32,000 bases of DNA from contig JAPLKZ010000006.1 of assembly GCA_026387835.1 (NCBI GenBank), positions 1 to 32,000 of the forward strand. The letters run 5' to 3'. The DNA is from Candidatus Saganbacteria bacterium. Its GTDB lineage: Bacteria; Margulisbacteria; WOR-1; JAKLHX01. The notes below the pieces were generated by a model. That model was given only the letters and a program-made list of their open reading frames with translations, was not told the DNA's origin and made no database searches. Of the stretch, positions 1 through 32,000 are shown piece by piece. A program made the translations under genes and the position numbers. How positions within the stretch are numbered: position 1 is the stretch's first letter; every line of letters starts with the position of its first letter.

Positions 1-650
1 AGAACCCTTTAAGAGTGCTCGACTGCAAGGAAGAAGGCTGCAAAAAAGAACTGGCAGGCATTCCGGCCCTGAAAGAAATGCTTTGTAAGGAATGTTCCTC
101 TCATTTTGATAATATCGTTAAAGCGCTGGAAAAACAGAAGATAAAAGTCAAGATAAACGACAGGCTGGTGCGCGGTCTCGATTATTACACAAGGACGACC
201 TTTGAAATAATATCCGGAGAGCTAGGCTCCCAGAACGCGGTTGCAGGCGGCGGGCGGTATGATGACCTTGTTAAAGAACTCGGAGGGCCGTCTGTCCCGG
301 CCGTGGGTTTTGCTATCGGTCTTGAGAGACTGATCTCTGTTATGACAGCACAGAACATACTCCCTAAAGATTCTAAGCCTGATAGTATTTATATTGCATG
401 GATAGGGGAGGAAGCAAAGGATAAGGCGTTCGAAACAGCGGTGAAGATAAGAGGACGCGGTATCACAGTAAATATTACTTATGACGCTAAAAGCCTTTCC
501 TCCCAGTTAAAAGCGGCTGACAGCCTGGGGGCAAAATATGTTTTAATGTTAGGGGAGGATGAGCTGAAAAGAGGGGTATTTACAGTCCGAAACATGATGA
601 CCAACCAGCAGGAAGAGATGAAAGAAGAAAGAGCACTTGAACTGTTATGA
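1..650 (+). CDS. hisS: Histidine--tRNA ligase, C-terminal part (5' end lies outside the window)
   Basis: The ORF is open at the left edge (frame of nt 3). The translation contains NPLRVLDCK and GGGRYDDL...[11 protein letters not shown], which are class II HisRS signatures, followed by an anticodon-binding-type C-terminus. The stop overlaps the aspS start (ATGA at 647-650). Confidence 0.9.
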
Positions 651-2440
651 TAAAACGTACAAGGAACTGCGGCGATCTGAAAAAAGGCGATATCGATAAA
701 GAGATAACCATCAACGGCTGGGTGCACAGAAGGAGAGACCACGGGAACCTGATATTTTTAGATATCCGGGACCGCTCCGGCATAGTCCAGGTCGTGGTGG
801 ATTCCGACAAAAAAAATATCCATGCTGTAGCGGAAAAAATAAGGCCCGAGTTTGTTATCGCGGTCAAAGGCGTCATCAAAGCCCGTTCTTCCCAGTCAGT
901 CAATAAAAATATCCCGACAGGCGAGATCGAAGTTATACCTTCGGACATAGAGATTTTGAACACAGCCAAGACCCCTGCTTTTGAAATAGCCGATGCAATC
1001 CAGCCGGTGGATGAGAATACCAGATTGAAATACCGCTACCTCGACCTGCGGAAAGACTTCATGAAAGATAATCTGGTCTTAAGGCACAGGATATTAAAAG
1101 CGGCTTCTGATTTTCTTGACACCGAAGGTTTCCTTGCTATAGAGACCCCTTTTCTCGGGAAGAGCACCCCCGAGGGGGCCAGGGATTATCTCGTCCCGTC
1201 CCGGGTAAATCCCGGCAAGTTCTATGCGCTCCCGCAGTCACCCCAGTTATATAAGCAGATCCTCATGATCTCCGGGCTCGAAAAATATTACCAGATAGCC
1301 AGGTGTTTTAGGGATGAGGACCTGAGGGCGGACAGGCAGCCGGAGTTCACTCAGATAGACCTTGAGATGTCGTTCGTCGATGCGGAAGACGTCCTTTCTC
1401 TCACCGAACGGATGGTCTTTCATATCATTGATACTCTTAAAAAGACCGGTTATAGAAATAAAGACTTTCCTGACGTGAAACTTCCGCTCCCGAGGATGTC
1501 GTATAAAGAAGCTATGGACAGATTTGGCAATGATAAGCCGGATACGAGATTCGGTCTTGAGCTGGTCGATGTTTCAGATATCGCAAAGGATTCCGAGTTT
1601 AAAGTCTTTTCCGGTGCGGTAAGATCCGGAGGGGTCGTCAAATGCATCAATATCGAAGGCGGAGGAAAATTCTCGAGGAGCGAGATAACCGCTCTTGAAG
1701 AGGAAGCAAAGACATGCGGCGCAAAAGGGCTGGCATGGATCGTAATAGGAGAAGAGGACTCGAAAGGACCTATCGCAAAGTTCCTTAAGCCGGAAGAGGT
1801 AGAGGCTATTAAAAACAAGGCAAAAGCAAAGGTGGGAGATCTATTGATATTTGTTGCGGATACTTACCATATGGCTTGCAGTGTCCTGAGCTCGATAAGG
1901 CTCAGCCTCGGCAAAAAACTTGCGCTCATAGACCCGAAAAAGTTCAGCTTCCTCTGGGTAGTCGATTTTCCGCTGTTCGAGTACAGCGAGACAGAAAAAA
2001 GATGGTCATCGCGGCATCACCCGTTCACTTCTCCTGACGGAGACCTTGACGCTCTCGAAGAGAGATATAAAAAAGACCCGGGAGGGGTCGGGGCAAAAGC
2101 TTACGATATTGTTTTGAACGGCGTCGAACTAGGCGGCGGCAGCATCAGGATCCACAGGAGCGATATCCAGCATAAGATATTCAATATTCTTGGCCTGCCA
2201 GAGCAACTGACACGCCTGCAGTTCGGTTTTTTCCTTGACGCACTAGAATACGGCGCGCCCCCGCACGGAGGAATAGCTCTCGGTGTCGACAGGTTCGTGA
2301 TGATGCTAGTGGGTGCTGAATCAATAAGGGACGTCATTGCATTTCCGAAGACACAATCGGCTTATTGCCCGCTTTCGGAAGCTCCGTCAGAGGTTGACAC
2401 GAAGCAGCTGAAAGAGTTGCACATAAAACCGGCATTATGA
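647..2440 (+). CDS. aspS: Aspartate--tRNA ligase (bacterial type, 597 aa)
   Basis: N-terminal OB-fold ([27 protein letters not shown]), QSPQLYKQ, motif 2 [26 protein letters not shown], and motif 3 GIALGVDR. Confidence 0.95.
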
Positions 2441-3123
2441 AAAGATTAATATTTATTTTACCTGTTTTTATTTTTCTTGTGCTCTCCTCTGGCTGCGGGA
2501 AGAGCCCTGTAGGGGTTGTCCCGGAATCCGCGACGCCGGCTTTGTCTTCTTCGCTGTCCGCGGTCGTTCCGGCTAAAAGCTCAAAAGTATCTGGCAGGAT
2601 TATTCTTTCAGACAGCGAAATGGCAAAGATGAAGCCTGTGTCGGGAGAGGCCGTGCTTTGTTCTCTGGAAGCAAAGGGCGGTTTTGCCGTCACGACTGTT
2701 GCGACATCCCTGGCGGCGGACGCTTCTTATATCCTTTATATAAGTCCGGAAGCTGTAGACAGGCTTTATTTCGTGAGGGTCACTATGGCGGCAAGTAAAG
2801 AATCTCTCATAATATTCGCCCCAGTATATATAAAAAAAGAAGTGACTTCAGAAGTGGTCGCTGATGTTTCTTCCGCGACCACATATTTTTCGCTCATGCT
2901 GTCGGATATTGTGAAAAACAATGAAAAATTAATGATAAACCCTAAGATCATAGAAAATAAAAAACCGGCGATGCTCAAAGAACTGAAAAAGCATGTCCCG
3001 TTGACCGGCGGGACTGAACAGGACCCTTTATATGTACGTTTAAAGGCCTCTCTTATTGATTTGCTGACCGCTTCGGCTGAATCCGCGGCGACGATACCTT
3101 CTAAGGAAGCAACCGGACCTTAA
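2437..3123 (+). CDS. Hypothetical lipoprotein
   Basis: N-terminal hydrophobic signal peptide ending in a lipobox-like LSSGC. The start overlaps the aspS stop (ATGA). No family was recognised. Confidence 0.6.
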
Positions 3124-3186
3124 TAATGCCGGATCGCTGTTTCGGGTCATGAACAAATAGTTTAGTTATATATGATAGAATAATAA

Positions 3187-5206
<2,020 letters not shown>

Positions 5207-5210
<4 letters not shown>

Positions 5211-5761
5211 AATGTAAATTCATCAACAAGCAGATCGATTACACAGGCGAACAGTTGAGGCCGCATTATATCTATGAGAATTTCGATCTGGAAGGTGATG
5301 CTATAATCTCGTTCACGGGAAAATGCGAAGTCAAACAGCATATGGTAGACCTTGCTGACAGCAAAAAGAAAGAATTCATCCGCAGCTCCCTGATGCTCCA
5401 TTTTCTTGCCGAGCATTTCGATAATGACCTGGAAAAGACGATCCTAAGGAAAAGGCTGCTGATATCCATTATCATGGAAGAAACCCACAGGATGGCCGGA
5501 AAGCTGATATTTCTCAGGAAAGATAACGGCTTATACCAAAAGGACAGAAAATTGACCGTGGCAGTTGCGACAGCTTCAAATGTCTCGACACTGATCCACG
5601 CCGGGGTAAATATTTCTTCAAAGGACACCCCGGTAAAGACAGCAAGTCTTAGCGAGTACGGGATCGACCCGAAAAAACTCGGGGAGCGAGTGATAAAAAA
5701 GTACATTGATGAAATGCGCTCGATCATGGCGTCAAGAGCGAAAGTGAAAGGTGTCAGATGA
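5207..5761 (+). CDS. Hypothetical protein, 184 aa (family not confidently recognised; possibly a DUF366/COG2029-type protein)
   Basis: Clean ORF with 4-nt overlaps to queC upstream and amj downstream. No catalytic motif was recognised by eye. Confidence 0.55.
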
Positions 5762-6576
5762 ACGCCCTTGTATTTGTCTGCATATTTACCGGTCTGATAC
5801 ATTTTTTTGAGACGCTGTCATCATCCATGAGGCTGGCCGGGGTAAGGACAAAGCAGATAGCGACTTCGCTGGCTTTTGTCAACACGGCTTTTTTGATAGC
5901 AAGGATGTCTAACATGCTCCAGGCCCCGCTTCTCGGCGGCATGGTGGACATGGCGATACTCAACAACAATCCGGGAGACCTTGCCAATAAATTCAGGATA
6001 GTCATCTTCTGCGCTTTTATAGGGAACGTGGCAGGCGCTTTATTGATCCCGTTTTTCGTCAATATCTTCGAGGAAGCCATCTATATCTTCGAAAGAAAAG
6101 GTTCCATCCCAAAACTGATGGCCGAATCTCTAAAACCAAGAAATATAAAAAAGGTCATCAGATCTTTCAGGCTGCCGGACGCGGGTTCTTTCAGTAATAT
6201 ATCTTTAAAGAACATATCTCCCACATTCCTGATCCTTAATTTCTTTATGGTATCGATATATGCCATAGGCGTCCTTTCGTCACTGTTCGCGGGAGCGCAG
6301 GTGCCGGAGTTCAGGACCACGGCATCCCAGCTGTCCGGTATAGTCAACGGCATGGCCACGATATTGCTTGCTCTGATGGTCGACCCGACCTGCGCGTTCA
6401 TAACCGACCAGGCGGTAAGGGGCAAAAGGAGCGAGAACGACGTGCGTTCAATGGTGTTCTATATTGTCTTGGGCAGGATACTGGGGACGCTTATCTTATC
6501 ACAACTGTTATTCTGGCCGGCCTCCGAATACATTAAAAATACAACAATGTTCGTTAAATCAATGTTTGTGCGATGA
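5758..6576 (+). CDS. amj: Lipid II flippase Amj-like membrane protein (DUF2837 family)
   Basis: The protein is 272 aa and polytopic. Its N-terminus (LIHFFETLSSSMRLAGVRT), NMLQAPLLG and C-terminal VDP..AFITDQAVRGKR resemble my recollection of B. subtilis Amj/YdaH. Confidence 0.7.
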   Translation: MNALVFVCIFTGLIHFFETLSSSMRLAGVRTKQIATSLAFVNTAFLIARMSNMLQAPLLGGMVDMAILNNNPGDLANKFRIVIFCAFIGNVAGALLIPFFVNIFEEAIYIFERKGSIPKLMAESLKPRNIKKVIRSFRLPDAGSFSNISLKNISPTFLILNFFMVSIYAIGVLSSLFAGAQVPEFRTTASQLSGIVNGMATILLALMVDPTCAFITDQAVRGKRSENDVRSMVFYIVLGRILGTLILSQLLFWPASEYIKNTTMFVKSMFVR

Positions 6577-7490
6577 AGACGACAAAAGACCTGAAAAATT
6601 TCAAAGAAAGCTCCTCAGTTGTCGCTATCGGCACTTTTGACGGTTTTCATCTCGGCCATAAAAAAGTCATAGCCTCGGCGGTCGCTTTCGCAAAGGCGAA
6701 AAAACTTCCCTCGGTTGTGCTCACCTTTGATCCGCACCCGCAAAAAGCGCTTCACCCCGGCAGGCAGATAAAGATGCTTTCCACGGCAGATGAAAGAGCC
6801 TGCCTGGTCGAAGCCCTGTCTCCGGATCATTTTGTGGTGGCAAAGTTCGACAGGAACTTCAGCAGCATGAATTATAAAAAATTCGTAAATGATATCCTTC
6901 TCAAAAAATTGAAGGTAAAGCATATCTTTGTGGGAAAAGATTATGTTTTCGGCAGGGGAAAAGAAGGGAACCTGTCTAAATTAAAAAAACTCGGAAAAGA
7001 ATTCGGGTTCAGCGTCACGGGCGTCACGGACAAAAAAGAAGCGGGAAGGGTCGTAAAAAGCACCTTGATAAGGCATCTTATAGAAAAAGGCGAATTCTCT
7101 CATGCTTTGAACCTTCTGGGGCATCCTTATCTTATCTGCGGGAAAGTCATTTCCGGAAGAGGGAGAGGAGCTCTTTTGGGATATCCTACGGCTAATGTGG
7201 CGGTCGGGCCTGAGAAGCTTGTCCCGTGTGACGGTGTCTACGCCTGTCATGTCATGATAAATGGCAAAAAATACAAAGGGGCCGTTAATATCGGCAGGCG
7301 CCCGACCTTCATTGAGAAAGACAGGACGATAGAGGTCTTTATCCTGAACTTCAGGTCAGATATCAGGGGAAAGAAACTCCGCCTTTTTCTTGAGAAGAGG
7401 CTCCGGTCCGAAAAAAAGTTCAATAATGTAAAGACTTTGATCAGGGCTATAGGGCATGATGCCAAGATTGCGGAAAGAATCCTTGTGTGA
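6573..7490 (+). CDS. ribF: Bifunctional riboflavin kinase / FMN adenylyltransferase
   Basis: N-terminal GTFDGFHLGH nucleotidyltransferase motif and a C-terminal riboflavin kinase region (GYPTANV, NIGRRPTF, EVFILNF). Length is 305 aa. Confidence 0.9.
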   Translation: MKTTKDLKNFKESSSVVAIGTFDGFHLGHKKVIASAVAFAKAKKLPSVVLTFDPHPQKALHPGRQIKMLSTADERACLVEALSPDHFVVAKFDRNFSSMNYKKFVNDILLKKLKVKHIFVGKDYVFGRGKEGNLSKLKKLGKEFGFSVTGVTDKKEAGRVVKSTLIRHLIEKGEFSHALNLLGHPYLICGKVISGRGRGALLGYPTANVAVGPEKLVPCDGVYACHVMINGKKYKGAVNIGRRPTFIEKDRTIEVFILNFRSDIRGKKLRLFLEKRLRSEKKFNNVKTLIRAIGHDAKIAERILV

Positions 7491-7515
7491 TAAAATAATT
7501 ATAAAGGAAGAAAAT

Positions 7516-7776
7516 ATGAGGACAGAAGAGAAAAAAGCGGTAATTGACAGCAGCAAGATCAACGAAAAAGACTGCGGTTCGGCCGATGTGCAGATAGCCC
7601 TGCTGACCAAAAGAATAGCCGAGCTTTCCGGCCATCTTTCCACTCACCTAAAAGACCATCACACGCGGCACGGGCTGCTGCTCATGGTCGGAAAAAGGAA
7701 AAGGCTTATCAGCTATCTCAAAAGGACCGAACCCAAAAGGTACGCTAAACTTGCCGGAAATCTGGGAATTAAATGA
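7516..7776 (+). CDS. rpsO: 30S ribosomal protein S15
   Basis: The sequence from M21 of the tracked ORF gives an 86-aa S15-like protein (GSADVQIALLT.RI..L..HL..H.KDHH.R.GLL..V.KR..LL.YL). AAGGAAG lies 6 nt upstream of the ATG at 7516. The longer tracked start at 7456 overlaps ribF and is unlikely. Confidence 0.92.
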   Translation: MRTEEKKAVIDSSKINEKDCGSADVQIALLTKRIAELSGHLSTHLKDHHTRHGLLLMVGKRKRLISYLKRTEPKRYAKLAGNLGIK

Positions 7777-9866
7777 TCCACGAATCAAGTATCGAGCTTT
7801 CGGGCCGCAACCTCAAGTTTGAAACAGGCAAATTAGCCCAGCAGGCTTCAGGTTCCGTCGTAGTGCGTTTCGGAGATACCGTCCTCATAGCCACAGCCAC
7901 TGTCTCGGAAAAGATCCGCAAAGACATTGATTATTTTCCTCTGGTAGTTGATTACGAAGAAAAGATGTACGCTGTCGGGAAGATCCCCGGAGGCTTTTTC
8001 AAGCGCGAGGGCAGGCCTACCGAAAAGGCGATCCTAACCTCAAGGCTGATAGACCGGCCGATAAGGCCGCTGTTCCCCGACGGTTTCAAGAACGATGTTC
8101 AGATCGTCGTCACTCCGCTTTCTGTGGATGAGAGCAATCCGCCCGATGTCATAGCAATAATCGCGGCGTCCGCGGCTATTTCTATCTCAGAGATACCATT
8201 TCAGGGGCCGATCGGAGCGGTGAGAGTGGCGCGTATTGACGGGAAATTCATCGCGTATCCGACGAACGAAGAAATGGAAAAAAGCGACCTTGACCTGGTA
8301 TTCGCGGGTGACAGGGAAGAGATCTCCATGATAGAGGCAAAGGGAGACGAGATCCCCGAAGCGGTCGTAATAGACGCGATAAAATTCGGCCATAAATATA
8401 TCAACCAGGTGATCGACTTCCAGGAAGAATTCAAGAAAAAGGCCGGGGTCCCGGTGATGCAGTTCAAAGTCACAATGCCTGACGAAAAACTCGAGGCTTA
8501 TGTCGTTAAGGAAGCGACCGGAAAAATAAAAGAAGCGCTTTATATCACCAATAATGAAAAACAAAAGGACAGGCTTGCGGTGATTGAGAACGAGCTGGTG
8601 GAAAAAATAAAAGACGGCCCGGACGAGCATCTTAAAACGGTCATAAAAGAAAAGGTGTCCGACCTGTACGCGATAATGAAATCAATAGAGAAAAAACTTG
8701 TCCGCCATATGATAATCAACGAGGATAAAAGGCCGGACGGCAGAAAGATGGATGAGGTAAGGCCGGTCACCTGCGAGATAGGCATCCTTCCGAGGGCGCA
8801 CGGGTCCGCGGTCTTTACGAGGGGCATGACGCAGGCCCTGACGGTAGTTACTCTTGGAGCAAAAGGCGACGCGCAGATAATCGACGGCCTTGACGCGGAA
8901 AAAAGCGAAAAGTGCTTCATGCACCATTACAATATGCCTGCTTACAGCGTAGGAGAGGTAAGGCCTCTCAGAGGCCCCGGAAGGCGCGAGATCGGGCACG
9001 GGGCTTTAGCCGAAAAAGCACTTCTGCCGGTAATACCGCCTGAAGAAGAGTTCCCTTATACTATAAGGCTCGTCTCGGAAATTCTAGGTTCCAACGGTTC
9101 ATCTTCGATGGCCTCTACATGCGGAAGCTCTCTTGCTTTGATGGACGCCGGAGCGCCGATCAAAGCGGCTGTATCCGGAATAGCCATGGGACTTGTGACA
9201 GAGGGCAAAAAGTTCAAGATACTGACAGATCTCCAGGGGCTCGAGGATTTTCTCGGCGATATGGACTTTAAGATAGCCGGGTCCGCGAGAGGGATAACTG
9301 CCATCCAGCTTGACACAAAGATAAAAGGGCTTTCTATGGAGATAGTCGAAAAGACTTTCGCCCAGGCAAAAACGGGCCGCGACTTTATATTAAATAAAAT
9401 GCTCGAAGCGATCTCATCACCGAGAAAAGATCTTTCCGAGTTCGCGCCGAGGGTCATCTCCTTCTCGATCAATACCGAGAAGATCGGCATGGTGATCGGA
9501 CCGGGCGGAAAGAACATCAAAAAGATAATCGAAGACACTAAATGCCAGATAGACATCGAGGACGACGGCAGGGTGTTCATCACCTCGGTAGATGCCGCGA
9601 TGGCCAGAGAAGCCAAAGCGCGCATCGACGAGATAGCGATGGACGCGGAAATCGGCAAGGTCTATCACGGCGAGGTCGTAAAGATCATGAATTTCGGGGC
9701 TTTTGTCGAGATACTTCCCGGAAAAGACGGGATGGTCCATATCTCAAAACTCGCGAACCGCAGGGTGAATAAAGTGGAAGATGTGGTGAGCGTCGGCGAT
9801 AAAGTCGATGTCAGGGTGACCGAGATAGATGCCCAGGGCCGGATCAACCTCACGATGGTGATTTAG
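7773..9866 (+). CDS. pnp: Polyribonucleotide nucleotidyltransferase (PNPase)
   Basis: The protein is 697 aa. It has two RNase PH domains, a KH domain (GPGGKNIKKI) and a C-terminal S1 domain (GEVVKIMNFGAFVEILPGKDGMVHIS). ATGA overlap with rpsO. Confidence 0.95.
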   Translation: MIHESSIELSGRNLKFETGKLAQQASGSVVVRFGDTVLIATATVSEKIRKDIDYFPLVVDYEEKMYAVGKIPGGFFKREGRPTEKAILTSRLIDRPIRPLFPDGFKNDVQIVVTPLSVDESNPPDVIAIIAASAAISISEIPFQGPIGAVRVARIDGKFIAYPTNEEMEKSDLDLVFAGDREEISMIEAKGDEIPEAVVIDAIKFGHKYINQVIDFQEEFKKKAGVPVMQFKVTMPDEKLEAYVVKEATGKIKEALYITNNEKQKDRLAVIENELVEKIKDGPDEHLKTVIKEKVSDLYAIMKSIEKKLVRHMIINEDKRPDGRKMDEVRPVTCEIGILPRAHGSAVFTRGMTQALTVVTLGAKGDAQIIDGLDAEKSEKCFMHHYNMPAYSVGEVRPLRGPGRREIGHGALAEKALLPVIPPEEEFPYTIRLVSEILGSNGSSSMASTCGSSLALMDAGAPIKAAVSGIAMGLVTEGKKFKILTDLQGLEDFLGDMDFKIAGSARGITAIQLDTKIKGLSMEIVEKTFAQAKTGRDFILNKMLEAISSPRKDLSEFAPRVISFSINTEKIGMVIGPGGKNIKKIIEDTKCQIDIEDDGRVFITSVDAAMAREAKARIDEIAMDAEIGKVYHGEVVKIMNFGAFVEILPGKDGMVHISKLANRRVNKVEDVVSVGDKVDVRVTEIDAQGRINLTMVI
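9795..9866 (+). repeat. Direct repeat copy 1 (functional 3' end of pnp, last 23 codons plus stop)
   Basis: By manual alignment, 66 of 72 nt are identical to 10912-10983. Confidence 0.85.
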
Positions 9867-9898
9867 CTCACAAAGTTTTATGCCAGACAGTCTTATCC

Positions 9899-10753
9899 TT
9901 AATCTGTTATTACAGGATATATTTTTTTGGTGACCATTACAGCACTGATCGAACCAATAGGTATTTCATGTTTTGCTTGTCCGTTCCGTCCGGTAGTTAC
10001 AAAAGCTTTATCTGCAATAAACCCTAAATCAGTAGTTGGCCAAAATCCGAGGCTGTCAACCCAGCGGCCTTCGTTTATGGTGTCAGTAAATCTGTGTGAA
10101 TCTACCATAGAGAACCTTCTGGCTTCATAAGTGCTTCTCCTCGTTGCTATGTTCAAGCCCATGACCATATATTTGTCTGATAAAGCAAGAAGCTTTCTTG
10201 CTATCGCGGGTGTCACAAGTGCACGTCCCCTGGACGCCTGTTGAACGGCGGTAGGTTTATGAGCGACAGGAACCTGTAATGAATGATCCAAGACGTGAGG
10301 CATACGATAAGCCATGTCGTTCAGCCACCAGAAGATCCTGTTCAGCATGTGGCTGTTAAGATCGTTCAGGTCTTCCATTGTCCTTCCGCAAGTGGGCCAG
10401 CCAATCCCTCCTGTAGCATATTCCCCCATCTCATGGGCAGAGAACATCGCTATCATGTCCTGCACGGATAATATTGTTCTGTTACCGAATGAGACGAGCA
10501 GATTTTCCTTTCCTCTTTCCACTCTCGCGGCCCCGGCCAGAAAAGCAAGCTGGGCATTCCTAAAACCATCACATCCGTTGGGCAGGTGTTCAGGGCCGAG
10601 CACCGTTGTTTCCGGCGTCACAGGCCTTTCGTTAAGCCCAAGGTATACGCGTCCTCTTACGTCTGTCAGCCTGTGCAAAGTCTCCGCGGCCCTTGTGATA
10701 TGCGGCAGGTGCTTTATCGATCCTGCGACAGCAAGAGTTGGTCTGGTAGACAT
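9899..10753 (-). CDS. Hypothetical protein A, 284 aa, unrecognised family
   Basis: ATG start preceded by AAAGGAGAA. Codon usage is host-like. There is no signal peptide or TM segment. The gene is convergent with pnp, with a 32-nt gap. It appears to be a remote paralogue of the next gene (colinear anchors TLAVAG..H, SAHEMGE, EGRW...PT). Confidence 0.7.
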   Translation of the reverse strand: MSTRPTLAVAGSIKHLPHITRAAETLHRLTDVRGRVYLGLNERPVTPETTVLGPEHLPNGCDGFRNAQLAFLAGAARVERGKENLLVSFGNRTILSVQDMIAMFSAHEMGEYATGGIGWPTCGRTMEDLNDLNSHMLNRIFWWLNDMAYRMPHVLDHSLQVPVAHKPTAVQQASRGRALVTPAIARKLLALSDKYMVMGLNIATRRSTYEARRFSMVDSHRFTDTINEGRWVDSLGFWPTTDLGFIADKAFVTTGRNGQAKHEIPIGSISAVMVTKKIYPVITD

Positions 10754-10816
10754 ATTATGTATTCTCCTTTAAATATAGTAAAATCGTCTCTGATTAGTTA
10801 TCGGCAATTCATCAGA

Positions 10817-10865
10817 GAAATTTCAGCCAATTTTATAAATCTTTAACAGCATCATTTTTGCACAA
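10817..10865 (-). promoter_or_regulatory. Conserved upstream blocks of gene A (27-nt block plus 12-nt block)
   Basis: GAAATTTCAGCCAATTTTATAAATCTT (10817-10843) matches 11964-11990 at 24/27 nt. ATTTTTGCACAA (10854-10865) is identical to 12022-12033. The block contains the 8-bp palindromes GAAATTTC and TTTATAAA. On the minus strand it lies 63 nt upstream of the gene A ATG and includes a TATAAA(A)T -10-like box. Confidence 0.45.
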
Positions 10866-10911
10866 TACTTTCTTAAAAAAGCCGAAAAAAGCTGCAAACT
10901 TAAAGAACATT

Positions 10912-10983
10912 GGCGATAAAGTCGATGTCAGAGTGACCGAGATAGACGCCCAGGGCCGGATCAAGATCACGATGGTGATATAA
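10912..10983 (+). pseudogene. Orphan copy of the pnp 3' end (23 codons plus stop, no upstream coding context)
   Basis: It translates in frame as GDKVDVRVTEIDAQGRIKITMVI*, against GDKVDVRVTEIDAQGRINLTMVI* at the real pnp end. There are 6 substitutions in 72 nt, mostly synonymous or conservative. Similarity stops abruptly at 10911/10912. Confidence 0.8.
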
Positions 10984-10998
10984 GAAGTTAAACGCTAA

Positions 10999-11014
10999 TC
11001 CGCCAGCTGGCGGA
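10999..11014. terminator. Perfect 16-nt palindrome TCCGCCAGCTGGCGGA between the orphan pnp tail and the 3' end of gene B; putative bidirectional terminator
   Basis: GC-rich stem seen directly. On the minus strand it is followed by TTAGCGTTTAAC and preceded by TTTTGAGTTTTAG. There is no clean U-tract, so the call is tentative. Confidence 0.4.
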
Positions 11015-11036
11015 CTAAAACTCAAAAGTTAATAAT

Positions 11037-11867
11037 CTAATCGCCGAACTGCAGTTTGCCCGTGATAAGGTTGAACAGTCCGAAAACACCGCCCAGATTG
11101 TAAAATCTATCAATATCTGAGGTTGACAGGTATAAAAGTGCTGTAGGCACGTCGAACCTCTCCATCAGGCCTGTCCATCTTTCTTCTCCATGGACTTCCT
11201 GAAAAAGCGAGACCCCACGGATAAAGACCTGAAGCGGCAACTGTTTTCCGTCAGTCACTCCTACATGGAGAGAATGGCTTTTGTGTTCTTCATGTTCAAT
11301 TTTAGAATATTCTGTATCCAGCGCCAATGACAGGCCGATCGCGTTTGCTATAAGGTCCTGATGTCTGGTTATCATCCCTTGACCCGTATCAAAATGGAAC
11401 CAGTTAGCTGTGTTTTGGTCTACGTCCCTTCCTTTAATAATATTTAATGTTGGTCGCAAAAGCGATTGTCTCGCAGATTGTTCCATAGTACCCAGCAGGG
11501 CCATACCAAATGCTACGGGCATTAGCTCGTGCGCCAGAACTCCTGAGATCTTTTCCGGATGCACGCTTCCATCATTCAAAGCCTCTGATATATGTATCGG
11601 TGATGCCATGCATGCGAACGCAACTATATCGGTGTTATAGGAAGGGCCATTAAATGAGGATTTTCTTCTACTTGGATCGAAGCTGTTTAGCACCGTTCTG
11701 ATGATATCCGGGCGTTTTGCCTTATTATCATGATCAAAATATGTCTCAAGAGCTTTGATGCCCACTCTGTTTTTATTAATGCGGATAAAATTCCCAAATC
11801 CGGCTGCGTTCCCCAGCTTAACATGCGTCGCCATAGGATTTTCTGCCGCGACTATACTTGTTGCCAT
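11037..11867 (-). CDS. Hypothetical protein B, 276 aa, unrecognised family (remote paralogue of protein A)
   Basis: The ATG at 11867 lies 8 nt downstream of AAGGAGG. The tracked TTG at 11873 is too close to the SD. There is no signal peptide or TM segment. Anchors TSIVAA..H, LAHELM and EERW...PT are colinear with protein A. Confidence 0.7.
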   Translation of the reverse strand: MATSIVAAENPMATHVKLGNAAGFGNFIRINKNRVGIKALETYFDHDNKAKRPDIIRTVLNSFDPSRRKSSFNGPSYNTDIVAFACMASPIHISEALNDGSVHPEKISGVLAHELMPVAFGMALLGTMEQSARQSLLRPTLNIIKGRDVDQNTANWFHFDTGQGMITRHQDLIANAIGLSLALDTEYSKIEHEEHKSHSLHVGVTDGKQLPLQVFIRGVSLFQEVHGEERWTGLMERFDVPTALLYLSTSDIDRFYNLGGVFGLFNLITGKLQFGD

Positions 11868-11963
11868 GATCAAATCCTCCTTTGTAATTTCATCTTAATT
11901 CGAACTGGGCCTCTGAATAATTAGGCTTTTTTCACCTCAATTATCTATCGTTAACTCCTTGCC

Positions 11964-12033
11964 GAAATTTCACGCATTTTTATAAATCTTCATGTAAAGA
12001 CCGGAAGATTTCCAAAATATTATTTTTGCACAA
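11964..12033 (-). promoter_or_regulatory. Conserved upstream blocks of gene B (same two blocks as upstream of gene A, wider spacing)
   Basis: GAAATTTCACGCATTTTTATAAATCTT lies at 11964-11990 and ATTTTTGCACAA at 12022-12033. The blocks are 31 nt apart here and 10 nt apart upstream of gene A. The 12-nt block also supplies the -35 of the divergent purL promoter. Confidence 0.45.
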
Positions 12034-12054
12034 CTGCCGTTAAAATGATAAAAT
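12026..12054 (+). promoter_or_regulatory. Putative sigma-70 type promoter of purL: TTGCAC-N17-TAAAAT
   Basis: TTGCAC lies at 12026-12031, followed by a 17-nt spacer and TAAAAT at 12049-12054. purL follows a strand switch, so it needs its own promoter in this 190-nt gap. Confidence 0.4.
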
Positions 12055-12063
12055 AAAGTTGAA

Positions 12064-14295
12064 ATGGACGAAAAAATCGTTGCCGAACACGGTCTCAGCA
12101 AAGAAGAATTCAATAAAATAAAGACGATCCTCGGAAGAGAGCCCAATATCGTAGAACTGGGAATGTACAGCGTCCTCTGGAGCGAGCACTGCTCATATAA
12201 GAGCTCTAAAATATACCTCAAGCAATTTCCCACAAAAGGGCCGCATATTCTTCAGGGGCCGGGAGAAAATGCGGGGATAATCGATATCGGCGACGGTTAC
12301 GCGATCACTATGAAGATAGAATCCCACAATCATCCCAGCCAGGTGGAACCTTTCCAGGGCGCGGCGACAGGAGTAGGAGGGATAGTCAGGGATGTTTTTA
12401 CGATGGGAGCCAGGCCGATAGCCTCATTAAATTCACTCAGGTTCGGTCCGCTTTCGGAACCACATAATAGATATCTGTTCGATGGTGTAGTGGCCGGCAT
12501 TTCTTCCTACGGGAATTGTCTGGGGCTGCCGACAGTCGCGGGAGAGGTCTATTTTGACCCTTCATATAGCGGGAATTGCCTGGTGAATGCGATGTGTGTG
12601 GGGATAGTAAAAATCCAAAATAAATCCAAAACTCAAAATCCAAATGAAGAATCGGAAATACCCGATGTGATAGTAAAGGCAAAAGCAGAAGGAATAGGAA
12701 ACCCGGTACTTTATGTGGGCTCTTCGACCGGACGGGACGGGATACACGGGGCGACGTTCGCATCGGTGGAGTTGAATGAGGATTCTACCGAGAGAAGGTC
12801 CAATGTCCAGGTAGGCGACCCTTTCACGGAAAAATTATTGATCGAAGCCTGTCTTGAGCTTCTCAAGACCGGCAATGTCATCGGCATGCAGGACATGGGC
12901 GCGGCAGGGATGACTTCCTCAACATCCGAAATGTCTTCCAGGGGAGGATGCGGGATGGAGATCGATATTTCCAGGGTCCCCCAGAGAGAAGAGGCCATGA
13001 CCCCTTACGAGATAATGCTTTCCGAATCGCAGGAAAGAATGGTCGTCGTGATGAAAAAAGGGACAGAAGACGATGCCTTCAGGATATTCAAAAAATGGGG
13101 GCTTAACGCCGTCGTAATGGGAAAAGTTACGGATGACGGGAGCCTGACGATAAAGGTCAAGGACAAGGTGGTCGCGCAGGTCCCTGCGCGCTCCCTTGCG
13201 GATGATGCGCCAGTTTATGAGAGACCTGTTGAGCAAATCCTAAATCCCCTTCGACTCCGCTCAGGGCAAGCGAAATCCGAAATTCGAAACAAATCCAAAA
13301 TAATAAATTCAAAATCCGGATATAATAAACACCTGTTATCGCTTTTATCTGATCCTAATATTGCGAGCAAGGCGTGGGTCTATGAGCAGTATGACCATAT
13401 GGTCCAAACGAATACTTCCGTGCTTCCGGGCAAAGGTGACGCGGCGGTGCTCCGGATAAAAGGGACCGATAAGATGATCGCGCTCACCACGGACGGTAAC
13501 GGCAGATACTGCTATTTTGATCCCTATAAAGGCGGGATGATAGCTGTTGCCGAAGCGGCAAGGAACCTTGTCTGTGTCGGAGCCAAGCCGATGGCGGTGA
13601 CCGACTGCCTCAATTTCGGGAACCCTGAAAAACCGCAGATAATGCAGCAGTTTAAGCTTTGCGTGAAGGGGCTGGCTGACGCGTGCAGGGCCTTTGAAAC
13701 GCCTGTCGTGTCGGGGAATGTAAGCTTTTACAACGAGACTGACAAAGCCGCCATTTATCCGACGCCCGTCATAGGGATGCTTGGCAGAATAGACAAAAAC
13801 GCGTGCTGCGATATGGCTTTCAGGGATAATGGAGACATCATCGTGCTTTTGGGGGTCAATAAAGAGGAACAGGGAGAGTGCCCTGACATCGACATAGAAC
13901 TTGAAAAAAGCGTGCAAAAAACAGCGTATGAAGCTATAAAGATCGGCGCCGTAAAAAGCGCCCACGATACTTCGGAAGGCGGCCTTGCCGCGGCTCTTTC
14001 CGAATGCTGCATAGAGGGCGGCAGGGGAGCGGTGGTAACGTTTGACGAAAAAATTGACAACGGGTCTCTTCTATTTGACGAGACACAGTCCAGGATAATC
14101 CTGACGATAGATCCTTCCCAGATATTCGTCCTAAATGATATCGCGATGCTTAACAAGACCCCTGTCGATATCATAGGAAAGGTCTCGGGAAAAAGCCTGA
14201 AGATCAGTAACGGAAAGAAAAAGCTCATCGACATGCCGGTCAACAGACTTTCCACTGCATATAAGAGCGCAATTTCCGATATAATGGGAGCTTAA
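12064..14295 (+). CDS. purL: Phosphoribosylformylglycinamidine synthase subunit PurL (FGAM synthase II)
   Basis: The protein is 743 aa. It contains [66 protein letters not shown] and a duplicated AIR-synthase-like half. It also contains two unusual low-complexity patches (see findings). Confidence 0.93.
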
Positions 14296-14296
14296 A

Positions 14297-14914
14297 TTGG
14301 AAGCAACAGGCATAGTAGTACTTCTGATATTTGTAGTGACTATCCTTTCAAGCATGGGAGGGAAAGCCCCGGAACGGCCAGTTCCCACACCTACGGCGCA
14401 GGTCATACAGATAGATGTTTCAACGCTCCCTCCGGCAACTTATACACAGGCGTTGGATCCGGAGACGGAAAGTGCTGTCTCCAGGTATATCGCTTCACAT
14501 GCTAAAAAGATCTCTCAGGATGATGCCAGAACGATCTCTGACGCTGTGATAAAATACTGCCAACAATATGACATAAACCCTAAGTTGCTGACGGGGATGA
14601 TCGAAAGAGAATCCGGCTTTGACCCGACATGCGTCTCGCCTTCCAATGCCCAGGGCCTTGCGCAGCTACTACCTTCAACGGCAGCCGGTATCGGGATAAG
14701 GGACCCGTTCGACCTTGATCAAGGCGTTAAAGGATCGGCCCTTTATCTCAGGATGATGATGGACAGATGGCCGGGATACCCGAACCAGGTCGCACTGGCG
14801 CTTGCTTCTTACGCCGAAGGCCCAAACCAGGTCAGCAGGAACGGAGCGGCTTACTCGGAAGCGACTGCCGGTTATATCCGGGATATTATCAATATTTGTA
14901 ATTCTATAAAATAG
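14297..14914 (+). CDS. Lytic transglycosylase (SLT domain) with N-terminal membrane anchor
   Basis: It has ERESGFDP...SNAQGLAQLLPSTA, which is the catalytic Glu-Ser and AQGLMQ-type SLT motif. The N-terminal segment VVLLIFVVTILS is hydrophobic. The tracked start is a TTG 2 nt after the purL stop; an ATG at 14354 is an alternative. Confidence 0.8.
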   Translation: MEATGIVVLLIFVVTILSSMGGKAPERPVPTPTAQVIQIDVSTLPPATYTQALDPETESAVSRYIASHAKKISQDDARTISDAVIKYCQQYDINPKLLTGMIERESGFDPTCVSPSNAQGLAQLLPSTAAGIGIRDPFDLDQGVKGSALYLRMMMDRWPGYPNQVALALASYAEGPNQVSRNGAAYSEATAGYIRDIINICNSIK

Positions 14915-14989
14915 CATTATCATGGCGGGCCATGAACCATGCGCTTCGCTTAGGTTTATGGCAGGCAAATTGCTCATGATCCACGCAGG

Positions 14990-15601
14990 ATGCTCGAAGA
15001 ACTCTTCAAGAACAATAAAAAACTTTTTTACGGCTTAGCCATCGCCTTATTTATTCTCGGCGGGCTGGTCACAGTGTACAACAGGATGTCGAAAAATCCT
15101 ACAATCCCGGACGAAACACAGGGATTCAATAATATTCAGGTGCAGGAACAAAAGCCTCTGGAGATCTATGTCCATATCGCGGGGGCGGTAAAAAGGCCCG
15201 GATTATACAGATTTGACCCGTCATGCAGGGCAGCTGACGCTGTCATTGCCGCGGGAGGTTTTGTGCGGAACGCTGATGAAGGAAAGATAAATCTTGCGCA
15301 GCCACTGAAGGATGGGCAAAAATTGGATATACCGTTTTCGGGAGAAATTCCGCTGACAACAAAGGCCAAAGAAGCCGGAAAAGAAAAAAAGACCGGAAAA
15401 GGAGCCGAAATAATAAATATAAACAGTGCAGATGAGAAAGGGCTTGAAAATATCCCCTGCGTCGGGCCTTCTCTTGCGAAAAAGATAGCGGACTTCAGGA
15501 CCGTAAACGGACCTTTCCAAAATATAGAAGACCTTAAAAATGTTCCTGGGGTGGGGGATAAGAAGTTTGAAAAACTTAGGCCGTACATCACGGTCAACTG
15601 A
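14990..15601 (+). CDS. comEA: Competence protein ComEA (DNA receptor: TM anchor, SLBB-like domain, C-terminal helix-hairpin-helix)
   Basis: N-terminal TM segment, IYVHIAGAVKRPGLYRF (SLBB) and C-terminal ININSA....L..IPGVGP.LAKKI...R..NGPF...EDL..V.GVG. Confidence 0.85.
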   Translation: MLEELFKNNKKLFYGLAIALFILGGLVTVYNRMSKNPTIPDETQGFNNIQVQEQKPLEIYVHIAGAVKRPGLYRFDPSCRAADAVIAAGGFVRNADEGKINLAQPLKDGQKLDIPFSGEIPLTTKAKEAGKEKKTGKGAEIININSADEKGLENIPCVGPSLAKKIADFRTVNGPFQNIEDLKNVPGVGDKKFEKLRPYITVN

Positions 15602-15615
15602 TCCGGGGTAGTAAT

Positions 15616-17823
15616 ATGAACCGCCCTTTGGTCGTCATAACTCTTATATATATAACCATTATAATAGCGGTGCATCAACTGACCGGTGCTTTTGGAGGCG
15701 GAAGTAAAAAAGAGTTCTCAAGGTATGTGACCCTTGCCGGCACTGTCGACAGCGAGCCTGTCTTCGGTGAAAAGACCATATCTTTTGTGTTGAAGGCTAA
15801 ATACTTAATAAAGAACAAGAAGCAAGTCCCTTTTGGCAAAAAAATAGTTGTTTTTCTGCTGGACAAGGGCGCTAAGGTATCATACGGAGACCTTGTAAGG
15901 TTAAAAGGCATCATTAGCAGCGCAAAAGAGCCGTCCAATCCGGACCAGTTTGATTACGGCGGCTTTCTGGAAAGATCGGGAGTTGCCGGACAATTATCGG
16001 TTTTTGATCCGTCAGAAAATAATTTTAAAGTAATGGCAAAAGATAAAGGTAATATCTTTATCTCGCAAAGCCTGAAGCTTAAGGACCGCCTGATAGCGGC
16101 GCATAAAAAGAATATGCCCGAACCTTATGCCTCGGTCTTTGGCAGTGTCATTTTCGGATTAAAGGCCTCTCCGGTATCCGACGAGATAAAAAGTGATTTT
16201 CAAAGGTCCGGAGTGATGCATATCCTTGTCGCATCCGGACAGCAGGTATCGATACTCATCGGAGTTACGATGGCGGCAGGGAGGCTGATCGGCCTTTCCG
16301 AAGGATTTACGGCCGTTATCACTTCTTTGATAATATGGTCGTTCACGGCGATGGCCGGGTTCGGGTCCTCGATACTGCGTGCCGCAATAATGGGCCAGGT
16401 GGTCATCGCGGCGCCGATACTCGGCAGGGAAAGCGATTTTTACAGCTCTTTCGCGCTTTCGGCTCTCATCCTGCTCGTGATCAACCCGTTCAACCTGTTC
16501 GATATCGGTTTCCAGCTGTCATTCCTCGCGACATGGTCGCTCGTGTACGCGGCTCCTGTCATCGAATCAGAGCTCTCAAAACATATGCACAAGCTGCTTT
16601 CTTCGTCCCTTTCGGTCGCCGCGGCACCCGTACTGGTGACGATCCCGATATCCGTGTTCTATTTTTCGCAGATGACTTTCATCGCGTTCATCTCGAATAT
16701 ATTAGTGGTGCCGCTTGCCGAAGCTCTTACGACGATAGGCTTCATATCGACCGCGGTCTCCGCTTTTTTCGAGCCGGCCGCGGCCGCTGTCGACGGGATC
16801 AACTATATCCTTACAAAACTTCTCTGCGTGCTTGCCCGGTCGTTCGCGTCAGTACCTTCGGCGTGCGCGTACGTAAGACAGCCGCATATAATACTAGTCT
16901 TGATATATTATTGTTTTGTTGTATATTTAATTGAAGAGATCCGGAAAGAAAGGCTCATCAAAATGATCGGAAAATTCAAGCATACCGCGGCCGTTCTTCT
17001 GCTGCTCGGCTTTCTTTTATTTTCGATCTCACCTGTCGTCCTTGCGAAGCAGGACCTTAAGGTGACCGTCCTAGACGTCGGGCAGGGCGACAGTATTTTT
17101 ATTAAAATGCCTGACGGCGAGAACATACTGATCGACGGCGGGACCGGCAAAGCGGGCAAGAATATCGTCCTTCCTTTCCTGCAAAAACAGGGGGTGAACA
17201 TGCTGGACTATGCGGTACTGACGCACCCGCATGAGGACCATCTCGGAGGGCTCTTAAATATTATCGGGAAAGTAAAGGTCAATACCATTATGGACAGCGG
17301 TTACGGGGAAACTTCGGGTTTCTATTACAGTTTCCTGCAGCTTGTGCAGTCCAACAAGATAAAGTATCTGAAGGGGAGGGCCGGCCAGATCTACAGGTTC
17401 GGCGGAGCGACTCTCGAGGTCCTGGCTCCTTTTAATACGGAGATCACCGGCACTATTTCGGATCCCAACAACAATTCTATAGTAATGAGGCTGCTTTACG
17501 GCAATACCTCGTTCCTTTTTGCGGGAGATGCCGCGTTCGAGGAAGAGAACGAAATACTTAGCAGGTTCAAAAATATCAAAAGCGGCATCCTGAAAATAGG
17601 GCACCACGGAAGCGCGACCTCATCATCCTATGATTTCATAAAGGCTGTGTCGCCCGGGACGGCGATGATATCCGTAGGTCTGAACAACAGGTATAATCTT
17701 CCCAGCAAAAGGACCGTCATGTTGCTCGAAAAACTGGGGATCAATATCGTCCGGACCGACATGCGCGGAGCGATAATCCTTACCAGTGACGGCAGATCGG
17801 TCAAAGTGACAACGATCAAATAG
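15616..17823 (+). CDS. comEC: DNA internalization competence protein ComEC/Rec2
   Basis: The protein is 735 aa. It has a polytopic competence domain (GV.HILVASGQQVSIL) and a C-terminal metallo-beta-lactamase domain (VLDVGQGDS...THPHEDHLGG). Confidence 0.9.
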   Translation: MNRPLVVITLIYITIIIAVHQLTGAFGGGSKKEFSRYVTLAGTVDSEPVFGEKTISFVLKAKYLIKNKKQVPFGKKIVVFLLDKGAKVSYGDLVRLKGIISSAKEPSNPDQFDYGGFLERSGVAGQLSVFDPSENNFKVMAKDKGNIFISQSLKLKDRLIAAHKKNMPEPYASVFGSVIFGLKASPVSDEIKSDFQRSGVMHILVASGQQVSILIGVTMAAGRLIGLSEGFTAVITSLIIWSFTAMAGFGSSILRAAIMGQVVIAAPILGRESDFYSSFALSALILLVINPFNLFDIGFQLSFLATWSLVYAAPVIESELSKHMHKLLSSSLSVAAAPVLVTIPISVFYFSQMTFIAFISNILVVPLAEALTTIGFISTAVSAFFEPAAAAVDGINYILTKLLCVLARSFASVPSACAYVRQPHIILVLIYYCFVVYLIEEIRKERLIKMIGKFKHTAAVLLLLGFLLFSISPVVLAKQDLKVTVLDVGQGDSIFIKMPDGENILIDGGTGKAGKNIVLPFLQKQGVNMLDYAVLTHPHEDHLGGLLNIIGKVKVNTIMDSGYGETSGFYYSFLQLVQSNKIKYLKGRAGQIYRFGGATLEVLAPFNTEITGTISDPNNNSIVMRLLYGNTSFLFAGDAAFEEENEILSRFKNIKSGILKIGHHGSATSSSYDFIKAVSPGTAMISVGLNNRYNLPSKRTVMLLEKLGINIVRTDMRGAIILTSDGRSVKVTTIK

Positions 17824-17869
17824 ACCTCGATAACAAGGTCATGATATAATCTTTAAAAAGGTATTATAT

Positions 17870-18886
17870 ATGGCAAAAAAATACGATATAGCCGTGCTTG
17901 GCGCGACCGGAATGGTCGGCCAGGAGATGTTAAGAGTGCTTGAGGAAAGAAATTTTCCCGTTGGAAGATTATTGCCTCTGGCATCTCAGAGGACCGCAGG
18001 CTCGGCCGTAAAATTTAAAGGGCAAACGCTCAAAGTCGAACTCGCAGAACCTGATTCCTTCAAAGGCATACAGATAGGCCTTTTTTCGGCCGGAGCATCG
18101 ATATCCGAAAAATTCGCTCCGGAAGCGGTCAAAAGAGGAACGGTCATCATCGATAACACTTCATTTTTCAGGATGGACCCGGAAGTCCCCCTGGTCGTGC
18201 CCGAAGTGAACCCTCAGGCGATAAAAAGGCATAAAGGGATAATAGCGAATCCGAACTGCTCGACCGCGCAGATGGTGGTTGTACTGAAACCCATCCATGA
18301 CGCGTTCAAGATCAAAAGAATAGTCGTTTCCACTTATCAATCGGTGTCAGGATGGGGAAAAGAAGCGGTAGATGAGCTCTATGCCCAGATGAAAGCCTGG
18401 CTCGACAAAAAGCCTATTGAGGTCAAAATACTGCCAAAGCAGATACTTCTGAATGTCATACCGCAGATAGATTCCTTTGTCGAAAGCGGCTACACAAAAG
18501 AAGAACTGAAGATGATAAACGAGACCAAAAAAATAATGGAAGATGATTCTATAGCGGTGACGGCCACGACCGTGAGGGTCCCCGTTATCATCGGTCACAG
18601 CGAAGCGGTCAATATCGAGACCGTAAGGCCGGTCACGGCGGAAGCTGTCAGGGACCTTTTGCGCAAAGCGCCCGGGGTAAAAGTCGTCGACGACCCAAAA
18701 AATAAGGAATATCCGACTGCCATAGATTGTGTCGGGATCGACGATGCTCTTGTCGGCCGCATAAGGAAAGACCCGTCTGTTCCGAACGGGATCGACCTCT
18801 GGATCGTTTCCGACAACCTGCGAAAAGGCGCGGCGACAAATGCCGTGCAGATAGCCGAAGAAATGATAGAACAGGGGCTTTTATGA
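17870..18886 (+). CDS. asd: Aspartate-semialdehyde dehydrogenase
   Basis: GATGMVGQ Rossmann motif and active-site IANPNCSTAQ. Length is 338 aa. C-terminal DNLRKGAA. Confidence 0.93.
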   Translation: MAKKYDIAVLGATGMVGQEMLRVLEERNFPVGRLLPLASQRTAGSAVKFKGQTLKVELAEPDSFKGIQIGLFSAGASISEKFAPEAVKRGTVIIDNTSFFRMDPEVPLVVPEVNPQAIKRHKGIIANPNCSTAQMVVVLKPIHDAFKIKRIVVSTYQSVSGWGKEAVDELYAQMKAWLDKKPIEVKILPKQILLNVIPQIDSFVESGYTKEELKMINETKKIMEDDSIAVTATTVRVPVIIGHSEAVNIETVRPVTAEAVRDLLRKAPGVKVVDDPKNKEYPTAIDCVGIDDALVGRIRKDPSVPNGIDLWIVSDNLRKGAATNAVQIAEEMIEQGLL

Positions 18887-19914
18887 GGAAGGAATATTTA
18901 ATAAAAAAGTCCCCATATGTGGATTTTCTCCAAAGGGTGCTTGTGCCTTTTTGCGTGGTGTTGGGGACGATCTCTATCGGTACGGTCGGATATATCATCA
19001 TCGAGAAAATGTCGTTCCTGGATGCCGTTTACGTGACATTGACGACGATCTCGACCACAAGCGCTCATATCCAGATCAAACCTTTCTCCGTTGCAGGAGA
19101 GATGTTTTCAGTGCTTTTCGTGTTCATCGCGGTCTTCACGGTGATCTACGCGGCAGGAGCAATAATTGAGTTCATCGTCGAGGGGAACATGATCGGATTA
19201 AGAAGGAGGAGAAAAATGGATAAAATGCTTGAAAGTATCAAAGACCATTACATTATTTCGGGTTTCGGAAGAGTAGGGCACACGATAGCCCAGCAGTTTG
19301 CAGCGGAAAGAATTCCGTTCGTAGTAATAGATGCGAAACCGGAAACAGCCAACGAGCTTGAACCAAAAGGCATACCTTTCGTGATAGGTAATGTCTCATC
19401 CGATGAAGTGCTGGAAAAAGCCGGGATCAAAAGAGCCAAAGGTCTGGTAGCGGCAGCTGACTCCGATACCGAGAATGTCTATGTCACGCTGACGGCAAAG
19501 GTAATGAACCCCTCGCTCTTTGTCATCGCGAGAGCGGGCCACAAAGAGACTGAAAACAAATTAAAAAAAGCGGGCGCGGACAAGATGATCTCGCCGTATT
19601 TCATTGCCGGGAGCAAGATGGCTTCAATGGCGATAAGGCCGGTATCCGTTGATTTTCTGGACAATGTGATCGGGACCGAGAACGTAGAGCTCTGTATGAA
19701 AGAGATCACGGTCAAAGAAAATACCCACCTTGCAGGCAGGACCCTGGGAGAAGCGCAGATAAGGCAGGTATCAGGAGCGATAATCCTTACGATAAAAAAG
19801 AAGGACGGCAAGTTCGAGGTCACTCCGAAAGCGGACAGCAGAATGAACGTTGGCGACATCATAATCGCGCTTGGCACGGGCGAGCAGCTTGAACGGTTGC
19901 AAAAGTTGGCGTGA
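18883..19914 (+). CDS. Two-TM ion-channel-like protein with cytoplasmic RCK (TrkA-N/TrkA-C) domains and a non-canonical pore filter
   Basis: The ATG at 18883 overlaps the asd stop (ATGA). The tracked 52-aa N-terminal extension is Arg/Cys-rich and overlaps asd, so it was discarded. Architecture is TM1, pore helix and TM2, then ISGFGRVGHTIAQQF (a Rossmann-type RCK domain) and a TrkA-C-like end. Confidence 0.8.
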   Translation: MRKEYLIKKSPYVDFLQRVLVPFCVVLGTISIGTVGYIIIEKMSFLDAVYVTLTTISTTSAHIQIKPFSVAGEMFSVLFVFIAVFTVIYAAGAIIEFIVEGNMIGLRRRRKMDKMLESIKDHYIISGFGRVGHTIAQQFAAERIPFVVIDAKPETANELEPKGIPFVIGNVSSDEVLEKAGIKRAKGLVAAADSDTENVYVTLTAKVMNPSLFVIARAGHKETENKLKKAGADKMISPYFIAGSKMASMAIRPVSVDFLDNVIGTENVELCMKEITVKENTHLAGRTLGEAQIRQVSGAIILTIKKKDGKFEVTPKADSRMNVGDIIIALGTGEQLERLQKLA

Positions 19915-19948
19915 ATGATCTTAAGAGAACAGGAAATAGGAGCAAAAC

Positions 19949-20560
19949 ATGTTTGAAGATATCAAAGCTGTCTTTGAGCGCGATCCGGCTGCAAAGAACA
20001 TATTGGAAGTACTGTTTTATCCGGGAGTCTGGGCGATTTATATCCATAGAGCCACACATTTTCTATACAAATTAGGGGTTCCTTTTATTCCGCGCTTTAT
20101 TTCACAGTTAAGCAGGTTCTTAACAGGGATAGAGATCCACCCGGGTGCCAGGATCGGGAAAAGTTTTTTCATCGACCACGGCATGGGAGTTGTCATAGGA
20201 GAAACCACTGTCATAGGAGACCATGTCACTATATACCAGGGAGTGACCCTTGGCGGCACCGGCAAGGAAAAAGGGAAACGCCATCCCACGATAGGAAATA
20301 ACGTGATCATCGGGGCGGAAGCGATAATACTCGGCAACATCAATATCAGCGATAATTCAAGGGTAGGCGCCGGAGCCGTGGTCACAAAATCAGTATGTCC
20401 TGATTGCACCATCGTCGGCAATCCTGCGAGGGTGATCGTGCGTGAAGGCAAAAAAGTCGGCGATCTCGAGCATGCCGACCTTCCGGATCCTGTAGGCAAT
20501 GCTTTGGAAGACCTGCAGAAAAGGATAGAAGCTTTGGAAAAGAAGCTCGAGGGAAAATAA
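19949..20560 (+). CDS. cysE: Serine O-acetyltransferase
   Basis: It has a left-handed beta-helix hexapeptide region: [44 protein letters not shown]. Confidence 0.9.
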
Positions 20561-22014
20561 TGTCCCTTGTCATCTACAACACTCTTTCGAGACGGAAAGA
20601 AGAGTTCATCCCGCTAAACCCGCCGAACGTTTTAATGTATGTATGCGGCATAACTCCTTACGATGAGACGCATCTCGGCCACGCGAGGGCTTATGTGGCG
20701 TTCGATGTCATACGCAGATACCTTGAGTACAGCGGGTACAAAGTCGATCATGTTCAGAACATCACGGACATCGATGACAAGATAATAAAAAAGGCGAACG
20801 AACAAAACAAATCGATCAAAGAAGTCTCAGAACACTATACCGCTTCATTTTTTGAAGTGATGGATGCTCTCAAAGTAAAACGCGCCGCCAGATATCCAAA
20901 AGCGACAGAATATATCGGCGAGATGATCGAACTGATCTCCGAACTGGTGGCAAAAGGCGTTGCATATAAAGCCGGCGGGGATGTCTTTTTTGATATCAAC
21001 AAAGCAAGAGACTACGGAAGACTTTCCGGCAGGGATATTGAAGGGATGAAAGCCGGCGCAAGGGTGGATATCAACTCCGACAAGAAGGGCCCGCTCGATT
21101 TCGTGCTTTGGAAGGCCGCCAAAGAAGGGGAGCCTTCATGGGACAGCCCTTTCGGGAAAGGAAGGCCGGGATGGCATACGGAATGCGTGGTGATGTCAAA
21201 AAAGCTTCTCGGACAGCCGTTTGACATCCACGGAGGCGGAGCCGACCTGATATTTCCGCACCATGAGAACGAGCTTGCCCAGGCTTCCTGCCTGTCCGAC
21301 AGACCCTTCGTCAAATACTGGCTGCATAACGGGTTCATCACGATAAACAAAGAAAAGATGTCAAAATCGCTCGGCAATTTTTTTACTGTTTCGGAAGTAT
21401 TAAAGAAGTACGACCCTATGGTCATCAGATATTTTCTTTTAAGGACCCATTACAGAGGTCCGATAAACTTCAGCTACGACGATCTTGATGAGGCAAAAGC
21501 GGCTCTGAACGGCATAAAGAATGCCTATCAGGATACAATATTCATGCTAAAGAACACCAAAAACGACAGATCGGAAGAAAAATTCGACTTAAAATACTTC
21601 AAAGAAAAATTCATCGAAGCGATGGATGATGATTGTAACACTTCGGCCGCCCTTGCGGTCATATTCGAGATGATAAAGTTCTTCCACGAGCATAAATTTA
21701 AGCTGGCGGGAGAAGACATCACCAATGTCAAATATCTCCTGGAGGAATTCAACTCTGTCCTGCAGCTGGGCCTGAAAGAAAACAAGATAGAGATAAAAGA
21801 AGACATAAGCGCGCTTGTCGAACGTAGGGTCGAGGCAAGAAAAAAGAACGACTTTGTCCTTGCCGACAAGCTCAGAGTGGAAATCGAGGGAAAAGGTTAT
21901 ATAATAGAAGACACGCCGTTCGGGAGTTTTGTAAAGAAAAAAGAGGCGGCAAAACCGGAGGAAAAGGAAATTAAACAGAAAGCCGATCCGTTCGGGTTCG
22001 GGAAAAAGAAATAG
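20560..22014 (+). CDS. cysS: Cysteine--tRNA ligase
   Basis: HIGH-type motif (THLGHARAY), KMSKS (KMSKSLGN) and WHTEC. Length is 484 aa. The start overlaps the cysE stop by 1 nt (TAATG). Confidence 0.95.
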   Translation: MSLVIYNTLSRRKEEFIPLNPPNVLMYVCGITPYDETHLGHARAYVAFDVIRRYLEYSGYKVDHVQNITDIDDKIIKKANEQNKSIKEVSEHYTASFFEVMDALKVKRAARYPKATEYIGEMIELISELVAKGVAYKAGGDVFFDINKARDYGRLSGRDIEGMKAGARVDINSDKKGPLDFVLWKAAKEGEPSWDSPFGKGRPGWHTECVVMSKKLLGQPFDIHGGGADLIFPHHENELAQASCLSDRPFVKYWLHNGFITINKEKMSKSLGNFFTVSEVLKKYDPMVIRYFLLRTHYRGPINFSYDDLDEAKAALNGIKNAYQDTIFMLKNTKNDRSEEKFDLKYFKEKFIEAMDDDCNTSAALAVIFEMIKFFHEHKFKLAGEDITNVKYLLEEFNSVLQLGLKENKIEIKEDISALVERRVEARKKNDFVLADKLRVEIEGKGYIIEDTPFGSFVKKKEAAKPEEKEIKQKADPFGFGKKK

Positions 22015-22114
22015 AAATCCTCACCCCGTCTCGCTCCGCGAGCCACCCCTCTCCACGAAGTGGAGAGGGGAAAGCCGACCCCGCAAAAAGCGGGGGAGGC
22101 AGGGGTGAGGATTT
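22015..22114. repeat. 100-nt nested palindromic (REP/MITE-like) element: a 13-bp outer stem enclosing three hairpins
   Basis: The outer arms AAATCCTCACCCC (22015-22027) and GGGGTGAGGATTT (22102-22114) are perfectly complementary. The inner hairpins are CTCGC/GCGAG (22030-22042), CCCCTCTCCAC-GAA-GTGGAGAGGGG (22046-22070) and CCCCGC-AAAAA-GCGGGG (22079-22095). Confidence 0.65.
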
Positions 22115-22132
22115 AGAAGGACAGAAAGATAT

Positions 22133-23407
22133 ATGCTGGATCCAAAATTAATGAGAAATGAGCCGGAAGCCATAAAAAAAGCCCTGAAAAACAGGGGGAA
22201 TGATCCCGCTTTGGTGGATTCATTCCTTTCCGCGGATGAGGAATGGCGCAGGAAAGTGTTCGAATCGGAACAGATGAAGAATAAGCAGAACGAGATATCT
22301 TCTCAGGTGGCGGGCATGAAAAAGAGGGGAGAGGACGTCTCAAAACTCTTCGAGGAGATGAAAGCTCTTTCGCAACGTCAAAAGGTCCTTACCGAAGAAG
22401 CAGGCATCCTTGAAAAAAAGGCAAAAGACATACTGCTGGTCATCCCGAATATCCCGAGCGAAACGACACCGGCCGGAAAAGGCGAAAAAGAGAACAAAGA
22501 GATCAGGAAATGGGGGGAGAAAAAAAATCTTTCTTTTGAAGTGAAACCTCATGACGAGATAGGGGACCGCCTCGGGATATTTAATTTTAAGCAGGCCGCG
22601 AAAATATCAGGGTCCAGGTTCGTCGTCTATCACGGGCTGGGCGCGAAGCTTGAAATGGCGCTCATAAACTTCATGCTCGACGTCCAGACAAAAGAGAACG
22701 GCTACAAGCAGGTGATGACGCCGTTCATGGTCAATTCCGAAAGCATGCTCGGCACGGGCCAGCTCCCGAAGTTCGGGGAAGAGCTGTACAAGACAAGTGA
22801 CGATCTGTATATGATCCCAACAGCGGAAGTGCCGGTCACCAACATCCACAGGGACGATGTTTTTTCCGCAGAGGCCCTGCCGCTGAAATACGTCTCTTAT
22901 TCCCCGTGTTTCAGGAGGGAAGCCGGCTCTTACGGAAAAGATGTGAAGGGAATAATCAGGCAGCACCAGTTCAATAAGGTCGAACTTGTGAAGTTCTGCA
23001 GGCCGGAAGATTCTTATAATGAACTGGAATCGCTGACGGCCGACGCGGAAAAGGTCCTGCAGCTTCTCGAGCTTCCCTACAGGGTCATCGTGTTGTCCAC
23101 CGGGGATCTCGGGTTCTCGGCCGCTAAGACATATGATATTGAAGTATGGTTCCCGTCGGAGAACAGATACAGGGAGATCTCATCCTGTTCTAATTTTACG
23201 GATTTTCAGGCGAGAAGGGCGAACATCAAGTTCAAAACAAATCCAAAATCCAAGCTGCAGTTCGTGCACACTTTGAACGGTTCCGGCCTGGCGGTCGGAC
23301 GTACCATGGCGGCAATACTGGAGAACTTCCAGCAGGAAGACGGTTCCGTACTTATACCTGAAATTCTCCATCCTTACATGCAAGTTTCCTCCATCCAAAA
23401 ACGATAG
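22133..23407 (+). CDS. serS: Serine--tRNA ligase
   Basis: N-terminal coiled-coil arm, motif 2 ([25 protein letters not shown]) and motif 3 ([16 protein letters not shown]). Length is 424 aa. Confidence 0.95.
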
Positions 23408-23460
23408 AAATATAGAGTCGCGTTTATTCAATAATAAAGCCTGTTGGGGAAGAGAAATAA

Positions 23461-23634
23461 ATGGCAATAGATCCAGTAAATTTTAGAATAAAAAATAATC
23501 AAGAATATGCAGATAGCCCTGTGTTCAAGGATCTGAAAAACCAATTTGAACAGGTAATAAACAACTTAAAGGCACATCACGAGTGGGACGGAGTGATGGT
23601 TCCCAAAAATAAAGATACCAATAAAACGATATAA
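23461..23634 (+). CDS. Possible small ORF, 57 aa (below the ORF-track cutoff), unknown function
   Basis: Hand translation gives MAIDPVNFRIKNNQEYADSPVFKDLKNQFEQVINNLKAHHEWDGVMVPKNKDTNKTI*. A GGGGAAGAG purine tract lies 8 nt upstream. The ORF is AT-rich and sits in the convergent gap between serS and the sigma factor gene. Confidence 0.25.
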   Translation: MAIDPVNFRIKNNQEYADSPVFKDLKNQFEQVINNLKAHHEWDGVMVPKNKDTNKTI

Positions 23635-23671
23635 GTAACAACCCCCAGACAGCAACAAACAAGATCGCGGT

Positions 23672-24247
23672 CTATTTATTAAGGAGCTTCTTTAATTTAT
23701 GCGTAGCTGTCTTGCAGATCCTGCTGACCTGGGATTCAGAAAGGTCTATTTCTTTTCCAATCTCTTTAAAGGTCTTATCGTCCTGATAGTACCCTACGAT
23801 CACGGCCCTTTCATTATCCGACAGGTCCTTTAAGGCGCTGTCGATCTGCGTGGCGATCTCGGTAGATTCACTGTGAGCAAGCTCCTTGTTGAAGGCGAGA
23901 TAGACATTTGCCGCCTGGGTCACCCATTCGTAGATGCCGGTAACGGGGTCAGTGCCTCTTTTCCTCAGGTAATCCTGCATGGACCCTTTGAGGCGTATGC
24001 TCACATAAGGCCAAAGATCCCCTTTGCGCGGGTCCCAGGTCTTTAACGCGTCAACAAAAGCCATCTTAGCTTCCGAAATAAGGTCATCAGCTTCGTTCCT
24101 GGCTACATTATGAGGAAGGTTGCTGATATACCATTTTACGGTGGAATCTATCTGGCTCTTGTACTTTTCTACTACCTCGTCAGAATATTTCAAAAAATGC
24201 TGGCGTAGCAGCTGAACTATCCTGTCTTCGGAATCCTTGTCAGACAT
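23672..24247 (-). CDS. fliA: Sigma-70 family sigma factor, short (191 aa); FliA/sigma-28-like by position at the end of the flagellar operon
   Basis: It has a region 2 (DDLISEAKMAFVDALKTWDPRKG..WPYVSIRLKGSMQDYLRK) and a region 4 HTH (LSDNERAVIVGYYQDDKTFKEIGKEIDLSESQVSRICKTATHKLKKLL). No obvious region 3 is present. The fliA symbol rests mainly on genomic context. Confidence 0.6.
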   Translation of the reverse strand: MSDKDSEDRIVQLLRQHFLKYSDEVVEKYKSQIDSTVKWYISNLPHNVARNEADDLISEAKMAFVDALKTWDPRKGDLWPYVSIRLKGSMQDYLRKRGTDPVTGIYEWVTQAANVYLAFNKELAHSESTEIATQIDSALKDLSDNERAVIVGYYQDDKTFKEIGKEIDLSESQVSRICKTATHKLKKLLNK

Positions 24248-24452
24248 GGTCTCTGTACCCCTTTATGACAGCCTCGATGAATTCTTTTGTGCGGTCCTTT
24301 GCAAGGTGCCTGCTGAACTTCTGCGCCATATCCTTAATGAACCGTTCAAATCTCCTGAGAGCGGGAGGTATGTTCTGTATGGCGGACGACATCAATGTCC
24401 CGGAGGTCTTTACTTTTGGAACAGAAGAAGAAACCTTTCCTGATTCAACCAT
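24240..24452 (-). CDS. Hypothetical small protein, 70 aa, overlapping the sigma factor start by 8 nt; possible FlgM-like anti-sigma factor (speculative)
   Basis: ATG start. It lies between flhA and the sigma factor gene. The C-terminal DRTKEFIEAVIKGYRDHV weakly recalls the FlgM R.EKV..IK.AI..G.Y.VD motif. The Shine-Dalgarno is weak. Confidence 0.45.
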   Translation of the reverse strand: MVESGKVSSSVPKVKTSGTLMSSAIQNIPPALRRFERFIKDMAQKFSRHLAKDRTKEFIEAVIKGYRDHV

Positions 24453-24455
24453 ATT

Positions 24456-24848
24456 TTAGTTTTTCTTTCCGGTCCCGGTCTTTTTGTCCAGAACAGTACC
24501 GACCACTGACAAAGCCTGCCGCCGCAGGTCGGGATTGGTCATGACAGAATCCGCTAATTTATTTACCATTTTATCAAAACCCTTGTTCAATGTAAAGGAT
24601 GGGCCGAATTCGATCTCCAGGGCCGACCTTATCATCAGATAAATAAGTTCTTTGGCAGGGAGGTTTGGCGAAAGAAGTCCCGACAATCTCTCATGGTACC
24701 TGCCTATGTTGTCCGTTCTGAAGATAAAACTGCTTGAAGGCGGCTCCTTTTTCATGTCTTTTTGTATCGCGGAAGACAATACTGCACTTTTGACGAACTC
24801 TATCCTGTCTTTCTTCCCGTCGATATTATTATTTAACAGACTTGCCAT
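24456..24848 (-). CDS. Hypothetical protein, about 130 aa, unknown function, in the flagellar operon
   Basis: The ATG at 24848 lies 10 nt after the flhA stop. The tracked TTG at 24866 would overlap flhA by 8 nt. The protein looks helical and has a basic C-terminus. No family was recognised. Confidence 0.5.
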   Translation of the reverse strand: MASLLNNNIDGKKDRIEFVKSAVLSSAIQKDMKKEPPSSSFIFRTDNIGRYHERLSGLLSPNLPAKELIYLMIRSALEIEFGPSFTLNKGFDKMVNKLADSVMTNPDLRRQALSVVGTVLDKKTGTGKKN

Positions 24849-24858
24849 ATTTTTCCGT

Positions 24859-26940
24859 TCAATCAAGAGATATCATGCCGACGGACTGCACTTTTACCTG
24901 GGGCACGATCTCATTATACGACAGCACTGCCGCGTCGGGAAAACTTCTTTCGATGAATCTCTTTAGATGCGGCCGGAGCCTCGGAGAACAAAGTATTATC
25001 GAAGACAGGTTCATCTTCCTGAAAGCCTGTATCTGGCTGGATATCTGGCCGAGTATCCTTTCACCGATATTAGGGTCAAGGGCAAGGAACGAGCCGTACT
25101 CGCTCTGGTGGACAGCGCCGATCATGGTCTCTTCCAGATTAGGGTCTATCGTGACGACGGTTATGACCCCTTCTTTGCTGGTGTAGCTTTCACATATCTG
25201 CCTTGCGAGGGATTGCCGGACATATTCGGCTAGGATGTTGATGTCGCGGCTCAGGTGCGCGTAATCCGCCAGCCTTTCAAGTATCGTAGAAAGGTCCCTG
25301 ATCGAGACCCTCTCTCTTACAAGCAGCTGCAGGACCTTGTGCACCTGGCCGAGCGAAAGCATGTCGGGGATCAATTCCCTGACTATCGCCGCATTGGTGT
25401 TCTTGACAAGCTCGATCAGCGATTGCACGTTCTGCCTGGTGATTATCTCGTCCGCGTACCGTTTTACCGTCTCTGAGAAATGGTTGGCCACTACATCGAC
25501 AGTGTCTATGCCGGTAATGCCCGCTGCTTTCAGTTTCTGTTCCTCCTCTTTAGGGACCCAGGTCATAATTTCACCGGTCAGGGGGTCTTTGCCTTCCACC
25601 CCGGTGATCTTTGCGGATTTGATCTCATCCAAGGTCCGGTCGACTTTATAATTGTTCATAAGGACCTCCGCTGTCGCGACCTTGGTCCCTCTTATCTCGA
25701 TCACGTACTGGTTAGGCGGCAGGCTCAGATCGTCCATCACCCTGACGCCGGGTATCACAAATCCAAGTTCCTGCCCGATGTGATAGCGGATGAGCGTTAT
25801 CTTTTCCAGCAGCGGCCCTTTTTGCGCCGGATCGATCAGGGGGATAAGGTTCCTGCCGGTCTTCAGGCTCAGAGGGTCAAGACCCAGCGTGGATATTATG
25901 CTTTCCGGTTTTTTAAGCATGTCTTTTTGGGCGCCTTCTTCCTGCACAACGGACACTTCTTCCTTTTTCATCTGCGCCTGTATAAGGAATATCGCAGCGA
26001 TCCCTGACATTATGGCAAGGGACAGGAACGGGATCGTCGGAAGGCCCGGGATGAAAGCAAATAACATCAGGATCATCGACACAAAAGCGAACGCCCTCGG
26101 CTGAGCGAATATCTGGTTTGCTATATCGGTCCCTATGCTCACGTCCGTGGCGGCTTTTGTTATGACCATGCCGGTCGCTATCGATATCAGCAGCGCGGGT
26201 ATCTGTGTCACAAGACCGCAGCCTACCGTTAAAAGGGCGAATGTTGAGACAGCTTGCATAACACCCATCCCTTGCTGGAGCCATCCGACAAGGATCCCTC
26301 CGATGATGTTAACGAGCGTGATAATAATGGCAGCGATCGAATCTCCTCTCACGAACTTGTTCGAGCCGTCCATGGCGCCGAAGAAAGTGGCTTCCCTTTC
26401 GATCTTTTTTCTTCTCGCTTTTGCTTCATTAGCGTCTATCAACCCCGCGTTCAGGTCGGCGTCTATCGACATCTGTTTTCCCGGCATCGCGTCAAGAGTG
26501 AACCTCGCGGCCACCTCTGCCACGCGCTCGGAACCTTTGGTTATGACGATGAACTGCACGATCATGATGATTATAAAAACTATTGCGCCGACGATATAAT
26601 TACCGGAGACCACAAAATTGCCGAAAGAAGCGATCACTTCTCCCGCGTAGGCGTTCAAAAGTATCAATCTCGACGCCGAGATATTGATCGAAAGCCTGAA
26701 CAGGGTGACTATCAGGAGTATGGAAGGGAACGCGGCGAATTCAAGAGGCTCTTTGAGGTACATAGCAACCAGGAGTATTATCAAAGAGATCGCGACGTTC
26801 AGCGTCACAAGGATATCAAGGATAAAAGCCGGAAGCGGCAGTATCATCAAACCGATGATGACGACCACAACTCCTGCCACGGCAAAGTCGTTGACAGAGA
26901 ACAGAGCTTTTAACGAGTTCAAATTTATCGATGACGCCAA
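24859..26940 (-). CDS. flhA: Flagellar biosynthesis protein FlhA (type III export gate)
   Basis: The FHIPEP-family N-terminal membrane domain and cytoplasmic C-domain were recognised by eye (for example FVRGDSIAAIIITLVNIIGG). I prefer the TTG at 26940, which has AAGGAGA 8 nt upstream, does not overlap flhB, and gives an N-terminus of similar length to E. coli FlhA. The tracked start at 26967 is also a TTG and overlaps flhB by 23 nt. Confidence 0.92.
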   Translation of the reverse strand: MASSINLNSLKALFSVNDFAVAGVVVVIIGLMILPLPAFILDILVTLNVAISLIILLVAMYLKEPLEFAAFPSILLIVTLFRLSINISASRLILLNAYAGEVIASFGNFVVSGNYIVGAIVFIIIMIVQFIVITKGSERVAEVAARFTLDAMPGKQMSIDADLNAGLIDANEAKARRKKIEREATFFGAMDGSNKFVRGDSIAAIIITLVNIIGGILVGWLQQGMGVMQAVSTFALLTVGCGLVTQIPALLISIATGMVITKAATDVSIGTDIANQIFAQPRAFAFVSMILMLFAFIPGLPTIPFLSLAIMSGIAAIFLIQAQMKKEEVSVVQEEGAQKDMLKKPESIISTLGLDPLSLKTGRNLIPLIDPAQKGPLLEKITLIRYHIGQELGFVIPGVRVMDDLSLPPNQYVIEIRGTKVATAEVLMNNYKVDRTLDEIKSAKITGVEGKDPLTGEIMTWVPKEEEQKLKAAGITGIDTVDVVANHFSETVKRYADEIITRQNVQSLIELVKNTNAAIVRELIPDMLSLGQVHKVLQLLVRERVSIRDLSTILERLADYAHLSRDINILAEYVRQSLARQICESYTSKEGVITVVTIDPNLEETMIGAVHQSEYGSFLALDPNIGERILGQISSQIQAFRKMNLSSIILCSPRLRPHLKRFIERSFPDAAVLSYNEIVPQVKVQSVGMISLD

Positions 26941-26944
26941 ATCC

Positions 26945-28087
26945 CTATCTCCTTGACGGCGCGGCAACTGTCTTTTGCGCCCTTATCCCCTTAAGAGGCC
27001 CGAGCCATTCTTTTTTCCGATTTAAGCGGTTCTTCTTAATCTTATACACGAACGCGAGTATCTCTGCAACTGCCTGATAAATTTCCGATGAAATTTCCTG
27101 TCCGACCTTTGTCGAGTTGAATATGGACCTCGCAAGCGGTTCGTTCTCGATCACCGGGATATTATTTGATTCCGCTATTTTTTTTATCTCTTCCGCTATC
27201 ATATGCCGGCCTTTTGCCACCAGGGAAGGGGCCTTCATCCTTGACGCGTCATAAAGAATAGCGACAGCCAGGTGCGTCGGGTTGGTGACGACGACATCAG
27301 CTCCCGGGACAGCAGCCATCATCCGCTGGTTTGACATCGCCCTCTGGAGGTCTCTCATCCTCTGTTTGACCTGCGGGTCGCCTTCGAGCCTTTTGTATTC
27401 CTCTTTTATCTCCTGTTTTGTCATCTTCAGGTTCTTCATGTATTCCCATCGCCTGTAAAAATAATCGAGGATGGCCACAGCAAGATAAAATATCCCGACG
27501 CGTATCGCGATCTTGTAAGCGATCGATCCGCCTATCACAAGCGATTGCCACGGATCAGCGCTCATTACGCCTATCACGCTGGGGAGATCGTCCTTTACAG
27601 CATACCAGGTGATATAGAACACTATGAGGATCTTTATTATCGATTTGACAAGTTCGACAAAGCCGGTCATAGAGAACATCCTTTTAAACCCTTCCAAAGG
27701 ATTGATCCTTTCGAGTTTTGGCGATAGAGGATCGACAGCGGCGACAAACCCCGTCTGCAGAGCTTCGGCAAGGAGCGCCACTATAACAGTGACGATGAAA
27801 ATCGGCGTTACGGAGATAGCAAAAGCTCTCAGGGCTATCAAAAGTACGCTGCCGACAAAATCGAGGCTGAAATCAGAAATATTTGGGATGAGCTGGAAGA
27901 CCGACTGCGTCATACCTGCCAGCTCCCTCCATATCATGTCCCCCGTGTACCTGAAAATGACATATGAGGTCAGTAGCAGAAAAGCAGTCGTAATTTCCTT
28001 GCTTTTCGCGACCTGGCCTTTTTCGCGAGCTTCTCTTAGACGGTGCGGCGTCGGTTCCTCGGATTTATCTCCGCCCTGTTCTCCCAT
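26945..28087 (-). CDS. flhB: Flagellar biosynthesis protein FlhB
   Basis: N-terminal EEPTPHRLREAREKGQVAKS, four TM segments and the NPTH autocleavage site (VVVTNPTHLAVAI). Length is 380 aa. Confidence 0.93.
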   Translation of the reverse strand: MGEQGGDKSEEPTPHRLREAREKGQVAKSKEITTAFLLLTSYVIFRYTGDMIWRELAGMTQSVFQLIPNISDFSLDFVGSVLLIALRAFAISVTPIFIVTVIVALLAEALQTGFVAAVDPLSPKLERINPLEGFKRMFSMTGFVELVKSIIKILIVFYITWYAVKDDLPSVIGVMSADPWQSLVIGGSIAYKIAIRVGIFYLAVAILDYFYRRWEYMKNLKMTKQEIKEEYKRLEGDPQVKQRMRDLQRAMSNQRMMAAVPGADVVVTNPTHLAVAILYDASRMKAPSLVAKGRHMIAEEIKKIAESNNIPVIENEPLARSIFNSTKVGQEISSEIYQAVAEILAFVYKIKKNRLNRKKEWLGPLKGIRAQKTVAAPSRR

Positions 28088-28105
28088 TTTTTAAAGCCCC
28101 CGATC

Positions 28106-28879
28106 TTATAATTTCATTATACTAAAACTTCTGATGATTTCCTGCGTCATCTGCGTTATTATCGACGAGATATTGGTTATCATGAGAGGAAGGCTGAACA
28201 GGATCGCCAAAAGGCCGAGTGTCGGCTTGACCTGAAACCCCAGCATGAAAACGTTCACCTGCGGGGCCACCCTCGAGACTATCCCGAACGAAAAATCCGA
28301 AATGAATATCAAAAGCAGGGCGGGACTAGCAAGCTGTACCGCGATAAGCAGCATGTTTGACCCCAAGTTTATCATCTGCAGCACCAGATCCTGCGATATT
28401 ATTATCGGGGCTCCGACGGGGATCGTCCTGAAGCTCTGATGTATGGCTGAAAGCAGCATGTGGTGCCCGTTCAGGATCAGGAAAACGGTCAATGCTATAT
28501 AGAACGTTAATTTACCGACTATTGATGTGACCGTGCCGGTGGTCGGGTCAAGTGCGGTCGCGATGCTCATTCCCATCTGAAGGTCGATTATATCGCCGGC
28601 AGATTGTATCGCGGCAAAGAGGATATGGCAGCTGAACCCGATTATTAGTCCGATAATAAGTTCTTTGATCAAAAACAGCGATATGCCGATCGGTCCGCTG
28701 GGGATCCCCGGTGAGACAGGGACTACGAACCAGAGCACGACGGCCATCCAAATAATAAGAGAGATCTTTCCCAGTATGGGGAATGTCCTGGTGCTGAATA
28801 CAGGAGCTATCAGGAATATCCCTGTGATGCGCGCGAATACGAACATGAACACTTCTATCTGGGGAAGAGTCAGTACCAT
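28106..28879 (-). CDS. fliR: Flagellar biosynthesis protein FliR
   Basis: Polytopic protein of 257 aa lying between fliQ and flhB. It has a FliR-like N-terminus (FMFVFARITGIFLIAPVFS). Confidence 0.9.
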   Translation of the reverse strand: MVLTLPQIEVFMFVFARITGIFLIAPVFSTRTFPILGKISLIIWMAVVLWFVVPVSPGIPSGPIGISLFLIKELIIGLIIGFSCHILFAAIQSAGDIIDLQMGMSIATALDPTTGTVTSIVGKLTFYIALTVFLILNGHHMLLSAIHQSFRTIPVGAPIIISQDLVLQMINLGSNMLLIAVQLASPALLLIFISDFSFGIVSRVAPQVNVFMLGFQVKPTLGLLAILFSLPLMITNISSIITQMTQEIIRSFSIMKL

Positions 28880-28880
28880 A

Positions 28881-29150
28881 TCATCTCACCATATTCGGTA
28901 TATTGGCCCAGAGCGTCGTCATAAAATCGACCATAAGCGATGCCATCCACGGGGAAGTGAAAGCGATCACCATCATGACGGTCACCATCTTTGGCACAAA
29001 AGTGAGGGTCTGTTCCTGTATTTGGGTGACCGCCTGGAACAGGCTTATGATAAAACCGACCAAAAGACCTAATCCTACGGAAGGAAGCGACAGCAGGAGG
29101 ACAAGCATGACCCCGTTGTATATCACCTGGGTCACAAAATCCTGTGTCAT
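28881..29150 (-). CDS. fliQ: Flagellar biosynthesis protein FliQ
   Basis: The protein is 89 aa with two TM segments. It contains LLVGFIISLFQAVTQIQEQTLTFVPK. Confidence 0.92.
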   Translation of the reverse strand: MTQDFVTQVIYNGVMLVLLLSLPSVGLGLLVGFIISLFQAVTQIQEQTLTFVPKMVTVMMVIAFTSPWMASLMVDFMTTLWANIPNMVR

Positions 29151-29152
29151 GT

Positions 29153-29893
29153 TCAGCTAAAGCTCATCATCAGGCCTCTGGTGATAAGGTTCCACCCGTC
29201 GGCCAGTACAAAAAGGAGTATCTTAAAAGGAAGAGAGACCATTACAGGGGACAGCATGAACATACCCAGCGACAGTAATATATTGGCGACCACAAGATCA
29301 ATAACGATGAACGGGACAAATATAAGAAACCCGATCTGGAAAGCGGTCTTAAGCTCGCTTATCATGAAAGCGGGGATGAGGACATAGGTAGGTACCTGCG
29401 AAAAACTTGTGGGCCTGGGGATACGCGAGAACTGTATGAAAAGACTGAGATCGTTCTCCCTGGTCTGCCTGAACATGAATTTTCTTAGAGGTTCCATCCC
29501 CACTTCGAAAGCCTTGACCTGGCTGATCTTTTTCTGGTTATAGGGGACTAAAGCTTTTGTGTTGATCTCCTGCCATACCGGCGTCATAACGAATACGGTC
29601 ATAAAAAGCGAAAGCCCGATGATGACCGAGTTCGGAGGCACCTGCTGTGTTCCGACTGCGACCCTGATAAGGCCGAGAACGATTATCATCCTCAGGAAAG
29701 AAGTCACCGATATAAGGAAAAAAGGGGCTAAAGTTATCAGCGAGAGAGTTATCAGAAGCTGAACTGAGTTACTGAACCTTTCAGGGGTCAGGAGGGTCGA
29801 AATATTAATGCCGCCGGGTGATATTGCCGGCGCCGAGAACGCGGGACCTGCCGTAATAAACAATGCGGCAAGGATACTTATATATTTTTTCAT
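29153..29893 (-). CDS. fliP: Flagellar biosynthesis protein FliP
   Basis: Signal peptide, TSFLRMIIVLGLIRVAVGTQQVPPNSVIIGLSLFMT and MISELKTAFQIGF. Confidence 0.93.
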   Translation of the reverse strand: MKKYISILAALFITAGPAFSAPAISPGGINISTLLTPERFSNSVQLLITLSLITLAPFFLISVTSFLRMIIVLGLIRVAVGTQQVPPNSVIIGLSLFMTVFVMTPVWQEINTKALVPYNQKKISQVKAFEVGMEPLRKFMFRQTRENDLSLFIQFSRIPRPTSFSQVPTYVLIPAFMISELKTAFQIGFLIFVPFIVIDLVVANILLSLGMFMLSPVMVSLPFKILLFVLADGWNLITRGLMMSFS

Positions 29894-30276
29894 TTATCGA
29901 GCTGAAAATCCTCCTCCAGCTTGTCGATCTTTGCGACCGTTTTTCCGCTGACAACAATAAGCCATGCGGATTTGCCGGCTTTGATGATATACGAAGATAC
30001 CTGAGGTTCAATAGTCAGTCTGTCCACTATTTCTATGAACCTGCCTTTAGTCCCGCTCTGGAATTTAGGGAATACGTATTTTGCCGCGAGATATATGAAC
30101 CCGAAGACCACAAGCAGCGAAAATATCAATTGCACGATATATCCGAAAGAGATTATTGAGGAAGGACCGGCCGCGGCGGAACTTTCTGTAGTTGAAAAAT
30201 AAGCCGCATCAACAGCAAAAGCCCTGCAGGAAAGCAGCAGTTGGATCACTGACAAATGGCAGAGGTATTTTTTCAT
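29890..30276 (-). CDS. fliO: FliO/FliZ-like flagellar export-apparatus protein
   Basis: The protein is 128 aa with a signal-like N-terminus, one central TM segment (IVQLIFSLLVVFGFIYLAA) and a FliO-type C-terminus. It occupies the canonical position between fliN and fliP. Confidence 0.6.
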   Translation of the reverse strand: MKKYLCHLSVIQLLLSCRAFAVDAAYFSTTESSAAAGPSSIISFGYIVQLIFSLLVVFGFIYLAAKYVFPKFQSGTKGRFIEIVDRLTIEPQVSSYIIKAGKSAWLIVVSGKTVAKIDKLEEDFQLDK

Positions 30277-30584
30277 TTATTTATGCAGACTTTGGTGACC
30301 CTGATGGCGTAGCAATCATTGACAGCGACGACTTCTCCCTGGGCGACAACTTGCCCTCCCACTTTTATGTCAAGTGATTCCCCCGCGACCTTGTCCAGGC
30401 TGATGATAGAACCTTCCGCGAGATCAAGGATCTCTCTCAACGCGATCTTGGCTTTCCCGAGTTCGACAGTTGCTTCCACGGGGATCTCAGCAAGCATCTG
30501 CTGGTCCAGACGGGGTCCGCTTTGGCTTTCCGTGATCTGAGCGAATTTTATTTTGTCAACGCCGAAACTTTCGGTTTCTGCCAA
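30273..30584 (-). CDS. fliN: Flagellar motor switch protein FliN (SpoA domain)
   Basis: The protein is 103 aa. It contains IPVEATVELGKAKIALREILDLAEGSIISLDKVAGESLDIKVGGQVVAQGEVVAV, which is the classic FliN C-terminal domain. Confidence 0.87.
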   Translation of the reverse strand: MAETESFGVDKIKFAQITESQSGPRLDQQMLAEIPVEATVELGKAKIALREILDLAEGSIISLDKVAGESLDIKVGGQVVAQGEVVAVNDCYAIRVTKVCINK

Positions 30585-30596
30585 TTTTATCCCTCC

Positions 30597-31769
30597 TTAA
30601 TAAGCTGTATTGCCGCCATCCGAAAAATCTTCATCAGCCGATGATTCTTGTTCCGCAATAAGACCGCCAAATGCCTCTGCATTTTCGTCCGCTGCCTGAC
30701 CGCTTTCCTGAACAGACATTTCTTCGGCCGGCGGTTTTTCCTGCTCAACTACGGACTCTCTGATCTTTTCAACCCTGCTTGTGCCGCTCCTCATTAATTG
30801 CAGCGAAATCTTATTATCCTTTATAGCAGGTTGGCCGAAAAGATTCAAGTGTCCTCCGATAGAAATATTTATCAGATTATAAATTGAATTATCCAGGACG
30901 ATGACGTCCCCGGCCTCCATATCGTACAGGTCCTTGGCCGATATATATGTCGAGCCAAGGTCGGAAACTAAATTGAAAGTGATCTTTTCCGTGTTCAAAT
31001 ACTTTATTTTTTCAATCCTGGGGGCGGGTCTTGAACGATCTGCTTTTCTTAACAGCTCTTTCACGAGCCTGGCCGGGACGGCCAAAAAGATCCTGCCGGT
31101 CTTATTCTGGTCAAAGCCGATATCGATGTCAAAGAAAACAAAAACAGCTGAATCGATGACAGACTGGTCAAAATAGGGCACGGGAGACCCGGACAAGATC
31201 AAGTCGGACAGAGCCGCGTCACCCAGTAACTTTGAAGCGTCGGCATTTATACAGGTGAAGAGAATGCTCTTTTCTATTTCCGTAAGCTCTTTTGCGGATC
31301 CCAGCGCTTCATAGCTGCCTATGCATTTATCGATCAGATAATTGCAGATATTTGATTCGATATACAGGAAAATGCTTCCAAAATCCGGATCGTTGAACTG
31401 GAACTGCGCGACCGGCCGCTGGATCCTTTTCAGGATCATAGGCGGGTTCAGCTGTTCGGCGGAAATAGCCCGTACAATAAGGTTCGCTTCCGATGCTTTA
31501 TTGAGAGAAGACGCAAAACTTTCGGAAAAATTCAGGAAAAGAAGCAGCGCGGAGTATCGCTCGCTGTCGGCAAGTTTTGCAGGGCCTCTGATAACGGGCG
31601 AGTCTTCTTTAGCCCTGTGATGGTCAGGTTTATAAACAGTCCAGTCGCCTATTGCCGGCTGCAGAAGCAAGGTGATCTTATTCTTTTTGCCGTTTGCCAT
31701 TATTATCAGCTTGTTCTCTGTATGAACTGAGTTATAGTATCGTTTACCAGCCTGATAACCGTCAGGCAT
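30597..31769 (-). CDS. fliM: FliM-like flagellar switch protein (divergent)
   Basis: It has a FliM middle-domain-like core (ELTEIEKSIL, compare E. coli EFTHTEQRVI) and a SpoA-like segment (LYDMEAGDVIVLD), then an acidic tail. The start is uncertain. The ATG at 31769 has GGCGGAGAG upstream but overlaps the upstream gene by 64 nt. The ATG at 31700 lies 5 nt after that gene's stop but has no SD. Confidence 0.7.
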   Translation of the reverse strand: MPDGYQAGKRYYNSVHTENKLIIMANGKKNKITLLLQPAIGDWTVYKPDHHRAKEDSPVIRGPAKLADSERYSALLLFLNFSESFASSLNKASEANLIVRAISAEQLNPPMILKRIQRPVAQFQFNDPDFGSIFLYIESNICNYLIDKCIGSYEALGSAKELTEIEKSILFTCINADASKLLGDAALSDLILSGSPVPYFDQSVIDSAVFVFFDIDIGFDQNKTGRIFLAVPARLVKELLRKADRSRPAPRIEKIKYLNTEKITFNLVSDLGSTYISAKDLYDMEAGDVIVLDNSIYNLINISIGGHLNLFGQPAIKDNKISLQLMRSGTSRVEKIRESVVEQEKPPAEEMSVQESGQAADENAEAFGGLIAEQESSADEDFSDGGNTAY

Positions 31770-32000
31770 GCGCTCTCCGCCCTTTGCATCTCGAGAGAGT
31801 CAACGACCTCTGAAGTATAGATGACATTCGACTGCTCTTTACTCCTGGGGCTGATGATCCCTACGGATTCGTTGCCGGGGGCAGAAGGATTTGCGGGATC
31901 GCCGGATGAAAGCGTCTGCGAGAAATTTGTCCCGTCCCTGTATTCAAGTCCGGAAGGGTTGGGGAATGAAGTCAAAGCTATCTGGTGATTAAGTTCATCT
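31706..32000 (-). CDS. Flagellar hook/rod family protein (FlgE/FlgG-like), C-terminal part; the ORF continues beyond the right edge
   Basis: There is no stop upstream to nt 32000. The C-terminus SFPNPSGLEYRDGTNFSQTLSSGDPANPSAPG...EQSNV..SEVV....MQRAES......ND aligns with the conserved F.N..GL...G.N.....SG.P...PG...E.SNV..EE.V.MI..QRAYE....I...D.ML domain of FlgE/FlgG. Confidence 0.7.
   Translation of the reverse strand, partial: DELNHQIALTSFPNPSGLEYRDGTNFSQTLSSGDPANPSAPGNESVGIISPRSKEQSNVIYTSEVVDSLEMQRAESACLTVIRLVNDTITQFIQRTS

Follow-up and report, generated by a model that had tools for sequence, protein, structure and literature searches.

A doubled pnp–purL interval with two unrelated genes in a Candidatus Saganbacteria genome

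Why should the last 72 nt of a core gene stand a second time 1.05 kb downstream, with a gene of the opposite strand in between? The gene is pnp, in a 32,000-nt stretch of DNA (the window) from the Candidatus Saganbacteria assembly GCA_026387835.1 (contig JAPLKZ010000006.1). A preliminary description of the window took the repeat for the brackets of a one-gene cassette, which it does enclose, but understated a second repeat lying beyond the genes (families D2 and D19). With both repeats considered, the pnp–purL interval consists of two consecutive copies, head to tail, each with a different uncharacterised gene (A and B, in units A and B, respectively), and is a recombination scar that is genuine, though of a rather ordinary sort. 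The left part of the doubled frame comprises the pnp tail and about 15 nt behind it:

7773–9866, plus strand: pnp (PNPase, 697 aa), full-length and intact; Pfam RNase_PH (twice), PNPase, KH, and S1
9795–9866, plus strand: tail copy 1, functional, comprising the final 23 codons of pnp and its stop (GDKVDVRVTEIDAQGRINLTMVI, stop)
9867–9881, plus strand: post-stop string CTCACAAAGTTTTAT, left frame of unit A; counterpart at 11021–11036
10912–10983, plus strand: tail copy 2, a relic pnp 3′ fragment (…GRIKITMVI, stop)
11021–11036, plus strand: post-stop string CTCAAAAGTTAATAAT, left frame of unit B; counterpart at 9867–9881

The pnp product is 100% identical to an NCBI Ca. Saganbacteria PNPase. Direct reading and the repeat search (family D1) agree that the two tails are identical at 66/72 nt, with frame and stop codon kept, and the six differences, at 9815, 9830, 9848/9849, 9863, and 9866, are exactly those listed earlier: AGG>AGA, GAT>GAC, AAC>AAG, CTC>ATC, ATT>ATA, and TAG>TAA. 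The abrupt start of similarity is equally real, with high identity from GGCGATAAAG onwards and matches at 15/28 of the preceding positions (own count), and so is the resemblance of the strings behind the two stop codons.

Five of the six differences fall at third codon positions and four are synonymous, an outcome (at least four synonymous) with a probability of 0.012–0.048 under random mutation. The sole non-synonymous event, CC>GA in copy 2, turns NL into KI, residues that are conserved in nearly all PNPases among the homologues listed; the conserved GR(I/V)NL motif is thus absent from copy 2 (GRIKI), while copy 1 and nearly all of those homologues carry NL. Copy 1 also has AGG, GAT, and AACCTC (NL) in common with a 90% relative (L088). 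Copy 2 holds the derived state at 4/4 polarisable sites, including NL>KI, and is therefore a decaying relic. The synonymous excess (p about 0.01–0.05, six sites), in turn, argues that the tails diverged for the most part when each still served as a pnp end, which suggests that both would once have been functional ends in two lineages; alternatively, the bias could stem from selection on a 41-aa open reading frame (ORF) containing copy 2. As for the proposal that the downstream tail is the ancestral pnp end, its derived states fit a displaced end, but do not prove that it was the resident one.

On the right, the doubled frame takes in the entire purL-upstream region, together with a purL promoter copy that has decayed:

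10826–10865, unstranded: right frame of unit A, with homology to the purL-upstream region (D2, D19, and gapped alignment); holds the AAGATTTATAAAA block
10875–10894, plus strand: 10-nt tandem duplication AAAAAAGCCG / AAAAAAGCTG, by reading against the intact promoter at 12026–12054
10911–10912, unstranded: novel junction at which pnp codon 675 (GGCGATAAAG…) follows directly on the end of the purL-upstream copy (…AAAGAACATT)
11973–12063, unstranded: resident purL-upstream region, which forms the right frame of unit B
12064–14295, plus strand: purL (FGAM synthase II, 743 aa); Pfam AIRS, AIRS_C, and FGAR-AT_linker

In the repeat search, the tail, the post-stop string, and the upstream blocks all recur at a spacing of 1117–1168 nt. 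Positions 10793–10843 match 11940–11990 at 75% over 51 nt (D2) and 10851–10865 match 12019–12033 at 93% (D19), and identity between the two frame copies reaches about 86%–92% in the best blocks. The intact purL promoter, TTGCAC-N17-TAAAAT at 12026–12054, has a −10 element that ends 9 nt before the ATG, a geometry found also in L088 and in a further relative, L089. Its relic in unit A retains the −35 element TTGCAC (10858–10863, within the right frame), has lost the −10 element, and has gained the 10-nt duplication, which, lying inside the promoter spacer, reads as a sign of decay. The upstream copy of unit A aligns with the unit B upstream region as far as the purL ATG, that is, to the junction, and homology to the resident purL-upstream region covers the distal 120 nt of the insert. 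Because the insert carries this chromosomal sequence right up to the junction, the whole frame from pnp tail to purL start has been doubled. A free cassette was thus not captured.

At the junction itself only GG is certain as microhomology, and none beyond it is significant. A pairing of the purL start with the start of the pnp tail scored 8 at the real site and 10–11 at other pnp positions and is not claimed, and the best pnp match to the end of the unit B upstream region (AATAAAGTGGAA at 9768, which is 27 nt away from the junction) had a score reached by 18/60 shuffles. An Rfam search of 9600–12300 returned a single sub-threshold chance match only.

Between these homologous flanks lie two genes on the minus strand, each with its own predicted promoter:

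9899–10753, minus strand: gene A (284 aa, NTZ10_02335 / MCX5749071.1), with a strong AAGGAG ribosome-binding site
10798–10825, minus strand: gene A promoter, sigma-28 (FliA)-type, tGAAAT-N14-GCCGATAA
10995–11018, minus strand: GC-rich hairpin, core palindrome 10999–11014, T-run on the minus strand
11037–11867, minus strand: gene B (276 aa from ATG, NTZ10_02345 / MCX5749073.1), with an AAGGAGG ribosome-binding site
11946–11972, minus strand: gene B promoter, sigma-28-type, TGAAAT-N16-CGATA, −10 region AACGATAG

The products of A and B had been described as diverged almost beyond recognition, which implies a common origin that comparison does not bear out: a BLASTP search gives E = 1.2, their similarity does not rise above shuffled controls (z<0), and a profile of 13 aligned remote relatives of A against B yields an hhalign probability of 0.1%. 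The idea that they are diverged paralogues was dropped on these grounds, and A and B are best treated as unrelated. Homology between the two units stops within the promoter spacer (5/13 positions identical, own count), and the 5′ untranslated regions (5′UTRs) of A and B are dissimilar. Gene A, for which 14 remote homologues were identified (E 2e-9 to 3e-4) and no match in Pfam, PDB, PADLOC, PHROGs, or NCBIfam, is a member of a small undescribed family, whose members elsewhere are single chromosomal genes not adjoining pnp; the unannotated neighbour of one of them (in L096) is similar to neither A nor B. Gene B, with no family match in Pfam, NCBIfam, PHROGs, or PADLOC, is an ORFan. Structure models predicted without alignments had a mean pLDDT of 30 and 32 for A and B, respectively, and were unusable. 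Within the window, GC3 is lowest and codon fit weakest in these two genes.

The sigma-28 consensus comprises a −35 element TCTAAAG and a −10 element GCCGATAA, offset by 19 nt start to start (PMC12784957). The −10 element of gene A is GCCGATAA exactly and that of gene B is AACGATAG, with TTCGATAG, TTCGATAT, and GACGATAG in genes of L088 and ATCGATAA in another genome, L094. GAAAT, which equals the −35 TAAAG at 3/5 positions, lies exactly 19 nt upstream in seven sites matching TGAAAT-N16-CGATA, and a CGACA variant in L095 has the identical spacing. An ECF-sigma reading of the motif was abandoned in favour of sigma-28, since the −10 element is GCCGATAA and the geometry fits. Genes A and B both lie behind predicted FliA-type promoters, a type carried also by A-family members in other genomes, and this provides a first functional hint for both uncharacterised proteins. 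A 191-aa sigma factor adjoining flhA is closest to FliA/WhiG, scoring 81.8 bits against a curated cutoff of 189.6.

The pnp–purL gap is a variable slot. Upstream synteny (purA-queC-DUF366-amj-ribF-rpsO-pnp) is kept across the clade, and nearly every relative has different content behind pnp: purL follows pnp directly in two 77% relatives, an AAA ATPase and an AlaDh-like gene occupy the gap in L088, and other genes follow pnp in L090, L091, and L093. A PNPase search of genome contigs brought up only 51%–57% relatives among the matches listed. In this, the locus resembles the variable hotspots (islets) found between core genes, with conserved upstream synteny and changing content, but differs in having two occupants at once, plus the scar of their joining. 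No copy of the pnp tail was found in L088 or L089. The competence genes comEA and comEC are located 3 kb downstream.

How, then, did one slot come to hold two genes? On balance, we lean towards two diverged versions of the slot having been joined in tandem by unequal, illegitimate recombination. The slot would extend from 72 nt inside the pnp end to the purL start codon, its cargo in this lineage being a minus-strand gene with a sigma-28-type promoter, and the two parental versions would have been pnp-A-purL and pnp-B-purL. The joining may have followed DNA uptake from a related strain or recombination between co-resident copies. A crossover would then have linked the A version, at its purL-start end, with the B version, at a position 72 nt ahead of its pnp stop, leaving the upstream tail attached to pnp and functional, and the downstream tail and extra purL promoter useless and free to decay. 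Homologous flanks around non-homologous genes fit the exchange or merger through conserved flanks that was proposed earlier. The earlier view that this is not a simple old tandem duplication is supported as well.

Both the recombination route and the origin of the units in two lineages, rather than by duplication in place, are what we infer from this arrangement. Neither an A-only nor a B-only haplotype was found in the per-run contigs or metagenome scans, and the two parental versions are hence hypothetical; a scan of metagenomes with the frame block gave 0 matches, and one with a 26-mer from the tail gave a single match, to a distant PNPase encoding the same conserved peptide. The purL-promoter relic, with its indels and lost −10 element, looks more decayed than the tail relic, which could mean that the event is older than the tail suggests.

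Homology-facilitated illegitimate recombination in natural transformation, which brings in foreign DNA beside a homologous anchor, has been described for Acinetobacter, Pseudomonas stutzeri, and pneumococcus. The pnp–purL locus is similar in having a one-sided anchor (pnp) and an illegitimate joint with minimal microhomology, with comEA and comEC nearby; it differs in that recipient sequence was duplicated rather than replaced, and both uptake and donor are hypothetical. The locus offers a clean, datable scar of how a variable slot beside a core gene gains two unrelated genes in an uncultured phylum, and opens no new class of mechanism.

A possible, though less probable, alternative is that the whole slot was duplicated in place and one cargo was then replaced, through the conserved flanks, by an unrelated gene driven by sigma-28. 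Such a duplication predicts the identical doubled frame and novel junction, and accommodates the strong decay of the purL-promoter relic. Both genes sit in homologous flanks whose homology ends at a common −35 element, TGAAATTTC, which could have acted as the crossover point for a gene with its own promoter of the same class. Tandem segmental duplications formed by illegitimate recombination likewise show two head-to-tail copies of a frame with one novel end-to-start junction and a truncated, decaying gene fragment at that junction, here of the purL start with the pnp interior. Their interiors, however, are not unrelated as they are here (A, B, 5′UTRs, and promoter spacers), and thus the locus is either no plain duplication of one sequence or one in which replacement followed. 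Duplication in place requires two events rather than one, an intermediate in which both copies are alike is not known, and decay of a redundant tail predicts changes at all codon positions, against the 4/5 events that are synonymous.

A further reading concerns the gap as a whole. It might be a recombinase-free expression slot in which unrelated genes of the sigma-28 (late flagellar) regulon replace one another or accumulate through recombination, the two sites being the −35 element common to the promoters (TGAAATTTC) and the pnp tail, and the tandem would be an intermediate caught in passing. We consider this unlikely; if true, the A and B tandem would represent an intermediate of recurrent cargo exchange in Saganbacteria and Margulisiibacteriota. 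Integron cassette arrays likewise consist of tandem one-gene units in the same orientation; here, however, each unit has its own promoter. The repeat search detected no attC-like inverted repeats bracketing the units, and no integrase domain was present among the scanned window ORFs of at least 150 aa.

Very improbable is the notion that a small integrative or mobilisable element with gene A as its cargo targeted the pnp 3′ end and brought a replacement tail, the old tail being left as the distal repeat. A one-gene insert bracketed by direct repeats that derive from the 3′ end of the target gene, a proximal copy that restores the intact gene, and the abrupt start of similarity would all be expected of it, and islands at the 3′ ends of tRNA, tmRNA, and protein genes share the flanking repeats (here 66/72) and the proximal copy that keeps the gene intact. 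The repeat search and the Pfam, NCBIfam, PHROGs, and PADLOC searches gave no integrase, transposase, or bracketing inverted repeat, in agreement with the earlier description; without a recombinase, with A and B lacking matches in those four databases, and with pnp and purL as neighbours, the locus departs from such islands. Moreover, at its far end the insert copies resident chromosomal sequence including the purL promoter, which a foreign element would not carry. The pnp site shows no recurrence in relatives, those with other cargo there (L088 and L089 checked) being without the tail repeat, and homologues of A elsewhere are lone chromosomal genes away from pnp.

Nor is it at all likely that the second tail was retained for a function, as a 41-aa protein or as part of the gene B 3′ region. 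Copy 2 lies within an ORF at 10858–10983 that NCBI annotates as a coding sequence for the hypothetical protein NTZ10_02340 (MCX5749072.1); frame and stop codon are kept and 4/6 differences are synonymous. No Shine-Dalgarno sequence was seen on reading the sequence before the TTG start, however, which itself lies inside the decayed promoter copy; the near-universal NL is altered, and six substitutions in 72 nt would probably leave the frame open by chance. To our knowledge, 23 residues of an S1 domain are also unable to fold alone. NTZ10_02340 is thus a pnp fragment and not a gene, which corrects its public annotation. The perfect 16-nt palindrome TCCGCCAGCTGGCGGA at 10999–11014 does stand behind copy 2 only, as had been observed; with its T-run on the minus strand, the hairpin looks like a terminator of gene B, and probably is one, rather than the pnp terminator it had been taken for.

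The structure was sought in per-run Logan contigs from runs ERR15302166 to ERR15302224, with 11 contigs read each for A and B. Twelve loci from at least seven per-run contigs were 100% identical to the window, with no mismatch, and five of the seven first-retrieved loci cover 9500–12200 unbroken, spanning both junctions. That the assembly merged two strain haplotypes of a single locus into a tandem, a chimera to which a metagenome-assembled genome and two units resembling alleles might incline one, is contradicted by these contigs and is the least likely explanation of all, as the junction at 10911/10912 is novel sequence that must be present in reads and exact matches between the tail copies do not exceed 20 nt, so that k=31 graphs are unable to cross-link them. 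Judged from assemblies, the structure is no chimera. Contig breaks in ERR15302198 were considered as signs of strain variants and set aside: the two contigs overlap by 5 nt only, and contig ends are scattered across runs, a pattern of fragmentation.

The locus belongs to a Candidatus Saganbacteria metagenome-assembled genome, in which the gene order is rpsO-pnp-gene A-gene B-purL:

7773-9866, plus strand, pnp
9899-10753, minus strand, gene A (284 aa; NTZ10_02335)
11037-11867, minus strand, gene B (276 aa; NTZ10_02345)
12064-14295, plus strand, purL

The arrangement is real and reproducible: a variable slot has been doubled specifically in this lineage, and a dead piece of pnp remains as the scar. 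The end of pnp (9795-9866) recurs at 10912-10983 with 66 of 72 positions identical; the six differences, frame, and stop codon are as reported in the preliminary description, as are the perfect palindrome at 10999-11014, present after the second tail only, and the CTCA(C)AAAGTT string after both tails. A second repeat pair, which that description understated, lies beyond each gene: 10793-10843 matches 11940-11990 at 75%, and a further block, 10851-10865, matches 12019-12033 at 93%. Gapped alignment shows that the sequence upstream of gene A (10754-10911) duplicates, up to the junction, the resident purL-upstream region, which also serves as the upstream region of gene B. The repeated frame thus extends from the last 72 nt of pnp to the purL start codon, and 10911/10912 is the novel end-to-start junction. 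The certain shared sequence at this crossover is GG only, and neither of two tests for longer microhomology was significant.

Polarity is given by the 90%-identical PNPase locus L088, taken as outgroup. At each of the four sites that can be polarised (AGG, GAT, AAC, and CTC), the first tail matches the outgroup, and the second tail reads KI in place of the NL of GRINL, conserved in nearly all PNPases listed; hence, the second tail (10912-10983) is a relic. The earlier reading of this region as the ancestral end plus pnp terminator is unproven: the T-run of the hairpin that follows is on the minus strand, which makes it a better fit as a terminator of gene B than of pnp. The relic lies inside a 41-aa ORF (10858-10983, plus strand) with a TTG start, before which no ribosome-binding site is seen. 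NCBI lists this ORF as hypothetical protein NTZ10_02340 (MCX5749072.1), almost certainly a mis-annotation: it consists of the dead pnp tail joined to a degraded copy of the purL promoter. That copy holds the purL -35 (TTGCAC, 10858-10863); its -10 is gone, and 10 nt have been duplicated in tandem at 10875-10894. The intact purL promoter (12026-12054) stops 9 nt short of the ATG, a geometry common to two relatives. In all three genomes (window 12026-12066; L088 ~13130-13165; L089, another relative, ~9205-9240), exactly 9 nt separate the end of the -10 (TAAAAT, preceded by TG) from the ATG, leaving no space for a Shine-Dalgarno sequence, and the purL mRNA is thus probably leaderless.

Five of the six tail differences fall at third codon positions. 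Four of the six are synonymous, and the remaining two occupy neighbouring positions (CC>GA), perhaps representing a single event. The probability of at least four synonymous changes under random mutation is 0.012-0.048, varying with transition bias and with whether the pair is counted once. Across these six sites, the pattern bears the signature of purifying selection, suggesting that each tail formed the end of a functional pnp gene while most of the divergence built up, i.e., in two different genomes; the NL>KI change alone would post-date the merger of two locus versions. The synonymous excess makes such a merger preferable to duplication in place followed by cargo replacement, the rival that purifying selection on both tails counts against; that argument draws on only six sites, however, and the purL-promoter relic is more heavily decayed, which pulls against a merger. 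The preliminary interpretation is supported in part, namely for cassette exchange or merger through conserved flanks. The merger would have occurred by illegitimate or unequal recombination at a hotspot—a mechanism class already known—possibly after DNA uptake; comEA and comEC, a further clue to origin, lie 3 kb downstream.

The other proposal, a chimeric assembly, is very unlikely, judged from assembled contigs: proteins A and B were each traced on 11 contigs, every one from a sequencing run that had been assembled separately; 12 fetched loci, from at least seven distinct contigs, show zero mismatches to the window (longest match, 12.8 kb); 9500-12200 is continuous in five of the first seven loci retrieved; the longest exact run common to both tails is at most 20 nt, too short to mislead a k=31 graph; and contig ends are scattered.

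The purA-queC-DUF366-amj-ribF-rpsO-pnp block is kept in every relative examined, and gene content after pnp varies. In two 77% relatives, purL follows directly; the 90% relative has an 874-aa AAA ATPase and an AlaDh-like gene between pnp and purL; others carry a patatin and GHMP kinase, a 5939-aa protein, or a racemase after pnp. The pnp-tail copy is absent from the relatives examined, and the collections searched hold neither a closer relative nor an A-only or B-only version. L088 also carries a diversity-generating retroelement between ribF and rpsO (4187-6614; FGE-sulfatase-fold target, bAvd, reverse transcriptase, and small ORF); its absence from the window makes this another variable site within that conserved block.

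The two cargo genes had been described as highly diverged, a view that is not supported. Their proteins align at a BLASTP E-value of 1.2, with scores below shuffled controls, and each matches only itself in a search of 5.8 billion sequences. An exhaustive HMMER search finds 14 remote relatives of protein A (E-values 2e-9 to 3e-4), all of 272-318 aa except one of 1206 aa. A profile built from the other 13, aligned without the 1206-aa protein, does not match B (probability 0.1%), nor anything in Pfam or any solved structure. On the promoter side, unit homology stops inside the promoter spacer (5 of 13 positions identical by our own count), and the 5′UTRs are unlike in length and sequence. The two units share a conserved frame around non-homologous contents, and their cargo genes are unrelated. 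GC3 is the lowest in the window (A, 0.48; B, 0.45) and codon-usage fit the weakest, as could be the case for genes that were acquired or are weakly expressed. Gene A falls in a small, so far undescribed, family of ~270-320 aa (P0123-P0136; no match found in Pfam or PDB), with conserved motifs including EHIP, RD.VLGFLA, RL.WFL.D, GRV.V.P, and T.A..PEI; in a Margulisiibacteriota MAG, one member occurs singly, flanked by a PHP-domain gene and miaA.

The upstream repeat has a conserved core, TGAAATTTY-N13-CGATA. Published sigma-28 (FliA) elements (-35 TCTAAAG, -10 GCCGATAA) have the same 19-nt offset as the gene A motif (PMC12784957). Sites of the sigma-28/FliA type, TGAAAT-N16-CGATA, each upstream of its gene and directed toward it, are as follows:

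10798-10825, minus strand, gene A (GAAAT-N14-GCCGATAA)
11946-11972, minus strand, gene B
L088 4077-4103 (plus strand), 11764-11790, and 11799-11825
L093 (a relative) 1224-1250, oriented toward a TPR gene
L094 (another genome) 1050-1076, oriented toward an A-family homologue

Those in L088 precede, and are oriented toward, the AAA ATPase, the AlaDh-like gene, and the retroelement target gene; the A-family homologue in L095 has a CGACA variant. The window also encodes flhA, flhB, fliR, fliP, and a FliM/N-like protein. Adjoining flhA/flhB/fliR/fliP is a 191-aa sigma factor (23672-24247, minus strand) with regions 2 and 4 only, which is closest to FliA/WhiG, far under that family's curated cutoff, and may be a minimal FliA. 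On sequence grounds alone, A and B are inferred to be part of a FliA-type regulon, and the spread of the motif suggests that Saganbacteria and Margulisiibacteriota have such a regulon with unusual members.

Elsewhere, the rpsO frame overlaps the pnp start (ATGA, 7773-7776), as in relatives, and hence there is no rpsO-pnp leader of the kind used in E. coli for pnp autoregulation. Convergent pnp and gene A have 32 nt between stop codons (9864-9901) and no terminator-like site or hairpin there; antisense overlap of their transcripts would be expected. A 16-nt inverted match (94%) between the pnp body (9276-9291) and gene A (10522-10537) is probably chance. Between aspS and purA lies a 228-aa protein (2437-3123, plus strand) with no Pfam match.
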